Shown: piece by piece, positions 1 to 64,000 of the stretch | Position numbering within the stretch: position 1 is the stretch's first letter | How the letters are laid out: each line of letters opens with the position of its first letter | IMG/VR virus record: IMGVR_UViG_3300027977_000009 | From: a virus | DNA length: 64,000 nucleotides | Direction: 5' to 3' (one strand) | The notes under the pieces: generated by a model | What the model was told of the DNA's origin: nothing | Databases searched by the model: none | The model's input: only the letters and a program-made list of their open reading frames with translations | Program-made: the position numbers and the translations under genes

Positions 1-139
1 CGGGCTTATTTGGATTAGCTGGCCCGTACAAGTATTCATCAATCGCAACTTGACGATTCTTAAGATTTAAATCGATATCATGGGTGGCACGGGGGCAACC
101 TTTCTCAACTGCTTCTAGTAGGTTGATTATGTCACGCAC
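1..139 (-). CDS. Phage protein, 5' part only (runs off the window start)
   Basis: GTG at 139 after AGGA; reads MRDIINLLEAVEKGCPRATHDIDLNLKNRQVAIDEYLYGPANP with no stop down to position 1. Confidence 0.6.
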   Translation of the reverse strand, partial: MRDIINLLEAVEKGCPRATHDIDLNLKNRQVAIDEYLYGPANPNKP

Positions 140-274
140 TTATCCTGCCCCTCTGCTAACAATCATGCTTTTACGAATAGAACTCATGATTACCTTCCAC
201 TATTATTATTTGCCACTGCGGACTCACACCGAACCCACTTCTCTTTGAACCACTAGTGGCTGCTCATGTGACTA

Positions 275-1567
275 CTAGCCTTTTTTGTTCTTGTTAGCTA
301 ACATGCCACGTTTGTTAGCAGTCGCCCAAGCAATATTCTCAGCTTCTTTCTTTGACTTGCCTGTTTTTTCTTCAGATTTCTTGATGTGCTTTACCATTCG
401 GTCAACTTTAGCACCTTCCTCTATATTAGTTCCGGTTAGTTGAGGTTTTTCACGAAGTTTCTTCATTACTTGCGTTTTGTAGTGCGGAACTTCTCTCTTT
501 GATAACCCCGTAACAGCTGGTTTGCCATCAACTAGAACAGCCCAACTATGTTCATCGTTTCCGCCCCATTTCTTAACCGTGATTCTTTTTTCGATAGGGT
601 CTGCTGCCTCGCCAACACCGCCACCGGCGATAACACCGCCGGTCATCTCACGAACTTGTTTACCCTCAAGATACTGACGAACTGAGTTTAGATAATCTGC
701 TGCTTTAGTGATCTTAGCCTGTACCCAGCCTTCGAGTCCTTGATCTTCAGACACACCTTGAAGCATCTCAAATGTCTGCTTAGCATTCTTTGCTGCTTGG
801 AATAAGTCACTGCGAGCCATCTCGACTTCATGATCTCTACGATCTTGATCGTGAGGAATAAATCCGCTCTTTAATCTATGCCCTTGTCCTGGCACGATGA
901 TCAATTCATCTTCATCTAGGTGTGCTTCCTTGATGCCTTTAGCGTCCGGTGATAGTTTCCCATTAAACATTTTTCTCACTGAATCCTTAGTAAATCTGCC
1001 CTTAGAATCTAACTCAGCATCAAACTCATCTTTACTTTTCTTAGTTTTCGCACTTTCAAACATATTTCCTGTTCGATCTCTGGCTGAGCCCTGCAGGCGC
1101 CAGTCTGACCGAATCCACTTTTCGGCGTCGTTGAAGCCAGACCTAGTATTACTGAATTGCCTAACTTTGCCGGTTGGTAAAAACTTAACTTTAATATGGG
1201 ACTGCCTGCCTGTACTAGGATGTTCAAAACCCGTATATGTGGCTACAACATCTCCATTGTGTATGTACTTACCTGTATTTACTGTTCCAGACCAGTGTGA
1301 AGTATCACCACTACCATACTCGTGAGTCCATTCTTCTGACACACTTTTCTTACCTTGACTCATTCTGGGTAAAGCAGCCGGCGATTCTGAAATAGAGTCG
1401 GCAAGCTTTTTATTAGGCTCTTTACCAGTGAATAAGCTACCTGCTTTTTGATTAGGATAGACGCCTTGTCCAACGTTAGACCGTTTCAGTACCTTGACAA
1501 TCATTGGCTGTGCTACAGTTGCGACCGAGCCGGCTGTTGTACTTTCGTAGATATCGTTAATTTTCAT
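275..1567 (-). CDS. Phage protein, possibly internal head protein
   Basis: 430-aa ORF, N-terminus MKINDIYE, GATAAATA motif upstream at 1600-1607. Confidence 0.6.
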   Translation of the reverse strand: MKINDIYESTTAGSVATVAQPMIVKVLKRSNVGQGVYPNQKAGSLFTGKEPNKKLADSISESPAALPRMSQGKKSVSEEWTHEYGSGDTSHWSGTVNTGKYIHNGDVVATYTGFEHPSTGRQSHIKVKFLPTGKVRQFSNTRSGFNDAEKWIRSDWRLQGSARDRTGNMFESAKTKKSKDEFDAELDSKGRFTKDSVRKMFNGKLSPDAKGIKEAHLDEDELIIVPGQGHRLKSGFIPHDQDRRDHEVEMARSDLFQAAKNAKQTFEMLQGVSEDQGLEGWVQAKITKAADYLNSVRQYLEGKQVREMTGGVIAGGGVGEAADPIEKRITVKKWGGNDEHSWAVLVDGKPAVTGLSKREVPHYKTQVMKKLREKPQLTGTNIEEGAKVDRMVKHIKKSEEKTGKSKKEAENIAWATANKRGMLANKNKKG

Positions 1568-1664
1568 TGATAAAATCCATCGTTATAGAGTATATAGAGT
1601 ATTTATCACTAGTTGCTTCGATTTACGATTGTCCATCCACGACATTGATTGTACCGAAATAGCC

Positions 1665-1697
1665 AAAAAGGTAGGGAAGATTAAATCTTCCCTACCT
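1665..1697 (-). terminator. Rho-independent terminator
   Basis: 13-bp stem AGGTAGGGAAGAT/ATCTTCCCTACCT followed by a T run on the minus strand, just downstream of ORF 1711-2610. Confidence 0.8.
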
Positions 1698-1710
1698 GTA
1701 TTATAGAAAC

Positions 1711-2610
1711 TTAGATTTCGTTTCCGTTTTCATCAATGATCTTGTAGCCCTTGGCCTTTTGAGCTTCTGCCCACATGGGACCAATCGTATCCAAAAGATG
1801 CTGCTGATTTTCCATGCAAAAAACATATGAACCGGAATGTCTTAACAAGACACGCTTGTCAACATAAATCTTGCCACCTAGGTCTCTAAAGTTCTCGCAG
1901 GCCGTCCAGTCCTCGGAATAATAACGATTTTGACGTACTGCGGTATCAAAGTACGTCTTCAAGTATTGATCATACATCGGGTCAAGACCAATATCGTTCT
2001 TGTACTGCTTGACTGCTGGATGAGAATCCAGCTTACCGAATACATGCTTCTTCATAAGAAGGAAGCCAGTGCCCGCTTTTGAAACTTCCTGTAGGCCATC
2101 AGCGCCCTCTTCAGCACCTTCAAATCCATTGACGACCCACTTGATTGGCATCGTCTTCATTGGGTAAAGTCCACCAATGACATCAACGTCACGATTTAGT
2201 AGAACGAGTAGATGCCAAGGTTCCCAACCAATATCTGCGTCCACGAAGAATAGGTGAGTCGCGTCCGGCATTGCCAAAAACTTTGCAGTGAGAGTGTTAC
2301 GTGCGCGACTGATGAGTGATTCGTTCACCATAGTCTCAAGCGTCCAATCGATGCCTAACTGACGCGCAGTGTTAGCCCACTTGATAAAACTCATGAACGT
2401 AGATTCAGTCAACATCCCGCCGTAACATGGCATTGCGATGTGAACTTTTGTAGTACGTAGGAAGTCAACGTTAACTTGAATTTGACCTTCTTGCGGAGCT
2501 TGCTGTTGTTCTGTTGCTGCTTGATCAGCAATTTCTTGAATCTTTTCTACGGGAACAGTACGCTCTTCGCCGCTCGGTGCAGTAGTTGTAATCTTTGGTT
2601 TCTTAGCCAT
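1711..2610 (-). CDS. Glycosyltransferase-like protein (GT-A fold)
   Basis: IAMPCYGG, SLISRARN, THLFFVDADIGW (DxD), GTGFLL and YSEDW motifs. Confidence 0.7.
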   Translation of the reverse strand: MAKKPKITTTAPSGEERTVPVEKIQEIADQAATEQQQAPQEGQIQVNVDFLRTTKVHIAMPCYGGMLTESTFMSFIKWANTARQLGIDWTLETMVNESLISRARNTLTAKFLAMPDATHLFFVDADIGWEPWHLLVLLNRDVDVIGGLYPMKTMPIKWVVNGFEGAEEGADGLQEVSKAGTGFLLMKKHVFGKLDSHPAVKQYKNDIGLDPMYDQYLKTYFDTAVRQNRYYSEDWTACENFRDLGGKIYVDKRVLLRHSGSYVFCMENQQHLLDTIGPMWAEAQKAKGYKIIDENGNEI

Positions 2611-2730
2611 GAAGTCCTCTTCTAATGTAAGCTATAAAGATATTTACAACAGAACGAGGGTATGGATTTTTTTTATTTGACAGAAAGTATCATATTTACT
2701 GTGTTTTGGCTAGCCTAAGCCAATCATTAA

Positions 2731-3786
2731 TTATCTTTCTTCTAAGTAATCATTGGTTGTGATTCGATCAGCATCGATAACTTTTTTGATCGCAGCTTCT
2801 AGTTTTTCGCGGCTCGGGCCATATGGACTCACCTGCACAAAATTGACGAATGTATACATATCTGTAGTATCAGGAACCTTAGTATAGACTGCATAATTTA
2901 CTTTACGAACATCGTCATCTTCATCGACTTCTTTAGACAGATAATAGTTATTGCCCAAATCTCTAACGATGTCGATATCTCTACCATCTTTGTAAATTGG
3001 TTCTCTTGTACTTTCACTCTCATAGACACGCTTATTGTGTTTGTAGAGTTGAGTTTTAGCTTCGCTCAATAAATGAACGAATTTTGCTTTTTGTGCAGGA
3101 GTCGCTTCATTGATCAACGGTTTGATAGTAGCAATCAACCTACGAATGCTCTCAGTAATCTGCAGGTTATTGTCGAATGTTTGTTTCATCTTTTCTGCTG
3201 AATCTCCGTATAAGTCAGTTAGAATTCTCATTTTTTTCTTGGTATCGGCACCTGCATATGCCTTGCGAATAGCACTTGCGTCACGCATTGTTTCCCCCGC
3301 GATAGGAAACTCGGCTACATCAGTTGATAACACATATGCATGTTTAGTCATCGGCTGTGGGTTTTGCATCGCTTTTGCTGAGTAAGGTTGCATGTAAGGA
3401 GCAGAACCATCTTTCTTGGGCTTGAAACTAAAACGAGGATCCGGAGCGATGCCCATTGACGGGTCACCCTCCATATCTTTTTTGCTCACCCCAAACACTA
3501 GCATAGTATTATCAGGGTCGCCGCCATTCATTTCTACCTTATCTAAGTATTCCTTTGCCATATATGGATTACTAACTGCCATAATGTTCTTTGAAGGAAT
3601 GCCCAAAGCAGAAGCCATCATAGCACGATCTTGTGATGAGAAAGGACTCTTTGGTTGTTCTTGTTTAGCTGAGATAGCAAGATATGTATTCGCCAAACCA
3701 AACTTCTGCGCCAACTGCTTAAAGCTAGCTGCGTGGCCTTTGTGCAGAGGATGGAATCTCCCGGGATATACTGCTATCACATTCAT
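2731..3786 (-). CDS. HIGH-family (cytidylyltransferase-like) nucleotidyltransferase
   Basis: N-terminal YPGRFHPLHKGH (HxGH), SPF..R, and a C-terminal ASAIR motif. Confidence 0.7.
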   Translation of the reverse strand: MNVIAVYPGRFHPLHKGHAASFKQLAQKFGLANTYLAISAKQEQPKSPFSSQDRAMMASALGIPSKNIMAVSNPYMAKEYLDKVEMNGGDPDNTMLVFGVSKKDMEGDPSMGIAPDPRFSFKPKKDGSAPYMQPYSAKAMQNPQPMTKHAYVLSTDVAEFPIAGETMRDASAIRKAYAGADTKKKMRILTDLYGDSAEKMKQTFDNNLQITESIRRLIATIKPLINEATPAQKAKFVHLLSEAKTQLYKHNKRVYESESTREPIYKDGRDIDIVRDLGNNYYLSKEVDEDDDVRKVNYAVYTKVPDTTDMYTFVNFVQVSPYGPSREKLEAAIKKVIDADRITTNDYLEER

Positions 3787-3789
3787 TGA

Positions 3790-3975
3790 TTAATTTGCTT
3801 CTTTGCGTGCATTCTTTTCTTCAGTGATCTCGTTGCGACGAGTCTTGCACAACTTAGCAAGTTCACCTAATGCCTTACGGGCACGAGTACCAGCAGCACT
3901 ATTGCCTTTGTTAAACTTTTCGTTTTCTGCGAGGAATACCTCGAACTGTGCTTTGATATTGATTGTAGTTTCCAT
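3790..3975 (-). CDS. Small basic histone H1-like (Hc1-like) protein
   Basis: 61 aa; ENEKFNKGNSAAGTRARKALGELAKLCKTRRNEI pattern. Confidence 0.65.
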   Translation of the reverse strand: METTINIKAQFEVFLAENEKFNKGNSAAGTRARKALGELAKLCKTRRNEITEEKNARKEAN

Positions 3976-3986
3976 TGTAATTCTTT

Positions 3987-4373
3987 CTAATAGCTTATCT
4001 TTACAAAATTTACAGCGCCGCCTTGAAAACCTTCAATCTTCGCTCTGACATAAACAAAATTGCCTTCGACATTTGTGTACACCCTAGCATTGGACGCGAT
4101 TTGCGGAAGTGAGTTTGCTGCTGCGTTAGCATTTGCCTCTAACTCATAGACTTTGAACCAATCCAAATCTACGGGCTGAGAAGCTAGTGTGGCTTCCAGT
4201 ACAATGTTACCTGTACAGTTGGTTAAACTTATGTTGACCGTTTGCAGGTCTTTATTACCTAGATAATATGCCGCGGCAGGACGTGAGTCGCCCGTTACTG
4301 TATACGGTGCTCCGTTTCCTGGATTAACGTATGCTGTTTGTGGAAATAATATTAGTGTGGTAGAAGCACTCAT
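3987..4373 (-). CDS. Hypothetical, probably virion protein
   Basis: Likely start MSASTT at 4373 with GGAG upstream; beta-rich sequence. Confidence 0.55.
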   Translation of the reverse strand: MSASTTLILFPQTAYVNPGNGAPYTVTGDSRPAAAYYLGNKDLQTVNISLTNCTGNIVLEATLASQPVDLDWFKVYELEANANAAANSLPQIASNARVYTNVEGNFVYVRAKIEGFQGGAVNFVKISY

Positions 4374-4450
4374 GCTTTTTCTCCACACTGCCCGCAAAAT
4401 ATTGCAGCAGAAGACCAACCAACCAAATATGTGTAGAATACGAAAGCCAT
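4370..4450 (-). CDS. Possible 26-aa peptide
   Basis: MAFVFYTYLVGWSSAAIFCGQCGEKA; coupled to both neighbours by TAATG and ATGA overlaps. Confidence 0.35.
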   Translation of the reverse strand: MAFVFYTYLVGWSSAAIFCGQCGEKA

Positions 4451-4614
4451 TATGTGTTAGCGACCTCTACAATCACTCCCGGGCCTGCTAATTCCTGTGC
4501 CACTTGCTCCAATGCTAGTTGTGCATCTTCCGAAACAATGTGTTGCGTTGTATCTTCGTCTTTTACAAGTTTTGATAACCTAATAACGATGGCTTCTTCT
4601 ATCATTCTAGCCAT
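4450..4614 (-). CDS. Small hypothetical protein (54 aa, below the ORF-track cutoff)
   Basis: MARMIEEAIVIRLSKLVKDE...VEVANT; GGAG SD and GATAAATA motif upstream. Confidence 0.65.
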   Translation of the reverse strand: MARMIEEAIVIRLSKLVKDEDTTQHIVSEDAQLALEQVAQELAGPGVIVEVANT

Positions 4615-4649
4615 ATTAATACTCCAAATTATATAGAGTATTTATCTAA

Positions 4650-5267
4650 TTAGGATGATTTCTTTTCTAATTTGTAGGTTTTACCAATGACATTGGGAAA
4701 CATCAGATGAATGTAGGTTAACATAGCTGGGTCGTTATAATCAATATAGTAATGATCATAAATCCAAATGTATTTGTATCCCCAACTGCTTAGGGGATAC
4801 AAACATCGAAGAAAAGGATGATTCGGGCGTAACCCATCAGTTCGTTCTAGATATTCTACAAACGCTGGCCTAAACTCAGCTTCTACCCTTTTTGTCTTAA
4901 GATAGGACCTAAACTTAGCAGGAGGAGTATTCTTAAATAGTTTTACGCCATGTGTCACAATAGCTTCAGTTATGGGGCCGGCATTAGCCAGTAATTGAAA
5001 TTGCTCAACCAGTGCTAAATCGTTGCTAAAGAAGGTGATACGGTCCCCTTCTAGCCTGAACTTATTATTCTCTCGATGCAAAGCAAGGAATATACTGATT
5101 TTTTCCCGATCAGTATATGATGTTGTATGCATCTCTGGCAGACTGATGAGGTTTCCCAGCTGTATACTTTCTTGACCTCTGGGTGTCCGTACACTAACTC
5201 TATACTTAAATTTATTGTAGTAAAGGATAGTCCGATCTTCAGCTTTGAATTTCAATGATGCCGTCAT
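4650..5267 (-). CDS. Hypothetical protein
   Basis: ORF 4650-5318; more likely start MTASLK at 5267. Confidence 0.55.
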   Translation of the reverse strand: MTASLKFKAEDRTILYYNKFKYRVSVRTPRGQESIQLGNLISLPEMHTTSYTDREKISIFLALHRENNKFRLEGDRITFFSNDLALVEQFQLLANAGPITEAIVTHGVKLFKNTPPAKFRSYLKTKRVEAEFRPAFVEYLERTDGLRPNHPFLRCLYPLSSWGYKYIWIYDHYYIDYNDPAMLTYIHLMFPNVIGKTYKLEKKSS

Positions 5268-6447
5268 GGCCAATCCTTGCGTTTTGCTTTTGAGTAATTT
5301 GGAAAACAATCTCGTCATTTTCTAAAACTGCCATGATACTTGAATTCGCAATGCGCTCAAAGAGAATCTTCTTTGAGAGGGGAACGCGAATCAGTTCATC
5401 GATCTTGCGAGCGAGCGGGCGGGCTCCCATCTTACTATCGTATCCTTTAGCAGCTAGGTAGTCAACTACCGATTCGCTCAAATTAAGAGTGATATTGTGC
5501 TTTTCGAGCAAGGGCTTCTTGACCTCGTCGAGGAACTTGATAACGATCTTCTTGATAGCAAGCGTATCCAACTTGTTGAACTTACAAATCATATCAAGAC
5601 GATTGCGGAACTCAGGTTTGAAGAACTGCTTGAGTGCTTTCTCGTCTTCATCGGTTTTTTCTAACATACCGAAGCCAATGTTATTACGCTCATTGTCTGC
5701 TGAACCAAGATTAGAGGTCATAATAATAATAGTGTTCTTGCATGAGACTTCCTTACCGTTAGAACCGGTGATGCGTCCCTCATCCAAAATCTGCAAGAAG
5801 ATGTTGAAGATATCGGGGTGAGCCTTTTCAACTTCGTCGAATAGCATAATCGAATGAGGGTTCTTGCTCAAGTCTGAAATCAAACGTCCACCCTGCACCT
5901 GTGAATCGCTGAAGCCTACATATCCCGGGGGAGGACCAATCAAGCCACTTACGCTGTGCTTCTCTCCGTATTCCGACATGTCATACTTGAGAAGCGGCAT
6001 CTCCAAATTCTTAGAGAGCAGCTTAGCAAGCTCAGTATTATGATGAATAAAACCATTTGAAGTTTGATACAGGTGAGAATCCGATACTACACTAAGATCA
6101 TAAAATAACGTATCGTCAATTGGAACAACATCCAGAACAGAAACCTCGGACCCATTTTGCTTGCAAATTATATCTCCAGTCTGCAATGAATCAAAATACA
6201 GACATTCCTCACCATCGTGAATTAGGTGTTTATCGGCAGCAGAAATCGTGTCTCCTGAATCAAAGGTTATTTTTCTACCCGTAGTTTCTTTGGTAATAGC
6301 AGCATTCACTTCTACCCAATTGTCATTCTCATCTTTGATTTGAATTTCGGAGTTTAAAAATTGCTCATGTTCAGGTACGAATGTGGTCTTTTCATAAAGA
6401 CTAATGAGGTTGAAGAGTTTTGCGATAGGTAGAGTGATTTCTTTCAT
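5239..6447 (-). CDS. clpA: Split-intein C-fragment (137 aa) fused to the C-terminal half of a ClpA-like ATPase (NBD2)
   Basis: Intein block B (SAADKH), block F (YDLSV) and block G (IHHN|T), then TELAK, DMSEY, PPGYVG, LFDEVEKAH, IGF loop, PEFRNRLD, GARPL. Confidence 0.9.
   Translation of the reverse strand: MKEITLPIAKLFNLISLYEKTTFVPEHEQFLNSEIQIKDENDNWVEVNAAITKETTGRKITFDSGDTISAADKHLIHDGEECLYFDSLQTGDIICKQNGSEVSVLDVVPIDDTLFYDLSVVSDSHLYQTSNGFIHHNTELAKLLSKNLEMPLLKYDMSEYGEKHSVSGLIGPPPGYVGFSDSQVQGGRLISDLSKNPHSIMLFDEVEKAHPDIFNIFLQILDEGRITGSNGKEVSCKNTIIIMTSNLGSADNERNNIGFGMLEKTDEDEKALKQFFKPEFRNRLDMICKFNKLDTLAIKKIVIKFLDEVKKPLLEKHNITLNLSESVVDYLAAKGYDSKMGARPLARKIDELIRVPLSKKILFERIANSSIMAVLENDEIVFQITQKQNARIGHDGIIEIQS
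6037..6447 (-). mobile_element. IntC of the ClpA split intein
   Basis: Ends His-Asn followed by Thr+1, the Walker A threonine. Confidence 0.9.
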
Positions 6448-6490
6448 ATAATTCCCTTTGTGTTAGTGACAGTGTATTTAATATAATACT

Positions 6491-6519
6491 ATAATACTGT
6501 GTTTTTCATAAAAAGTAAA
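6491..6519 (-). promoter_or_regulatory. Sigma70-like promoter for the clpA C-half
   Basis: TTTACT-17 nt-TATTAT upstream of the SD and ATG at 6447. Confidence 0.5.
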
Positions 6520-6573
6520 GCTGTTTGTTGATTTTCTTGCCCAAATGATAAATAAACATAGGAGCAACATGTT

Positions 6574-7656
6574 ATGGCAAGACGTTTAGAAACAAGACTC
6601 GAAGGCAGCAAGCCCTTTAAGGACAGAATCGGAAGACCATTAATTTCCGTTGAAATTGAAAGATTATATGAATTTCATCATAGAGTAGGCTACACTCCGG
6701 ACAGGATACATGCGATAGTCCAATTTATTTTATTAGGATACGATGATTGGAGTAGTATTTGGAATAAATTAAAGACCTTGCACAACGGTACATTAGAATA
6801 CCAAACTCTACTTTACGGAGATGTTATGGGCAAAACCAAATATTTGGAACTTAACAAGAAAAAAACTAAAGGATTTGACCATTCGTCTGATGCTCAAAGA
6901 GAGAAGGGAAAAAAATCAGCCAAGCTATCAAAAGGAAATAAAGAATGGAGTGTGCGCGGGTTGGGGTATTGGATCAAAAAAGGATACACAAAAGACGAAT
7001 CATTAGAGAAAGTGAAGGCAATACAAATAACTAATTGCTTAGATAGATACATAAAAAAATACGGTATTGATGAGGGGACCCAAAAGTTTAATGATAGGAA
7101 GAATACTTGGAAAAAAACGATGAACTCTTCGATTATTGGCAAAAAAAGAAGTCTGGGACTATGGAGATACGTAGAAAGATACGGTGAAGCTGAAGGAGAG
7201 AAAAAATATATCGAAATGCGTATTAAAAGAAATTCTAAATGCAGTATAGGAAGAGCGTCTGCCGAGTCGCTAGATGCACTTTCCCCAATCATACGTATCT
7301 TAGATCAAAATGGTATTAATTACTATATAGGAATAGAAGGAAATAAAGAATGGTTCATATTCAATAAAAAAGAAAAAAAGATGTTTTTCTATGATTTAAC
7401 TATACCTTCATTGGGGATAATAGTAGAATATCACGGTGAGGGATTTCATCCTAATCCAAACTGGGAAGAGAAGATGCTAACTGAGTGGAGACAAGTTAGA
7501 ACAGGAAAAGGCGCTAAAGAAGTGATGGACTATACTAAAATGAAAAATCTTACTGCAATAGAAAACAGATGGACCGTATTTGAAATCTTCTCGTCAGAGG
7601 TTTCAAATACGGTCCCCAGGATAAAAGACGTTATACTGAAATCAATCCGTTCTTAA
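6574..7656 (+). CDS. Putative free-standing homing endonuclease (Vsr/PD-(D/E)xK-like C-terminal domain) inside the split clpA
   Basis: Repeated basic Y..KYG..EG modules; C-terminal FYDLTIPSLGIIVEYHGEGFHPNP; own GATAAATA (6547-6554) and AGGAG SD. Confidence 0.7.
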   Translation: MARRLETRLEGSKPFKDRIGRPLISVEIERLYEFHHRVGYTPDRIHAIVQFILLGYDDWSSIWNKLKTLHNGTLEYQTLLYGDVMGKTKYLELNKKKTKGFDHSSDAQREKGKKSAKLSKGNKEWSVRGLGYWIKKGYTKDESLEKVKAIQITNCLDRYIKKYGIDEGTQKFNDRKNTWKKTMNSSIIGKKRSLGLWRYVERYGEAEGEKKYIEMRIKRNSKCSIGRASAESLDALSPIIRILDQNGINYYIGIEGNKEWFIFNKKEKKMFFYDLTIPSLGIIVEYHGEGFHPNPNWEEKMLTEWRQVRTGKGAKEVMDYTKMKNLTAIENRWTVFEIFSSEVSNTVPRIKDVILKSIRS

Positions 7657-9187
7657 CAGCAAAATTGTACATATCATCGGTAATTTTTACAGTAACTTCT
7701 TGCTCACCCGCCAAACACTTACCCGTACCTGTAGGTCCCAAGAACAAGAAACTTGCGATGGGCTTCTTATCATTGCCGATACCAGCGAATGATACATAAA
7801 CCCGTTCAAGAACTTTATCTACTGTCTCGTCTTGACCATAAAGCTTATCCTTGACGTTTGTGTCAAGCTGATGAATACGATCAAGGTTGTCGCCGGACAT
7901 TTTGTCCGCAGGGACCCCAGTAAACTTTTCAACTTGATCATAGATCAACTGTTTGGTGATGACTGCATTCTTGTTTTCAAGCACCCGCTGCTTTGCACAA
8001 GCTGCATCTAGCAAGTCAATCGACTTGTCGGGGTTCTTGCGGTCGTGAATATAACGATCTGCACTTTCGACTGCTGCTTCGATTGCCTCTTCGCTAATAC
8101 TAACGTTATGGAAATCATTCAGACGGGTAGAAAGTCCACGCAGGATTCGAACAGTAGAATCATGTGAAGGTTCATCGATAGAAACACGATAGAATCGGCG
8201 CATCAACGCTCGATCCTTTTCGAATGATTCGTAGTATTCTTCCCAAGTCGTAGATGCGATTACCTTAAGGTTGCCCTTAGTGATAGCGGGCTTGATCATG
8301 TTAGAAAAGTCAACAGCTCCAGAAGTCGAGCCGCCGGCACCCTGCATAGTATGTGCTTCGTCGATGAATAGAATAGCCTTCTTCTTGACAGTAAGTGCCT
8401 GCAGTACGTGCTTTACCTTTTCTTCGAAGTCACCTCGATATTTAGATCCAGCAAGCAACGTGCCGATTTCAAGCGAGTAAAGTTCATGGTCTAGCAAGAA
8501 GTCTGGAACTTCTTCATTGACGATTGCATTTGCGATACCCTCAGCGATAGCAGTCTTCCCGACGCCAGGGTCTCCCACCATCAATACGTTAGCTTTGAAT
8601 CGCTTTGCCAAAACGTTGATGATGTCATCGATCTCTTTAGTGCGACCGATCACTGGTTCTAGTTTTTCATTTCGTGCAAGCTGAGTTAGATTGATAGTAT
8701 ATTCGTCAAGAATCTCGTCAGCCTGGACATCACTGATGCCGCTAGCATACTCGCCGCCGCGATAGTTCTTTTGCCAATGAGCGAGAAACTCTGCCTTACC
8801 GATGCCGTACTTGAGCAGGAAGTAATGTCCATGCGAATTGCCTTCACTAGCGATACTCATGAACAGATCAATCGTAGCCATCTGTCGGCGGCCAGTGAAC
8901 AAGACCTGAGTAACAGAACGGTTCATGACGCGTTCGAGTGTATTAGTACGCTTTGGCTGGCTGGCTGGGTCTTTAGATTCAATCGCGTGCAGGCCGTTAA
9001 GATACGCTTCGACTTCAGTGATTAGCATATCTGTGTCGGCATTAAAGCTGTTCAAACACTTCCTAAAAGGAGAGTGAGTAATCAATGCAAGAAGCAAATG
9101 TTCTACTGTGCAATATTCATGGTTGCGTTGCTTAGCAGCTTCAATTGCTCGTTCAATGATATTTTCAATTTCGGGCGAGGTCTGAAT
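7631..9187 (-). CDS. clpA: N-terminal half of the ClpA-like ATPase (N-domain, NBD1, start of NBD2) fused to a 28-aa split-intein N-fragment; probable ATT start
   Basis: HEYCTVEHLLLAL, PVIGR, GDPGVGKT, LFIDEAH, DRALMRRF, PDKSIDLLD, then GPTGTGK|CLAGEQEV...stop. Confidence 0.9.
   Translation of the reverse strand: MQTSPEIENIIERAIEAAKQRNHEYCTVEHLLLALITHSPFRKCLNSFNADTDMLITEVEAYLNGLHAIESKDPASQPKRTNTLERVMNRSVTQVLFTGRRQMATIDLFMSIASEGNSHGHYFLLKYGIGKAEFLAHWQKNYRGGEYASGISDVQADEILDEYTINLTQLARNEKLEPVIGRTKEIDDIINVLAKRFKANVLMVGDPGVGKTAIAEGIANAIVNEEVPDFLLDHELYSLEIGTLLAGSKYRGDFEEKVKHVLQALTVKKKAILFIDEAHTMQGAGGSTSGAVDFSNMIKPAITKGNLKVIASTTWEEYYESFEKDRALMRRFYRVSIDEPSHDSTVRILRGLSTRLNDFHNVSISEEAIEAAVESADRYIHDRKNPDKSIDLLDAACAKQRVLENKNAVITKQLIYDQVEKFTGVPADKMSGDNLDRIHQLDTNVKDKLYGQDETVDKVLERVYVSFAGIGNDKKPIASFLFLGPTGTGKCLAGEQEVTVKITDDMYNFAVKNGLISV
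7634..7717 (-). mobile_element. IntN of the ClpA split intein (28 aa)
   Basis: Block A CLAGEQEVTV immediately after the Walker A lysine. Confidence 0.88.
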
Positions 9188-9207
9188 GGTACTTTTCCTT
9201 TACAAAA

Positions 9208-10011
9208 CTATTTATTTTTACTACGATTGATACTATCAATTATATCATTGTCTATATTATCAGGGATGTATGGCTTGATCAATAGTATTTGGTCACCCAT
9301 CGTGCCATCACGAGAGGGCATACCATAACCAGGTACCCTAATAACCTGAGCAGGTTGTGTATTGGGTTTAATTACAACCTCTATTGTTTTTCCATTAATG
9401 GTTTGAATTGGAACTTTAGCGCCCACAATCAAGTCTAGTACAGAGATAGTCAGTTGCGAATATAGATCACTGCCTTTCCGTTCATATCTATGATCAGGAG
9501 TGATGGCGAACTCAACAATTAGTGTTACATTGTTGATGATATTATCATAGCGCATCGTGTCACCGTTGTCAACACCAGGAGGAATTTTTATGTTGATGAC
9601 TTTCACCCCTTGGGGGGTACTAAGCTGTATTATACTCTCGGTTCCAGTATATGCATCAACCAATGATACACCAAGACGAGTGCGCATCACTTGTTGCTGC
9701 TGTGCGAATGGGTTAGGTCTGTTTCCAAAAATCTGTCCGAACAAATTTTCTAGATCAAACGCATTACCATATACTGAGAATTCTTCTCCCCCACTACCGA
9801 ATGGATTATGTTGCTGTCTAGATTGAGGGCTGTCGTATCGTAAACGCTTATCGGTATCACTTAATATTTCGTATGCATTACTGATTTCTTGAAACTTATT
9901 AATGTCGCCGCCGCGATCAGGATGATGCTGCATCGCAAGTTTACGAAATGCACTTTTAATTTCTTCCTGAGTAGCGGTGCGAGATACCCCGAGAGTAGTG
10001 TAATGATCCAT
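9208..10011 (-). CDS. dnaJ: DnaJ/CbpA-like co-chaperone
   Basis: J-domain with HPD, G/F region and C-terminal DnaJ domain; no zinc finger. Confidence 0.9.
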   Translation of the reverse strand: MDHYTTLGVSRTATQEEIKSAFRKLAMQHHPDRGGDINKFQEISNAYEILSDTDKRLRYDSPQSRQQHNPFGSGGEEFSVYGNAFDLENLFGQIFGNRPNPFAQQQQVMRTRLGVSLVDAYTGTESIIQLSTPQGVKVINIKIPPGVDNGDTMRYDNIINNVTLIVEFAITPDHRYERKGSDLYSQLTISVLDLIVGAKVPIQTINGKTIEVVIKPNTQPAQVIRVPGYGMPSRDGTMGDQILLIKPYIPDNIDNDIIDSINRSKNK

Positions 10012-10049
10012 TATTAAATAATAGCAGATTAGCTAATAGATGTCAATAA

Positions 10050-10547
10050 TTACTTTACACTACCTACTTCGGTATTTATGTTAGTTGCACCCTCAATCTT
10101 TTCCTTAGTGCGACCATAAGCAGCGATACCGAGTACGGCGCCCATCGCGATGTGGAATAGACCAGCACCCTGTAGTGAGATTGGTTGCCATGGAGTTGTT
10201 ACGCTACCGTTTGTTGCAGCCTGTAAGATAGACCAAGCAATTGGAAACAGAATGAAGTCGGTAACACAGACTGCCATGTACACCCATCCCATTGCGGGGC
10301 GCCATTTCTTGTTGACCCAATCTTCATTGTCATTCTTAACTAAAACATCTGCGTTTTGGGCAGCATTGTTGCCGGCTTGAGTTAATGCGGCGTTATTCAG
10401 GTTCAACATCTGATTTGCTTGCTCATTGCGTTGCTGTATTAGTCCAAAGAATTCTTTGTCATTTACCATTGAATCATAATGATTATCATTACGAGCAATG
10501 ATATCTAACCCTTCTCCTACTTCTTTATTTGGTAACAAGTTAATCAT
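10050..10547 (-). CDS. Membrane protein, 3TM holin-like
   Basis: KWRPAMGWVY motif, hydrophobic segments, LGIAAYGRTKEK. Confidence 0.6.
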   Translation of the reverse strand: MINLLPNKEVGEGLDIIARNDNHYDSMVNDKEFFGLIQQRNEQANQMLNLNNAALTQAGNNAAQNADVLVKNDNEDWVNKKWRPAMGWVYMAVCVTDFILFPIAWSILQAATNGSVTTPWQPISLQGAGLFHIAMGAVLGIAAYGRTKEKIEGATNINTEVGSVK

Positions 10548-10548
10548 A

Positions 10549-11124
10549 TCACATTCCTGCCATTGCTTTTAGATTTTTAATGTAAGTATCTTCTTCGTAT
10601 GCTAGACGGGTGGATTCTAATCCCGCAAGGTTTCTAACTTCATTCAATTCAGCGGTTTCGGCGGCGGCTTCGGCTTCAGTTTCGGTCCTAGCTGCGTATT
10701 CATTTGGATTCAGAATCATGTTTTGACGGATGATTTCTTCATCAGCATCAAAATCGGCGCCTTCGATCTCAACGGTCCAGTCTCTCATCTTGATTCCAGT
10801 TAGTGGCTCTAACTCAGAAAGTAAACGAATGATTCTGCTTGGAACCTTTGATCTACGTTCGATTTCGACAAATACGAGATATTCACCGGGCTCGATTTCA
10901 CCATCACTAACACTCGCGTCTAGTACGAACTCATAGCCTCTTTCGAACCAAGACACTAGGTCTTCGGCTGCGAGTTTAGACTTAATATTGAAAGTTAACG
11001 TAACAATATTCTTATCTTTACCCATTTTGGCTGCATATTCATCGACGGTTATCTTGGGTTCTATCTGTCCCACCATATCCATATAGTCTAGGCTTTCATT
11101 TAGACGTATCATATTTTGCCTCAA
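10549..11124 (-). CDS. Hypothetical phage protein
   Basis: 191-aa acidic ORF abutting its neighbours. Confidence 0.6.
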   Translation of the reverse strand: MRQNMIRLNESLDYMDMVGQIEPKITVDEYAAKMGKDKNIVTLTFNIKSKLAAEDLVSWFERGYEFVLDASVSDGEIEPGEYLVFVEIERRSKVPSRIIRLLSELEPLTGIKMRDWTVEIEGADFDADEEIIRQNMILNPNEYAARTETEAEAAAETAELNEVRNLAGLESTRLAYEEDTYIKNLKAMAGM

Positions 11125-11724
11125 TTATATCTGCGTCGACTGGAATATAGCAGAAGACTGTGCTTGGTCTGCTTGAGTAGATGGACCACTATTTTCAGAT
11201 TTGCCAGCTGCGGTATCTAAGTCTTCGTTGTAAGCATCTTCGATATCTGATAGATCGATAGTAGTATCAGCGAGATCGATAGTACCTTCTTTAATGTCAT
11301 CCATAAGTTCAAGTGGAACCTGAATCTCAACGAACCAGACCTTACGTTTATTCATCTTTGGATAGCGGGTACCTGGTACAAAATCTTCATAATCTTTTAC
11401 TTCTACGGGAACGTTTATTTCGCTCTTGCCAAAGGTAACTTTACAGCCAATATTAGTAAGTCTCCGTCCACCTCTTGGGTCAGGCATTAACTTGTGAGGC
11501 CACATAAAGATGCACTTAACAGAATATCTACCAAGTACGGGACCTTGAACAAGTTCACCGACAATCCAATTTTTGAACGCGTACACATCAGCTTCATCCA
11601 ACACTCTTTCGAAATCTAATAGAGTACTCATGGAACCGTCGCTCATGTAAACATTCTTGATGGTATCAACAATGCTTACAAAATCAATGTCATTAAAGAA
11701 GGTGTCTGCTGGTAAACTTTTCAT
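11125..11724 (-). CDS. Hypothetical phage protein
   Basis: 199-aa ORF; GATAAATA motif 5 nt before the ATG. Confidence 0.6.
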   Translation of the reverse strand: MKSLPADTFFNDIDFVSIVDTIKNVYMSDGSMSTLLDFERVLDEADVYAFKNWIVGELVQGPVLGRYSVKCIFMWPHKLMPDPRGGRRLTNIGCKVTFGKSEINVPVEVKDYEDFVPGTRYPKMNKRKVWFVEIQVPLELMDDIKEGTIDLADTTIDLSDIEDAYNEDLDTAAGKSENSGPSTQADQAQSSAIFQSTQI

Positions 11725-11901
11725 ACACGTATTTATCTTTTTGGATTATTTACCGTAATTTTGGGTGTTCTTCCTGATATCAGATTATTATTTATCATCT
11801 AAAACTAATTTGCACTTGCTCATAGTTTACTCAGTTGAAGTGTTCTAAGTAACTTTGAGAGAAGAGTTCACCTCTCATGTATCAGTCATTAGGAGACACA
11901 T

Positions 11902-12675
11902 GTGACCAAACGCAAAACTAGCGCATTGAGACAAAAAGATACTAAATCACACAGATATGGAGCCGAAAGTAAACCACTTGACACTAGAGAATCAAAAACC
12001 ATCGACTTTAATCAAACCCTGCCCCGTAGGGCCAAAAAGCCCATCGAATTAATACCTCAGAGTATAAATCAGGAAAAATACATCATCGCATTGACCGACC
12101 CTGAAACCGATATCGTTATGGTCAGTGGTCCTGCGGGAACAGGCAAGACATATCTAGCAATGCTAGCTGCTATAAAAGCCATGAGACAAGGAGATTGCGA
12201 AAAAATACTGTTGACCAGACCTGCTGTTGCGGTTGACGATGAGAAGCACGGGTTCTTGCCCGGCGACTTAAATGACAAGATGGAACCCTGGGTCAGGCCT
12301 TTGTTCGACGTACTAAGAGAGTTCTATACTACAAAGGAACTCGATTATATGGTCGAAGAACAAGTAATTGAAGTTACCCCACTCGCCTTCTGTAGAGGGC
12401 GCAACTTTAAACATTGTTATATTATTTTAGACGAAGGACAGAATGCAACACCCAACCAGATGAAAATGCTAATGACTAGAATTGGTGAGGGCAGTAAGAT
12501 AGTCATTACTGGTGATGTAGAGCAAACTGATCGTAGAACAACCGATAATGGGTTATTAGACTTAAAAAATAGGATTCAGCAACACAATGTCCCGGGCTTC
12601 TCAGCCTGTGAATTTGATACACGAGATATTAGGAGACATAAAATCATTGAACATGTTTTGGAACTGTACTCTTAA
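11902..12675 (+). CDS. phoH: PhoH-like ATPase
   Basis: GPAGTGKT, LTRP, GFLPG, RGRNF, ILDEGQN, TRIGEGSK, GDVEQTD; AGGAG SD with GTG start. Confidence 0.93.
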   Translation: MTKRKTSALRQKDTKSHRYGAESKPLDTRESKTIDFNQTLPRRAKKPIELIPQSINQEKYIIALTDPETDIVMVSGPAGTGKTYLAMLAAIKAMRQGDCEKILLTRPAVAVDDEKHGFLPGDLNDKMEPWVRPLFDVLREFYTTKELDYMVEEQVIEVTPLAFCRGRNFKHCYIILDEGQNATPNQMKMLMTRIGEGSKIVITGDVEQTDRRTTDNGLLDLKNRIQQHNVPGFSACEFDTRDIRRHKIIEHVLELYS

Positions 12676-12700
12676 AGAGCAACTGCCCTATTAAGACAAT

Positions 12701-12729
12701 TAACTAGGAGAGTTAACCTCTCCTAGTTA
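12701..12729. terminator. Hairpin between convergent genes, probable terminator
   Basis: TAACTAGGAGAG/CTCTCCTAGTTA 12-bp stem. Confidence 0.7.
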
Positions 12730-12736
12730 TATGTTT

Positions 12737-13057
12737 TTACTTGCGTCTTGGAGCTGGTCTAGTAGTTTTAGGCTCCAATGTTTTTTTTAGCCGCTCTCTA
12801 TTCTTAGTAATAGGAGCTTCATTTTCCAACTGAACAATCAAGTTAGGATAAATCTTAAGATAGTATTCGCGCATCTTGTCGAAGGTAGTATCATGTTCTT
12901 TACCTTCAATGATACACTTGACAATCTTTTTTTCAGCAAAATCTAGAATAACGTTGTTACTGGCGAGGTCTGAGTCACGTACTCGTTGCGAGATTGATAC
13001 CATCTCATCAATCTGCCCATTTACCTTCCGCAAAAAACTGATTAAAAGGTATCTCAA
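12737..13057 (-). CDS. Hypothetical protein
   Basis: 106-aa ORF overlapping the upstream stop. Confidence 0.55.
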   Translation of the reverse strand: MRYLLISFLRKVNGQIDEMVSISQRVRDSDLASNNVILDFAEKKIVKCIIEGKEHDTTFDKMREYYLKIYPNLIVQLENEAPITKNRERLKKTLEPKTTRPAPRRK

Positions 13058-13365
13058 TAATATTTCTCCACTTCTTCTGGATTATCATAGTTTACATAAC
13101 GATCTGCTTCGTCATTCCAATGTCGATTGTCAACAAATGAGACATAGATGAATCTACGAAGTAACCCGATATCAAATACAAGCCCGGCATGTGACTCTCG
13201 AATAGAATATCTAAGACTTCCGCCGATGAGAAAATTACCCATCCTGCTGATTTGTATCTCTAATGTCTTGTTTTTAGTTATCGGCCAACTCTTATAGAAA
13301 TAATCCTTGCTATATTCAGGATCAAATTTGAACGGCCAATTTATGTATGCTGATAGATAAATCAT
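13054..13365 (-). CDS. Hypothetical protein
   Basis: 103-aa ORF with GGAG SD. Confidence 0.55.
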   Translation of the reverse strand: MIYLSAYINWPFKFDPEYSKDYFYKSWPITKNKTLEIQISRMGNFLIGGSLRYSIRESHAGLVFDIGLLRRFIYVSFVDNRHWNDEADRYVNYDNPEEVEKYY

Positions 13366-13401
13366 TCTTTCTCCATATAACCTGCTATCTTGATCGTTAT
13401 T

Positions 13402-14331
13402 TCAGCTAGAACAAAGCTCTGCTAACGAGGCCGCGACGGATATTTCCGGGATACCCACTAGTGGCAAGTTAGCTAATCCATTACGAATAATGATGATTGC
13501 TGCGTCTTTTTGTTCAGGTGACTTCCCCCACAGATCAAGATTGTCATATAACCAGCGATATGTATCTTCAACCCTAGAAGGATACAATGAGATATATTGC
13601 ATAATTTGTTGACGACCTTCAAGAATCTTACCAGTCTTGAACAGATTAGTGGCGGCGATGAGAATCTCATCTTCACTGTTTCCGATAGACTGGGGTGCCT
13701 TCAATGTACCGGACTTAGAATTGTTCTGCAATTGATTGAGACACTTACGCAAATCTGGATATGCAGCACGAACGTATGTGTCGAGAGTATCTAGCTCAAA
13801 ATCTACGTTCTCAGCAACCAATACTGTTGCTGCACGAGCGGTAAACTCATTCAGATCGGGCTTTGCGAGGTGAAACTTGAAACAACGAGATTCACGCAAT
13901 GCAGGAATGATCTTGTGTTCATAGTTACAAGTCAGAATGAATCTAACTGACGAAGCGTATGCTTCCATATCGTTACGCAACGCAGCTTGGAACGCCGGAG
14001 TCGTATAGTCAGCTTCATCCAGTAACACGACTTTAAACTTGCCGAATGGCATTGTTTGAGCAAAGTTGTTAATCTTATCCTTGACGATATCAACCCCGTT
14101 CTCGCGTGACGCATTGATCTCAAGGACATCATACTCTTCGATCCCCAGTTCGTGAATAAGAACTTTAGCAAGTGTAGTCTTGCCAGTACCTGGATCTCCT
14201 GACAGTAAAAGATGAGGAATAGAGCCTTCTTCTATCCAACTCAATACCTGTTCTCGCTGACGATCATCTACGAACACGTAGTCATCGACTGAGTTCGGGC
14301 GATAGCGTTCAACCCAAAGGATGTTTTTCAT
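13402..14331 (-). CDS. Clamp loader ATPase subunit (RFC/T4 gp44-like)
   Basis: LWVERYRP, GDPGTGKTT, EINAS, LLDEAD, SRC and PDLRK motifs. Confidence 0.9.
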   Translation of the reverse strand: MKNILWVERYRPNSVDDYVFVDDRQREQVLSWIEEGSIPHLLLSGDPGTGKTTLAKVLIHELGIEEYDVLEINASRENGVDIVKDKINNFAQTMPFGKFKVVLLDEADYTTPAFQAALRNDMEAYASSVRFILTCNYEHKIIPALRESRCFKFHLAKPDLNEFTARAATVLVAENVDFELDTLDTYVRAAYPDLRKCLNQLQNNSKSGTLKAPQSIGNSEDEILIAATNLFKTGKILEGRQQIMQYISLYPSRVEDTYRWLYDNLDLWGKSPEQKDAAIIIIRNGLANLPLVGIPEISVAASLAELCSS

Positions 14332-14371
14332 ACTTGGTTTCTTTCGTTGTCATGTGATTTATTATAGTCAA

Positions 14372-14476
14372 TTACGTCGGAAAGTCAATGTCGTTGATTG
14401 TTTTATATGCCCTATAAAAAAGATAGGCGGCGACCACGATTGCACCTAATGTCATAGGAATAATTTTCTTTTTCAT
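14372..14476 (-). CDS. Small membrane peptide (34 aa), leaderless
   Basis: MKKKIIPMTLGAIVVAAYLFYRAYK...; TTGACT-17-TAACAT ends 6 nt before the ATG. Confidence 0.5.
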   Translation of the reverse strand: MKKKIIPMTLGAIVVAAYLFYRAYKTINDIDFPT

Positions 14477-14625
14477 GATTCTATGTTACTTGCTGTATAT
14501 TGAAAAGTCAATAATGATCGTACCCATTATTTGGAAAATGATCAGAGATGCACCGACAATAATAATTGATTGACGAGGTCATCAACCCCTAGGCTTAATT
14601 TTCTCATCTCTGACTTAAAGTTATT

Positions 14626-14991
14626 CTAATACTCTTTGTCTGTCATCGTATAATCGTTGACGTATTCTTCACTTACTAATAAAATGTCATTGGGGTCTAC
14701 CTTACGGATTACTTTCTCGCCTTCGTCGTCTTCGATGGTCTGACCACGACTCCAGCGACCGTGTGCTATCATAATATAATCGCCTACTTTAACATCTTGT
14801 ACGTCTGGGCCAACAGCATATACCTGGGCCCAACGGGGACGGATACCTGCACTTTTCATATCATCATCGAGAAGAATAAGTCCTCCCCTACTGATACGTT
14901 CTCTAAACTCCATGCCGCACACTAAAATAGTGTTTTTGATTGGATGTAGCTTACGTAATTTAGTTCTAGTTATGTTAACTTTTTCAGCCAT
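14626..14991 (-). CDS. groES: GroES-like co-chaperonin
   Basis: LHPIKNTILV, SRGGLIL, VYAVGPDVQDVKVGD, DILLV. Confidence 0.8.
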   Translation of the reverse strand: MAEKVNITRTKLRKLHPIKNTILVCGMEFRERISRGGLILLDDDMKSAGIRPRWAQVYAVGPDVQDVKVGDYIMIAHGRWSRGQTIEDDEGEKVIRKVDPNDILLVSEEYVNDYTMTDKEY

Positions 14992-14993
14992 GT

Positions 14994-15416
14994 TTATTTA
15001 GTTTTCTTTGGTTCCGGGCGAACAAATTCTGGAGCTTCACTTGCTGGCTTCACCACGAAGTTAAGCTTTTCTTCTGCTACTTTGAGTGCTTCGATTTCCA
15101 AATCTTCGTCTAACGTATCCTCAAACTCTAATTCTTCGGGCAGAAGTTCTACTTTGGTTTCTGTGTTGTCAGCGACCTCAGCAGGTAAGTGATCAGGCTT
15201 CACTATGCTATCTGTCTTAGTAGTGACAGTGCGGTGATACCCTTCTACAACTTTTTTGGTTACCGGAACAACAATCCTTCCCTGAGCATCAATAGTATCT
15301 CCTCTGGCATTTACTTTCATGTTGCTTACCGCTCGAACTTGTTCATTCATATTAACAAGCCGACCCATGTCAACTGTTCTGCCTAATGCTGTTCTATGCT
15401 TTGCCATATTATACAA
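14994..15416 (-). CDS. Hypothetical protein
   Basis: 140-aa ORF, likely start MAKHRT; ATAAATA motif upstream. Confidence 0.55.
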   Translation of the reverse strand: MYNMAKHRTALGRTVDMGRLVNMNEQVRAVSNMKVNARGDTIDAQGRIVVPVTKKVVEGYHRTVTTKTDSIVKPDHLPAEVADNTETKVELLPEELEFEDTLDEDLEIEALKVAEEKLNFVVKPASEAPEFVRPEPKKTK

Positions 15417-15452
15417 CTCCTCTATATTATATTTATGTGCGAGAAACTACGA

Positions 15453-15959
15453 TTATTTTAAAAATTCGTTGACATCTAATTGATAAAATAAAGAATTGAT
15501 TTTATGAACCCCGATGAGGAAAAGCACAAAACTTGCTACGCTGGACCCGCGACCCACGCCCCATACTAAGTTATTGGCTCTCATCGTATCTACGAGATAC
15601 TTTAAGTAACGAAGAAGCATAAACATATCTCGTTCTTGATAAAGAAGCAATTCTTCGCCTGCACGTTGTAACTCTGCTTCAGTTGAACACTGATCTAACA
15701 CGAATTTAGCGATATCGAAGTTTTTATAATCATCAGGAATGAACCAATTTAATTGCTTTTCTTGATCAAAGTCAGTGATAGACTGGTCGCTCGTCAGGTA
15801 CTGAATCATTTCAGGGGTGTTTTTCAAGTTTAATCTTGTATCGAAATGTATTGGTTCGGATACGAACACTCGCTTTAGCGTAATATTTGGATCAGTCATG
15901 TACATGTCGAGTAGTTCATGTTCAGAGTAAATAAATTGTCCAAATTTATCTGTAATCAT
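15453..15959 (-). CDS. dnaE: DNA polymerase III alpha (DnaE)-like fragment, N-terminal part of the palm
   Basis: RAGEELLLY...YLVDTMRANNLVWGVGRGSSVASFVLFLIGVHKIN resembles the DnaE GxGRGS..S.V.Y.LGIT region; leaderless start at 15959. Confidence 0.75.
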   Translation of the reverse strand: MITDKFGQFIYSEHELLDMYMTDPNITLKRVFVSEPIHFDTRLNLKNTPEMIQYLTSDQSITDFDQEKQLNWFIPDDYKNFDIAKFVLDQCSTEAELQRAGEELLLYQERDMFMLLRYLKYLVDTMRANNLVWGVGRGSSVASFVLFLIGVHKINSLFYQLDVNEFLK

Positions 15960-15995
15960 ATAGTAATAATACATGATTTACCGCAAATTGTCAAC

Positions 15996-16544
15996 CTATT
16001 TTTTAACTCTTTCCTTCCAAATTAATCCTAGCTCTACCCAAACTTTTTTGGCAAACAGGTTTACTATTTTGTCATTCGCATCTTCATTTTCGCCGACACT
16101 GCCGTCAGCTTGGTTCCACCAAGCCTTCTTACTAAATGCACATTCTGCCACTTCGGAAACAATATTGTATTTTACTCCATCACTCAGGGATGATCCCAAA
16201 ACCATATCAGTAATTTTTATTCGGCCTTCGGTGATCGCATTTAACTTCAGAAGTAAAACCATGGCAAATATCTGGTCATGTGGATCATCTGGAAGTTCGC
16301 ATACTTTTAAATTAGCATTCTTGTACAGTTGAATAGCAGTAGTGTCCTTACAATTTACAATTACTGCATTCTGTATGACATCAGATAAGAAATATGTTAT
16401 CCTATCCATAGCTATATTTTTTTCCCTAGCCGATTCGGTCTCGACTAGTATAGAAAGTACGATTTCATAGCTATTAATGTGGTACTTATTTTCAAAATGT
16501 ATCCCAGTTTGAAAATAAAAGTCTTTTTCAATTCGCGTATTCAC
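15996..16544 (-). CDS. Hypothetical protein
   Basis: 182-aa ORF. Confidence 0.55.
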   Translation of the reverse strand: MNTRIEKDFYFQTGIHFENKYHINSYEIVLSILVETESAREKNIAMDRITYFLSDVIQNAVIVNCKDTTAIQLYKNANLKVCELPDDPHDQIFAMVLLLKLNAITEGRIKITDMVLGSSLSDGVKYNIVSEVAECAFSKKAWWNQADGSVGENEDANDKIVNLFAKKVWVELGLIWKERVKK

Positions 16545-16783
16545 TGTTTATCCGACTGAATGTTGATTTTAGTATCTATCTTTTGTTTAACGAACAACTC
16601 GTCCATTTTTTTAGTGAGTTGAGTACGATAGCTTTCTAGTGCCATTTGTAATTGTTGTATAAGGGCCATGTTACCAGTTCTATGTGCAAAACTTAGTTTT
16701 GTAGTAAGTCCTGATATAGTTTCGTGAAGTTCTTCGGTTGATTTACTAGTTAAATCAGCCTGCTTAATGAATGGATGTTCCAT
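16541..16783 (-). CDS. Hypothetical protein
   Basis: 80-aa helical ORF coupled to its neighbours. Confidence 0.55.
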   Translation of the reverse strand: MEHPFIKQADLTSKSTEELHETISGLTTKLSFAHRTGNMALIQQLQMALESYRTQLTKKMDELFVKQKIDTKINIQSDKQ

Positions 16784-16784
16784 G

Positions 16785-18506
16785 TTACCAAGATGTCAAG
16801 TTAATGCGTTTCCAGATATCATTGCCGCCGGTATAACAAGTTGCAACACAATTTCCGTTCGCAGTGGTCAATAGTACTTCAGGTCCAGCAATCCCATTAA
16901 CTCTAGTACGGCTAACTGTAAGTTTACTATTACCCAAATCGTTAGACTTGACATAATAAACTATATTTCCTTCTAGTCCGCCGAACGTAGAGCCAGTAAA
17001 GATGATAGGTGAGTTTACTTCTAGGTAGGTTGTGTTTTCTAGTGTAATCAGATTAGTAGTTGCAGTCGTATTAGTAGTCTGCCTAGCATACGTAGTTGAG
17101 TTATACTTGTTAGTCGCAACATATAGATATGATCCAGGATTGAGATACATATTGCCCGAAGCATTGGCGAGTACTACCATACTACCGCTTGGTGTAGCAG
17201 AGATAGTTATTGAGTTGGTATCTGCGACTTCTTTAATATAATATGTATTTCCAGGAAGAAGATTTGCTCCACCAAACGTACTACCGGTAAATGTTAATGG
17301 CATGTCTCTATAGAAACCAGCTGTATTAGCAACCGTCAATACATCGATTGCCCCGTTTATAGTCGTAGGTGTCGCCCACTGAGACGTGCTGACTCTCCAT
17401 AAAGAACCCGATCCGGATCCAGCAAGATTCTGTACTACCCAAGTATTTGCAGTGACTCCAGATCCTGAAAGAATCATGCCTTCTTGCACAACTCCGGATG
17501 TTTGCACCCCTACGTAAAGAACAGGGTTATTAGTCACAGCAGCAACATAGATTCCTGTCTTACCGTCGATTGGCCCGGAACTTACAGACTGACTCTGATT
17601 TACTACCCATTTGGAGCCTGAACCTGATCCAGATGTGTATCCGGTGATGTATGTATTAGCTGCCGCGCCTGACAGTATCATGCCTATATTCACATTGCCA
17701 GTAACAAGTGTACCTATAGTAAGTTCAGTACCAACGATAGTACTTCCTGTAGTCGTAAAAACGTTTGCAGTGATAACCGTAGGGACATTAGCAGTTTGAG
17801 TTACCCGTACTTGACTAACTGAGGCACTTACTGCAACATCCCCGTTAACATCTCCTATCAGTCCAGTGGGGGGCGGGTCACGAGTGATGATTTGAGCAGT
17901 CTGAAACGCTCTATTTACTGGGGAAACTGTAATAGTGTTTCCGCAATCTAACGAACTGAATGTGTACTCCATGATACCAACATTAGCAGGAGCAGTAATC
18001 GTAGCGGTGCCGCTAATGTTAGCGTAATTTTCAAGTATAGTTACACCATAATTATTGTTGGACGAAACACATGCACTTGGTAATGAAATAATAGCGGCAG
18101 TGTTAGACACTGTTAGTCTTAATACAACATTACTCTCGGTATTAGTAGGAGCCCAGCCTCCAAATTGAAACGCTACATTTCCAGTTACTGCACCATACTG
18201 TACGTCAGCACGATTCACATCTACTAGTATCGTCCCAGAGAGTGCATTTCCCAGATTGTAAGTTGTTGCCCTGAATCCACGCGTTGAAGCATTACTGATT
18301 AACGTATTTGCCATATCGTTGTTCAAAGTAGTGTTGTTGAGTGCTGCTTTAACTACGACTTTAGACTCTAAATCAGTGAGTTCGGTTGCAGCCGTATTGA
18401 TATTTGTTCTGATGGCAGCAAAATTATCACGGAATGGTTGAGAACTGTTGTTCTGACCCGGTACCGGATAGTTTACGTTGATTCCGTTTGTGTTTATTTG
18501 GCTCAT
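16785..18506 (-). CDS. Virion structural protein (tail/baseplate-associated)
   Basis: 573 aa, T/N/G/S-rich beta repeats, N-terminal YPVPGQNNSSQPFRDNF. Confidence 0.65.
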   Translation of the reverse strand: MSQINTNGINVNYPVPGQNNSSQPFRDNFAAIRTNINTAATELTDLESKVVVKAALNNTTLNNDMANTLISNASTRGFRATTYNLGNALSGTILVDVNRADVQYGAVTGNVAFQFGGWAPTNTESNVVLRLTVSNTAAIISLPSACVSSNNNYGVTILENYANISGTATITAPANVGIMEYTFSSLDCGNTITVSPVNRAFQTAQIITRDPPPTGLIGDVNGDVAVSASVSQVRVTQTANVPTVITANVFTTTGSTIVGTELTIGTLVTGNVNIGMILSGAAANTYITGYTSGSGSGSKWVVNQSQSVSSGPIDGKTGIYVAAVTNNPVLYVGVQTSGVVQEGMILSGSGVTANTWVVQNLAGSGSGSLWRVSTSQWATPTTINGAIDVLTVANTAGFYRDMPLTFTGSTFGGANLLPGNTYYIKEVADTNSITISATPSGSMVVLANASGNMYLNPGSYLYVATNKYNSTTYARQTTNTTATTNLITLENTTYLEVNSPIIFTGSTFGGLEGNIVYYVKSNDLGNSKLTVSRTRVNGIAGPEVLLTTANGNCVATCYTGGNDIWKRINLTSW

Positions 18507-18529
18507 AATTCTCTATTTCCGTCTTCTAT

Positions 18530-21052
18530 TTAGTATTGGGTACTGCCCGGTAAAATTGTTTTACGTGGAAAGAGGGCGTAAAAGTCTTTCGAGTCAAGTG
18601 GGTCAGGAACAGGAGTACCACTAGGTAGACCAGTCCAAGCTGCCGGATTAAGGTTTTTATCATAATTATACGTGATACTTTTGTCAACTGTAAATCTATC
18701 TATCCTGAAGTTAATCGTGTTAAGAGTTTTTACTTGTCCCGCTGAGTCTTTCCACTGTGTTTCGATGTTGTTCTTGATAATATCAGCATATCCAGGTTTG
18801 GTATAAGCAATTACCCAAGCAGGAACGAATCCTGTGGTAGACCCATTTCTTTGCTGGCTGGTCATCCAAACGGGAAGTATACTAGAATTGTAGTCTTGTC
18901 CTAAGACTTGACCGACGCGAGATCGCATGTCAGGGAGAGAATTCGGATATAGTATTCTAGCATAACCGGGCGAAAGACTAGTATAGTATAGACTTCCGTT
19001 TGTAGCAGATACATAACTAGTAAATATATTAGTTATGCTAGTGTACCATGGCCCCAGATTTAATGGAATAAATCTTGGCCAATAAATTTCTTCTGGTATG
19101 CTTACTCCATCTGGATTAACTAAGTTGTCAACAATCGTACTATACACGACTTCATAGATAATATTGCCATTCGCATCGCGTGCAACGGCAGTGTTTAATT
19201 CACCTAATGTAAGGTTTCTCCAATAATGATTCCTAGTTATGGCAGCAACATATTCGTCGAAGCTACTGGCATAAATGCCATATGCATGTTCATATATGAC
19301 ACTAGTTGCTTTACCGAAATACGGGTCATTCGGCCGGTACAAATAATCATCAGGAATCAAAATGTTGTCTTCTAACAAGGACGCAATGAGATATCGATCT
19401 TCTACACTAGGCGAACATTTGATGTATAACGTATCTGTTGGTTGATTGAATTCCTGAAACACTGATAGAGTAAATTCTCTCGTCGATTTTATTACAGGAT
19501 AGTCGGGAGAGAAAGCTTCAATCGTGAACGTGAAATCTGTAATAGTAGCTAAAGATAAGAGCGCAGTTGTGGGTTGATATGCCACTACGCCTGAAATTTC
19601 GCCGTTATCTAATAATACAAGATTGGGAGGAAGTTCACCTTCTATCACTCTATATGTCAGTGACACGTCAGAGATTGCTGAAACGTTAAGCAGGCTGATT
19701 GATCCATTGTTGATTTGACCCAAATCATTCGCTGTGGTCCATATTATATCACCTGAAAGGCCATTGCTTATTTTTAGTGAGAAATTGATGGACGGAGTAG
19801 AGATTGTTGGGTTTGTGGCTTTTCTTGCTGAAACACTGAAATAATATTCGCTGATACTATTGTCCGCAATAACAGGATTACCTGTAAGCCATCCTGTCTC
19901 AGGGTCTCCAGTTAACCATTCGGGCAAATCTGAGAAAGCGTATTCAAGTGTATTTCCATCAAAATCGTGACCCATCATTCTGAATGAGAAATAATTTTCG
20001 CTCGCTGCCTGTCCTGCATATGCAGGCGTTGTCAAGGGATAGGTAATTCCCGGAGTTACTGTACCTATAGGTGGCAACAAATAGTATCTATAGTTCTCTT
20101 GATCTGCTGATATGTCATAAGTTGGTGGCCTGGTATTGTATAATGTAGGCACCCGTGAATTTGGTGGATAGCCTGGACCGCCAAAACTTACCGGAGTGTT
20201 TTGATTTATTACTGTGATAGCGTAAGAAGTAGTGTCTTGTCCTAAGGGGCTTTCTAGATTTAAAGTGACCGAATATGTCTGTATAGTTGGCTGTCCTACT
20301 TCTACTCCGGGTAAGGTAACTGTCATGTTTCCGACTGAATTACTCAACGGGTATATAGGGCCGTCGACAGTAGTTGATATAGTAAACGTAGTTTCATTTA
20401 GGATTGACTTGATGTAATACGTTTGTCCAAGAGTTACACCGCCGAATACTGAACCGCTAAATTTGATTGGTCTACCTATAGAAAAGTCAGCCGTGCTAAA
20501 CCCAATAATATTATTAGAACTAATTGTAGTCGCAACAGTAACTACTGTGGGTAAAGTAACATTAAGTAAAGGAGGAGCAGCATATCCTCTGATAATTCCA
20601 GATGTGTTTATCTCTATTCCAGGTGGTAATTGTCCCTGAACTACTCTGATAGCGACTGGATTAGTTGGAACTGGATTAGTATATCCTACTTGCAGTTCTA
20701 CCCAGGTGCTATCATTTACTACTATGGGACCGATCGAATCTACAAATTGAGGACCCGATACGCCAGACACCTCCATAGAAAAGGTTCGGTCTCTAATATT
20801 TTGTAGATTGTCAGTTACTCGAACCACAAAATAATATATAGTATTGGCTGTTACTAATCCGGGCGTGCCAAAAATCAATCCGGCTTCATTCATCGTCACC
20901 CCTAGAGGTAAATTTCCGCTAATAATAGCATATGACACAGTGGTCGCAGGTAATACTGCCTGCGCTTGCAGTTGAAATGCAGTAGCCATCACTACATTAG
21001 AAGGATATGAACCTATACTACCTGCAATTGTGATCCAATTGGGCTGTGCCAT
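18530..21052 (-). CDS. Virion protein with repeated putative Ig-like domains
   Basis: Repeated G.LP.G..L...G.I.G modules. Confidence 0.7.
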   Translation of the reverse strand: MAQPNWITIAGSIGSYPSNVVMATAFQLQAQAVLPATTVSYAIISGNLPLGVTMNEAGLIFGTPGLVTANTIYYFVVRVTDNLQNIRDRTFSMEVSGVSGPQFVDSIGPIVVNDSTWVELQVGYTNPVPTNPVAIRVVQGQLPPGIEINTSGIIRGYAAPPLLNVTLPTVVTVATTISSNNIIGFSTADFSIGRPIKFSGSVFGGVTLGQTYYIKSILNETTFTISTTVDGPIYPLSNSVGNMTVTLPGVEVGQPTIQTYSVTLNLESPLGQDTTSYAITVINQNTPVSFGGPGYPPNSRVPTLYNTRPPTYDISADQENYRYYLLPPIGTVTPGITYPLTTPAYAGQAASENYFSFRMMGHDFDGNTLEYAFSDLPEWLTGDPETGWLTGNPVIADNSISEYYFSVSARKATNPTISTPSINFSLKISNGLSGDIIWTTANDLGQINNGSISLLNVSAISDVSLTYRVIEGELPPNLVLLDNGEISGVVAYQPTTALLSLATITDFTFTIEAFSPDYPVIKSTREFTLSVFQEFNQPTDTLYIKCSPSVEDRYLIASLLEDNILIPDDYLYRPNDPYFGKATSVIYEHAYGIYASSFDEYVAAITRNHYWRNLTLGELNTAVARDANGNIIYEVVYSTIVDNLVNPDGVSIPEEIYWPRFIPLNLGPWYTSITNIFTSYVSATNGSLYYTSLSPGYARILYPNSLPDMRSRVGQVLGQDYNSSILPVWMTSQQRNGSTTGFVPAWVIAYTKPGYADIIKNNIETQWKDSAGQVKTLNTINFRIDRFTVDKSITYNYDKNLNPAAWTGLPSGTPVPDPLDSKDFYALFPRKTILPGSTQY

Positions 21053-21063
21053 ATTATTCCTTA

Positions 21064-21687
21064 TTAGCTCAACGCTGCTAAAGCGAGGGCATAATGGTGC
21101 TTTCTATCTGCAAGCCCTATCGTTCCTCCGTTGATGCGTCTAGTAAGCCCAATGAAGTCACCTTTATCAGCATAGATATTTAACTTATTTACATTCCAGA
21201 ACCAACCCGCTGACGCCACTGCACCGTGCGGTGTTTCTATATATGCAATTGCTTCATCTATCGTTTTGTTAATAGACAATGCAAATCTTGTATAATTTTG
21301 TCGTCCGGTTAACTGAATGAGGCCGCGACCACGGAACTTATATCCATCGCCCGAAGATTCAGGCCCATTGCTCATGCGATTTGCATAGACCTTATTGGCG
21401 ATCTTCGCTGGTTTTTTCGCGTATGGTACTGCCGATTCTACTGTAGGGAAATATTTCTTGAAGGTTTTATTCAATCCTGCAACTGAATAGTTTAAATTTT
21501 CTTTGGTGACATTAAAGCCACCGGATTCGTGTGCTGTCTGTGCTAAGAATGCCGCTATTCGTCGTGAATTTTCAAACAAGCCAAAATGTTCACCAATAGT
21601 GTTTAATGGTTCGACATATTTGGCCAAGACTACTTCTTTTGTTCTCGGGCAAATGTCTTTTAATAGCGTGAGGGTTATTTTGTTCAT
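21064..21687 (-). CDS. Glycoside hydrolase family 19 endolysin
   Basis: FLAQTAHESGGF, ENLNYS, YKFRGRGLIQLTGRQNY, TRRINGG. Confidence 0.9.
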   Translation of the reverse strand: MNKITLTLLKDICPRTKEVVLAKYVEPLNTIGEHFGLFENSRRIAAFLAQTAHESGGFNVTKENLNYSVAGLNKTFKKYFPTVESAVPYAKKPAKIANKVYANRMSNGPESSGDGYKFRGRGLIQLTGRQNYTRFALSINKTIDEAIAYIETPHGAVASAGWFWNVNKLNIYADKGDFIGLTRRINGGTIGLADRKHHYALALAALS

Positions 21688-21696
21688 GTCTGTGCC

Positions 21697-21864
21697 TTAT
21701 GGGTTACCTTGACCGCGACTAGCTTTAAAGCTTCGGCGCTTATGCTTATTCATAGTACTGAATTTTATTGATGATGGGTTTCCTCCAATAGTAGTTTTAC
21801 CCTTCGTTTGATTTGAAAAACTGATTTTATTTCCGCCGGATGATCCGATTTTTGTTTTAGCCAT
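21697..21864 (-). CDS. Small basic protein
   Basis: MAKTKIG...HKRRSFKASRGQG; AAGGA SD. Confidence 0.6.
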   Translation of the reverse strand: MAKTKIGSSGGNKISFSNQTKGKTTIGGNPSSIKFSTMNKHKRRSFKASRGQGNP

Positions 21865-21878
21865 TAGTAATTCCTTTC

Positions 21879-24584
21879 TTAGGCGTATGTTGCACCGACT
21901 GAGTACCACCGAGTAGTAGTAGGAGCGACGAATTGTAGTGTTGCACCGGCAGTGTGAGTAAATGCCGCATTGGCTGCAAGACTATTGATTGCTGCACCGG
22001 ATGCTGGATAGACGAGCATTGCATTTGCAGTCGAGTTAGTGATGGTAAGTACCATACCAGCAACTGCCGTCGGCAAAACGATTCCATTTGCAGTAGACGG
22101 AACACTACTGATGAGATTGAGTTCTTTACTGATTGCCGTAGCAGTACCTTGGGTAGTTCCTGCTGCTGCGATGCCTGTTCCTACTGACCGAATAAGATAA
22201 GCAGATGCAATTACGTTTGAACCTGAAATGTTACCACTTACACCCAACGTACCGGTAATGTTAGCACCAGTTGAGGTAGCAATGATTCTTGCTCCACCGA
22301 CTGCATTGATAGTGACGTTTGCGTTATTAGTAATAGCTACGTTCGAATTGCCGTTCTGCAATAATCCACTGTTGATAGTAGTGATGTTACCTGTGGTAAA
22401 GATTGCGGTAGTAGCACCGATGTTGCCGACGTTTGCGTTACCGATAACACTTAACACGCCTGCTGTTGTTAGATTGCCACCACTTACGTTTCCTGTTGCA
22501 GCAACGACGCCTGCTGTTGTTAGATTGCCACCACTTACGTTTCCTGTTGCAGCAACGACGCCTGCTGTTGTTAGATTGCCACCACTTACGTTACCGGTAA
22601 CGGTGAGAAGATTAGTAGATTTGTTAAATGTCAACCCTGAGGTAGCGTTTGCGTTACCGGTATCATTGAATATTACCTGAGTATTTGAACCCGGAGCAGT
22701 TAGTGTACCGCTAATGTTACCTACAAATGTCGTTGCTATAATAGCACCGTTTGCTAAGTTTGCACTGATACTTGTATTAATAACTACACTTGAGTTGCCG
22801 TTCGCACCTGATGTGGTAAAGGTTGGGTAAACCGTAGTTGCAGTTGATGTGTTTTGTAATAATGCTGCTGCATTGGTTGCTGCTCCAGCAGTAGCTACAC
22901 TTAAGTTTGCTACTTGTGTAGTTGAAGTCACTACGAATGGAGCAGTACCAGTTGCTATGTTAGAGATCAATTGTGGTGCGGTTATGTTTGCGGTAGCGAG
23001 TACTTGTGCAGTACCCAAATTACCAACGTTACTGTTACCACTTACACCCAATGTACCGGTAATGTTAGCACCAGTTGAGGTAGCAGTGATTCTTGCTCCG
23101 CCAACTGCATTGATAGTGACGTTCGCATTTGCTGTTATAGTTACGTTCGAATTGCCGTTCTGCAATAATCCGCTATTGATAGCAGTGATGTTACCTGTGG
23201 TAAAGATTGCGGTAGTAGCACCAATGTTGCCGACGTTTGCGTTACCACTTACACCCAATGTACCAGCAACGTTTGCACCAGTGCCAGTCACAACAACAAT
23301 GTTGGCATTACCTACTGCACTAATGTTAACGTTACCATTTGCTGCAGGAATACGAACACTTGAGTTGCCGTTGACTACTGAGCCAGAAGTAGCAACATTG
23401 AGGTTAGCTACCTGTGTAGTTGAAGTAACAGTTAATGGAGCAGTACCAGTTGCTATGTTAGAAATATATCTAGTAGCCGATGATACTCCCGTTGCATTTA
23501 AGTTGCCTACATTAGCGTTGCCGTTTAAAGTTAGTAATTTAGTGGAATCATTGTATGTAAAATCAGGGTCACCGTCTAGTAGATTAGTATTATTATATTG
23601 AATAGTCGAGTTAGAACCACCCGCGCCAACACTATTGCCGGCAATTGCAAATGAGACGGCCCGGCCCCCCTCTTGGTAAACAGCGGCCGATAAACTAGTG
23701 GCCGTTGATAGTACTACTACGTTTCCGGCTACTCCGTTGGCTAGCAATTCACTAGATACTGTCATCGTAGTGGTACTAGGTGTAGATTTTACATAATACG
23801 TTATATTAGGAAGTAATCCTGTTAGATTACCGCCCGAATTAGATGTGATGTTTCCAGTAAATCTGACCGGAGCATTGACCGTCAACAATGCTTGCACGTT
23901 TGCAGCAACCGTAATAAGATTAGTGTTTACTGTAGTAGCACTTACGGTTGTGTAGCCATATGCAGTATACGCAGATGAATTTACGGGAGTAGTCAACGAA
24001 GAATCGGTGTATAGTGAAAACGTATTAGAAGTCAACACATTGGCATAATAAGAATTACCATTTAATTGGGTCATTCCTACTGCATTAGTAATCGTAATTG
24101 CAGCGCCATCGGTGAAAAAATTGTCTTGTGTAGTGGTGACTACTGCCGGGTTAGCCTTCGTTACATTTTGAATATACGCCACAATAGTTGACTTAGGAGT
24201 CCAAGATAAATTTCCTAGACCGTCTGTTTCTAGCACATATCCAATACCGCCGCCTTCGATATTAACATTTGACACATTTCCTAGCGTGATCAGGCCACCC
24301 GCATCGCCGCCACGATTGACCCAGTTCGAGCCATCGTATACAAGAGCTTGCCCGTTTGCTAGTGTTACTGGATTTATATTTAAGTTGCCTATCGCACCTG
24401 TGATTTGACTGAAACTTATATTTGAATAAGCGGTCATCACTTCGATGTTTTCGTTGGGTGTAGTTTTACCGATAAAAAGTCTTTTGGTGTCGGTTGCCCA
24501 TCCCAATTCGGCTTCGGCTAACTGCGGCAAGTCAACTTGATTACCTGATCGATGCTGTATCCTAGAGATTTGCAAGATGGCCAT
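21879..24584 (-). CDS. Tail fibre-like protein
   Basis: N-terminal ISRIQHRSG..DLPQLAEAELGWATDTKRLFIG; long A/N/T/G-rich repeats. Confidence 0.75.
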   Translation of the reverse strand: MAILQISRIQHRSGNQVDLPQLAEAELGWATDTKRLFIGKTTPNENIEVMTAYSNISFSQITGAIGNLNINPVTLANGQALVYDGSNWVNRGGDAGGLITLGNVSNVNIEGGGIGYVLETDGLGNLSWTPKSTIVAYIQNVTKANPAVVTTTQDNFFTDGAAITITNAVGMTQLNGNSYYANVLTSNTFSLYTDSSLTTPVNSSAYTAYGYTTVSATTVNTNLITVAANVQALLTVNAPVRFTGNITSNSGGNLTGLLPNITYYVKSTPSTTTMTVSSELLANGVAGNVVVLSTATSLSAAVYQEGGRAVSFAIAGNSVGAGGSNSTIQYNNTNLLDGDPDFTYNDSTKLLTLNGNANVGNLNATGVSSATRYISNIATGTAPLTVTSTTQVANLNVATSGSVVNGNSSVRIPAANGNVNISAVGNANIVVVTGTGANVAGTLGVSGNANVGNIGATTAIFTTGNITAINSGLLQNGNSNVTITANANVTINAVGGARITATSTGANITGTLGVSGNSNVGNLGTAQVLATANITAPQLISNIATGTAPFVVTSTTQVANLSVATAGAATNAAALLQNTSTATTVYPTFTTSGANGNSSVVINTSISANLANGAIIATTFVGNISGTLTAPGSNTQVIFNDTGNANATSGLTFNKSTNLLTVTGNVSGGNLTTAGVVAATGNVSGGNLTTAGVVAATGNVSGGNLTTAGVLSVIGNANVGNIGATTAIFTTGNITTINSGLLQNGNSNVAITNNANVTINAVGGARIIATSTGANITGTLGVSGNISGSNVIASAYLIRSVGTGIAAAGTTQGTATAISKELNLISSVPSTANGIVLPTAVAGMVLTITNSTANAMLVYPASGAAINSLAANAAFTHTAGATLQFVAPTTTRWYSVGATYA
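22456..22592. repeat. About 2.7 tandem copies of a 51-bp unit (VSGGNLTTAGVVAATGN)
   Basis: Units start at 22456, 22507 and 22558. Confidence 0.9.
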
Positions 24585-24817
24585 TATAAATTATCCTCTT
24601 TATAAGACCAAAATCGCTTCCCGTCAATAGACATACCATTGGATAGTAGTTCTATACTATCGTTCTCTAGCGTATTTTTTTCAAAATTTTCTTTGCCGTG
24701 ATTGTTGACGGCATTGGGTAGAGCTTTGCCTGACCCCAAATAGGATCGGAGATTATTAGCATCTTTGCTAATAAAACACTTACCTAATAAATTATTGGTG
24801 GTTTTGTAAACGATCAT
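24584..24817 (-). pseudogene. Degenerate, truncated GIY-YIG (Seg-like) endonuclease
   Basis: IVYKTTN..GKCFISK...YLGSGK...HGKENFEK..LE; YIG changed to FIS; only 77 aa. Confidence 0.65.
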
Positions 24818-24870
24818 ACGTATAACCTAATCCTTGATTACACGTATTTATCTTAGTTGAGACGAAACCC

Positions 24871-25584
24871 TTAAACGAATTTAGAATAGTATTGTTCTAA
24901 TCGCTTATACCACATATCCTGATACTTATCGTATTCGTTACCTTCGATGACGAACTCGATATACTGTGGTTTAGTCCAAGTATTGTTTACTAGTTCTGGC
25001 TTGACACACATAAAGATAACACCTTTGCGTATCTTAGTATTATACACTTCATCGTGTGCAGTTCCATATGCAGCAGTCTGAACAAAGTAGTCATCGATCC
25101 ATTCTCGCTTCTTTACTTTGTTTGATTGTTTATGATCCATGATAGCTTCTGCACCAGCATGTATTCCGCACAAATCAGTAGTGCCTGCATAGACTTCGGG
25201 GAAATATAATGCAACTTCGGTGCCCCAATATTCGTTGCAGTTAACTAATCCATGTTCGATGATCTGAGTTGCCATCAGATGGCTTTGCTGACTATATGGA
25301 TTGCTGCCCGGTGAACCGGGATCGTCATCTTTGATGTAGTTTTCGATCCACTTGTGCATCCTAGTACCTCGATTCGCGGCTTCAGAAGTGATCTCTGCTG
25401 CTCTCTTGTGACCTATGTTGTTACGCCAATTCTGTAGAGCTTGTTTAGATTCTTCAGATTTTGTTGCATCTAGGATCGTGGTTACGCTTGGAACTTTGTT
25501 ACCGTCGGGGGTAAGATATCGACGCTTACCATCGACTTCTACCTTCTCCATCGCAGCGTATGGAAATTTGTTAATCAGTGCCAT
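24871..25584 (-). CDS. PD-(D/E)xK exonuclease
   Basis: PSVTTIL, RGTRMH, E...YAGTTD, IMDHKQS, YFVQTAAY. Confidence 0.85.
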   Translation of the reverse strand: MALINKFPYAAMEKVEVDGKRRYLTPDGNKVPSVTTILDATKSEESKQALQNWRNNIGHKRAAEITSEAANRGTRMHKWIENYIKDDDPGSPGSNPYSQQSHLMATQIIEHGLVNCNEYWGTEVALYFPEVYAGTTDLCGIHAGAEAIMDHKQSNKVKKREWIDDYFVQTAAYGTAHDEVYNTKIRKGVIFMCVKPELVNNTWTKPQYIEFVIEGNEYDKYQDMWYKRLEQYYSKFV

Positions 25585-25904
25585 TATATCGTGAAACTTT
25601 CTCCGCAACCACAATAGTCGGTCGCATTAGGATTGATAAAGCTAAATTTCGAATCAAAATCTTTCTGTAAATAATCTATGATTGTTCCCTTCAAGTACTC
25701 GACTGACTTAGGGTCAACAAACAAGACAAATCCATTTTGAGCAAGCGTGATGTCCGTGCTTATTGCAGTATCGACGTAATCTAGAACGTAAGATAGTCCA
25801 GAACATCCGGTATTTTTCACGCTGACTCTGATGCCTATACCAGAGCCGCGCTTCGATAGATGTTGTTTGATTTTTTCTTCGGCGTGTTTAGTTAATGTAA
25901 TCAT
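25584..25904 (-). CDS. iscA: IscA/HesB Fe-S cluster carrier protein
   Basis: TGCSGLSY and NPNA..CGCGESF motifs. Confidence 0.92.
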   Translation of the reverse strand: MITLTKHAEEKIKQHLSKRGSGIGIRVSVKNTGCSGLSYVLDYVDTAISTDITLAQNGFVLFVDPKSVEYLKGTIIDYLQKDFDSKFSFINPNATDYCGCGESFTI

Positions 25905-25958
25905 TACAATATTTACTTTATTCTATAGTATAGATCAAGTTATTGCAAACGTCAAGTT

Positions 25959-26288
25959 TTATTTCATTGCTCTTTTAGCCATTTTAGCGACTGTGTTATT
26001 AGCGTCACTGTCGGGTAATTCTGGAGCGGGGGTTCCCTGTTGTCCCTTAAATACTATTTTGTCTCCCTGGATGTTCTTAATAAGGTCTTTTAATGGCGGA
26101 GATTTGATCATTCCATACAAGTCTTCAACATCAAGAATAACATCGTAATTTTGAAAATAATTCAATAGGTCTTCGACGGTGTAATCGTCTCCGAGTTCCC
26201 CGTCTTTGAGATCCTGTGCTAATTGATTAGTCAATGCTACAATTTTAGCAACGAAGGTTCGGTCTTGATCTAGTTCAAAAAGAAGCAT
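25959..26288 (-). CDS. Hypothetical phage protein
   Basis: 109-aa ORF. Confidence 0.55.
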   Translation of the reverse strand: MLLFELDQDRTFVAKIVALTNQLAQDLKDGELGDDYTVEDLLNYFQNYDVILDVEDLYGMIKSPPLKDLIKNIQGDKIVFKGQQGTPAPELPDSDANNTVAKMAKRAMK

Positions 26289-26292
26289 TTGG

Positions 26293-26982
26293 TTATCGCT
26301 TCATTCTTCCTACGCTGCTCATCGAAGCATTTGGTTCTTCCGGGCTACCTAGATCAGGCATCGGAGGAAGGTCTTCCTCTGCTGGAGCTTCGTCGTCCAA
26401 ACCAAAATCTACTTCTTCGTCCCCCATATCAGGTTCGCTTCCGAATTCATTCATATTACCTTGACCAGTTAAACCGTTAAGTGCGTTTGTCATTGCGGTT
26501 TTTGCTGATTGAAGCGCAGTGTTAAGCGTCGCCAGTGCGCCACCGGCCTGTTGGTTGTATGTGTCACTTTCAGTAACCCCGATTTCAGATTGAATCGAGT
26601 CAACAATGGCTGGTAATTCTTTGACGAGCATATCGTTAACATCTTCATAATACTTCTGAATCGAGTCAACCATGTCTTGCGCCGCAAGAATAACTTGTGA
26701 TCTATCTACTTCTTCGTTTTCGAACACGATACGAGGAGTCTTAGCTACTCTCAAGTGTTGAGATAGTACTTGTTCCATAAACTTCAACTTCAAATAAGTT
26801 GGATCGTTCAGTGCTGTATGAAACTTGGGTGATCTTCTAGATTCGTTGATAAGGCTATTTACTCTGTTAAGCATTGCACGAGTCTTTGCTTGGTCTAGTT
26901 TAGATACATCAAAATTCATAGCAAAAGACTCGTGCAATGCTCTAGCCGCTGCGTTCTTTTTGTCAAAATCATTAAGTTTCAT
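26293..26982 (-). CDS. Hypothetical, possibly prohead/scaffold-associated
   Basis: 229 aa, helical with acidic Pro-rich tail; GATAAATA at 27011-27018. Confidence 0.5.
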   Translation of the reverse strand: MKLNDFDKKNAAARALHESFAMNFDVSKLDQAKTRAMLNRVNSLINESRRSPKFHTALNDPTYLKLKFMEQVLSQHLRVAKTPRIVFENEEVDRSQVILAAQDMVDSIQKYYEDVNDMLVKELPAIVDSIQSEIGVTESDTYNQQAGGALATLNTALQSAKTAMTNALNGLTGQGNMNEFGSEPDMGDEEVDFGLDDEAPAEEDLPPMPDLGSPEEPNASMSSVGRMKR

Positions 26983-27027
26983 GAGTAGTACTCTTCCCGT
27001 GTTGATATAGTATTTATCACACCTAGT

Positions 27028-27507
27028 CTAAAAACTTGGACGTTTAAGTTTTTTAAACCTAGTAGACTGGATGTGCTTACAGCTATTTATATAATAAGTG
27101 AGTTCGTCGAGAATACCTCTACGCTTCGTCCTATCTTGTTGCAGTTTAACAGTGTATATGAAATTAGATTCAGTAGTATTGGACATTTTGATCAAACGTT
27201 TGTGTATAGTGATTTCAGTTTCGATGCTGCATAGTTTCAAATCTAACATTTCGAACTTTTCTGCTTCTCGATATTTACGTTCGTTGTGTAACACACACCA
27301 GATAGTCGCATTCCTAAGCGTAGCGAAATCGATTGGTTTTGGCATGACGTTGGACTTTACTCTATAGTAACCAGACTCTGCAAGAACAATGGTATATTTT
27401 CCATATAGCTCATAGGTTCCTTTTTTGTCATACGTGATGATTACATGTTTAAGATCAGAGCTAAGTTCTGACATAAAAAAATGATCGAGTTTTATCGCAT
27501 TGTGCAT
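27028..27507 (-). CDS. Hypothetical protein
   Basis: 159-aa ORF with TAATG coupling. Confidence 0.55.
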   Translation of the reverse strand: MHNAIKLDHFFMSELSSDLKHVIITYDKKGTYELYGKYTIVLAESGYYRVKSNVMPKPIDFATLRNATIWCVLHNERKYREAEKFEMLDLKLCSIETEITIHKRLIKMSNTTESNFIYTVKLQQDRTKRRGILDELTYYINSCKHIQSTRFKKLKRPSF

Positions 27508-27944
27508 TATACTACCTCAAAATAGATGTTCTTTAACTCGTCTGAAGTGTCCAAAAATGCCGGCATCGTATCTTGTTGTCCATAACATAATATCATCGGG
27601 ACACCGTCGCAGTCCTTGTACAATGCCCCTAATGGAACAATTCCATTCTCAAAAACGCTAGAATGCTGTACTTCAAATTCAAATTTCCAATAGTGTTTGA
27701 GGTTGTTTCTGTACAAAACCCCAAACTTGCCAAATTCTGTTTCATGAACGTTTATTTTATTTGGCATTTTAATTACTTCGGGCTGTGAACGCAATGATAT
27801 AACTTGCAACAAAGTATCAAAATTACATTGTGTATTGCGCCGATTTATCCAATCGTCAACGTCATCAGAATTAGGTTTACTTCTATTCATTACTCCGGTG
27901 TGTGTAATATCAAACAGTGTAAGGCAACTGATACGATGTGACAT
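27507..27944 (-). CDS. Hypothetical protein
   Basis: 145-aa ORF. Confidence 0.55.
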   Translation of the reverse strand: MSHRISCLTLFDITHTGVMNRSKPNSDDVDDWINRRNTQCNFDTLLQVISLRSQPEVIKMPNKINVHETEFGKFGVLYRNNLKHYWKFEFEVQHSSVFENGIVPLGALYKDCDGVPMILCYGQQDTMPAFLDTSDELKNIYFEVV

Positions 27945-27961
27945 AGATATATTTAGAGTAC

Positions 27962-27993
27962 AAAAACCCGAGAATAATTAAATTCTCGGGTTT
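27962..27993. terminator. Rho-independent terminator, probably bidirectional
   Basis: AAAACCCGAGAAT/ATTCTCGGGTTTT inverted repeat. Confidence 0.8.
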
Positions 27994-28015
27994 TCGATTT
28001 TATGTATGACTATAA

Positions 28016-28429
28016 TTAGCCAGTGAAGGTAGCGTATGCGAGACCAGTTGTAGTGTTAGCAACTGAAGCAGCAGTAAGCGCAGCATTGACTGCTGCAACA
28101 ACGTTAGCACTTGCGCCGTAAGTAGCGTCAGCAACTGCCCAAACGCCAACTGGATAAATAGCGAATGCTATAGTATCAGGGCCAGCAGTGGTGAACTCAT
28201 ACATGTGGATAGTAGCTTTTTGCTGAACAGTCTGAACGATGACGTTTACTTGTGTTGTGCTGAAAGCTGATGTGCTGGCTGCAACGATAGTGAAGAAGTC
28301 GAGCTTTGGACCCTGTGGCTGAACTGTTGCAGCCGAAGTAACAGCGTTAACACCAGTGTTGGTGTATGCTGGGGAGTCTATATTCAATACTGGCTTGAAG
28401 TCGCCGTTTGTACGTGTAAATTGTGCCAT
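28016..28429 (-). CDS. Probable abundant virion protein
   Basis: A/T/V-rich 137 aa; GAGG SD, late-type motif upstream, terminator downstream. Confidence 0.6.
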   Translation of the reverse strand: MAQFTRTNGDFKPVLNIDSPAYTNTGVNAVTSAATVQPQGPKLDFFTIVAASTSAFSTTQVNVIVQTVQQKATIHMYEFTTAGPDTIAFAIYPVGVWAVADATYGASANVVAAVNAALTAASVANTTTGLAYATFTG

Positions 28430-28513
28430 ATTAGTATTCCTCTAAAAAAGTGAGTTCATTGACTCATGCATATATTTATGCCTAATATTAAAAAAATAGG
28501 ATCTGGGTATGAT

Positions 28514-29647
28514 TTATCTCTGGACTGCACGATTGGCGGCGGTAAATCCGCTACGATTTACAAGTTTGATATCCCCCTGCGGATCTGCGATGACGTACCC
28601 CTCCCCGCCAGGTTGGCCTGCGGTCTTGGCTTTGATGCTACTACTCTTATCGAGTTGCACAATAATATCATTCTTTACATTCATTATGCCTGCAACCAAT
28701 GTCCATAATGCTTGCCAGCCCGTAAGATTATCAGATATATGCTGGATTATTTTAGCTTGCTTGACAGTACTTACTTTACTGGATGCTAACCATTGTTGGA
28801 AATCAGCGCCGATATTGGTTAGACCCGTGTCTACTTTGCTATTCACGTAAGTATAGAGTATGTTAGCAAAATCACTTATCTTCTTTTCACGCAACTCACT
28901 ATCATCCAACAACATATCGATATCGCGTCCGTGTGCACGAGCGATTGACATCAGTTTGTTAGTTGCTTTGTTATCTACCTGCGGTGGTTGTTCTACTGTT
29001 ACTGGCGGAACTACTAATAGTTCTCCACTACGCAATATTTTACCGTCCGTCAATGGGCTTTCGTTGCCCATTTCATCAATCTGACGGTGTATTACTACAC
29101 CTACTTTAGATTGACCGATCTGTTTACCTAATATAGAGTTAGTAGGAACATAATATTCTACTACATTGGGCTTGAATACATAATGTCCATTAACTACAGG
29201 CGGAGTATTGAAATACAACAAGTCACCTTTGAAGTAACCTCTATAATCTTTAGGAACCGCTCTAGCGAATATGTCAAATACGTTCTGCATATTCGTAGCG
29301 AAGTTCACATAACTAGGATTCTCTCTGTTCTTGCCGCCCGACCTGTTCAAGAACATGTTCTTTAAGTCGTTACCTGATTTAGCTTTGCCGTCATACCCTC
29401 TGGCAGTGAATCCACTTTTGTCAGTAAAGATGAACTCTCCATTGTCATCTCTACCAAAAATAACAGCGGGGCTTCCATCCCACTTGACAGTAGTAGCTTT
29501 GTTGCCACCTTTCTCCATGTTGATTAGACTTTGGATGGCACGAACTGCTCCTTTGCTGCCTTCCCAAAAGAGTATATCTTCCGCATGCTGGATTCTAGCA
29601 GATTCTAATAATACATGCGACTCATTGATAATCTCTCTAATCTTCAT
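28514..29647 (-). CDS. Ligase-like (covalent nucleotidyltransferase-type) phage protein
   Basis: TVKWDGSPA (KxDG), GEGYV and IKLVNR resemble ligase motifs I, IV and V. Confidence 0.55.
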   Translation of the reverse strand: MKIREIINESHVLLESARIQHAEDILFWEGSKGAVRAIQSLINMEKGGNKATTVKWDGSPAVIFGRDDNGEFIFTDKSGFTARGYDGKAKSGNDLKNMFLNRSGGKNRENPSYVNFATNMQNVFDIFARAVPKDYRGYFKGDLLYFNTPPVVNGHYVFKPNVVEYYVPTNSILGKQIGQSKVGVVIHRQIDEMGNESPLTDGKILRSGELLVVPPVTVEQPPQVDNKATNKLMSIARAHGRDIDMLLDDSELREKKISDFANILYTYVNSKVDTGLTNIGADFQQWLASSKVSTVKQAKIIQHISDNLTGWQALWTLVAGIMNVKNDIIVQLDKSSSIKAKTAGQPGGEGYVIADPQGDIKLVNRSGFTAANRAVQR

Positions 29648-30513
29648 AATATAGTATCCAGCAATATCCTAAACCATTCAGTAGAACCTATCTTAGCTTC
29701 TGATAGATCGGGCTTGATGTCATCTGGAACGCCCGCGTCTTTGACTACCGAGTTGTTTGCGAAATCTTTTAGTATTTTCTTGACTAGTTCAGGTGGATAA
29801 TTCTTGTCCATTGCCTTATGTAATGTCTCATATGAATATAAGTCATCTGCGTCGTCTAGTTTAAGTACTTTGGCGATCTCGTCTGGATTCTTATAGGGCC
29901 CATCGATGATCTTGTTGATGTTTTTCTTTGTGTAGCCGTCACCTTTTTTATTGGGTTCAGGTGTTCTCTTAACTCTGACTAGTCCATCGGATGAACTCCA
30001 CATATATCGTTCAGATTGAAGTGACCTACCATCTGGTATTTTTTCTTCAGAATCTTTGCGATCAAGAAATGCAGCGATTGTTGAAATCAAGATGTTTCGA
30101 TAAACTCCTTTATATTTCGAGTCTTTCTCGTGCGGAGCATGATAGAATGTTTTCATCCAACCCGGATCGCCGGGCATAAAATCAACTTGAACAAATCCCG
30201 TGCGTGGTTTTCCAGGCGTTTCTTTCTCAGGATCGTAATCAGCAATTTTAACTTTAGTCATGATCACCGAACTTTTAGCAAGTTCCATGATCTCAGGAAT
30301 GGACTTTAGTTTCTCAACAAAGGCAGGAATATCATCTGGTTTGATATCGATAGCGACATCGATGTCACCCGAGAATTGCTTTTTACCAACACTACCCAGA
30401 GTGTTATTACGCAAATCTATGCCTAATACTTTTTCCAATGACTTAAGAGTAGGTTCGATCTCACTAATATGAATCGCACCGACTCCGGGCATCGAGCCGC
30501 CTTCTGTAAGCAT
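29644..30513 (-). CDS. Pol-beta superfamily nucleotidyltransferase
   Basis: LGSVGKKQFSGDIDVAID (GS...DxD) and a third Asp in VQVDFM. Confidence 0.75.
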   Translation of the reverse strand: MLTEGGSMPGVGAIHISEIEPTLKSLEKVLGIDLRNNTLGSVGKKQFSGDIDVAIDIKPDDIPAFVEKLKSIPEIMELAKSSVIMTKVKIADYDPEKETPGKPRTGFVQVDFMPGDPGWMKTFYHAPHEKDSKYKGVYRNILISTIAAFLDRKDSEEKIPDGRSLQSERYMWSSSDGLVRVKRTPEPNKKGDGYTKKNINKIIDGPYKNPDEIAKVLKLDDADDLYSYETLHKAMDKNYPPELVKKILKDFANNSVVKDAGVPDDIKPDLSEAKIGSTEWFRILLDTIL

Positions 30514-30516
30514 AAT

Positions 30517-31143
30517 TTATCCTGTAATATTAATTGGGTTTAAAGCTCTAACTAATTCATTATAAGCTTGGGGATTACTCTTGCTCAAGTTGTCAAGTTC
30601 AGTTTTAATCTTTTCTACAGATGCGAGTTCTTGTTGTTGAGCTTTTGTGAATTCTGGAGGAGCGCCCGCCGGCGCTCTTCCTTTGTTGACGCTAATTAAT
30701 GCTAGTCCAACTCTTGCTAAAGTCGTGAGATTTTCTTTTACGTTTTTAGGATATTCATCCTGTAATTTTTTGAGATTTTGTTGAACAACCGTTTTGCTCG
30801 ATTCCCAATTTACCCCGTACATATAATGAGCGAACCAATCCATCATAAAATCACTGATTGTTCTTAGTTCTGTTTCTTCGTTAATATTAATAATACTTTC
30901 GAGGACATGATTCATCATGTCATACCTCGATTCGGTTGGGATGGTTGATTTTGCGTTTGGATCAATCAATCCGCCTTTGATGCCGTTGTTCAATGAAGTT
31001 GCTGCGTCTCCTACAAAATCTTTGATAAAAATATCCTGAATCATCTGAGACTTGATTGTGGTTCCGGGCTGACCTTTACTTCTAAATGCCGCAGCGCCTA
31101 CGTCTCCGATTACGTTGTGTAATCCTATTTCATTAATTTTCAT
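30517..31143 (-). CDS. Hypothetical, possibly internal head protein
   Basis: 208 aa, MKINEI N-terminus. Confidence 0.5.
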   Translation of the reverse strand: MKINEIGLHNVIGDVGAAAFRSKGQPGTTIKSQMIQDIFIKDFVGDAATSLNNGIKGGLIDPNAKSTIPTESRYDMMNHVLESIININEETELRTISDFMMDWFAHYMYGVNWESSKTVVQQNLKKLQDEYPKNVKENLTTLARVGLALISVNKGRAPAGAPPEFTKAQQQELASVEKIKTELDNLSKSNPQAYNELVRALNPINITG

Positions 31144-31378
31144 TTTTCTTCCTTAAGCTTTTGGAAAATCTTGCCTGATCCTTCCCTCGGATAGCACTAA
31201 GCAATTTCTTTTCGAGTAGTTCTGCTTTTTCAGGAGAATAATTACGCTGCATTAGTTCTATCAAGTTGATAGCACTCGTGATGATATTAGATGCACGCGA
31301 TTCGATCACGTGATTGATATCACGAGTTTCACTATACGACTGCAACTCCTCGAGGAGGCTTTTTGTTTTTTTCTGCAT
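31133..31378 (-). CDS. Hypothetical phage protein
   Basis: 81-aa ORF; ATAAATA motif upstream. Confidence 0.55.
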   Translation of the reverse strand: MQKKTKSLLEELQSYSETRDINHVIESRASNIITSAINLIELMQRNYSPEKAELLEKKLLSAIRGKDQARFSKSLRKKNEN

Positions 31379-31423
31379 TGAGAGTAAAATCCTACTAACA
31401 GTATTTATTAAAAAGAAACAAAA

Positions 31424-32824
31424 TCATTTCTTAAGGGAATTCAATAGAGATTTTAATTTTGCGCTTTGAATGTCAGGAACTACTCGTTTTTCTTCAATAG
31501 ATGGGTGTGATATATCTATGCTCGTCCCGACACTGCTAGTATTCTTGATCTGACTCATGATCTGGCTTGCACTAGGCTGTGGCTTGCTATCACCTTCTGG
31601 GTCTTCATCAGTAATACGCATAGTTTCAATGTTATATTCTAAGTCAATCTTTTGACCTACACCAGTCGAACTACGAGATTTCATACACTGTATCTGGTAT
31701 TTACCGCGTTCGCGCATCGAGCGTGAAGTAAAGATACCAAACACATTATCAGCAGTATTGATCTTTGAGATACCACCTGCGATGTGACTATGATCAAACT
31801 CGATCTCTTCGACCGCCGAACGATTCAACTGTGACGCAGTTACCATGAGAACACCTAGTTCTTTCGCTAGGTTTCTAAGTTCTTCCGAGACATACTTATC
31901 TTTGATAAACTGATCGTTTGGATTGACTTTCACTGAGACTGGCATGACAAGATCAAGATAATCGATCATCACGAAGTCTACTTTGATACCGGTCTGAATC
32001 TGAACTTCTTTGAGATAGCTACGAATGTCGTTTACTGTGCTTTGTGCAGGCATACCCTTAACACGATATTTACCAGACTTCTTGCCCATCATCACGACCT
32101 TCAAGCCAGTCGTTTCAATGTCCTTGCGAATGTCTCTTGTACTCATGCTGGTTAACATCGCATCTGTGCGCAACGAAGTTAATTCTTCTGATAGTTCGAG
32201 ACTAACATACACTCCACTGAGGCCTCGCTGTAGCCAGTTTAAAGCGATGTTCATCATGACAAGTGACTTACCAGAACCAGAACCACCCGCAAAGATGTTC
32301 AACTCGCCGCGACTAAATCCACCGTACAACAGGCGATCCATCTGAGGCCAACCAGTACTGACTTGTCCACCTGCGTTGAAATACTTATGGATACGCTGTT
32401 TAGGATCAGCAAAGTAATCAGTACCCATATCCCTCTGGAGGCTGATCTGAACCGCGTCTTTAATCAGTTTCTCGACTGGATCGAATTCTCCCTTCTCAAG
32501 CATGTCGGCTGCTTTGAGGATAGCTCGTTCAAGCTCTTGGCGTTTTGTGAATGATTCAAATTCTTCCAAGAACCAATCGTAGTGCCCCTCATCTAGTTCA
32601 GGGATAGTATCGATAGTTGTTCCGGTCGTTGCTTTGATCTGCAAGGGATCAGGCATCACGCTATACTTTGTAGAATGTTCTACTATGAATTCTGCAACGG
32701 GCCGAAGCGTACGATCAAAATTTGCTGGATTCATGATATTCATAACACGAGTGTATAGGTCTGCATTTGTAACCATCATTCTTAAGAATAGTTCTTGCAC
32801 GTCTGCGTTAAAGTTTTTTATCAT
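31424..32824 (-). CDS. Replicative DNA helicase (DnaB/T4 gp41-like)
   Basis: GGSGSGKS, SLELSE, IDYLDL, TASQLNRSA, MKSR. Confidence 0.92.
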   Translation of the reverse strand: MIKNFNADVQELFLRMMVTNADLYTRVMNIMNPANFDRTLRPVAEFIVEHSTKYSVMPDPLQIKATTGTTIDTIPELDEGHYDWFLEEFESFTKRQELERAILKAADMLEKGEFDPVEKLIKDAVQISLQRDMGTDYFADPKQRIHKYFNAGGQVSTGWPQMDRLLYGGFSRGELNIFAGGSGSGKSLVMMNIALNWLQRGLSGVYVSLELSEELTSLRTDAMLTSMSTRDIRKDIETTGLKVVMMGKKSGKYRVKGMPAQSTVNDIRSYLKEVQIQTGIKVDFVMIDYLDLVMPVSVKVNPNDQFIKDKYVSEELRNLAKELGVLMVTASQLNRSAVEEIEFDHSHIAGGISKINTADNVFGIFTSRSMRERGKYQIQCMKSRSSTGVGQKIDLEYNIETMRITDEDPEGDSKPQPSASQIMSQIKNTSSVGTSIDISHPSIEEKRVVPDIQSAKLKSLLNSLKK

Positions 32825-33779
32825 GTTTTCTTTTCGCCATTTCTATTTTGATTTTACTGCTTGTCGCATTTTGTAAGATAGATAAAAGTGTTGGTAGCTT
32901 ACCATATTTTAGTACGGCATCATTAACATCTTTTACTCCTGAGCCCCAGTCTGGAATAGACACTTGAAAACCGAACTCTAATGCTTGTTCGCATATCAGT
33001 AATCCTGTTTTATCCTGATCAGGGACGACGATGACTCGTCTATTAAGTTTACGTATAAGTCCTGCTTGTTCTTCACTAATTGTGTTGTGTGTAAGTGCTA
33101 ATGCGTTAAGAGATAGTGCATCGAATATGCCTTCAACTACGATACATATTTCCCAGTTTGGTTTCTGCAAATCATATCCAAACACGAAACCAGGTTGTTG
33201 ATCTTTAATAAATTTGGGCGCGCGGTTGTCGAGATAACGACTAGTATGTCCTACTATCTTGTTCTTGTACGTATAGGGAATGATGATTCTATTACTATTT
33301 CTTCCATAGTCATCTGGAGTAACCATGAACGGATAATCCGTAGCTTTCAGTCCCCTACTGTTTATATAATCTACAAATGGTTTATGCTTTGGATTATTCT
33401 CGTCTAATAGTTCAGCTACAGGAAGAGGAACTTCGTTGAATTTGAGATTGATTTTTTGCTTGGCTTCTGTAACATATTCGATCAAATCCTTATGTCGTAG
33501 GTTTTCTAGATTCCATCTGGTAATCTGATTCTCATCGATACCTAACCAACCAAGGAACTGTTTGGTCACAATCGAAAATTGTCTACCTAATATAAAGCTA
33601 CACTTAAAATCACAGTTGAAGCAATGAAAGGTCCAATTTTCACCATGGTGTTTAATGCCGCCGCGCATTCTTGTGTCAACACTATGTCCGCGATGATGAC
33701 AGCAAGGAGCATTGAAGCTATACCAGCCATCTTGTGTACGCTTTTTCTTGCCTTGAATAAGTGTCAGGACATCAAACAT
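32808..33779 (-). CDS. DNA primase (T4 gp61-like)
   Basis: N-terminal zinc motif (PCCH...HCFNC); TOPRIM motifs VEGIFDA, PDQD and KDVND. Confidence 0.88.
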   Translation of the reverse strand: MFDVLTLIQGKKKRTQDGWYSFNAPCCHHRGHSVDTRMRGGIKHHGENWTFHCFNCDFKCSFILGRQFSIVTKQFLGWLGIDENQITRWNLENLRHKDLIEYVTEAKQKINLKFNEVPLPVAELLDENNPKHKPFVDYINSRGLKATDYPFMVTPDDYGRNSNRIIIPYTYKNKIVGHTSRYLDNRAPKFIKDQQPGFVFGYDLQKPNWEICIVVEGIFDALSLNALALTHNTISEEQAGLIRKLNRRVIVVPDQDKTGLLICEQALEFGFQVSIPDWGSGVKDVNDAVLKYGKLPTLLSILQNATSSKIKIEMAKRKHDKKL

Positions 33780-33826
33780 AGTCTATTGTAACATATTTGA
33801 TATGAAACTCAAGTATTACGGTTAAG

Positions 33827-34606
33827 CTATCTAGCCAAAATCTTTGTAACTTCGCCTGAATCAGATTCGAATACCATTCTTACGAATGGATGATAACCCC
33901 TGATAGTATATCCAACCGTGTCACTCGTATTGGCGTAGTAATCGTCAGTTATCGGGTACCAGTCAGTGTCTGGCTGACAGGATCCTTCAATTAACACATT
34001 GCCGTTGTATTCGTTGAATGTAGTTTGGATCGTAAGAATTGGATTATCCTGAGTATTGATTACACTGCTGTAGTATGAACGTGCATTAGCTGGTAATGTC
34101 CACTCGGTTTGGTTATTGAGATTGGGGAAAGGTTGACCAGTTGGAATGGTAATGTTGGATGACGGCACGAACGACGGGAGAACTGAGTCAACTACATTCA
34201 AATCACCGCGCGCTCCTGCGTTCTGATCTACGAATACTGGATAGTTAAACGCACCGACAGGAATCTCTAATGAATAATAGCATTTCTGAGCAGGGATGTC
34301 TTCAACTTCCGCAGCGTTAAGTTCAAGTGCTGCGATTCCAGTCAATGCTAATTGCAAATTAAGAGCTTTTTGAATAAGAACTTCGGTGCCGTCAGAGTTG
34401 ATGATTCTGCAAATTATTTCCTTGCCAGTGATGTCAACGGGTTTTTGCTCACTGTTGAGGAACTGGAAGGTTAACCTATTATCTACCCCCCTATGGAGTG
34501 TCAGAGGCTTGCTATACACGGGTAAATATATCCTTCTTGAGTTGCCGGTGTTAACAATAACAATCTGCCTCTGAACGTAAACAAATACTGATGTAGAGTA
34601 GGACAT
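33827..34606 (-). CDS. Probable virion structural protein
   Basis: 259-aa beta-rich ORF; GATAAATA upstream at 34634-34641. Confidence 0.55.
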   Translation of the reverse strand: MSYSTSVFVYVQRQIVIVNTGNSRRIYLPVYSKPLTLHRGVDNRLTFQFLNSEQKPVDITGKEIICRIINSDGTEVLIQKALNLQLALTGIAALELNAAEVEDIPAQKCYYSLEIPVGAFNYPVFVDQNAGARGDLNVVDSVLPSFVPSSNITIPTGQPFPNLNNQTEWTLPANARSYYSSVINTQDNPILTIQTTFNEYNGNVLIEGSCQPDTDWYPITDDYYANTSDTVGYTIRGYHPFVRMVFESDSGEVTKILAR

Positions 34607-34719
34607 ATTATATTAATCACCTTTGTCGTCTAATATTTATCATCGGGAGATAAATAAAGATGTAGTTCGCGGGAGTACGAATCCCCAACTACTCTAATGC
34701 TATAGAAGGAAACATCAGC

Positions 34720-35562
34720 ATGACTATTTATTATGTGTACGCATACCTACGCAAAAGTGACAACACCCCTTACTATATAGGAAAAGGCAAAGATAAACGA
34801 GCATATGATCCGAATCATGCTGTTCCTGTTCCCAAAGATAAATCCAAAATCATATTCCTTGAACGAAACTTAACCGAACTCGGAGCATTGGCTATTGAAC
34901 GCAGAATGATTCGTTGGTATGGTAGAAAAGATATAGGAACCGGTATACTTCGTAACCGAACTGACGGTGGCGAGGGTACATCCGGACGAATCAACAACTA
35001 TGGTTTATTAGGAGATAAAAACCCTAGTTATGATCAAAAAGTGTACACCTTTTATCATGTCAACGGTAAGATTGAAGAATCTACCCAGTACGATTTTCGG
35101 ATCAAATATAAATTAAACGGGGGAAATCTCAGTGAAGTTATTCACGGCAAACAACCGTCAGTAAAAGGATGGAGGATTACACCTGAAACACAGCATAATG
35201 CTTTAGGAATGAACCACCCGAGCTTTCATAAAGTACACACGTTTTACCACGAATCCGGCGTTGAAGAAACTTGCGGAAAACTAGAGTTATCTAATCAATA
35301 TGGATTATCCCTTAAAGTAATCAGTAGTCTTATACGCGGTGATATAAAGACATGTTGTGGATGGCGAATGAGCAGAAATACCTCAGTACATGGTAAGGTG
35401 GACACCGCATTGTATAATTTTGTACATACTGATGGTACTGAAAAGCACTGCACAAAGAAAGAACTAATAGATTCATTTGACATCCCTAGAAGTACATTAA
35501 ATGCGGTAATAAGAGGTGAACGCGGGTACGTTTCAGCAAAGGGTTGGAAAGTCGTTAACTAA
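34720..35562 (+). CDS. GIY-YIG homing endonuclease-like protein
   Basis: YYVYAYLR...PYYIGKG...R, E...I..YGR...[10 protein letters not shown], then three repeated HTH-like modules each ending in GW. Confidence 0.8.
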
Positions 35563-35616
35563 CCCTATAATATGAAAATATTAACTTTGGGCAATTTGGT
35601 GTAAATATACTTTAGC

Positions 35617-35997
35617 ATGAACGCAAACGATTTTTTTAAGAAACTAAACGAAAATTACCCGTTTATAACGGTCTGTTCCTATGCCCAACAAGACTATGTT
35701 GGCATCATTCAGAATCGAGATTATGTGGTCACTACTATGTATGACTATGGTTCGTTAGCTCTCCCTGAACTAAGAACGAAATTCTTAGAATTGGGTGAAG
35801 TTTGGTGGTGGGAATCAAATAGAACGATCCCCATCAACATATTCTTGAAAGATGAATGGGCTATCTTTAAACCTTATATTCGTACTTTTAACAACAAGAG
35901 TTTAGATATCGTCTATGGCCCAGTCGTTAGTATGACAGATTTCACGAAAAAACGAGCGAAACGCAAAAGCGTTATGTTCATTAAACGGATGCCTTAA
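35617..35997 (+). CDS. Hypothetical phage protein
   Basis: 126-aa ORF containing WWWESNRTIPINIFL. Confidence 0.6.
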   Translation: MNANDFFKKLNENYPFITVCSYAQQDYVGIIQNRDYVVTTMYDYGSLALPELRTKFLELGEVWWWESNRTIPINIFLKDEWAIFKPYIRTFNNKSLDIVYGPVVSMTDFTKKRAKRKSVMFIKRMP

Positions 35998-36490
35998 TTA
36001 CCTTTGCTAAACTTTTCTTGCGTTTCTCTTTAGCCATCTTCATACTTAAATTTCCTACCCTTTGATCGAACGTTACCCCAAGCAAGTGATCATACTCATG
36101 CAGGAACACCCGTGCCTCTAATCCAGCAAGTTCACGTTCAACAATCTGACCACTGACATCTTGATATTGCACGATGCACTCGGTTGGGCGCTTTACCTTC
36201 AACCAAAGATTAGGAAAACTCAAACAGCCTTCTATATCTACTTCACGCTGTTCAGATAGACCAACAATTTTTGGATTAATGCACACGACTAGTTTAATGA
36301 AGTTGCCCATGACAAAAATACGCTTGCTGATGCCGCATTGTGGCGCGGCAAGTCCGACTCCGCCATTAATAGTCAATGTTTTGACCATTTCGCTTACGAG
36401 TTCTTCGGGGCTGCCATCCACTTCAAAATCCCACGGCGACGAGACTTCTAACAGTTGTGGATCATTTTCGTTAAGTAGTTCTAAATTCAT
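35981..36490 (-). CDS. def: Peptide deformylase
   Basis: GVGLAAPQ, EGCLS and HEYDHL motifs. Confidence 0.95.
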   Translation of the reverse strand: MNLELLNENDPQLLEVSSPWDFEVDGSPEELVSEMVKTLTINGGVGLAAPQCGISKRIFVMGNFIKLVVCINPKIVGLSEQREVDIEGCLSFPNLWLKVKRPTECIVQYQDVSGQIVERELAGLEARVFLHEYDHLLGVTFDQRVGNLSMKMAKEKRKKSLAKVIKASV

Positions 36491-36512
36491 CGTGTTCTTC
36501 TTTAAATGTTAT

Positions 36513-37091
36513 TTATAATTCTATGTTTTCTGCTAAAAGATTAAGATGAACTACAACCAACATTGCGTAGGCAAGGCTATGCGAACGCTTAAAATGGTAG
36601 CCAGTATCATCTTTATCCCAGACGGTTTCGTTGATCTCTTTCCAAGACTTGTTTAATAGATGTCGTTTTGCAGGTCTGATTACTGCTAGAAACATCGCTA
36701 GTCTAGGAATAGAATCTATGGGTTCCGGCATTCGTCTGATTGTATTATATTGATTACCTAGGTGTATCAGTTGCTCGACAACTTTCCTATTTTTCAACAT
36801 TGACCAATCTGGTTCTTGCATCAAGTTAATCAGATGTTCTTCGTCACGAACTAGATTGTAGACATGAACATTTAGTAAATCTAGTTTAAAATATCCACGA
36901 TCTTCGGCTTCTTTGTAATCAAGAGATGACATATCATAAGTAGGGTCATATGGTATATCAGTGATATATACACCACTAGGATGCTTCCTAATAGGAGTTA
37001 CATTGCGCATCGACGCAGGAATATATTTGATCAAGCCAAGTATCTTGTCACGGTCGCCGGTGTCAATGTCAACGTCTGAATCAATTCTCAT
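36513..37091 (-). CDS. dnaE: DNA polymerase III alpha (DnaE)-like fragment, catalytic palm and fingers
   Basis: SDVDID (DxD), KHPSGV, FKLDLL and GYHFKRSHSLAYA match the DnaE motif order PDIDID, HAAG, KFDFLGL, YGFNKSH. Confidence 0.78.
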   Translation of the reverse strand: MRIDSDVDIDTGDRDKILGLIKYIPASMRNVTPIRKHPSGVYITDIPYDPTYDMSSLDYKEAEDRGYFKLDLLNVHVYNLVRDEEHLINLMQEPDWSMLKNRKVVEQLIHLGNQYNTIRRMPEPIDSIPRLAMFLAVIRPAKRHLLNKSWKEINETVWDKDDTGYHFKRSHSLAYAMLVVVHLNLLAENIEL

Positions 37092-37373
37092 CTATTTCCA
37101 TTTCAATAGAAACAAAACATACAACTTTTCGTCAACGATGTCAAACTTATCGGTAATCTTGTTATTAACAATATGCATCCTGAGACCATAGTTTCGTTCT
37201 ACATGCATACTGAAATCGTCAAGGTCGAAGTTTCTTACAAAGTCCTCGTCGATAGCCTCGAGGCGGACTTTCGTGATCATGTTCCAATAGTCCTGTCGTT
37301 TCTTGCGAAACTCGATATCAGGATCATCTGAGTCAAAGTCTTCGATGTTACTAGGAACATTCATTCTCATCAC
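37092..37373 (-). CDS. Small hypothetical protein
   Basis: 93 aa ending DEKLYVLFLLKWK. Confidence 0.55.
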   Translation of the reverse strand: MMRMNVPSNIEDFDSDDPDIEFRKKRQDYWNMITKVRLEAIDEDFVRNFDLDDFSMHVERNYGLRMHIVNNKITDKFDIVDEKLYVLFLLKWK

Positions 37374-37921
37374 TTGAGGTGAACAAAGCCTGCATTATAG
37401 AGTTTTTGATATGCACGCTGAACTACAATCGCTTGATGTTCAGCATCTTCTACTGCTTTGTGCGAGGTAACATGCCCACCGTCCTTGAGACTGACACCTG
37501 CAATATCATATATCGTGCGACAATCTCGAATAGCCCAAAACTGCCAGGGCACCCGCATCTCTAGGTCTTTGAAAGCCGACTCTGCGATCATGATGTCAAA
37601 CACAGATCCATTGGACCAGATATTCTTTTTGTTCCAACAGAACTTGTAAAGTTGTTCCATACATTCACGATAGCTAATACGATCACGGTCGCCCATCGCT
37701 TCGTTGATGGCTTCGGGACTCTGTTCACTCCACCAACGCAGGGTATCATCACTTATAGTGCGATTATATACATCGGTCTGCTCATCTATCGTAGGACGAA
37801 GTTCTAGGCGCTCAATAACACCAGAACCCATTGGGTCAAAAAGTACCGCACCGACAGTGAGAATAACAGTTGACGTAGCTGTGTCAAGCGTTTCCATGTC
37901 TAGCATGATGGCAGTAGCCAT
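37370..37921 (-). CDS. DEDDh 3'-5' exonuclease
   Basis: MLDMETL, WSNGSVFD, RDCRT, HKAVEDA. Confidence 0.85.
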   Translation of the reverse strand: MATAIMLDMETLDTATSTVILTVGAVLFDPMGSGVIERLELRPTIDEQTDVYNRTISDDTLRWWSEQSPEAINEAMGDRDRISYRECMEQLYKFCWNKKNIWSNGSVFDIMIAESAFKDLEMRVPWQFWAIRDCRTIYDIAGVSLKDGGHVTSHKAVEDAEHQAIVVQRAYQKLYNAGFVHLK

Positions 37922-37994
37922 ATAAAATATACCTTTCTTTTTAGTATATCATCATAATACACGATGATTTAGTGGATGTCAAGTACAAATAAAT

Positions 37995-38282
37995 CTATTC
38001 GCACAATTTATAGTGGGTATATGTCTTTTCATCTAATATGATGTAGCCGGATACTTTGAACCAATTGCCAAGATATCTCGGTTCCTTGTAATGGTCACGA
38101 CACCACTGCTCTAGCTTTTCGGCGGTTCTAGATATACGTTCCGATCCGATCGGAATGCGAATGAACAGTCTGTCTTCCCAAACACCATCTACATCAATCT
38201 TCTTCTTGATCTTCTGTGTCTGGGGCACTGCATCAATTATTTCATCTTGATAAGAAGTTAACCCCATACTAGTCTGAACCAT
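37995..38282 (-). CDS. Small hypothetical protein
   Basis: 95-aa ORF in a tightly packed array. Confidence 0.5.
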   Translation of the reverse strand: MVQTSMGLTSYQDEIIDAVPQTQKIKKKIDVDGVWEDRLFIRIPIGSERISRTAEKLEQWCRDHYKEPRYLGNWFKVSGYIILDEKTYTHYKLCE

Positions 38283-38515
38283 ATAAAATCTCTCTCATAT
38301 CTAAACTTAACTTTCCATATTCCGTCAACAAATCCCCACCTACTATGCTTTTCACAATTATCAATTTGGTTATATAACCAGTCAAGAAGGTCAGTATAGT
38401 AAACATGACCATTTGGGTCAAATACTACTGCTGTTTCATACCAACCCATATTAGTATTTTCCCAACCTTTACTGCTGTCGTAGTTTGCCAGCTGCTGATC
38501 TTGCATCAAGCCCAC
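38258..38515 (-). CDS. Small hypothetical protein
   Basis: Ends FRYERDFIWFRLVWG. Confidence 0.5.
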   Translation of the reverse strand: MGLMQDQQLANYDSSKGWENTNMGWYETAVVFDPNGHVYYTDLLDWLYNQIDNCEKHSRWGFVDGIWKVKFRYERDFIWFRLVWG

Positions 38516-38775
38516 CTCAATTTAAAAAGCATAGCATGTTTTTCTTCTTTAAACCAAAAACTAATGTCAGATTCACGATAATACTCCCAAACAATACGTT
38601 TAGTAGTATGGTTGTATCCGGAGTTCCCGAATGTCATATGGCACCAAGTGACCATTTCGAGTAGTTCAGAGAAAGAATACATGATTGGATTGGCACAATA
38701 GCTGGGATAGTCGGGCATCATACGCTGCACCGATATAATTTGTATCGTTCGAGCTACAGGTTCAAACTTGTCCAT
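38506..38775 (-). CDS. Small hypothetical protein
   Basis: Ends FKEEKHAMLFKLRWA. Confidence 0.5.
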   Translation of the reverse strand: MDKFEPVARTIQIISVQRMMPDYPSYCANPIMYSFSELLEMVTWCHMTFGNSGYNHTTKRIVWEYYRESDISFWFKEEKHAMLFKLRWA

Positions 38776-38990
38776 TATTTCATCAACAAAAATATTATAT
38801 ATTTGGGTTCATCTACGATTTCAAATTCTCGGAAGGACCAGCGTAGCAACCGTATACCCCAAATTGGTTGTATGATGTCATTAACATATTCATTACTTGT
38901 GCCGATCTGTTTCCAGTCATATCCTGATTCCAACATCCAAATTACTAGATCATCAAATGCAGGTTCATTTAGTGTAAACCGAGACAGCAT
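38775..38990 (-). CDS. Small hypothetical protein
   Basis: Ends DEPKYIIFLLMK. Confidence 0.5.
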   Translation of the reverse strand: MLSRFTLNEPAFDDLVIWMLESGYDWKQIGTSNEYVNDIIQPIWGIRLLRWSFREFEIVDEPKYIIFLLMK

Positions 38991-38998
38991 AACAAGTC

Positions 38999-39715
38999 TT
39001 AATATCCTGCTTCTGCTAATAGTTCCTTTACCTGAACAACGATGTCTGAACTACGCCTGAACTTTATAGCCCATTGTTCTGGGTTGATGTATTCCAAAAT
39101 CATTTTCTGCTGTGTTTCGTCTAGACTTTCTACCATTGTGATACCAGATTCGGTATGGTATAACATCCAAGGACTGATTCTTCCTGTAGTGATCTGATGG
39201 CAAATTTTATTACGATTGCCATAACGAAGATAGTCCCTACTTTGGATACGTTCGTCTTTGGCAAGCTCAATCGTAGTTTCTATGCTACGAGCAATTGCGT
39301 CTAGTGGGTCTTCCGTCTTAAGATGGTCGATAATGAACTTAGTATAGCTATTGTCACTTGTCCAATTGTCAATCTTGATATCGTTCTTTAATAACCAATC
39401 AGCATATCTATTGACATTTAGGCACTTGATGTTGACACAATAATGACCAAACCTAACAAATGCTAGGTAATATGCAGACTTAGTGAAGTCAAGGTATGTC
39501 TTAGATTTCTTTGTGGCAGTGTTCTTTGCATAAAACCTGACCCAAGATTGGAAACCAATACGGTTGCCCGGCAAGTCTTTATCCTGCCAGCGCCTCTTAC
39601 TTTCACACAGATGCCTAAAAATTGTCTCTTCGCGCCGAAAAGCCCGATTGCAGAACTCGCAACTAAATTCACTCTTAGTTGCCGGAGTCTTTTTCATACT
39701 GTTCAATATCATCAT
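38999..39715 (-). CDS. Hypothetical protein with N-terminal zinc finger
   Basis: CEFCNRAF....IFRHLC. Confidence 0.6.
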   Translation of the reverse strand: MMILNSMKKTPATKSEFSCEFCNRAFRREETIFRHLCESKRRWQDKDLPGNRIGFQSWVRFYAKNTATKKSKTYLDFTKSAYYLAFVRFGHYCVNIKCLNVNRYADWLLKNDIKIDNWTSDNSYTKFIIDHLKTEDPLDAIARSIETTIELAKDERIQSRDYLRYGNRNKICHQITTGRISPWMLYHTESGITMVESLDETQQKMILEYINPEQWAIKFRRSSDIVVQVKELLAEAGY

Positions 39716-40262
39716 CCGTTACCAAATCAGCTAATAGTTCAATCTCATCGTACTTCAATGCTGGGAATAAGTCAGCTAAGTATTTTCTCTTGCGATGAGA
39801 GTCAACGTAGCCCTCACTGATGAGGGCGATGTCATTTTCTCCAAAGTTTGGATAAATCTTTTTAAAATATTCCTTAATCTCTTTAAGTTTAGGAGATTCT
39901 TTTAGCTTGCTCACCCGATCTTTGATCTGAGGAATCCATTGATGAAACTGCTTACCTATTCCAGGGCTTGCAGCACACAACATCAACCATACTAAGTATG
40001 GATGCTTCTGTACATTTTCATTGAACAGATACTTATTGGCATGGTAATCAGTGCTTCGAAGATAATATGATTGGGCATCTTTATTGCCTTTGATGGCACT
40101 CATCCACTGCACTAGCATATAAAAACTAATACCTTTTTTCTGAGCCTCGCTTAGATTTTTATAATAGTCGTAGTCTTTGCGATCTAAGGCAGCAAGGACA
40201 TCAAACAGGTTAACAGTCTGGTCTGCTAGTTGAAGTTCTGCTGATAGTTTTTCTTTTGCCAT
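39675..40262 (-). CDS. Hypothetical, possibly clamp-loader small subunit (gp62-like)
   Basis: 195-aa helical protein; weak pattern resemblance only. Confidence 0.4.
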   Translation of the reverse strand: MAKEKLSAELQLADQTVNLFDVLAALDRKDYDYYKNLSEAQKKGISFYMLVQWMSAIKGNKDAQSYYLRSTDYHANKYLFNENVQKHPYLVWLMLCAASPGIGKQFHQWIPQIKDRVSKLKESPKLKEIKEYFKKIYPNFGENDIALISEGYVDSHRKRKYLADLFPALKYDEIELLADLVTDDDIEQYEKDSGN

Positions 40263-40268
40263 TAATTA

Positions 40269-40568
40269 TTACATTGCTTGAGGATGAGGAAGTACTAGAT
40301 GTTTATTATTGTATGATATCACATAAATCGACGCATCCATAGCACTATTATACCAATGATTAACACAATCAGCCCTAACCTTATCAATAGCTTCTTCTAA
40401 TTTGTAGTCCGGGATCGTCAACTCAGTAATAAGAAACTGTTGTCTAACGATAGATTGTCCTATAGGAGAACGGTGTAGCCGGTGAAAATAATGAACTTTG
40501 TCCATTGTGTCTGGTTCTAACTGTATTCTTGCAACTGGAATATCGGCAAATGGATGTGGCTTCTTCAT
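40269..40568 (-). CDS. Hypothetical protein
   Basis: 99-aa ORF. Confidence 0.5.
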   Translation of the reverse strand: MKKPHPFADIPVARIQLEPDTMDKVHYFHRLHRSPIGQSIVRQQFLITELTIPDYKLEEAIDKVRADCVNHWYNSAMDASIYVISYNNKHLVLPHPQAM

Positions 40569-40840
40569 GCTTTTAATGACTCTAGTGTAATGATATGAGC
40601 GATGGCAGTTCCTAAATCTTCTTCCCGATTAACCAATGTCAATGTAGTGCCAGCAGAATCTGTATGTCGTCTTCGCAACGAATGTTCTACTACATATCCC
40701 CCGTTTGCTGGATAAATTACAAAACTAATCGAGGATTTAGAATCTATGTAGAGGTTAGGTTTTTGACCCGTCGAATTCAGTACGTAAATATGATCTTTAT
40801 TTTTTTGATTAAATAGTTTTCTAAACCATTTCATTTTCAT
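40565..40840 (-). CDS. Hypothetical protein
   Basis: 91-aa ORF with ATGA coupling. Confidence 0.5.
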   Translation of the reverse strand: MKMKWFRKLFNQKNKDHIYVLNSTGQKPNLYIDSKSSISFVIYPANGGYVVEHSLRRRHTDSAGTTLTLVNREEDLGTAIAHIITLESLKA

Positions 40841-41444
40841 TTTCCTTTTCTACTTTTCCAAGCCAAACCTCGCTTAAACCAATTGGTCCGGCTATAGTTG
40901 GCAACTCGCCTAGTTCTTCTAGCTCTTGATCGTTATAGCTTACTCTAGTCACTAAATCCCAGCCGTCAACACTATTCATTTGAAATGTCAACCTATTAGG
41001 ATTAAAACTATCTGCCTCGAACTCGTAGCTTTGAAACAATCCCTTCTCCTGTAACTGTATAGCAATATAGGTGTCACCATCATCAAGAAATTCATCCGTG
41101 AAGAATTCTTCTGTTGATTCAAAGGTCGCCCCCATGTTAGACAACACTGAAGACCCTACATTATCGAGAATCACTTCATCACTTTGTGTCACTGTCAGGT
41201 AAAGAGAATCTACAGGTACTCCGTACTCATGTGAGACATAGGCGTATTCAGCCCATTCACCTGGTTCAAAAGAACGAATATCTTTTGGAATATCAACATC
41301 TTTATTTTCAATGAAGAAGTCTTCGTTCCAAACATAGTCGGCTATGTCTAGTGAGTCGTCGATGAACCGATTATAAAATTCACGATTGACTTTGCCGATT
41401 AAAGCTTCTCCGCCACAACCGGTAATTTCGATTCTATACTTCAC
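40821..41444 (-). CDS. Hypothetical acidic protein
   Basis: 207-aa ORF; GAGGAG SD with GTG start. Confidence 0.6.
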   Translation of the reverse strand: MKYRIEITGCGGEALIGKVNREFYNRFIDDSLDIADYVWNEDFFIENKDVDIPKDIRSFEPGEWAEYAYVSHEYGVPVDSLYLTVTQSDEVILDNVGSSVLSNMGATFESTEEFFTDEFLDDGDTYIAIQLQEKGLFQSYEFEADSFNPNRLTFQMNSVDGWDLVTRVSYNDQELEELGELPTIAGPIGLSEVWLGKVEKENENEMV

Positions 41445-41620
41445 ACTTATCTCTCCTCTTGTAAGATGTCTTGCGCAACGTGATTTTTATATTTGGGTAC
41501 ATCGTTCTAATAACACCGTTGATGTCCGAATGCTTGTGTTGCCGTTGAAACTTCGCTACTACTTCTAAATTAACCATTATTATTTCCTGTTAGTACTATC
41601 ATGTGCGTTATTAGAATAGA

Positions 41621-42121
41621 TCACCAAGCATTCCCGTAATCTACGACTTCGCAGTTTCTACTAATTTCTTTTACGAAGTACACGCAACGAGGTTTAGGAG
41701 TATCATCTAACGGAACACACAAAAATTGTCCGTTCTTAAGCCTAGGTGCATACCAAGTGACATCTGGGTATATGTCAAGAATTTCGATCAGTTGAAACGT
41801 AGGAGCAAATGATGATAAGGGGTTGAATTCAAACGCATGAAATCCCCTATCATTCAGACTAGAAAGAGGAAGTGTTTCTAAGTCTCCGTGTTCCTGTTCA
41901 CCGATAAGAACTTGCCAATCAATCGGCATCTTGATTGTTCTATTTCCGATCTTCAGTACTAGTGCAGGAGAATTGAATGACTCTAGAAAGATCAATGGAA
42001 TGTAATGATAATCCACATTTGCCGGCACAGAGTTATCTAGAATCGCAAATCTCAAGTCGTCTACTTCTTCGGGAAGAGTCTCTAGATTGTAGTATTGGTT
42101 TTCTAATGTTAGGATGCGCAG
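41621..42121 (-). CDS. Hypothetical phage protein, probable CTG start
   Basis: Frame is open 22 codons upstream of the tracked TTG, to a CTG lying 7 nt after GGAG. Confidence 0.6.
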   Translation of the reverse strand: MRILTLENQYYNLETLPEEVDDLRFAILDNSVPANVDYHYIPLIFLESFNSPALVLKIGNRTIKMPIDWQVLIGEQEHGDLETLPLSSLNDRGFHAFEFNPLSSFAPTFQLIEILDIYPDVTWYAPRLKNGQFLCVPLDDTPKPRCVYFVKEISRNCEVVDYGNAW

Positions 42122-42211
42122 GGTTTTTCTCCAATATATCTTTTCATATTATTATCATAATATATATGTTGTAAAAAGTCAACACATTAATAGTCCAATT
42201 TAAAAGAAAGA

Positions 42212-43663
42212 TCAATAATCTAACTTTTCTATAGAGGTAGGGTACTGTGCATCCTTGTAGAAAGCTTTTCTTTGAGTAAGGTGCCTCTTTGCAAACTTAC
42301 ATGTTGAGGTGATGTCCCAAATTTGCACAAAATCTTTGTCTGATGCCTTACGAAGTCCTCGACCGATCGATTGAATAACTCGGACAAATGATTTGCCTGG
42401 TTCGATCAGTACTACATTGAACAGTCTAGGAACATTAATACCTACTGCCGCTACGCCGTAAGTGCAGATTAATATCTTATCATCACTGGTAGCAATTTCA
42501 TCATATTCTTCTTTCCTTTCAGTAAGCTTAGTGCTGCCGTTAACAACCACTGAATTAGATAATCTACTAGCAAGCTCTTTTCCCGCATTGACTCGATCAA
42601 CTAGAACTAATGTATTTCCTGTCTCGTTTACCTTTTGAATCAATTCTGCTATCTTGTCTAGTCGATTGGAATCTTCCAATAGATATTTCAATTCAGATTG
42701 ATAGTTTGTGAATTCTACTTTATCCTTAAGTTGAACGATGTTCACGTGACATCTAGCAAGGACACCCCTGTCTTGTAATTCACTTGCTGCTAACTTACTA
42801 GTGACTGGACCCAACGAAACTAGGATAGACATCTGATCCATCGGTTCTTTGGGAATCGTACCTGTTAGACCCCAGCGAATGGGGATATTACTGAATACAC
42901 CAGTTAGCATTGTCTTAAGTACCTCAGCTTTAGCTTGGTGCACTTCGTCAACCATAACACAGACAATATCTTCAAAGAAAAATTCATCGGATCCTTCTTC
43001 TATATCTGCTGTGTTTTTGAATAGGTTATTTAGCGACTGCCAAGTGCAAATAGTATGTGTCTTACCATAATCCTTGCGATCACCGAAATACACTCCCACG
43101 TCAAGTCCTAGATTGACATAATCTGCTTCTGTCTGTACTACTAGGCTCTTGTTAGGGACGATTATAAGAGAACGGCCTAGATGCTCTACAGACTTAGATA
43201 GAGCAGCAGTCACAAGAGTCTTGCCCGCCCCAGTCGCGGCCTCTTGAAGCGATTGAGTGTTCTCTAAGAAATTGTTTACGATCTCAATCTGGTAATCGCG
43301 CAATATTACGGGTTGACCTGCACGTTCATGACCTTCAGGCCACGCGATACCCGAGAAAGTCTCTTCTGTTACCTTCTCAAACATGAATTCTGGACGTAGA
43401 GGTCTACGATCATCTAGTTCAATTTGATAATCATAGTCGATCAATATCGGGATAATTTGATCGAGCAGATTCATATATGTACTACCGGCAAGTGAGAAAT
43501 AACTGATCTTGCCGTTCCATCGACCTAATCGGACTGCAGGAAGATATCGCGCACCAGGTTTCTCGAATTCAAACTTTTTATGTAAAAACTTTCGGACATC
43601 GAGGTCTAACCCTTGGATCTTTACGTTAACTTCGTCGTTGATTATGATTTTTGCTAGTTTCAT
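42212..43663 (-). CDS. uvsW: Superfamily 2 DNA helicase (UvsW-like)
   Basis: LRDYQ, ATGAGKT, VDEVH, GLTGT, QSIGRGLR. Confidence 0.88.
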   Translation of the reverse strand: MKLAKIIINDEVNVKIQGLDLDVRKFLHKKFEFEKPGARYLPAVRLGRWNGKISYFSLAGSTYMNLLDQIIPILIDYDYQIELDDRRPLRPEFMFEKVTEETFSGIAWPEGHERAGQPVILRDYQIEIVNNFLENTQSLQEAATGAGKTLVTAALSKSVEHLGRSLIIVPNKSLVVQTEADYVNLGLDVGVYFGDRKDYGKTHTICTWQSLNNLFKNTADIEEGSDEFFFEDIVCVMVDEVHQAKAEVLKTMLTGVFSNIPIRWGLTGTIPKEPMDQMSILVSLGPVTSKLAASELQDRGVLARCHVNIVQLKDKVEFTNYQSELKYLLEDSNRLDKIAELIQKVNETGNTLVLVDRVNAGKELASRLSNSVVVNGSTKLTERKEEYDEIATSDDKILICTYGVAAVGINVPRLFNVVLIEPGKSFVRVIQSIGRGLRKASDKDFVQIWDITSTCKFAKRHLTQRKAFYKDAQYPTSIEKLDY

Positions 43664-44652
43664 GTGATTTCTATCGGATTAGAATTTTTTAAAATAATGC
43701 ACTTAGTTATCTTTGGTGCGAGCCCAAAGATATGAGTAACGTTTTGTATTTGGACAAGATTATCGCCCGAATAATCATCTAAAATAACACTCGAAATACT
43801 GTGTTCATTTAGTTTACCGAGAATCTGATTTCTAATCGTTCGACCGCTGCCGTATGACATACCCTGACCTAAGGTCACATCAGCACAACCAATGTTTACT
43901 AGCCATTGGACTGCGAGTGCGATGTCATTGATGTCTACTTCAGTAATAAATTCTGAGGCAAACTTAAGTTCAGGACGATTGGTTATGATCTTTGAATCTA
44001 CTTTAATTCCATGTTTCGATAGCAGATATAATGTTTTCATATCCAATTTAAGTTCGACATCCTGTAACAATTCGTGAATTACATGATTGGATGCGGCGAT
44101 GAAAAGATATCCGTTGTGATCGAACAATGTAGGTTCCCATATGGTCGCGCTATCATAGTAAGATAACTTGTCTAGTATAGCCGAAAGATCGTTGCTATAG
44201 CTGACGTTACTGAAATATTTAGGAAGAACATGATGTGCGATTTTGAATGCCGTAGTAGAGAAGGGGGCCCTGTAAACTTTGGAATCTTTGCTCCATTCAA
44301 AAGAATTGTCTGAAATCTCTCTGAACTTAGCAATAAACGCTTTATTAAAGGGGACTCTGATTTGAAGTTCACCGTCTATGGTAGACACGAACGCTCCGAT
44401 GTATTCTACTGTACTCTCTACGAGAGAGGTATTCCATGGAAGTTTTTTAAGTTCTTCTTTGACTAATCCATTTTTAGTAAGTTGCTTCTTGTACTTACTA
44501 ATAAGAGTATCAAACAACATTGCCTGATTAGAAGTGATACGGTGAGTGTCACTAATAATTGTTTGCAGGTTGGCCATGAACTTGTAGTCATACTGACTTA
44601 ATGAGATTTTTCCCTGCAGGAAGAAATAAAGTAAATGTTCTTTGCAATTCAT
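43660..44652 (-). CDS. Hypothetical protein, leaderless
   Basis: Start MNCKEH lies 6 nt after TTGATT-17-TATAAT. Confidence 0.6.
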   Translation of the reverse strand: MNCKEHLLYFFLQGKISLSQYDYKFMANLQTIISDTHRITSNQAMLFDTLISKYKKQLTKNGLVKEELKKLPWNTSLVESTVEYIGAFVSTIDGELQIRVPFNKAFIAKFREISDNSFEWSKDSKVYRAPFSTTAFKIAHHVLPKYFSNVSYSNDLSAILDKLSYYDSATIWEPTLFDHNGYLFIAASNHVIHELLQDVELKLDMKTLYLLSKHGIKVDSKIITNRPELKFASEFITEVDINDIALAVQWLVNIGCADVTLGQGMSYGSGRTIRNQILGKLNEHSISSVILDDYSGDNLVQIQNVTHIFGLAPKITKCIILKNSNPIEIT

Positions 44653-44697
44653 TTTATTATTATATCGCCACCGCACGATAAAATCAACTATATCGGT

Positions 44698-44723
44698 AAA
44701 AAAAAAGAGGGCCGAAGCCCTCT
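44698..44723 (-). terminator. Rho-independent terminator with cUUCGg tetraloop
   Basis: AGAGGGC-TTCG-GCCCTCT followed by a long T run. Confidence 0.92.
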
Positions 44724-44745
44724 AAGTTAACTGATATCTAGGATA

Positions 44746-45753
44746 TTACCCCCGCTTCATACAAGTACTTTGAGCAAGATTGGCCCAGTTCTTCGGCGAA
44801 ACCTTGACGAGGTCAGCGATCTTGAGTGCCATACGGATAGACAATTCACGCAGCTTATTCTTGTTTGCTTCCATATACGTAAGGACCTGTGCACCCTCAT
44901 TGTTTTGGAAGTTGTAGTCACTGAACAGTCCGCCTTCTGCATCGCGATCAACCTGACGGATCCTAAGCATCATGTCACGAGCAGTATCAATCGTCAGATC
45001 GAGGAAGTGGCAACGAGACTGAAGGGCTTCAAGGTGATCTTGCAGACGCTTAGACTTGATATGGTCGAACTTAAGGTTCGTGATAAAGATACACGAGCCA
45101 TTAAAGTTGAAGCTATTGGGAATGCCTTCTTCACGCAGCAAGCGAGAATCCGAATTCCAACAAATCTTACGACGCTTTCCGCTGTCAAGAGCCGCCTTCA
45201 GAATGTTCAACGCAAGATCATCCATGAACACGCTATCACAGTCGTCGAAAACCAAGATGTTCTTTTTGTCACTATACTTGTAAAGCTGGGTATACAGACC
45301 AAGAGCAGTCATCGCACCCTTGACAACTTCATACCGAATACGATTGCCTGCAATCTTGTCAAACATCGAAGCCTTTTCAAGCTGCTGCTCTACCCCGAAA
45401 CTCTTACCAACACCCGGAGGTCCCGAGACGATCATCGCGCGAATATCGCCGCTAATGCAGGCCGAAGACATCTCGTCGAGGATCTCGAACCGAGTAGCAA
45501 TACGGTTCATTGCTTCTTCGTCAGTTTCCTCTGCCTTGACTTCGGCAGTGATCGGTTCTCCGTCGATCTCAAACTCGTCAGGACCGTTAACCTTGATCTT
45601 GATGTCTTCGATAGCCACGGGAAAAAATCCACCGTTCTTCACAGTAATGTATCCACCCTTTGCACCGGTTTGAAATCCCTTAACGAGATCGAACCACGCA
45701 TCGATTACGGGATAGTTACGATATTCACCGGACTTAACGAGGACACGAGACAT
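44746..45753 (-). CDS. P-loop (AAA-like) ATPase
   Basis: GPPGVGKS, LVFDDCD, FITN, ALQSRC; own promoter (45785-45813) and AAAGG SD before MSRVLV. Confidence 0.8.
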   Translation of the reverse strand: MSRVLVKSGEYRNYPVIDAWFDLVKGFQTGAKGGYITVKNGGFFPVAIEDIKIKVNGPDEFEIDGEPITAEVKAEETDEEAMNRIATRFEILDEMSSACISGDIRAMIVSGPPGVGKSFGVEQQLEKASMFDKIAGNRIRYEVVKGAMTALGLYTQLYKYSDKKNILVFDDCDSVFMDDLALNILKAALDSGKRRKICWNSDSRLLREEGIPNSFNFNGSCIFITNLKFDHIKSKRLQDHLEALQSRCHFLDLTIDTARDMMLRIRQVDRDAEGGLFSDYNFQNNEGAQVLTYMEANKNKLRELSIRMALKIADLVKVSPKNWANLAQSTCMKRG

Positions 45754-46386
45754 GTTCATTCCTTTTGAATCGTTTCTATAATTCAATGTAGCAAAAGGGG
45801 CATCTGATGTCAACCTTTTATTTTCGTATTCGGACAAAATAATGTTGATAAAGATTTCAAACAGGTCCGCGTCGGCAGAAGTGTTAGCGTTAGTAGCAGC
45901 ATGAGCAGTGGTAGGATAAGGGTTGCGGAACGTCGTGAATGAATGGCGCTCGTGTGCGGGTACCAAAGCAAGTGATGCATCGCGAGCAGCATAATAAGCA
46001 GTATCAGCAGCACTAGCAGCAGCAGGAGCAGCAGGAGCAGCACGAGCAGCAGCATCAGCCGCAGCAGCAGCAGCAGCACGAGCAGTAACCAAATCACCAT
46101 TACCATTCAAGGCATCGATGACCTGTCGACAGGCATCTTCTACCGTTTGCCAGTAATCAGGAATTGGAGTCGACACAATCTTGATTTTCGCCATAGCCAT
46201 GGCATATTCGATACACGCGATACGAAACTTGCGCATCACTATATCTATATCGATAGTATTCCAAGTAAATGAAGTACTGTTGAACTTTTTCTTGAATTCT
46301 ACCGTATCGAAATGGCGCATCAGGTCGTTGAACTGCTCGGGCGGTTCACAGAGAACCGCCCACATCTCAGCTTGATGGTCAATCAT
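45754..46386 (-). CDS. Ala-rich hypothetical protein reading in frame, without a stop, into the ATPase
   Basis: MIDHQ start downstream of the promoter at 46407-46449; poly-Ala GCT-type repeat at about 45985-46086. Confidence 0.5.
45785..45813 (-). promoter_or_regulatory. Sigma70-like promoter embedded in an open frame
   Basis: TTGACA-17 nt-TACATT. Confidence 0.7.
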
Positions 46387-46406
46387 TTTGCTGCCGTTTG
46401 TTTGTT

Positions 46407-46449
46407 TATGATTCATAATAGCGAGAGACGAATATGAAGTCAACCGAAA
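46407..46449 (-). promoter_or_regulatory. Sigma70-like promoter, copy 1 of an identical 43-bp repeat
   Basis: TTGACT-17-TATTAT; identical to 48258-48300. Confidence 0.85.
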
Positions 46450-46455
46450 TCGTAA

Positions 46456-46734
46456 CTAGATACTAGGCTTATCGCGATTTTCTGCCATCGCCTTGCTAAC
46501 ACGAATCCGTTCTTCTTCGATCTCTTTAGGTGTCATCGCCGTGTTCTGATAACTACGAAGATTGGCTAGTTCACCTAGTTCCATTCGATTGATCACATCA
46601 TTCAGCGCATGTTCCATATACTTGATTTCCCCGATGTAACCTTCAGGCTTGTTGATCTTCAAACTATTGAGTTTTCCTTCGATGAAGCGAACATGACCTT
46701 GATTTACAGTAGGGATAAAAATATTCTCGCTCAT
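46456..46734 (-). CDS. Hypothetical protein
   Basis: 92-aa ORF with AAGGA SD. Confidence 0.55.
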   Translation of the reverse strand: MSENIFIPTVNQGHVRFIEGKLNSLKINKPEGYIGEIKYMEHALNDVINRMELGELANLRSYQNTAMTPKEIEEERIRVSKAMAENRDKPSI

Positions 46735-46755
46735 TCTCTTTTCCTTTGAGGTTAA

Positions 46756-47334
46756 TTAGTTGTTGTATTTTACGTCAGGGAACCACGCATCACGAATTTC
46801 TTCATACCGTGCGGTCTTGGTCAGGTTGTTACGAATCATATTATGCACTAGAGGAAGGATATTCGGCAGAGTATACTCATCGAAGATTCTGAAAAGGATC
46901 GGGCGGACGAATGCGTCATGCTTCTGTGCTTCATTAAGAGCAAAAGCTTTTCGATCCATACCAGTAACTTTCAGTGTAAGGTGTTCAGCTTGAATCTTAT
47001 TAACTACCCGATAGACTGCGTTATTGAAGTCAGATTCGAACTTAGTGATGCGAACACGATCTTCATCGATAAGATGCGCCTTGACATCATCAAGATGTTC
47101 CTCAAGAATCAGTTCGACAATGTTGCGATCCTGCAGGATAGCCTCCTTAGCCTTATGAATCTGAAGGTACTCATGAGCCTTGATCTTTACACGATGACCA
47201 TTAGCCCAACGAATAACAAAGCCTTCTGCATTTTTCAAATCATGGACGTAATCCATAAAAGCTTTAGGATCCTCTACAGAGCCGTGCTGTTCAACTACAG
47301 GAATATTATATTCACGAATAAGATTTTGGATCAT
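46756..47334 (-). CDS. RNA ligase 1-like, C-terminal part
   Basis: Motif IV EGFVI, motif V RVKIK...Y, then a helical C-terminal domain. Confidence 0.8.
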   Translation of the reverse strand: MIQNLIREYNIPVVEQHGSVEDPKAFMDYVHDLKNAEGFVIRWANGHRVKIKAHEYLQIHKAKEAILQDRNIVELILEEHLDDVKAHLIDEDRVRITKFESDFNNAVYRVVNKIQAEHLTLKVTGMDRKAFALNEAQKHDAFVRPILFRIFDEYTLPNILPLVHNMIRNNLTKTARYEEIRDAWFPDVKYNN

Positions 47335-47395
47335 ACTATGTTCCCCATGTTAAAAGAGGTGACCTACGTTACTGTAGAGACCCTCTTAAAGTATT

Positions 47396-47968
47396 TTATA
47401 GTTGTTGAAATTGCCCGGTTACCATATGACGAACAGCTAGCAGGGTAAGTGCCGGCTCTTTGCCATAGTCGATAACAATCCTCTTCTGCGGATGCATAAA
47501 CTCAAAGATTGGCGTATAACCATCTGCAATTACTTTACTACAGAAGCCTTCGTAATCCACATCAGATGCATCTACAAACTTCTTGACAAGCTCGTGGAAG
47601 TCTGGAGCGACCATTTTTGTACCATACACGACTTCGCCTTCATGCATAAACGCAGCAATCATTGATCCGTCGAGTTTGGTATCGACCCAATGTTCTTTGG
47701 AGAAGTCTAAATTATGCAACTGCGTCTCGTCTCTCTCGTTGATATTAAAAAACTTGAAAAGAGGACGACGAATGATGTCACCGGTCTCCACATCAAAGAT
47801 GATACCACGACATTCACGGCGAATGTTACAGTCAAACGTATCCCCAAACATCACATTGTAGTTGATGACCGTGTAGCCTTCCTTCTGGGCTACTGTAAAT
47901 TCGGGGCGACCTTCAATCGCCGGCAAAACATCAGATATGTTAGTGATATGCGGGAAATCGTAGTTCAT
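47396..47968 (-). CDS. RNA ligase 1-like, N-terminal part
   Basis: RECRGIIF, KFFNINE, motif I KLDGS, TPIFEF, RIVIDY. Confidence 0.85.
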   Translation of the reverse strand: MNYDFPHITNISDVLPAIEGRPEFTVAQKEGYTVINYNVMFGDTFDCNIRRECRGIIFDVETGDIIRRPLFKFFNINERDETQLHNLDFSKEHWVDTKLDGSMIAAFMHEGEVVYGTKMVAPDFHELVKKFVDASDVDYEGFCSKVIADGYTPIFEFMHPQKRIVIDYGKEPALTLLAVRHMVTGQFQQL

Positions 47969-48022
47969 GCCACATTCCTTATTTCGATCTATAATTCAAT
48001 ATAGATTATCTCTTTAGGAATG

Positions 48023-48235
48023 TCAAGCCCTAAGTTTGTCAAAAATCATATTTTGAAGTTCAGTCTGTTCTTCGTGCGACAAGTAAAAGTCAGTTGTTGG
48101 ATCATAGTAGGCACCTTCTTTTGGATCGTAGTAACTCACTCGACCGTTTGGGTAGAAAAAGGGACCTTCAAGGCCCTTGCGGGCCTGATACTTAGAACGG
48201 AAATCTTGAGAAATGTTCAAAACTTGATAACCCAT
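48023..48235 (-). CDS. Small phage protein
   Basis: GLEGPF...YYDPKEGAYYDPTTDFY; GGAG SD; promoter directly upstream. Confidence 0.65.
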   Translation of the reverse strand: MGYQVLNISQDFRSKYQARKGLEGPFFYPNGRVSYYDPKEGAYYDPTTDFYLSHEEQTELQNMIFDKLRA

Positions 48236-48257
48236 GTCGTGTCTCCGTTTGGGTGTC

Positions 48258-48300
48258 TATGATTCATAATAGCGAGAGACGAATATGAAGTCAACCGAAA
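48258..48300 (-). promoter_or_regulatory. Sigma70-like promoter, copy 2 of the 43-bp repeat
   Basis: Identical to 46407-46449. Confidence 0.85.
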
Positions 48301-48303
48301 AAG

Positions 48304-49398
48304 TTAGAAAAGGTCGATTTTTTCCCAAGGTAAATAGCTTTTTCCGAAATGACCATAGTTAGTAGTACTGCTATAGATCGGAGAAAACAGGTCGAATCGG
48401 TCAATTATGCCTTTTGGAGTTAGGTCGATATTCTTGATGATCCATTCAGTCAAGTCTCTGCTGTCTCTATCACTCTCGACATATACACTAGTAGGATTTA
48501 CCATTCCAATTGCATAACTGAGTTGTACCGTAGCCCAGTCTGCTTTGCCAGAAGCCACTATATTTTTTGCGAGATATCGAGCCATGTATGCTGCTGACCT
48601 ATCTACTTTGGTAGGGTCTTTGCCAGAGAATGCACCGCCGCCATGGGGAGATGATCCACCATATGTATCAACGATAATCTTGCGACCAGTTAATCCGGTA
48701 TCTCCAACGGGACCGCCGATCACAAAGCGTCCGGTTGGATTGATCAAAAATTCAGTATTATTGTCAATTAGATTAGCAGGAATCACCGCACGGATAATCG
48801 TTTCGATGCTAGCTCTAACTAATGCAATATTGATATCGGCATGATGTTGCGATGAGCATACAATTTTCGCGATGCGACTTACTGTGCTGTCATCATTGTA
48901 TTCTACCGTTACCTGACTTTTAGCATCGGGGCCTAACCACATGCCTTCATTAGAGCGGCGAACCTGGGACAATGCTTCCACAATCCTATGTGAATAATAG
49001 ATAGGAGCCGGCATAAAATTTTCAGTTTCTTTACATGCATATCCGAACATCAAACCTTGATCGCCAGCGCCAAAATTGTCAGTGCCTAAAGCAATGTCCG
49101 AACTTTGCTCGTGCATAAAATTAGTGACATTGAGGGTTTTCCAATGAAACCCTTCTTGTTCATATCCAATGTTCTTTACGACACGCCTAACCATATATTC
49201 TAAATCAAGTCCATCGATTTCGCCCTTAAACTCACCCGCGACAACTACCTGATCAGTAGTAACCAATGTCTCACACGCACATCTCAGTGAAGTATCTCTA
49301 TTTGCCATTATCATATCTAGGATGCCGTCACTAATGGCATCAGCAACTTTATCTGGGTGGCCTTCGGAAACGCTTTCACTGGTAAATAGATATGTCAC
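48304..49398 (-). CDS. metK: S-adenosylmethionine synthetase
   Basis: FTSESVSEGHPDK, GAGDQG, GLTGRKIIVDTYGG, GGGAFSGKDPTKVDRS; likely GTG start. Confidence 0.97.
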   Translation of the reverse strand: MTYLFTSESVSEGHPDKVADAISDGILDMIMANRDTSLRCACETLVTTDQVVVAGEFKGEIDGLDLEYMVRRVVKNIGYEQEGFHWKTLNVTNFMHEQSSDIALGTDNFGAGDQGLMFGYACKETENFMPAPIYYSHRIVEALSQVRRSNEGMWLGPDAKSQVTVEYNDDSTVSRIAKIVCSSQHHADINIALVRASIETIIRAVIPANLIDNNTEFLINPTGRFVIGGPVGDTGLTGRKIIVDTYGGSSPHGGGAFSGKDPTKVDRSAAYMARYLAKNIVASGKADWATVQLSYAIGMVNPTSVYVESDRDSRDLTEWIIKNIDLTPKGIIDRFDLFSPIYSSTTNYGHFGKSYLPWEKIDLF

Positions 49399-49450
49399 TG
49401 TAGATAAATCCTCTATCAATAGTTATGCAGAAAACAAAAGTGTCAAAAAT

Positions 49451-52400
49451 TTAGTTTATCCAGCAATCGCAGTTGCAGTTGATTACATGATCAATCGCTT
49501 CGGGAATTGATAATGTTGCAGGTAGTATCGTACTCGTTATAAATCTAGGATCAAGATTTGGTGGAAGATTAACAGGATCGTATTCGGGTGCAGGTTTAAT
49601 AAACGGAACTAATGTTATTGGTGACAATATTTCAGTACTGGGGCCTATTGGAACGCGTGGACCAGAAGAAGGATTGGGGTCGGTACCTAGCAATGGTCCA
49701 GTAATGTCACCAGGTGCAGTGCCTGCAGTGGATTGATATTTCGGTAAATCAGGGTTATATGTTCCGATCGGAGAAGGAGTTAATATATTTCCATCGTCGT
49801 CAATATTACCGGGCCATGATGGTATCGTATAGTCTGTCCCTGTAGTTAGATTGGTGATGCCATCAACTGCACCTCCGATTGTTCCGTTCGTAGTAACTGC
49901 TTTCTGATTATCTGAAGTTGGAGTGTCCGGAATAGAATTATCTAGGTCAAGTCCTGCTAGTGCGAGTCTAGCTTGATTTCTAGATTCTCGCATCATTGCA
50001 ACTAAACTTTGTCCACCGACAGTGTTCAAGTCAGCAAGTGCCTCCAATGTTTGCACAGTCATGTGTGGTCTAGTGTCTTGTGCTGCTGCTGGAAGCGTGT
50101 CTACAAAGTTAGACAATTGGTTTGGGTAGGATGTTGAGAAATAATTCTTTGGGACCGTTACCGGTGTTAATGCCTTATAGCGAGTACGTTGTTCACGTTT
50201 TAGTTGAGCACCGCATATATCCCAATATGCATTCAAGTACACACTTTGCTCTATATTATTTTGATAAATCGAAAAAATCTCAGCATTTGCTTGTGAGATG
50301 TAGCCTTGAACAACACTATTCATCGGGCCGGGCCATGCTACTGTACCTGATATGGTATTTATACCGCCGGTGGCAATTTCTCCTGTCGCGGTAACGGGTA
50401 ATGCCCCAATCGGAGGAGCTTCAATCGTAGCAGTCGGCAATGACGTAGTTTCAATACCAGAAGAACTTATTCTTACTGTGGTTACTTTACCAAAAGTTGT
50501 CATGTCCATATCATCTGTCCCTATCGAGACGATTGCAGTAGCACCCGAACCTCCTGAAATAGTAATAGAAGGGACTGAGGCATTTCCTCGTCCATATCCG
50601 CCGCCAGGATCAGTCACGGTGATTCCGATTATAGTATAATATGTAGTAGGACCAACGGTCCTAGTCGCACAGTCTACCGTAACTTGAGCTTCACTCCATG
50701 CGGTAGCTAGATAGTTTTCTCGGTAAATATTATGTAGTTTATTGGTGCTTACATTTTGTATTCTATTTTGCAGTAATTCCCATGGATAAGGCAAGCCTGT
50801 CAGACATCCGAATGCATCAGACATTGTATATGTACCATCGGGGCCGCTGCCTAACGCAGTAATTGAATTTGCGGCGTCGATTGATATTTGTGCAGTTGGT
50901 TTGCTAGTGCCTGCAGTCAACGGAAGATTAGCGTTGTTTTCTAATCCTTGGATCGCCTTGCCCAATCGATTAATATCAGTAAATTTGATGTTGCGCACCT
51001 GACGCATCGCAAAAGACCAAGCGCCAGCTGCTATCGCCTGATCGAGAGGTATAATATCCCTGAGATATGCGCCGAATCCAATCGGAACATCATTGTAGTT
51101 AGTTGAATTTAATGCTCTCTCGTATGTAGAAGGAACACTAGTTGGAATTTGAATTCCAACATATGTTCTCATTACAGGGGTATCCAATGCCATGTTGATC
51201 GCGCCGCCGTCGTACAATAGATAGTAGGTCTTGCTATTTGTCGGGACTACATCAGCATTGTATATAGGAACAGTCATCGCAGAATAACTAATCGGAAACA
51301 TCATCTTGACATCTAACAAGTCTGATAGCGCAGTCAACCCAAGAGTCTTGCATTGCAGCGGCGCCAATACATCAACTAAATTTTGCCCAGTTATGATCAA
51401 GAATGCACCGTAAATCTTTTGCTCTTGAAGTTTGGTAGGAGTAATTATAGTGCCATCAGAGATATCTTGTATCTCATTAATGTCTAGTTCCGCAGCTAAT
51501 AAAGCTAAGCTCAAATCTTTAGTTAGTCCACCAGCCGTAGTGATTGCCTTCAACAAGTTAGAAGGCAACCCAAACGATTCGATATCTTGCAAGTCGATGA
51601 CTTTACCTAAGTTGATCAGGTCAGTGCCAAACTCGAATGATGAGAGGTTGACACCGGCAATGTCTGCTGTCATTAAATCATTCATATTGCTGTACACGCC
51701 GTCAAGAAACTGGTTAGAGTTACTAGCAACAGAAATTGTTTGATTTTCTTGCGTGATCCACCCTGATATTTGAGAGAACGAATTTGTGAACTCTGAATAA
51801 TTTGGATTAGCCGATGCAGGCTCATCACTGTTCCAATTAAACTCGTTCCACGCTTGTAACGCGTGAAGTCTTAGATACCCCCATTGTGTTACTGATATGT
51901 TTGGATTGGTAGTGTTATACGGAAGCCAAGTAGCTGACTGCCCTTGAAGTGTTATTCCTTCTATTCCATATCCGGACGTAGCTGGTCCCGGCAATGTCGA
52001 CGGATATCCGTTTTGAATTCCATACTGTACTGCTGCGGTTGTCCAGATGCCTGCAGGATCTTCCGCGATATAGGTAGGTGGTTTAGCATTTCCTAGTACG
52101 GGAAGCGTGCCACTACCGATAGAGATCAATTGATCATACGTATCATTTGTTATTGTAGTATTACTGGGAGTAAAAGTCGCGACCATTGAAGTAGGAGTGC
52201 TGACTGTCGAACTAGTACTTAATAGCCATCTACTTCCACTAGTTGTGCCGTCACTATTACTCAGGTTGCCGATAATAGTAGTGCCGGGTGTAACTCCGAC
52301 ACCACTGAGCGCCATTCCTAACTCGATCTTACCTTCCTTGCCCGAAGTCACAGACCCAACTTGAAGTATATCTCCGCTCGCTGATCCTGCTCCACTAATG

Positions 52401-52648
52401 ATGCAATTTGCTAACGTTGCTGTTTTTACAGGATTTCCCGGTTCCCCTCTCGTATAGGCATTGTTGATCGCATATGTCAAACAACGCAGTACTGTATGAT
52501 TGATCAAAGATCCGGGTGTATAAGCAGTATTAGTTTTACTCATGCCCATATACGATGCAGCGACCGGATTAACGTTTAGTCCAATATTACTTAGGAACTG
52601 ACCGAATACGTTCATTCCTAATGGGCTCTGTTTTCCTGTTTCTGCCAT
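49451..52648 (-). CDS. Large virion structural protein
   Basis: 1065 aa, T/G/S/P-rich, VTDPGGGY repeat-type motif, C-terminal CNCDCW. Confidence 0.6.
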   Translation of the reverse strand: MAETGKQSPLGMNVFGQFLSNIGLNVNPVAASYMGMSKTNTAYTPGSLINHTVLRCLTYAINNAYTRGEPGNPVKTATLANCIISGAGSASGDILQVGSVTSGKEGKIELGMALSGVGVTPGTTIIGNLSNSDGTTSGSRWLLSTSSTVSTPTSMVATFTPSNTTITNDTYDQLISIGSGTLPVLGNAKPPTYIAEDPAGIWTTAAVQYGIQNGYPSTLPGPATSGYGIEGITLQGQSATWLPYNTTNPNISVTQWGYLRLHALQAWNEFNWNSDEPASANPNYSEFTNSFSQISGWITQENQTISVASNSNQFLDGVYSNMNDLMTADIAGVNLSSFEFGTDLINLGKVIDLQDIESFGLPSNLLKAITTAGGLTKDLSLALLAAELDINEIQDISDGTIITPTKLQEQKIYGAFLIITGQNLVDVLAPLQCKTLGLTALSDLLDVKMMFPISYSAMTVPIYNADVVPTNSKTYYLLYDGGAINMALDTPVMRTYVGIQIPTSVPSTYERALNSTNYNDVPIGFGAYLRDIIPLDQAIAAGAWSFAMRQVRNIKFTDINRLGKAIQGLENNANLPLTAGTSKPTAQISIDAANSITALGSGPDGTYTMSDAFGCLTGLPYPWELLQNRIQNVSTNKLHNIYRENYLATAWSEAQVTVDCATRTVGPTTYYTIIGITVTDPGGGYGRGNASVPSITISGGSGATAIVSIGTDDMDMTTFGKVTTVRISSSGIETTSLPTATIEAPPIGALPVTATGEIATGGINTISGTVAWPGPMNSVVQGYISQANAEIFSIYQNNIEQSVYLNAYWDICGAQLKREQRTRYKALTPVTVPKNYFSTSYPNQLSNFVDTLPAAAQDTRPHMTVQTLEALADLNTVGGQSLVAMMRESRNQARLALAGLDLDNSIPDTPTSDNQKAVTTNGTIGGAVDGITNLTTGTDYTIPSWPGNIDDDGNILTPSPIGTYNPDLPKYQSTAGTAPGDITGPLLGTDPNPSSGPRVPIGPSTEILSPITLVPFIKPAPEYDPVNLPPNLDPRFITSTILPATLSIPEAIDHVINCNCDCWIN

Positions 52649-52665
52649 ATGCTTTACTCTATCAC

Positions 52666-52965
52666 CTAGCCAAGTATAAGCTTCTTATCGGGTACTACTA
52701 ATCCGGTTGTTGCTTCAACATACTTTGCCTTGATACTGTCGTCCGTCAACGCATAAAAAGCGATATTGCTAGTGTTTAGTCTTACTTCGGCCTTTACTCC
52801 TGCAGTAAACAGACTGGGAACTAATCCTAGTCCTTGAGGTCCAGGAGCGACTGAAACCGGTTGATGTAAAAGGACCTCAGTGTCTTCTACTTTACTTACT
52901 TTAGCGATAACTTCTTCACCGCTATTCATCTTGAATGTCCACACATCTCCGACTGTAATATTCAT
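52666..52965 (-). CDS. Small protein, Sm-like fold suspected
   Basis: TFKMNSGEEVIAKV...Y.EATTGL. Confidence 0.55.
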   Translation of the reverse strand: MNITVGDVWTFKMNSGEEVIAKVSKVEDTEVLLHQPVSVAPGPQGLGLVPSLFTAGVKAEVRLNTSNIAFYALTDDSIKAKYVEATTGLVVPDKKLILG

Positions 52966-52977
52966 AATATATTTCCT

Positions 52978-53211
52978 TTATGCTGCTTCTGCTAAAAATT
53001 TAGCTCTAAGTTCTGTGAATCCGCCGATCAGTTCACCATTAAGGAAAATCTGCGGTACGGTTCGAGCGTTTGGTGCTGCTTCTAGTAAATCTTCTCTAGT
53101 ATATCCTTCACCAATCTTGCGTTCTTCAAAAGCGATACCCCTCTGTGTTAAAAGTGTTTTAGCCTGTACACAGTAAGGACAGTCTGCGCGTGACCAGATA
53201 ATTGCGTTCAT
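52978..53211 (-). CDS. Glutaredoxin
   Basis: CPYC, TVPQIF, IGGF. Confidence 0.95.
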   Translation of the reverse strand: MNAIIWSRADCPYCVQAKTLLTQRGIAFEERKIGEGYTREDLLEAAPNARTVPQIFLNGELIGGFTELRAKFLAEAA

Positions 53212-53272
53212 TTTTTCTCCTTATACATCAATACTTATCGTAACATTAACGGTGACATTTTAATAACTACTG

Positions 53273-54367
53273 TCACAAATTTGGCAGTTGATCGTAGTCT
53301 AACTCGGCCGTCATAGCTCCAATAACATAACTAACCGATTCTGCTTCTTGCAGGGCCGACTGCTTTTTAGAAGTGTCCATGTGCTTATTAAACCATGGAA
53401 TAGGAGTCATCTTTGAAGATGGGTTCCAGTACTTGATTCCAATCTGCTTAAGTGCATCTACCGCGTTGAAGTCTACGAAGTCAATCATGATACGCTCGTT
53501 GAGGCCGATTACCGGTCCCTTCTTGAAAAGATATATAGCCCATTCTTTTTCTTCACGGATGACATCTTCATAAATCTTGCGGACTTCTTGTTCACATTCT
53601 GTCTTAGCAATAACAAAACGACTATCTTCTTTGACAACCTGATTGATCATCCATGCCGTCCACTCTTTGTGAAGCAACTCATCATTTAGTATTAATGAAA
53701 TAATTGCGCCGTTACCCATAAAAATCTTGTTCTCTACCATTGCAAGTGACGTAGCAAACGAAACCATAAAGCGGAAAGCTTCAAGCGCGTATGACGCATG
53801 AAGTGCTAACCAAATTGCATTGATATGTTCTTGCTCTGGTACTTCAATACCAAGTTCTTTCTTACAATTAAGAATATGCAATCTCTCGTAGTAGTTGCCG
53901 ACACTTGCAGCCATATCAATGATCTCTTTAGTATCGTGAATCGTATTGAATACTTCTTTTGGCACATTGTAGATGTTGCGGATAATATGTGAATAGGCGC
54001 GCGAGTGAATGTTAGTTTCAAACGACGACCATATCAATACCAGTGACTCTAACTCTGGGATTGACGCAACGGGTGAAAAGATTTGAACAGGGGCGCGGCC
54101 CTGAATGCTATCAAGTGCGGTTTGCCTTAGCAAGTTACTAGTGAAAATATGACGTACCGTATCACTTGCTTCCTTGAAGTCGTTCGCATCCTTAGATAAG
54201 TTGATTTCTTCAGAAATCCAAAAGAATCCACGTTGCGTTTCTTCAAATTTGGCAAGTTTAGGCTGGCGGTATTCTTCAAATCGCTGAACAGTCACTACGC
54301 CATCCAAAAACATCTTTCGTTTTAGATAATTAGGGACTTCACTGATGTTGTATTGATCTTTAGACAT
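53273..54367 (-). CDS. nrdB: Ribonucleotide reductase class Ia beta subunit
   Basis: FFWISEEI, LDSIQGR, ETNIHSRAY, LEAFRF, DELLH, QEAESVSY; start MSKDQY with TAATG coupling. Confidence 0.95.
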   Translation of the reverse strand: MSKDQYNISEVPNYLKRKMFLDGVVTVQRFEEYRQPKLAKFEETQRGFFWISEEINLSKDANDFKEASDTVRHIFTSNLLRQTALDSIQGRAPVQIFSPVASIPELESLVLIWSSFETNIHSRAYSHIIRNIYNVPKEVFNTIHDTKEIIDMAASVGNYYERLHILNCKKELGIEVPEQEHINAIWLALHASYALEAFRFMVSFATSLAMVENKIFMGNGAIISLILNDELLHKEWTAWMINQVVKEDSRFVIAKTECEQEVRKIYEDVIREEKEWAIYLFKKGPVIGLNERIMIDFVDFNAVDALKQIGIKYWNPSSKMTPIPWFNKHMDTSKKQSALQEAESVSYVIGAMTAELDYDQLPNL

Positions 54368-54987
54368 TAATAATTTCCTGATGCTAGTATGATTTTGGAA
54401 ATATGCTCCAACCTCTCTATGTGTTCGTAAGCTCTCCATGGTGTATTGGCAACCGAGACAACGCCATGACCCTTGATTCCAATTATATCATAGTCAATAT
54501 TACCATCGGTGTCAAGATTAAAGGACTTAAAGCATTCATCGGCAAGGCATTGACTAATGGGAGGAACTTCCCCTACATTTTTACCAACTGTAGTATATCT
54601 ACTTAGTTCAGGAAAATGTTTGACTAGTTCACTAAGTTCTATTCCGGCATGCATTGCTGCAACACAGTAAGTAGGATGAAGGTGAACAACCACGCGAATA
54701 TCATTTTTGTGCTGACCCAGTTGCTTTTGTAATCCAAAATGCAAAGGTACTTCGCCGCTCGGCATTAAGTTCTTACTGATGGCAGTATAGGATATGTCTT
54801 CCCAGATGTTGCCATTAATTTGCAACTTCTTGAACTGGTCTGGCTGTAATGTTTGTTTGCGAACCCCACTAGGTGTAATATAAAAGTGGTCGCGATCATG
54901 ATGTCTAATCGAGATGTTGCCATCTCGACTAGTGATCCAGTTGCGTTTATATGCATCCACTAGGATGTCACAGATTGTTTCTAACAT
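54367..54987 (-). CDS. Class II aldolase/adducin family protein
   Basis: DGNIS, ITPSG, PSGEVPLH, VHLHP, KGHGV. Confidence 0.88.
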   Translation of the reverse strand: MLETICDILVDAYKRNWITSRDGNISIRHHDRDHFYITPSGVRKQTLQPDQFKKLQINGNIWEDISYTAISKNLMPSGEVPLHFGLQKQLGQHKNDIRVVVHLHPTYCVAAMHAGIELSELVKHFPELSRYTTVGKNVGEVPPISQCLADECFKSFNLDTDGNIDYDIIGIKGHGVVSVANTPWRAYEHIERLEHISKIILASGNY

Positions 54988-54989
54988 TG

Positions 54990-56177
54990 TTAATCTCTCA
55001 ATAGGTTGATGATAGTTTTAGCTAAATCTTTAAACCAGCGTTCGTCGTGCCCTCTAGTCGTCTCTGCCGCAACTCCAATACGTACTCCGCTAGTTTCAAC
55101 GAAACCCCTAGTGTCGTTGGGCACGCCGTTCTTGTTGACAGTAATTCCATTTTTTTCTAGCAAGTCAGCAAACTCTCTGCCGCTGTATTTTTCTTTGTTC
55201 AAGTTGAGTGTCATCATGTGACAGTGAGTGCCACCACTAACGACTTCGACGCCGGCGTCTAAGAAGGTTCTTGCCATCGCGTGTGAGTTGATCTTAATGC
55301 GCTTTGCATATATCTTAAACTCAGGCTGTAGTGCCTCGTAGAAACATTGAGCTTTAGCAGCAATGATATGCATTAACGGGCCGCCTTGCGTACCCGGAAA
55401 CACTGCACTATTGATCTTCTTGGAGAATACTTCGTCATTCCAAAGTATCATTCCACCACGGGGACCTCTTAGAGTCTTATGGGTGGTGGTAGTTACTACA
55501 TGTGCGTATGGGAAAGGATTTGGATACTCGTCACCTGCGATAAGTCCTGCATAGTGGCTGATATCAGCGAGCAAAATAGCATCAACAGTGTCAGCAATTT
55601 CACGGAAACGTTGCCAATCAAGTTGTTTACTGTATGCACTGGCGCCAGCAATAAGCATCTTAGGTTTTACTTGCTGTACGATAGCAGCAACACTATCATA
55701 ATCAATCAAGCCGTTGTCATCGACTCCATAGCTATATGCTCCGAACCATTTGCCGCTGACATTCACATTAGCACCATGACTTAGATGTCCACCGCTAGAC
55801 AAATCCATACCAACGATAACATCATTCGGCGTCAAAAATGCTTTGAATACTGCGAGGTTTGCGTTTGCACCGCTGTGAGGTTGAACGTTAGCAAATTTAC
55901 ACCCAAATAATCTAGTGGCATATTCAATAGCGATGTTTTCAATTTCGTCTACGTGTTCGCATCCGTTATAATACCGTTTACCAGGAAGTCCTTCAGCATA
56001 TTTGTTAGTAAGAATACTTCCGCACAGTTGCATGACTTCGTTGCTAGTAAAGTTTTCACTAGCGATGAGTTCGATAGTAGAAGCTTGCCTTTCGGCTTCT
56101 TTTCCTATTACGTTGCTTATTCTAGGATCAATAAACAGATAGTCAGTTTTAGTGTTTAAGTCGTGTTGAGTTGGCAT
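54990..56177 (-). CDS. glyA: Serine hydroxymethyltransferase
   Basis: LIASENF, NKYAEG, QPHSG, GGHLSHG, TTTHKTLRGPRGG, FPGTQGGP. Confidence 0.97.
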   Translation of the reverse strand: MPTQHDLNTKTDYLFIDPRISNVIGKEAERQASTIELIASENFTSNEVMQLCGSILTNKYAEGLPGKRYYNGCEHVDEIENIAIEYATRLFGCKFANVQPHSGANANLAVFKAFLTPNDVIVGMDLSSGGHLSHGANVNVSGKWFGAYSYGVDDNGLIDYDSVAAIVQQVKPKMLIAGASAYSKQLDWQRFREIADTVDAILLADISHYAGLIAGDEYPNPFPYAHVVTTTTHKTLRGPRGGMILWNDEVFSKKINSAVFPGTQGGPLMHIIAAKAQCFYEALQPEFKIYAKRIKINSHAMARTFLDAGVEVVSGGTHCHMMTLNLNKEKYSGREFADLLEKNGITVNKNGVPNDTRGFVETSGVRIGVAAETTRGHDERWFKDLAKTIINLLRD

Positions 56178-56178
56178 T

Positions 56179-56805
56179 TTAATCTTCCAATCCTATTCCC
56201 GCTAGTTCTCTCATTCGTCTGGTGTTAAAATAACTTCTAACTTCTGCTAACATTTCAGTAGATTCCGATAGAACATATTGATATTTGCGGAAATCAGTAT
56301 CATCGTGGGCAAAGTATGTTTTAAGATCATCTGCGTTTTTTATAGTAGTAAACGATTGCCCTGGATTAGTTCTGTCAAATACTGAAACAGAATGTCCCAT
56401 ATCAACTAACCTAGACCAGAGTTTAAACGCGTCCTCGCTGAGGTCAATATCACTTATTAGTTTAATAGATCGGTTGCTATCGTTGAGTATTGCATCGTAT
56501 AAATCCGAAGCGTAAGGTGGTCCGATAAAATCAGGCAGTTTACCTAAAGCCGATACTACCAATCCTTGAGGTCTGATATCTAACACAGCGCCTAACAGAA
56601 TATTTCCGTCTTTTTCATACCAATAATACACCACTTGCTGTCCTTGAATCTTTTTAAGGCTATTTCCCAAATCAATTACAGGAGATCCAGATTTGATTCT
56701 ATCTCTTATACTATACTTAACAGTAGCATACATAGGAAAAGTACCTAATCCCCGTGGCATTTCTGCCAACCAAGTCTCATTAAAGTCAGTTCTGTTAGTG
56801 GTCAT
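56179..56805 (-). CDS. Hypothetical protein
   Basis: 208-aa ORF overlapping the nrdA stop; ends RMRELAGI. Confidence 0.55.
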   Translation of the reverse strand: MTTNRTDFNETWLAEMPRGLGTFPMYATVKYSIRDRIKSGSPVIDLGNSLKKIQGQQVVYYWYEKDGNILLGAVLDIRPQGLVVSALGKLPDFIGPPYASDLYDAILNDSNRSIKLISDIDLSEDAFKLWSRLVDMGHSVSVFDRTNPGQSFTTIKNADDLKTYFAHDDTDFRKYQYVLSESTEMLAEVRSYFNTRRMRELAGIGLED

Positions 56806-58637
56806 AACTTACACGAGCCACACTCAGATTCGTCATCAAAGTCGATAGGATCTAACATGACAGGCATGTCGTCGGCTTCTTCTTTAGAACCCTGCTTATT
56901 AATCAGTGAGTAATAAAGTGTCTTTAAACCATAGTAGTGTGCAAGCATCAAGTTCTTTGCGATCAGGGTAGTAGGTACCTTACGATCAGGGAAGTGTGCT
57001 GGATTGTAGAACGTGTCAGTAGAGATTGATTGATCCATAAATGCTGCCAGTACCGCAGAGGTCTTTAGATAGCCGATGCAGTCAGTTTGCTCCCACATTA
57101 ACTGATAGTTCTTACGTACCTTTGCGTTATGATACTCGGGAACGACTTGAACGAAGGCGCCGGCTTTAGATTCCTTGATAGTAATCAAGTTCATGGGCAA
57201 TGCGATACCATTCGTAGAGTTGATGACAACCGATGATGATTCAACAGGAGCAATTGCCCCTATGGTAGCATTACGAACCCCATGAAGTTTCATCTCTTGT
57301 CTGAGTGATTCCCAGTCAAGTTCAGGGTTAAAATTAGCTAATTCATTAGAGCCTTTTGCCCTGAGTTCCCAAGGGAAAATTCCCTGACCATATCGAGTCT
57401 TGTCGCTATCTAAACATTTGCCACGTTCTTTGGCGAGTTCAATATTAGCTTCCATCAAATAATAGGTCTGTCGCTCTGCCCAACGTTTAACTTCCTGTAG
57501 AGCATCTGCTTCACCATACTTCATACCGCGTTTGGCATGCCAGTATGCGAGATTGGTAACGCCGATACCAATTGGTCTAATCTCATCGTTTGATAGCTTG
57601 CTCTGAATTGACAAGAAATCTTGATAGTCTAGGATATTATTCAAACTACGTAATAGCAGACGACATGCTTTACGCATTTCTTCTGGATTCTTAAATGCTC
57701 CCCAATTCATGCTCCCGAGGGTACACAAACTTATTCGGCCGGCCGGGTCATCTAGTCTTTTGAACGGTTTCGTAGGCAACAGTATCTCAACGCAAAGATT
57801 AGACTGATAGATCGTATGATACTCAGGATCAAAAGGACCTTGATTCATGACGTTATCAATGAAGACAAGATAGATACGACCGGTGTCAGTGCGTTCTTTG
57901 AGGATACCGCCCTTGAATACTTCTTCTGCACTCATCGTCTTCTTGCGAAGGTCTTTGCGCTTCTCGTATTTTACATAGAGTTCTTCGAATCTTGTTGTGT
58001 TCTGATAAAAGGCTTCATACAGATCAGGAACTTCGTTAGGATCAAAGAAGGTAATGTTTTGCTTATTCTTAAAACGTCGCCAGAAGAATGCAGATAATAC
58101 AACACCATAGTCCATATGACGGACACGAGTCTCTTCTGTACCTTGATTATTCTTTAATACGATTAGGTCATCAAATTGATAGTGCCATATGGGATAGAAA
58201 ATGGTAGCACTGGCATTCCTAATTCCACCCTGACTGTTATGGGTCAACACCATTGGTCCTTCATTGCTAGCTGACGCAAAAAAGGTATGTGTATCTTCTA
58301 CCGTAATATCAATGTAGGTTTCATCGTTATTTTGTTCGAAGTTTGCATCCATTAGACGTGTGACTTCAAAGTCAGTTAACACATCGTCGTTGTGGGTAAG
58401 TTCGTTCGGTTTCTTTTGATAAAAGTTTTCGGATTCATCCGAACATATAATAGGATGGTTCACTGAACAATTCAGAACTGTTCCGTTTTTAAATTCTAAA
58501 CGAGTTTGGTCTTGTCTTCCGACACGCGTATTCCATTTGTCGGTAACAGTCTTGAACACAACCTCGCCATGTTCGTTTTTGGTTTTGATTTTCATTCCGA
58601 TCGTCAAGTCTTTAATTTGTATTTTTTTAGTTTTCAT
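56802..58637 (-). CDS. nrdA: Split-intein C-fragment (134 aa) fused to the C-terminal part of ribonucleotide reductase alpha
   Basis: Block B CSVNHP, block F YIDITV, block G LTHN|S, then SQGGIRNASAT, SNLCVEI, LCTLG, KTLYY and C-terminal CGSC. Confidence 0.93.
   Translation of the reverse strand: MKTKKIQIKDLTIGMKIKTKNEHGEVVFKTVTDKWNTRVGRQDQTRLEFKNGTVLNCSVNHPIICSDESENFYQKKPNELTHNDDVLTDFEVTRLMDANFEQNNDETYIDITVEDTHTFFASASNEGPMVLTHNSQGGIRNASATIFYPIWHYQFDDLIVLKNNQGTEETRVRHMDYGVVLSAFFWRRFKNKQNITFFDPNEVPDLYEAFYQNTTRFEELYVKYEKRKDLRKKTMSAEEVFKGGILKERTDTGRIYLVFIDNVMNQGPFDPEYHTIYQSNLCVEILLPTKPFKRLDDPAGRISLCTLGSMNWGAFKNPEEMRKACRLLLRSLNNILDYQDFLSIQSKLSNDEIRPIGIGVTNLAYWHAKRGMKYGEADALQEVKRWAERQTYYLMEANIELAKERGKCLDSDKTRYGQGIFPWELRAKGSNELANFNPELDWESLRQEMKLHGVRNATIGAIAPVESSSVVINSTNGIALPMNLITIKESKAGAFVQVVPEYHNAKVRKNYQLMWEQTDCIGYLKTSAVLAAFMDQSISTDTFYNPAHFPDRKVPTTLIAKNLMLAHYYGLKTLYYSLINKQGSKEEADDMPVMLDPIDFDDESECGSCKL
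58236..58637 (-). mobile_element. IntC of the NrdA split intein
   Basis: Ends His-Asn followed by Ser+1. Confidence 0.92.
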
Positions 58638-60249
58638 CGTTCTTCACCGTCTTCCATACATATACGTTACTACCGCAATCCCAAAACCTTGTATATCCGT
58701 GATTTTTCATGTTTTCCCATTCACTTAAGGTACTATCATATGTAAGTAGTATTGATTGCAGTTTGTGTTTTTGATATTTTGTCCTATGTTCTAACCGACC
58801 ATTTACGATGTACCAATAGTTTGGATCACTGGTGTGACTTAGTGTCATTCCAATTTTGGTATAAACTTGACCGGTGTTCCACCTCAAGTCTGCATAACTA
58901 ATTATCGAGTTAGGAGTATGGGTAGTAATAAAATATGAAAATAGCTTAGATGCTCCACCGACAACTGTACTTTTCGATGCGTAGCGTATCATTTCATATT
59001 CATAATTAGTGTTGTATCTAGCCTTAGAAAAAGACATCACTGCTACAATCTCATTTTGGTATTCTAAAGCGAGTCGTACAGATGCCGAAGCCGCTCCTTG
59101 GATGTGCCATTTGTTCATAAATTCAGTATAAACAGGGGAACTAACCGAAACGATCTTGCATTTTCTTGCAAAGATTTTATCTTGTTTTCCGAGTTTGGCA
59201 AGTATTCGATGTTTTACTATTTCAAATTTTTCAGATAATTCATAGTCCGTGATGTGCATAAGTTGAACATCTTTGATTGCTGCCTGTTTGTTTTTGTTGA
59301 TATGATAAAATCGGTCTTTTATGTATGTTTCGCTGTGCCAAAACAGTCCGTCTATTTCTATGCCGATTTTATAATCGGGTAGATATAGGTCTATCTCTTT
59401 TCCCGATAGAATAGTTCTATCGCTTTGAATACATTCGACATCGTTCTCCTTTAGGAATTGCAGTAATTTTAACTCAAGGCTAGATACTATAATATTCGGG
59501 CGGGCTATGTTATGTTTTTTGTAATAGTTGAGAACAGTTGACCATGCTACTCCTAAGGTTTCTGATAGTGTGGTTGACGGGACGCTTTTATTTTCATGTA
59601 ACCAAACTGGGTCATCAAGTTTATCATAAATATCCGGATCTTTTCGGTTAGCGAGTGCAATGTCTCTAGAAAACGATAGCATCAATGCAGTTGGTACTCC
59701 GTAACGTTTAATGTTGGTTTCTGTAATTTTGTTACGGATAGTTTGGTTTGTTACTGGATTCACATATCCGTATTTCTCTAAATTGGTCTCACTGCGTTTT
59801 TTATTTGCTTCGTCAGTTGTGCCAGGACTCGTTGTCCCATATTTCAACAAATAGTCTTGCTTCAATTGAGCAACATATAGTGGATCTTGTCGGCGATATT
59901 CTACTCCGTAGCGTTCAATATTTGTTGCTTTTTTCTTGTTTTTGATACGTTCGTTTCTATATCCAGTATCTCCAAAATTATGCTCTAATGTGTTGTACTT
60001 TTTCTCTCTTGTATCTTGGCAGACAGACGCGCATTTTTTAGAACAAAAAACCGTATAACCTTTCCTGAATGATAAAAAAGTTGACGGAGAATCACATTCT
60101 TTGCATAACTTAGGTCCAAATAGCCCGTGATATGCCTGATATGCGACTTCTTTTGGTATGCTGTATTTTTCAAGGGCTCTAGCATTTAATGCTCCATTTT
60201 TTGCCAACAAGTGATCCTCAACAAATTTCTTATCAATCATCGTTGTCAT
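58627..60249 (-). CDS. Putative homing endonuclease inside the split nrdA (zinc ribbon, TN.E.YG repeats, Vsr-like nuclease, GNAT/Mom-like C-terminal domain)
   Basis: CKEC...FCSKKC; TNIERYGV, TNLEKYGY, TNIKRYGV; EIDLYLPDYKIGIEIDGLFWHS; GGASKL...ISYADLRW. Confidence 0.75.
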   Translation of the reverse strand: MTTMIDKKFVEDHLLAKNGALNARALEKYSIPKEVAYQAYHGLFGPKLCKECDSPSTFLSFRKGYTVFCSKKCASVCQDTREKKYNTLEHNFGDTGYRNERIKNKKKATNIERYGVEYRRQDPLYVAQLKQDYLLKYGTTSPGTTDEANKKRSETNLEKYGYVNPVTNQTIRNKITETNIKRYGVPTALMLSFSRDIALANRKDPDIYDKLDDPVWLHENKSVPSTTLSETLGVAWSTVLNYYKKHNIARPNIIVSSLELKLLQFLKENDVECIQSDRTILSGKEIDLYLPDYKIGIEIDGLFWHSETYIKDRFYHINKNKQAAIKDVQLMHITDYELSEKFEIVKHRILAKLGKQDKIFARKCKIVSVSSPVYTEFMNKWHIQGAASASVRLALEYQNEIVAVMSFSKARYNTNYEYEMIRYASKSTVVGGASKLFSYFITTHTPNSIISYADLRWNTGQVYTKIGMTLSHTSDPNYWYIVNGRLEHRTKYQKHKLQSILLTYDSTLSEWENMKNHGYTRFWDCGSNVYVWKTVKNDEN

Positions 60250-61177
60250 CCTCGTCTAGAACTTCTACCCAAGTATCTGGTGTCACGCAACAGCTACGCA
60301 GATCACCGAACCACTTCTTTAGGAATGGAATCATTCCTGTGTGCATGATTTCACCACCTCGAATAGGCGAACCGAGGGGACGAAGCCTGCCGATTTCTAA
60401 GCCAATACCAGCACGTTTACTAGCATATTTGGCCATCATCTCACCTGACGCAAAGATGCTATCAAGGTCATCGTCACTGCGAATAAGAACACAACTTGAA
60501 AACTGCTTAGTTGGTGTGCCCAATCCAGCAAGAACAGGTGTCGCTAATGTGAATAGTCCGTCGGATGCAGCATGATAGTAGTCCTTGATGTACTTCATTC
60601 TTGCATTGTTGGGTTCTTCTCTGTGGAATACAGTCGCAGCAGCGACCATGTATCTTACTTGGGGTGTTTCGTAAATCTCTTTAGTAGCACGATTTCGGAC
60701 TAGATATTTTTCAACTAGTTGTTCTACTGCTGCATATGCATATGTTTCGTCTTTGGCATGATCAATGATATCATTCATTTTGTTCCAGTCATCTTCTGAA
60801 TACCATTCAAGAAGTTCCGGAGTGTAAAGACCTGTAGCTATATTCTTTTTGACGATCTCATATAGATGAGGAGGAGTATACTGACCGTAAACTGACTTCC
60901 TGAGCATAGAAAGTCTTTGTTTTCCCGCTACATATTGATAGTTAGTATTACCGATATCTGGGTTCGATTCAACGTCAATCAAGTCTACGATGGCACGAAG
61001 AGTAAGTTCATCAATTTCTTGCGTAGTGATGCCGTCATAAAATTGAGGAGAAGCCTTGATTTCTATCATAGACTGGCTCACATCTGTGATGCCTTTACAT
61101 ATTTTCGTGATTTGCGCTTGCCATTTTTCTAGTGACAGTGGCTCTGTTTTCCCATTTCTCTTTATAATACTAATCAT
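60233..61177 (-). CDS. nrdA: N-terminal part of ribonucleotide reductase alpha (ATP cone) fused to the 18-aa intein N-fragment
   Basis: IIKRNG ATP cone, YETPQ, LATPV, QFSSCVL, RAGIG, DLRSC|CVTPDT. Confidence 0.93.
   Translation of the reverse strand: MISIIKRNGKTEPLSLEKWQAQITKICKGITDVSQSMIEIKASPQFYDGITTQEIDELTLRAIVDLIDVESNPDIGNTNYQYVAGKQRLSMLRKSVYGQYTPPHLYEIVKKNIATGLYTPELLEWYSEDDWNKMNDIIDHAKDETYAYAAVEQLVEKYLVRNRATKEIYETPQVRYMVAAATVFHREEPNNARMKYIKDYYHAASDGLFTLATPVLAGLGTPTKQFSSCVLIRSDDDLDSIFASGEMMAKYASKRAGIGLEIGRLRPLGSPIRGGEIMHTGMIPFLKKWFGDLRSCCVTPDTWVEVLDEDDNDD
60236..60289 (-). mobile_element. IntN of the NrdA split intein (18 aa)
   Basis: CVTPDTWVEV block A followed by acidic tail LDEDDNDD and stop. 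Confidence 0.9.
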
Positions 61178-61617
61178 ATTTTACCTATTTTCTTTGCTAG
61201 CACACCTATATCGATACGCCTTGTAATTTTAAATTCTGTTAGATCAGTATTTAGTACTGACTCCGGGCACCAGTTCATTACATATTTTGCGTTATCGACC
61301 AAGACTACTACACTATCTCTATTATCATACATTATTTCCACAAAGTCAATGTCCTGTACTCCCAATAACATCAATGTGTATAACATACCTAAAGCACGCG
61401 CATACTCACAATAGTTATTATCATTCAACAAGTTCCAGGGATCGGGCCAATCTTGTATATCTGCCGGATGCAGATAATGATTACTCATTGGGCATTTTTG
61501 CCAAAACCTGTCGACCTCAACACATATAGTTTGTATATCGGAGTCTTTCAATGATGTTCTTAACTCATGCCAATTTCGGAGCCTAATGTAATAATCAGAC
61601 AAGAACACATTCATCAA
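61174..61617 (-). CDS. Hypothetical phage protein
   Basis: 147-aa ORF, WPDPWNLL..N.YC; ATGA coupling to nrdA. Confidence 0.6.
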   Translation of the reverse strand: MMNVFLSDYYIRLRNWHELRTSLKDSDIQTICVEVDRFWQKCPMSNHYLHPADIQDWPDPWNLLNDNNYCEYARALGMLYTLMLLGVQDIDFVEIMYDNRDSVVVLVDNAKYVMNWCPESVLNTDLTEFKITRRIDIGVLAKKIGKI

Positions 61618-61647
61618 TATACTATCTTAAAAAACAAATTGCAGGCA

Positions 61648-62661
61648 TCAAAACATCATGAAGAAATTACCAGAGTTTGCGCTTCCTGGTGTATATTCGA
61701 TTATAATCAATCCATTGCCGCCATCGCCGCCGAAACCGCCGTTGCATGTGCCGTCGCCTGAAGAATTTATCGAGCCACCGGACCCGCCACCGCCGCCGCC
61801 CACTCCGCCATTCCGGCCGTTGCCCCCAAAGATGAAATTGCCAGATATCGTTGCGGAGGCGCCCCCTCCGCCTCCGCCTCCGCCGCCGGCACCCGCTGTT
61901 CCACCTGCGGTAATAGTATATTCAGCACCCGCGCCGCCTTCGCCGCCGTCGGTGCCGGACTCGTTGGTGGAGCCAGATGCTCCGCCGCCGCCGCCGCCAG
62001 CACCGGTTGTACCATCGCCGCCTACTACGACGCCGGTGCCGCCTGCGCCACCGGCATTGTTTGGATATCCGTTACCGCCGGTGCCACCAGTTTGGGTGAC
62101 CGGTGCTCCGCCGACAGAACGTACTCCGCCACCGCCCGATCCTCCCGTTCTAATTCCAGCAATTGTGGCGCCGCCAGCGAAGCCATTGCCAAGATTGCTG
62201 GCGGCGGATCCGCCAGCACCACCGCCCCCCGAAACACTAGAAAGTGCAGCACTGCCACCGGCACCTCCGCTATATCTTGTAGTGCCGACTCCTGCCCCAG
62301 CAACGCCGCCAGCACCGCCGGATGTGCCGGCTGGGCCAGAACCGCCCTTAGCTAGAGCGCCATTTGTAGCAAGAGTAGGAGCACTATTAGCAGCTTTATT
62401 AAACCAAGTGTCGCCACCGTTCTGAATCTCGTCAACGAGGCCGCCGGTACCGACCCGTATGTTTGCTGTTCCGCCCCCGGTAAGACCCGTAACTGTAGTA
62501 AGAGAAAACGCCCCGCCGCCGCCGCCGCCAGACGTGAAGCCGACGGCGCCGCCAGAGCCGGCGCCGCCGCCGCCGATACAAATAACGGTAACAACTGTCG
62601 AGGTAGTGATGTCAGCTGGTATAGTCCAAGTTGTGCCAGAAGTAAGTTTTATCGTAGGCAT
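61648..62661 (-). CDS. Glycine-rich tail-associated protein
   Basis: Very Gly-rich, IGGGGAG...GGGG and GGNGLIIIEY; locally GC-rich. Confidence 0.7.
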   Translation of the reverse strand: MPTIKLTSGTTWTIPADITTSTVVTVICIGGGGAGSGGAVGFTSGGGGGGAFSLTTVTGLTGGGTANIRVGTGGLVDEIQNGGDTWFNKAANSAPTLATNGALAKGGSGPAGTSGGAGGVAGAGVGTTRYSGGAGGSAALSSVSGGGGAGGSAASNLGNGFAGGATIAGIRTGGSGGGGVRSVGGAPVTQTGGTGGNGYPNNAGGAGGTGVVVGGDGTTGAGGGGGGASGSTNESGTDGGEGGAGAEYTITAGGTAGAGGGGGGGGGASATISGNFIFGGNGRNGGVGGGGGGSGGSINSSGDGTCNGGFGGDGGNGLIIIEYTPGSANSGNFFMMF

Positions 62662-62858
62662 TATTCAGCTCCAGTTGGTGTTGCAGCAAACTCGATGCCA
62701 TTCCAATACCATCCGATGTCGCATTTTTGTCCTGTCATGATCTCGATGATCTGGCAATCATCCGGCCAAGGATCAGACGGGGCAGCAACAATGATATTGA
62801 TCACTAATCCATCTGAAAGCTGACAGACAGCGCATCTAGTTGAAATATATTCAGTCAT
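62661..62858 (-). CDS. Small tail-fibre-associated protein
   Basis: V.NIIVA....IGWYWNGIEF pattern; GAGGA SD. Confidence 0.6.
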   Translation of the reverse strand: MTEYISTRCAVCQLSDGLVINIIVAAPSDPWPDDCQIIEIMTGQKCDIGWYWNGIEFAATPTGAE

Positions 62859-62873
62859 GTTTATTCCTCATAT

Positions 62874-64000
62874 CTAAGCCTGCTGCGCTACAGCAATTAC
62901 ATCCCAAAATCCAGCAGTAGAATTATATATGCATCCGATGTAGACTGTTTTAGAAATTACGGTAGTTGTTGGCAGTGTTGTACCTATAGCCCGATAACCA
63001 CCGGCAGATGTAGTCCATGTCAATGCCTGTGCCGTGCCGTTATCACCAATTCGTATTGTTAGTTTTTGTCCGTTAACAGGAGTTCCACTTGGTATAGCTA
63101 TAGTTGCGGCCGTTGCAAGGGCGGTTACCTCATATTGATCAGATGTGTCACCGGTTGGTGTGATAGTAGCAGCCGAAGCGATTGCACCGATGCGTGGATT
63201 AATGCGGGTCGAGCTAATACCGGTACCGGTGACAACAAGAACGTTAGCGTTACCGGCAACAGACATGTTGATATTGCCGTTGGCTGCTGGCATGTTGACG
63301 TTCGAGTTGCCATTTGCATAAGGACCAATCAAGTTACCAGCAGTTAAGTTACCTGATACACCCAATGTACCAGTAATGTTGGCACCAGTTGAGGTAGCAA
63401 TGATTCTTGCTCCACCAACTGCATTTAGTGTAACGTTTCCGTTTGCTGTTATAGTTACGTTTGAGTTGCCGTTCTGCAATAATCCACTGTTGATGGTAGT
63501 GATGTTACCAGTCGTGATAGTTGCAGTTGATAATGTACCGACTGATGTAATATTTGGCTGTGCTGCTGTTGTTACGGTACCTGCTGTGGTAGCACTTGTT
63601 GCTGTGCCGGCAGTAGCTACACTTAGATTTGCTACTTGTGTCGTTGAAGTCACTACGAATGGGGCAGTACCAGTTGCTATGTTAGAGATGAGTTGCGGTG
63701 CGGTTATGTTTGCAGTAGCGAGTACTTGTGCAGTACCTAAGTTACCAACGTTAGCATTACCTGACACGCCCAATGTACCAGTAATGTTGGCACCAGTTGA
63801 GGTAGCAATGATTCTTGCTCCACCAACTGCATTTAGTGTAACGTTTCCGTTTGCTGTTATAGTTACGTTTGAGTTGCCGTTCTGCAATAATCCACTGTTG
63901 ATGGTAGTGATGTTACCAGTCGTGATAGTTGCAGTTGATAATGTACCGACTGATGTAATATTTGGCTGTGCTGCTGTTGTTACGGTACCTGCTGTGGTAG
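62874..64000 (-). CDS. Tail fibre-like protein, 3' part (starts beyond the window end)
   Basis: Frame open to the window end; repeats shared with 21879-24584; C-terminal YIGCIYN....WDVIAV. Confidence 0.75.
   Translation of the reverse strand, partial: TTAGTVTTAAQPNITSVGTLSTATITTGNITTINSGLLQNGNSNVTITANGNVTLNAVGGARIIATSTGANITGTLGVSGNANVGNLGTAQVLATANITAPQLISNIATGTAPFVVTSTTQVANLSVATAGTATSATTAGTVTTAAQPNITSVGTLSTATITTGNITTINSGLLQNGNSNVTITANGNVTLNAVGGARIIATSTGANITGTLGVSGNLTAGNLIGPYANGNSNVNMPAANGNINMSVAGNANVLVVTGTGISSTRINPRIGAIASAATITPTGDTSDQYEVTALATAATIAIPSGTPVNGQKLTIRIGDNGTAQALTWTTSAGGYRAIGTTLPTTTVISKTVYIGCIYNSTAGFWDVIAVAQQA
63361..64000. repeat. Identical direct repeat of at least 232 bp (63361-63592 and 63769-64000, 408-bp period)
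   Basis: Base-by-base comparison; the second copy reaches the window edge. Confidence 0.85.

Follow-up and report, generated by a model that had tools for sequence, protein, structure and literature searches.

Natural split inteins are hosted mostly by enzymes of replication, nucleotide metabolism and packaging. A closely related arrangement is the fractured gene described by Dassa, London, Stoddard, Schueler-Furman and Pietrokovski in 2009 (PMC2677866), in which a gene stays in place as two ORFs, with a split intein at the break and a free-standing endonuclease between the halves. The arrangement occurs mainly in phages. Their 26 loci had gp41, DnaE, NrdA/J, IMPDH, ligase and terminase as hosts and no Clp; the IntN measured 88-105 aa in all but the terminase intein, the endonuclease was often Vsr-like, one locus lacked an endonuclease, and all three ORFs lay on the same DNA strand (PMC2677866). 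Atypically split inteins, namely GOS-TerL/AceL-TerL, the consensus intein Cat (6dsl), VidaL (6vgv) and PolB16 OarG (8cpn), share a Hint fold split between blocks A and B, giving an IntN of 15-25 aa and a long IntC with blocks B, F and G.

The locus described here, a phage clpA gene, follows the general plan of Dassa 2009, having two in-place ORFs, a predicted split intein at the break and a free-standing nuclease gene between them, and by the criterion of that study it is a fractured gene. Unlike those loci, the nuclease gene is inverted, both here and in the related loci L173, L081, L082 and L150, with a tail-to-tail overlap of 8-26 nt between the nuclease and IntN ORFs in the five cases measured; the same-strand layout of the earlier set is treated here as a descriptive trait and not as a definition. 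The explanation that we regard as highly probable is that a class-1 split intein restores a fractured ClpA-type unfoldase by protein trans-splicing and that the nuclease mobilises the element.

Organization of the fractured clpA locus

The window, meaning the whole stretch of DNA analysed, comes from an uncultured giant lake phage whose record has a CheckV completeness of 18%. In its minus-strand clpA, a 1681-nt insert (6037-7717) separates K490 from the T of the NBD2 Walker A motif; the insert contains a 28-aa IntN and a 137-aa IntC and, on the opposite strand, a 360-aa nuclease ORF. The features of the locus are:

7718..9187, minus strand: clpA N-extein, 490 aa, comprising the N-domain, NBD1 and NBD2 up to the Walker A Lys (TIGR02639 2-500, E 4.6e-146; PHROG 4871)
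7634..7717, minus strand: predicted IntN, 28 aa, starting with Cys1 (block A); found in no relative covering the site
7633-7631, minus strand: IntN stop codon
6574..7656, plus strand: free-standing, homing-endonuclease-like nuclease ORF, 360 aa (fold matches to Vsr and I-Bth0305I)
6496..7626, no strand: segment of 1131 nt absent from the nuclease-less allele of run X13 (791-nt contig)
6448..6573, no strand: divergent intergenic region between the nuclease ATG and the IntC ATG
6037..6447, minus strand: predicted IntC, 137 aa, with block B His74, block F Asp117 and His125, and block G His-His-Asn137 (AF2, Foldseek, family search)
5239..6036, minus strand: clpA C-extein, 265 aa from Thr+1, comprising the remaining NBD2 with the IGF loop and D2-small (TIGR02639 501-730, E 5.7e-83; Pfam AAA_2, ClpB_D2-small)

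The ORFs are as the first-pass annotation had described them: the upstream one ends at 7631 and has 28 residues, Cys first, after the P-loop GPTGTGK, the downstream one (6447..5239) carries 137 extra N-terminal residues that end in HHN and lead into TELAK, and the 360-aa ORF lies between them on the opposite strand, its 3' end overlapping that of the upstream ORF by 26 nt, tail to tail. The proposed break inside the NBD2 Walker A is exact by two profiles, since position 510 of PHROG 4871 is both the last of the N half and the first of the C half, and in the NCBIfam ClpA model TIGR02639 the halves abut, covering 2-500 and 501-730. Together the exteins amount to 755 aa, covering TIGR02639 2-730 of 734, with an N-domain, two AAA+ modules, no ClpB middle domain and a ClpP-docking loop; the IGF tripeptide, which had also been noted at first reading, is present in the C-extein. 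The summed TIGR02639 score, 767 bits, falls short of the equivalog cut-off (993), and the product is therefore described, from its sequence, as ClpA-like and not as a certified ClpA equivalog. ClpP was not found in the 63.7-kb record, which as an 18% fragment is uninformative on whether the phage has one.

The N half starts at an ATT codon (9187-9185), with no ATG, GTG or TTG back to the upstream in-frame stop; relatives have TTG, ATG, GTG or ATT at this position, behind an AAGGA box. The two halves are certainly translated separately, since the stop codon comes before a fresh ATG that has a Shine-Dalgarno-like AAGGGA ahead of it. The initial proposal spoke of two separately transcribed genes; for transcription, the plus strand ahead of the nuclease ATG has GTGACA-18-TATAAT (6466-6495) and AGGAG, and the minus strand ahead of the IntC ATG has weaker promoter-like sites and the AAGGGA, but in a promoter and terminator scan such sites were no more frequent than in shuffled sequence, and transcription of the C half is something that we infer only. 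The nuclease -10 box and ribosome-binding region are common to L081 and are the only shared parts of the leader. Structured leaders are reported for some fractured genes; the RNA fold of the nuclease leader was non-significant (z 0.33).

Relatives, assembly and selection on the exteins

None of 80 IMG/VR relatives has the insert or the nuclease gene. In all 79 that cover the site (70-98% identical; L021 was left out because its contig end cuts the gene), the N part ends one base before the C part starts, so that the comparison with intein-less alleles suggested by the first-pass annotation returned an uninterrupted K|T junction throughout. One of the 79, L001, has an uninterrupted clpA with 98% amino-acid identity.

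The record is a metagenomic contig, 18% complete by CheckV, and might in principle be a chimera of an intein-bearing fragment with the clpA of another phage. We give this almost no credence, since positions 5000-9400 are covered without any difference by one 11-kb contig (depth 36), the two runs outside the flagged sources, X11 and X12, have contigs that cross both junctions, 6036/6037 and 7717/7718, with zero differences, and an identical nuclease protein is recorded from 11 contigs. Ten lake-water runs, the possible sources, contain all sampled words, and X11 and X12, whose bridging contigs are short, contain 86-90% of them. No run on record as RNA was listed among those containing the locus. 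The assembly is sound and the locus is no artefact of misassembly, the concern raised at first reading.

The clpA exteins are still under selection, with dN/dS values against L001 of 0.025 (N-extein) and 0.055 (C-extein), and the N-extein of the nuclease-bearing allele differs from that of a nuclease-less, intein-bearing allele at 5 positions, all synonymous third-position changes. A very recent invasion, not yet exposed to selection, may be compatible with the dN/dS values taken alone, because the intein-bearing allele is rare in its own clade (0/80 close relatives) and a comparison with an intein-less relative gives no date for the invasion. The corresponding explanation, that a recently arrived selfish element has inactivated clpA and that both halves are now decaying, is nevertheless very unlikely: the two ORFs are intact, as are the intein residues and the ribosome-binding sites, the changes between the two intein-bearing N-exteins are exclusively synonymous, and the same architecture keeps intact frames across clpA lineages that are only 42-75% identical. 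At the junction itself, 5 of 18 nt differ from L001, all synonymously, which is suggestive but weak as a sign of target-site divergence or co-conversion, because 35 of 2248 windows are equally dense in changes.

Evidence for an atypically split intein

A phmmer search of 1.84 billion representatives placed the IntC in a family of 146 clusters, in which most hits have an IntC beginning at residue 1 of the protein, 138/140 end in HN, and the +1 position has T (111), S (27) or C (1). Among 60 members, His74 is conserved in 60/60, Asp117 in 50/60, His125 in 56/60, and His136 and Asn137 in 59/60; His135 is near-invariant. The window retains the catalytic set Cys1, His74, Asp117, His136, Asn137 and Thr+1, with Cys1 directly after GK and Thr+1 directly after HHN. 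The Thr of the block B motif TxxH is Ala in the window and in 50/60 family members, giving AxxH.

The window IntC has no direct match in Pfam or NCBIfam, and its best match among PDB sequences is the consensus atypical intein CatC at only E 0.2; in its family, 12/61 members match Pfam Intein_splicing PF14890 (best 9e-13). Because neither the IntC nor the nuclease has a significant direct sequence match, the identity of both rests on family search and folds. The AF2 model of the IntC (pLDDT 94.2) had 44 Foldseek matches in the PDB at E <= 0.001, all of them inteins or Hint/BIL domains, with gp41-1 as the best (4e-6) and the atypically split VidaL, Cat and PolB16 OarG among them; TM scores were 0.72 against Cat (target-normalised) and 0.67 against VidaL (query-normalised).

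The IntN aligns with the IntN of L081, L082, L083, L150 and L163-165. In the joint structure prediction, which the first-pass annotation had recommended, IntN pairs with IntC at an ipSAE of 0.78, against 0.02 for the best control. Of 80 solved complexes 58 reach the ipSAE mark, as do 2 of 110 mismatched pairs, counts that hold only roughly here given the use of our own alignments. The runs share at least 86% of contacts with a partner pLDDT of at least 73, and IntN residues 8-36 of the 38-aa construct touch IntC residues 1-11, 33-38, 68-75, 110-118 and 128-137. The modelled pairing score may reflect likeness to solved split-intein complexes.

With its split between blocks A and B, the element keeps blocks B, F and G in the IntC, as do the known atypically split inteins, whose IntN of 15-25 aa compares with 28 aa here. 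The sequence relation to them is marginal (E 0.2 to CatC, 18-20% identity), and the element differs from them in its Cys1/Thr+1 junctions, HHN end, AxxH block B and host protein, and in that its activity is a prediction. From its residues and models, the element is best classed as a putative trans-splicer, a class-1, atypically split intein. In the proposed mechanism, the IntN would dock onto the IntC as a beta-strand and short helix that complete the Hint fold, whereupon trans-splicing by Cys1, the His of block B, the Asp and His of block F, the closing His-His-Asn and Thr+1 would yield a 755-aa ClpA-type unfoldase with its P-loop restored.

A possible alternative is that the intein fragments are non-splicing clamps or inactive remnants and that ClpA works as a non-covalent pair of chains. 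Aeromonas phage Aeh1 ribonucleotide reductase reportedly provides a precedent for non-covalent assembly after fracture by a mobile element, its assembly relying on domains that the element left behind (PMC3045599), and the block B Thr-to-Ala change could be taken the same way, splicing being something that we infer. Yet the Ala is the family norm and no local lesion, all catalytic positions are kept and are near-invariant in 60 family members, and an unspliced pair would bear 165 foreign residues in the middle of the Walker A, because the break lies between the GK and T of the P-loop. We therefore consider this alternative improbable and favour trans-splicing.

The nuclease gene

The nuclease-like ORF of the first-pass annotation has a predicted Vsr/I-Bth0305I-type catalytic fold. 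Searches of Pfam, NCBIfam and PDB sequences gave no significant direct match, and none of its 43 homologues has a Pfam domain. Its AF2 model (pLDDT 87) consists of N-terminal helical repeats and a C-terminal Vsr/EDxHD-type domain at residues 227-360, which matches Vsr 1cw0_A (Z 9.0, rmsd 3.6 A, 110 aligned), I-Bth0305I 3r3p_A (Z 8.8, rmsd 3.0 A, 94/97 residues aligned) and 1vsr (Z 8.7). Residues E231, D274, E285, H287, H292 and K324 are invariant; the first five sit in the core as candidates for the E, D and H of the EDxHD motif, and the D274-to-H292 spacing of 18 equals that of Vsr D51 to H69. On the modelled fold, the 360-aa ORF is a predicted homing endonuclease of the Vsr/EDxHD type.

As with I-Bth0305I, the EDxHD prototype (PMC3239194, 3r3p), the catalytic domain superposes, the N-terminal helical region is presumed to bind DNA, and the coding region sits in a mobile intervening sequence that interrupts a phage gene. 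Unlike I-Bth0305I, to which it has no detectable sequence similarity, the likeness being one of fold, the clpA nuclease sits between intein halves and not in a recA group I intron (PMC3239194). The product of this opposite-strand gene, which points away from the IntC gene and whose 3' end overlaps that of the IntN gene, would mobilise the element; its activity and target are, like splicing, predicted.

Allelic states and recurrence

In run X13, for which the RNA label is only a guess, a 791-nt contig joins 6495 directly to 7627, giving a split intein without the nuclease gene. The missing segment comprises the nuclease leader and the nuclease ORF except its last 10 codons, and the allele retains the IntN stop codon, a 52-nt spacer, the IntC start, the TATAAT box and the last 10 codons and stop of the nuclease ORF. 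Three allelic states occur in lake phages: the clpA site may be empty, may carry the split intein by itself, or may carry it together with the nuclease gene. At least four further phage lineages have the same fractured clpA, in one case as three pieces; the site, split and inverted nuclease are shared by L173, L081/L174, L175, L082/L176 and L150, while L083 has a split clpA with no nuclease gene, and in P0003, a ClpA of 919 aa, the intein at this site is contiguous.

We tentatively raise the possibility, which we hold to be less probable than its opposite, that the nuclease gene moves on its own, as a second mobile layer lodged in the spacer of an already split intein. Since the X13 allele keeps the TATAAT box and the end of the nuclease ORF, such a cassette would borrow its -10 box and ORF end from the intein locus. 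If true, the full gain-and-loss cycle of a two-layer selfish element would be traceable in nature, all three allelic states being present. On this speculative reading the separately translated halves might also time the assembly of ClpA during infection.

Significance for Clp unfoldases and the intein family

The kind of element, a fractured gene with an atypically split intein, is already known, and the Clp host is absent from the papers searched: in that literature no natural Clp ATPase was found as an intein host, only a chloroplast ClpP intein. The first-pass statement that no Clp ATPase was known as a split-intein host thus agrees with the papers, but not with the sequence collections, where 17 of the 146 IntC family clusters have Clp-type hosts and several IMG/VR contigs show the same layout. 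The overall proposal, a short-IntN, long-IntC split intein at the NBD2 Walker A of a ClpA-type protein with a nuclease gene between the halves, is supported by profiles, relatives, folds and family.

An Hsp100/Clp unfoldase, a proteostasis motor, thereby joins the natural split-intein hosts, and within the IntC family Clp ATPases are a frequent host and no one-off. The family adds many natural short-IntN split inteins with Cys1/Thr+1 junctions, whose IntN pieces of 24-28 residues are accessible to peptide synthesis. The empty, nuclease-less and nuclease-bearing alleles, together with the three-piece clpA and the contiguous version, form a natural series suited to the study of intein splitting and of the entry and exit of endonuclease genes.

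Structure of the clpA locus

The clpA gene is divided between two ORFs on the minus strand, with a nuclease gene in the opposite orientation lying between the halves.

9187 to 7631, minus strand: clpA N ORF, encoding the ClpA N-domain, the first nucleotide-binding domain (NBD1) and the start of the second (NBD2), then 28 residues (IntN)
6574..7656, plus strand: nuclease ORF, 360 aa
6447..5239, minus strand: clpA C ORF, encoding 137 residues (IntC) ending His-His-Asn, then TELAK, the remainder of NBD2 and the D2-small domain

The N ORF closes with the P-loop GPTGTGK followed by the 28 residues, the first of which is Cys, and its 3' end overlaps that of the nuclease ORF by 26 nt. Alignment to PHROG 4871 ran up to profile position 510 for the N half and from 510 for the C half, and alignment to the NCBIfam ClpA model (TIGR02639) covered positions 2-500 and 501-730 respectively, such that the halves meet at the break within the NBD2 Walker A motif, where the first-pass annotation had placed it. 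clpA begins with ATT at 9187 (9185-9187), 8 nt downstream of AAGGA, and no canonical start codon occurs between it and the upstream stop; at the same position behind the AAGGA box, IMG/VR relatives have TTG (29), ATG (26), GTG (5) or ATT (5). A gene for a DnaJ-type co-chaperone (J domain and DnaJ_C; 9208-10011, minus strand) lies directly upstream, and this synteny is kept in relatives and is suggestive of a chaperone cluster in the phage. The nuclease gene has a sigma-70-like site (11/12 matches) in front of it and the IntC ORF has weaker ones, at a frequency not above that in shuffled sequence; no significant RNA fold was found in the nuclease leader.

Uninterrupted and nuclease-less alleles

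An IMG/VR scan recovered 80 clpA relatives at 70-98% protein identity, all of which lack the insert and the nuclease gene, and in each of the 79 that span the site the N and C parts abut with no base between. The closest relative, L001, is 98% identical in amino acids and 90-93% in nucleotides; its DNA matches as far as 7719 and resumes from 6027, which delimits the insert to 6037-7717 (1681 nt). Five synonymous differences from L001 are bunched in 18 nt around the site, with 1.6% of windows equally dense, which weakly suggests that the target site has diverged or been co-converted. Values of dN/dS against the intein-less relative (0.025 for the N-extein and 0.055 for the C-extein) indicate that clpA is under strong purifying selection.

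Misassembly, which the first-pass annotation had raised, is contradicted by sequencing runs and their contigs. All sampled sequence words were found in ten runs from lake water that are flagged as potential sources, and two further runs contain 86-90% of them; an 11-kb contig of one run is identical over 5000-9400, and contigs of the two further runs span both junctions with zero differences. A 791-nt contig from run X13, belonging to a different lake study, joins 6495 straight to 7627, giving an allele without the nuclease gene (a 1131-nt cassette is missing), in which a 52-nt spacer separates the stop codon of IntN from IntC. Its five N-extein differences are all synonymous and third-position. 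The skipped segment begins right behind a TATAAT box and stops 30 nt short of the stop codon of the nuclease; the -10 box and ORF end that serve the cassette as seen are thus found in the nuclease-less allele too, which may be either ancestral or a deletion derivative. A PhoH-like gene that an intein of this family has fractured offers a parallel presence/absence pair (L164:4889-5986 versus L165:5967-5986): a same-strand nuclease cassette occurs in IMG/VR loci L163 and L164 and none in L165 and L166, and the cassette occupies the exact gap from IntN stop to IntC start.

Identity of the intein

A full HMMER search of 1.84 billion representatives identified 146 proteins matching the 137 IntC residues, the match beginning at protein residue 1 in most. 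A His-Asn end is present in 138/140 members, with Thr (111 members) or Ser (27 members) as the residue after it. Invariant or nearly so across the family are His74 of block B, Asp117 and His125 of block F, and the His135-His136-Asn137 end; the block B Thr is replaced by Ala in most members. Pfam Intein_splicing recognises 12/61 members, whereas the window's own IntC has no match to that profile. The AF2 model of IntC (pLDDT 94.2) retrieved inteins or Hint domains in 44/44 Foldseek PDB matches at E <= 0.001, the best being gp41-1 (4e-6), with the atypically split VidaL, Cat and PolB16 OarG also among them. Contiguous-intein members carry, directly after the P-loop GK, an N-terminal piece homologous to the 28 residues, and the IntN pieces of eight other split loci align with that of the window. 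The insert at clpA is an intein.

Joint prediction of IntC (147 aa) and IntN (38 aa) paired the two fragments with a score of 0.78 versus 0.02 for the best control, a value reached by 58/80 solved complexes and 2/110 mismatched pairs; since split-intein complexes have already been solved, this score shows likeness to them rather than proof of binding. Runs had at least 86% contact agreement and partner pLDDT of at least 73, and in the model IntC residues 3-8 and 35-37 are the pairing partners of the IntN strand, which extends to blocks B, F and G.

The nuclease

Sequence searches of Pfam, NCBIfam and the PDB gave no direct match for the 360-aa nuclease, and its 43 homologues, of about equal length, carry no Pfam domain or name. 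Its model (pLDDT 87) has a helical N-terminal part, with three YG-x3-G-x3-Y/F-x-basic helical repeats in residues 79-219 (window 6574-7250) that are nearly invariant among 31 homologues; this half is presumably a DNA-binding module. The modelled C-terminal domain (residues 227-360) resembles Vsr (1cw0_A; Z 9.0, rmsd 3.6 A, 110 aligned) and the I-Bth0305I catalytic domain (3r3p_A; Z 8.8, rmsd 3.0 A, 94/97 aligned), with invariant residues E231, D274, E285, H287, H292 and K324 in the core. By its predicted fold this domain is a member of the Vsr-like (EDxHD) family, in keeping with the nuclease-like character first ascribed to the opposite-strand ORF. This family is present in half of the fractured genes of Dassa et al. 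(PMC2677866), and its homing endonucleases were characterised by Taylor et al. (PMC3239194).

Recurrence in other phages and host proteins

Fractured clpA loci on other IMG/VR phage contigs with the insertion site and split as in the window
L173: clpA identity to window 75% (N), 71% (C); nuclease inverted, 52% identical
L081/L174 and L175: clpA identity 51-57%; nuclease inverted, 47%
L082/L176: clpA identity 43-52%; nuclease inverted, 43%
L083: clpA identity 42-50%; no nuclease, two ORFs 30 nt apart

Tail-to-tail overlap of nuclease and IntN ORFs was 8-26 nt in the five inverted cases measured; in nuclease homologues that are further removed, the downstream neighbour on the same strand is mostly an IntC-type ORF. 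At L150:1740-7188, clpA is broken into three pieces: the NBD1 and NBD2 Walker A motifs each carry a split intein of the family found here, together with an inverted nuclease gene; the first of these nuclease genes is apparently broken into two ORFs. Protein P0003, a 919-aa ClpA, carries a contiguous same-family intein at the same NBD2 site (IntC 52% identical), and its 20-aa IntN part runs directly into a Met that corresponds to where IntC begins in the split forms. Clp-type exteins occur in 17/146 family clusters and ClpX-like ones in some others; Pfam tallies add exteins of RecA, PhoH, helicase, DnaB-type and ABC kinds, every one a P-loop protein.

A second fractured gene in the window, class I ribonucleotide reductase nrdA, occupies 56802-61177 on the minus strand.

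60233..61177, minus strand: nrdA N half, ending with an 18-aa IntN
58627..60249, same strand as nrdA: nuclease-like ORF, 540 aa
56802..58637, minus strand: nrdA C half, starting with an IntC of ~143 aa ending THN|S

The nrdA IntC has a weak Pfam Intein_splicing match (E 1.1e-4), and the nuclease of the nrdA locus carries KYG/RYG repeats similar to those of the nuclease at clpA.

Relation to known systems and proposed mechanism

The clpA locus belongs to the known class of fractured genes (PMC2677866), its intein to the atypically split kind (GOS-TerL, AceL-TerL, Cat, VidaL, PolB16 OarG) and its nuclease to the EDxHD homing endonucleases (PMC3239194). However, the loci of Dassa et al. (PMC2677866) are all on one strand, whereas here the nuclease gene is inverted with a tail-to-tail overlap; the host protein, of ClpA type, differs from those of known fractured genes and split inteins; and the intein lineage, with its AxxH and HHN signatures, is uncharacterised. 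A search of open papers found none in which a Clp ATPase is named as the natural host of an intein, chloroplast ClpP being the one Clp protein to appear. In sequence data, by the IMG/VR loci above, the arrangement is widespread.

A working D2 ATPase assembled from the unspliced pair is unlikely because the break lies inside the P-loop. The split gene, the intein fold and the restored GPTGTGK-TELAK frame are in line with the trans-splicing originally proposed, of which the splicing step itself is predicted. The clpA halves are translated separately. Most likely, IntN would then supply the missing part of the IntC Hint fold, and splicing in trans would restore GPTGTGK-TELAK to yield a 755-aa ClpA-type unfoldase; the nuclease would presumably cut element-free alleles, with repair spreading the element.

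Follow-up and report, generated by a model that had tools for sequence, protein, structure and literature searches.

How, if at all, does a gene that is cut in two still yield one protein? This question is raised by the large-subunit gene nrdA of an uncultured and probably giant phage, which lies in two pieces with a homing-endonuclease gene between the halves. The window, i.e., the whole stretch of DNA analysed, comprises 64,000 nt, and the features of the locus are as follows:

60290..61177, minus strand: nrdA N-extein, 296 aa, with ATP-cone, all-alpha domain and start of the barrel (from ORF list, Pfam and phmmer)
60236..60289, minus strand: IntN, 18 aa, i.e., Cys1 and a conserved strand core of 12 residues followed by an acidic tail of 6 residues; stop codon at 60233-60235
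58627..60249, minus strand: predicted free-standing homing endonuclease gene, 540 aa, Hef type / EDxHD (Vsr-like) (from PHROG, tblastn, Pfam and profile A4)
58236..58637, minus strand: IntC, 134 aa, with basic first strand, block B (S-x-N-H), block F, and block G with terminal His-Asn
56805..58235, minus strand: nrdA C-extein, 477 aa, with Ser+1 first (from Pfam and phmmer); stop codon at 56802-56804
53432..54271, minus strand: match to nrdB (small subunit; PF00268, E 2e-40), without internal stops, downstream of nrdA

A preliminary description had read this order as NrdA-N with an 18-aa intein front, a nuclease ORF, and a 134-aa intein back with NrdA-C, and all of these parts lie where it had placed them. 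ORF 60233-61177 (314 aa) consists of the N-extein, ending in RSC, and a tail of 18 residues with Cys first and a stop at its end; ORF 56802-58637 (611 aa) begins with 134 residues up to THN and continues with SQGG; and ORF 58627-60249 occupies the whole gap between the nrdA halves. Read on the DNA, the overlaps amount to 17 nt (IntN and nuclease) and 11 nt (nuclease and IntC), the same values as described before, and translational coupling across the overlapping ORFs would be plausible. An alternative in-frame ATG of the nuclease, with GAGGA 7 nt upstream, is situated at 60240 and would shorten the overlap with IntN to 8 nt. The public gene call for an identical protein (P0001, 597 aa) begins at Met15; the start M(V)KTKK, being conserved in more than 100 relatives, favours the ATG at 58637 instead.

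The nrdA C-extein is followed on the same strand by an unknown ORF of 208 aa, a serine hydroxymethyltransferase-like ORF, and nrdB. A megablast search of a phage collection with the locus gave no match. The T4-type late promoter box TATAAATA occurs at three sites in the window, no more than expected by chance, and at none within 6 kb of the locus.

Junction, intein residues and fold

Concerning the exteins, Pfam identifies PF03477 (ATP-cone), PF00317 (all-alpha) and positions 1-61 of the PF02867 barrel in the first ORF, and positions 70-522 of the same barrel in the third (E 5.8e-89). In phmmer alignments to E. coli R1 structures, the N-extein extends through residue 292 and the C-extein begins at 293, so that the two join seamlessly, with 0 residues lost, at R1 Cys292/Ser293. 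Ser293, Gln294 and Arg298 are part of specificity loop 2 (bioRxiv 10.1101/2021.07.31.454598), and the seamless join agrees with the earlier reading that splicing would restore RSC/SQGG in this region. The C-extein contains, in its sequence, the thiyl-radical Cys region, the Tyr-Tyr pair and the C-terminal Cys pair. An intein beginning at the first of the two Cys residues, i.e., a junction one residue earlier, was rejected because conserved Cys292 would then be deleted.

Cys1, the N-terminal nucleophile of class-1 inteins, does not vary among 15 split loci or in any contiguous relative. The S-x-N-H-P residues of block B, Asp and His of block F, the terminal His-Asn, and Ser+1 are invariant in alignments A1 and A3, and His-Asn-Ser is found at the C-junction in 120 of 120 homologues among the matches listed. 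Within IntN, the core is invariant or nearly so among the 15 split loci (alignment A2), whereas the tail is variable. Values of dN/dS were obtained among the split loci for IntC (0.10), the IntN core (0.03), the IntN tail (0.57) and the C-extein (0.05), which are rough as dS is near saturation (1.2-1.9); they indicate that both intein halves are under purifying selection in the split relatives.

Similarity to solved inteins was detected with the intein profile (Pab PolC, 8.6e-5; MJ0781, 1.2e-4; Aes123 PolB1, 6e-4), and this family profile was required, as a phmmer search of the PDB with IntC alone returned chance matches only and no solved intein. The Pfam intein match of the third ORF itself is below the threshold (E 3e-4, 21 bits versus 35.8). 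The horseshoe Hint fold was modelled with AlphaFold2 on a contiguous relative of 72% identity (L012), not on the two chains of the window, and reached a mean pLDDT of 92.6. In Foldseek, this model has Hint-fold matches with a probability of 1.00 and TM values of 0.65-0.80, among them NrdJ-1, gp41-1, Ssp DnaB M86 and VidaL; BIL and Hedgehog Hint domains are also matched with a probability of 1.00. The split point maps to the loop at residues 12-19 of the model, between the strands at 7-11 and 20-24, i.e., to the first hairpin. Judged by its residues and the predicted fold, the element is a class-1 intein in which every class-1 splicing residue is present.

The nuclease gene and the allele states

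The 540-aa ORF matches PHROG 3339 ('homing endonuclease') with E 2.6e-123, contains DUF7487 according to Pfam, and in tblastn finds proteins of PA5oct, KARL-1 and RaK2 that are annotated as Hef-like homing endonucleases. A phmmer search of the PDB with the nuclease alone gave nothing; the required profile of the family (A4) matches the catalytic domain of I-Bth0305I (3R3P) with E 2.7e-6. The core aligned to this domain spans approximately residues 258-348, and its Asp287, His305 and Asp335, invariant in 5 family members, are situated opposite Asp196 and His213 (mutated) and Asp222 of I-Bth0305I. These matches assign the middle gene to the Hef/EDxHD (Vsr-like) homing endonuclease family; Hef-type phage proteins have been placed in the EDxHD family by Taylor et al. 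2011 (PMC3239194). Despite the shared core, in which Asp, His and Asp of the catalytic site are conserved, the 540-aa protein is much longer than I-Bth0305I, with an extra Cys-rich N-terminal region, DUF7487 repeats, and a conserved C-terminal domain of 190 residues, and whereas I-Bth0305I is intron-encoded, the endonuclease predicted here is free-standing inside a split intein.

The same intein exists in more than 100 protein clusters and at 55 IMG/VR loci, in alleles of several states: split with differing nuclease genes in the break, split but lacking the nuclease through deletion, re-fused, or contiguous. The preliminary description mentions neither this abundance nor the contiguous form. 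Split alleles without a nuclease have gaps of 18 nt and of 133-140 nt, both halves being conserved; in them, the stop is retained and followed by a short spacer and a start codon that is likewise conserved. IntN ranges from 12 to 23 aa in the family, with 13 aa in one locus (L053) and 12 aa in Acinetobacter phage KARL-1. In the IntC tree, based on 131 columns, 13 of the 22 inner branches are open, and only identical or starred groupings were used. With little more than even confidence, we suggest that the first hairpin loop of the nrdA intein serves as a second natural site at which homing endonuclease genes insert into a Hint domain, that three or more unrelated types of nuclease (Hef/EDxHD, GIY-YIG-like, HNH) have entered it, and that the intein cycles between contiguous, split with nuclease, split without nuclease, and re-fused states, such that matched cis and trans versions and IntN cores down to 12 residues (KARL-1) would exist. 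If true, no natural IntN that has been characterised would be as short as the KARL-1 core.

Some relatives of the nrdA gene exhibit up to three further breaks. For middle ORFs of 364-387 aa in relatives, Pfam and PHROG returned nothing, and an N-terminal GIY-YIG-like motif was noticed in them by eye only. When prokaryote genomes were scanned with the intein alignment, at low sensitivity owing to its one usable pattern, no relative was detected, and a literature search with the intein's own sequence words (subscription papers being outside the search) found no paper.

Proposed trans-splicing and its alternatives

For IntC paired with the last 36 residues of NrdA-N, complex prediction gave a score of 0.67 as against 0.02 for the best of 3 controls; of 80 solved complexes, 58 attain this mark, as do 2 of 110 pairs that are mismatched. 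Since structures of split inteins have been solved, the favourable result may stem from resemblance to these and need not be independent evidence. At least 88% of contacts are shared between the runs, and the partner pLDDT is at least 51. IntC residues 1-9, 15-18, 55-62 (the block B region, contacting IntN), 119-125 and 132-134 are in contact with residues 17-31 of the partner, such that intein residues 1-13 are docked on the back half. The functional core of IntN is its conserved first 12-13 residues.

As to the IntN tail, the preliminary description had observed that it is acidic and the start of IntC basic, and had regarded this complementarity as driving association. The charges are present, but nothing other than composition speaks for a role in association: Beyond residue 12, the tail is under hardly any constraint (dN/dS 0.57 versus 0.03 in the core), its net charge varies from about 0 to -5 in relatives, KARL-1 is devoid of it, and its placement in the complex model is of low confidence. 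Its GA-rich codons double as ribosome-binding site and start of the nuclease gene.

Most probably, then, the locus encodes an intein of class 1 (Cys1, Ser+1) that is functional and whose split is natural and atypical; situated in a phage nrdA of class Ia, between the equivalents of Cys292 and Ser293, it would restore NrdA by trans-splicing and would have the endonuclease as its selfish driver. In the preliminary reading, a natural split intein fractures nrdA at loop 2, its N-fragment being very short and the break housing a nuclease gene; this reading agrees with every test run (anatomy, junction, motifs, fold of the relative, dN/dS, and nuclease family). We infer the association of the halves, the splicing chemistry, and the homing activity and its target. 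One transcription unit would give rise to three polypeptides, i.e., NrdA-N with the 18-aa IntN, the Hef/EDxHD endonuclease, and the 134-aa IntC with NrdA-C. The first 12-13 residues of IntN would supply the missing strand beside the first strand of IntC and thereby complete the Hint fold, which would place Cys1 beside block B and the terminal His-Asn, and trans-splicing would release a NrdA of 773 aa with its specificity loop intact. The endonuclease, in turn, would have invaded a mini-intein that was once contiguous, at its first hairpin loop, and would spread the cassette by homing.

The complex model displays IntN on IntC but not the chemistry, and would also suit halves that no longer splice and serve as non-covalent docking tags, holding the NrdA fragments together in an active enzyme in the manner of the mobE-derived tails in Aeromonas phage Aeh1; a split nrdA whose products work although they are not ligated has a precedent in Crona et al. 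2011 (PMC3045599). We regard such docking as improbable, given that residues needed for chemistry only (Cys1, the block B His, Asp and His of block F, His-Asn, and Ser+1) are invariant across the family, and that the break lies within specificity loop 2, where a retained appendage of 150 residues would occupy the effector and substrate site.

Phages can often use the host RNR, and selection on nrdA therefore need not be absolute. Still less probable than docking is nevertheless a decaying nrdA, inactivated by the selfish insertion in a phage that depends on the host RNR, although intein-riddled nrdA genes of Campylobacter phages have been read as degenerating (PMC3653736) and although the further breaks in relatives of the nrdA gene would fit such a course: The three ORFs are intact, with no frameshifts or lost catalytic residues seen, the NrdA catalytic residues are visible in the sequence, nrdB is intact, extein dN/dS is 0.05 among split loci, and the same layout is kept in more than 100 clusters.

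The removal of the insert as RNA (a group I intron with nuclease gene) or its bypass in translation, with a contiguous precursor splicing in cis, can hardly be credited, even though group I introns with homing endonuclease genes are frequent in phage RNR genes (PMC3653736) and the same intein has contiguous alleles, since an Rfam scan of 56000-62000 for a group I intron or other RNA element found no match on either strand at E up to 1, an intron core has no room in a gap that is taken up entirely by the nuclease ORF, which extends into the ORF on either side, RNA folding at the two junctions or start sites yields no significant hairpin (z = -0.03 and 0.69), and the nuclease-less alleles keep their stop, spacer and start codon.

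Comparison with known systems

The locus is a "fractured gene" (Dassa et al. 2009, PMC2677866) with an atypical split like that of VidaL and PolB16; thus, a known, rare and useful kind of element, not itself new, gains a well-supported member. The order of N-extein with IntN, free-standing endonuclease, and IntC with C-extein on one strand is the same as in the fractured genes of Dassa et al. (NrdA-1 to NrdA-7), as is the host gene, nrdA of uncultured phage. The endonucleases there are GIY-YIG or Vsr-like, and the nuclease reported here falls into the Vsr-like family defined in that study; its 3' end overlaps the IntC start by 11 nt, as compared to 6-69 bp. Despite this general similarity, there are several differences: The NrdA loci of Dassa et al. 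have their insertion directly N-terminal to the thiyl-radical Cys, whereas it is situated about 147 residues earlier here (Cys292/Ser293, loop 2). The canonical split, with a long IntN and an IntC of around 35-50 aa, contrasts with 18 aa and 134 aa in the present intein; the five modelled split inteins of that study fit the structure of the canonically split DnaE intein (PMC2677866). Finally, those loci recurrently have 27-51 nt of spacer, with a hairpin or late-promoter box, ahead of the nuclease; this trait, which is no strict definition, is absent here, where the ORFs overlap.

In Aeromonas phage Aeh1 (nrdA-a / mobE / nrdA-b; Crona et al. 2011, PMC3045599), nrdA is likewise cut by a homing endonuclease gene and its fragments have acquired new tails; Aeh1, however, is devoid of an intein, and its fragments assemble non-covalently, whereas the tails described here together form a complete Hint domain with all splicing residues.

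Natural short IntN fragments are known from PolB16 OarG (15 aa), VidaL (16 aa), AceL TerL (25 aa) and GOS TerL (37 aa) (PMC13014065, PMC10189870). The 18 aa found here fall within this published range of 15-37 aa, so that the earlier ranking among the shortest natural IntN fragments holds, although PolB16, VidaL, L053 and KARL-1 are shorter. All of these published inteins share with the nrdA intein a very short N-fragment, a long C-fragment (approximately 130-170 aa), and a phage or metagenomic source, but reside in a different host protein and at a different insertion site. In VidaL and PolB16, as here, the break follows directly after the first strand pair and precedes the first helix (S1 position). 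We take the loop at 12-19 to be this S1 position, partly after the description in PMC13014065 and partly by comparison with the Ssp DnaB S1 split. Similarity to VidaL (6vgv) is restricted to the level of the fold (TM 0.68, 14% identity), and PolB16 uses Ser/Ser as nucleophiles instead of Cys1/Ser+1; the nrdA intein is thus a lineage separate from VidaL and PolB16, though one predicted to work like them.

Short-IntN split inteins are wanted for protein semisynthesis and live-cell protein editing because peptide synthesis can supply their small half, a task for which 18 aa are within reach, and only about four natural ones have been characterised. In the present case, a predicted homing endonuclease gene splits the intein away from the usual site of the endonuclease domain, and the split sits in the specificity loop of an enzyme which the phage appears to keep under selection. 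While the four published inteins were tested biochemically, the nrdA intein is known here from sequence and models; its family of more than 100 clusters with Cys1/Ser+1, on the other hand, offers many variants to screen and, in contrast to those four, combines IntN variants of 12-23 aa with contiguous alleles, which would permit a direct comparison of cis and trans versions.

Layout of the fractured nrdA locus

The large subunit (R1) of class Ia ribonucleotide reductase, NrdA, is encoded in two separated halves, with a third open reading frame (ORF) in between:

60233-61177, minus strand: NrdA-N and IntN, 314 aa; ATP-cone, RNR all-alpha domain and barrel positions 1-61
58627-60249, minus strand: middle ORF (endonuclease), 540 aa; occupies the gap between the nrdA halves
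56802-58637, minus strand: IntC and NrdA-C, 611 aa; barrel positions 70-522

The 314-aa protein ends with 18 residues foreign to NrdA, of which Cys is the first (intein front, IntN), and the 611-aa protein begins with 134 foreign residues, the last two being His-Asn (intein back, IntC). The middle ORF overlaps its neighbours by 17 nt and 11 nt; with an alternative ATG at 60240, which has a better-spaced GAGGA, the first overlap would be 8 nt. The ORFs, foreign ends, overlaps and junction of the preliminary description are all present. Concerning its claim that splicing restores the loop-2 sequence, the N-extein alignment to E. coli R1 structures ends at residue 292 and that of the C-extein begins exactly at 293, such that the predicted splicing would give back S-C-S-Q-G-G with no residue lost or gained. 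Ser293, Gln294 and Arg298 are loop-2 residues, which read the specificity effector and make substrate contact (bioRxiv 10.1101/2021.07.31.454598). The nrdB gene is uninterrupted and situated about 2.5 kb downstream of nrdA on the same strand; a second nrdA is absent from the record, which represents an estimated 18% of the genome.

The public gene call of an identical protein (P0001, 597 aa) begins at Met15 (58595-58637), cutting off the first intein strand, so that automated annotation would mask the true N-terminus of the intein. Next to the nrdA cluster are two large minus-strand ORFs of very low sequence complexity (at 61648-62661 and at 62874-63998), one Gly-rich, the other composed of Thr/Ala/Asn/Gly repeat units with an internal duplication; GC content reaches 0.50 there vs about 0.41 elsewhere, and they are probably fibre-like structural proteins.

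Identity and maintenance of the intein

IntN and IntC together exhibit the class-1 intein hallmarks (Cys1, block B S-x-N-H-P, block F Asp and His, terminal His-Asn, Ser+1), which are invariant in alignments of relatives. The window protein alone scores under the Pfam intein threshold, and phmmer with its IntC alone matched no solved intein; a family profile of 15 sequences matches Pab PolC (8.6e-5), MJ0781 (1.2e-4) and Aes123 PolB1 (6e-4). The structure model of a naturally contiguous relative (L012, 72% identical across the IntC alignment; mean pLDDT 92.6) finds inteins, bacterial intein-like domains and Hedgehog Hint domains in Foldseek with probability 1.00, among them NrdJ-1, gp41-1, Ssp DnaB M86 and VidaL. 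The window split point falls in this model into the loop of residues 12-19, which joins strand 7-11 to strand 20-24, and would thus be position S1, as described for VidaL and PolB16 (PMC13014065).

dN/dS was estimated among 15 distinct split loci, the figures being rough as dS is near saturation. The 12-residue IntN core stands at 0.03, the extein next to it at 0.05 and IntC at 0.10; the IntN tail, at 0.57, is less constrained than any other part of the intein. In complex prediction, IntC+6 paired with the final 36 residues of NrdA-N obtained a score of 0.67 (best of three controls 0.02), a mark attained by 58 of the 80 solved complexes and by 2 of the 110 mismatched pairs, with at least 88% contact agreement among runs and partner pLDDT of at least 51; since split-intein complexes have already been solved, this may mirror likeness to the known fold. 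Contacts extend from the last two extein residues to intein residue 13; on the IntC side they lie in the first strand (residues 1-9), in block B (55-62) and block F (119-125), and in the terminal Thr-His-Asn (132-134). As a predicted split intein the locus is real and most likely functional.

Removal of the insert at the RNA level, which the preliminary description had named as one outcome opposing its reading, is unlikely: on the DNA there is no Rfam match at the locus and no structure at the junctions in a fold test, an intron core would have no room, and stop and start are retained in nuclease-less alleles. Residues required solely for chemistry are invariant, which contradicts docking without splicing as in the Aeh1 model (PMC3045599); intact ORFs and low extein dN/dS contradict decay of nrdA.

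The charge complementarity proposed to drive association of the intein halves holds as composition (acidic IntN tail, basic IntC start), and as a driving force finds no support beyond it. Tail charge among relatives ranges from about neutral to -5, the IntN of Acinetobacter phage KARL-1 lacks an acidic tail, and the complex model gives the tail no confident position. In the window, the GAC/GAG/GAT codons of the tail also provide the nuclease gene with its start region and Shine-Dalgarno-like GAGGA. Electrostatic steering of IntN and IntC is possible.

Middle gene, alleles and insertion points

The 540-aa ORF matches PHROG 3339 "homing endonuclease" (2.6e-123) and proteins annotated as Hef-like homing endonucleases (PA5oct, KARL-1, RaK2, others). 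A profile of five family members from the same split site (49-63% identical) matches the I-Bth0305I catalytic domain 3R3P (2.7e-6), with Asp287, His305 and Asp335 aligned to catalytic positions, which places the protein, judged from its sequence, in the Vsr-like EDxHD family, originally defined from fractured genes (PMC2677866). The strongly conserved 190-residue C-terminal domain of the Hef-type nuclease (58627-59200, residues about 350-540) has no Pfam match.

Searching with the IntC region yielded 220 proteins, the majority about 610 aa long and sharing a conserved M(V)KTKK strand at their start. Allele states were tallied in 55 IMG/VR loci. In split alleles IntN measures 13-23 aa (most commonly 19), and the gap holds ORFs of four types: 364-387 aa with a GIY-YIG-like N-terminus (judged by eye only), Hef (538-543 aa or a 917-aa form), HNH+NUMOD3, or a 277-aa DUF7487. 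Nuclease-deleted split alleles possess gaps of 133-140 nt or just 18 nt and keep remnants of the nuclease 3'-end; in one nuclease-less allele IntC is identical to that of four nuclease-bearing alleles. Contiguous alleles measure 142-153 aa, and two (L039, L029) still contain the former start-codon Met within the loop, as expected from re-fusion by deletion. One contiguous allele clusters with split alleles in the IntC tree (SH-aLRT 97), the remaining tree being without resolution. A 41-residue insert is situated within the contiguous intein loop of P0023; this protein, P0002, P0038 and P0070 resemble intermediates of decay or re-fusion, or else read-throughs in gene calling.

Among cultured phages, contiguous versions occur in Shewanella phage Thanatos-2 and Vibrio phage SUMAE, and in the T4-like KARL-1 (MH713599; 2225-5944) the intein is split, its IntN measuring 12 aa and the gap ORF being a 299-aa DUF7487. 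The KARL-1 annotation lists two NDP reductase fragments and a hypothetical protein, nothing more. The KARL-1 and Thanatos insertion lies one codon earlier, before conserved Cys292 (Cys+1), that of the window (60236-60292, 58230-58240), SUMAE and the IMG/VR relatives after it (Ser+1); one intein lineage occupies both points, and either restores the same extein sequence. Many relatives exhibit extra nrdA breaks (P0004, P0008, P0009, P0020, P0033), and the window none: a second split intein directly before the thiyl-radical Cys, the site of Dassa et al. 2009 (about 31 clusters), in about 15 clusters a break some 18 residues past that Cys, where the tail lacks Cys, and in P0020 a further intein-like insertion close to the PVES motif.

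Comparison with known systems

Literature searches, with subscription papers outside their reach, found neither this intein's sequence words nor an atypical nrdA split at loop 2. The layout and nuclease family are the same as in the fractured genes of Dassa et al. 2009 (PMC2677866); however, their NrdA loci lie at the thiyl-radical Cys, whereas the window split lies at R1 292/293, and their modelled split inteins fit a canonically split intein, whereas the present one is split after 18 residues. Natural short-IntN inteins on record have 15, 16, 25 and 37 aa (PMC13014065, PMC10189870). The window intein is of practical interest for protein engineers, and the 12-aa IntN of KARL-1, if active, would undercut the shortest natural IntN characterised so far (15 aa).
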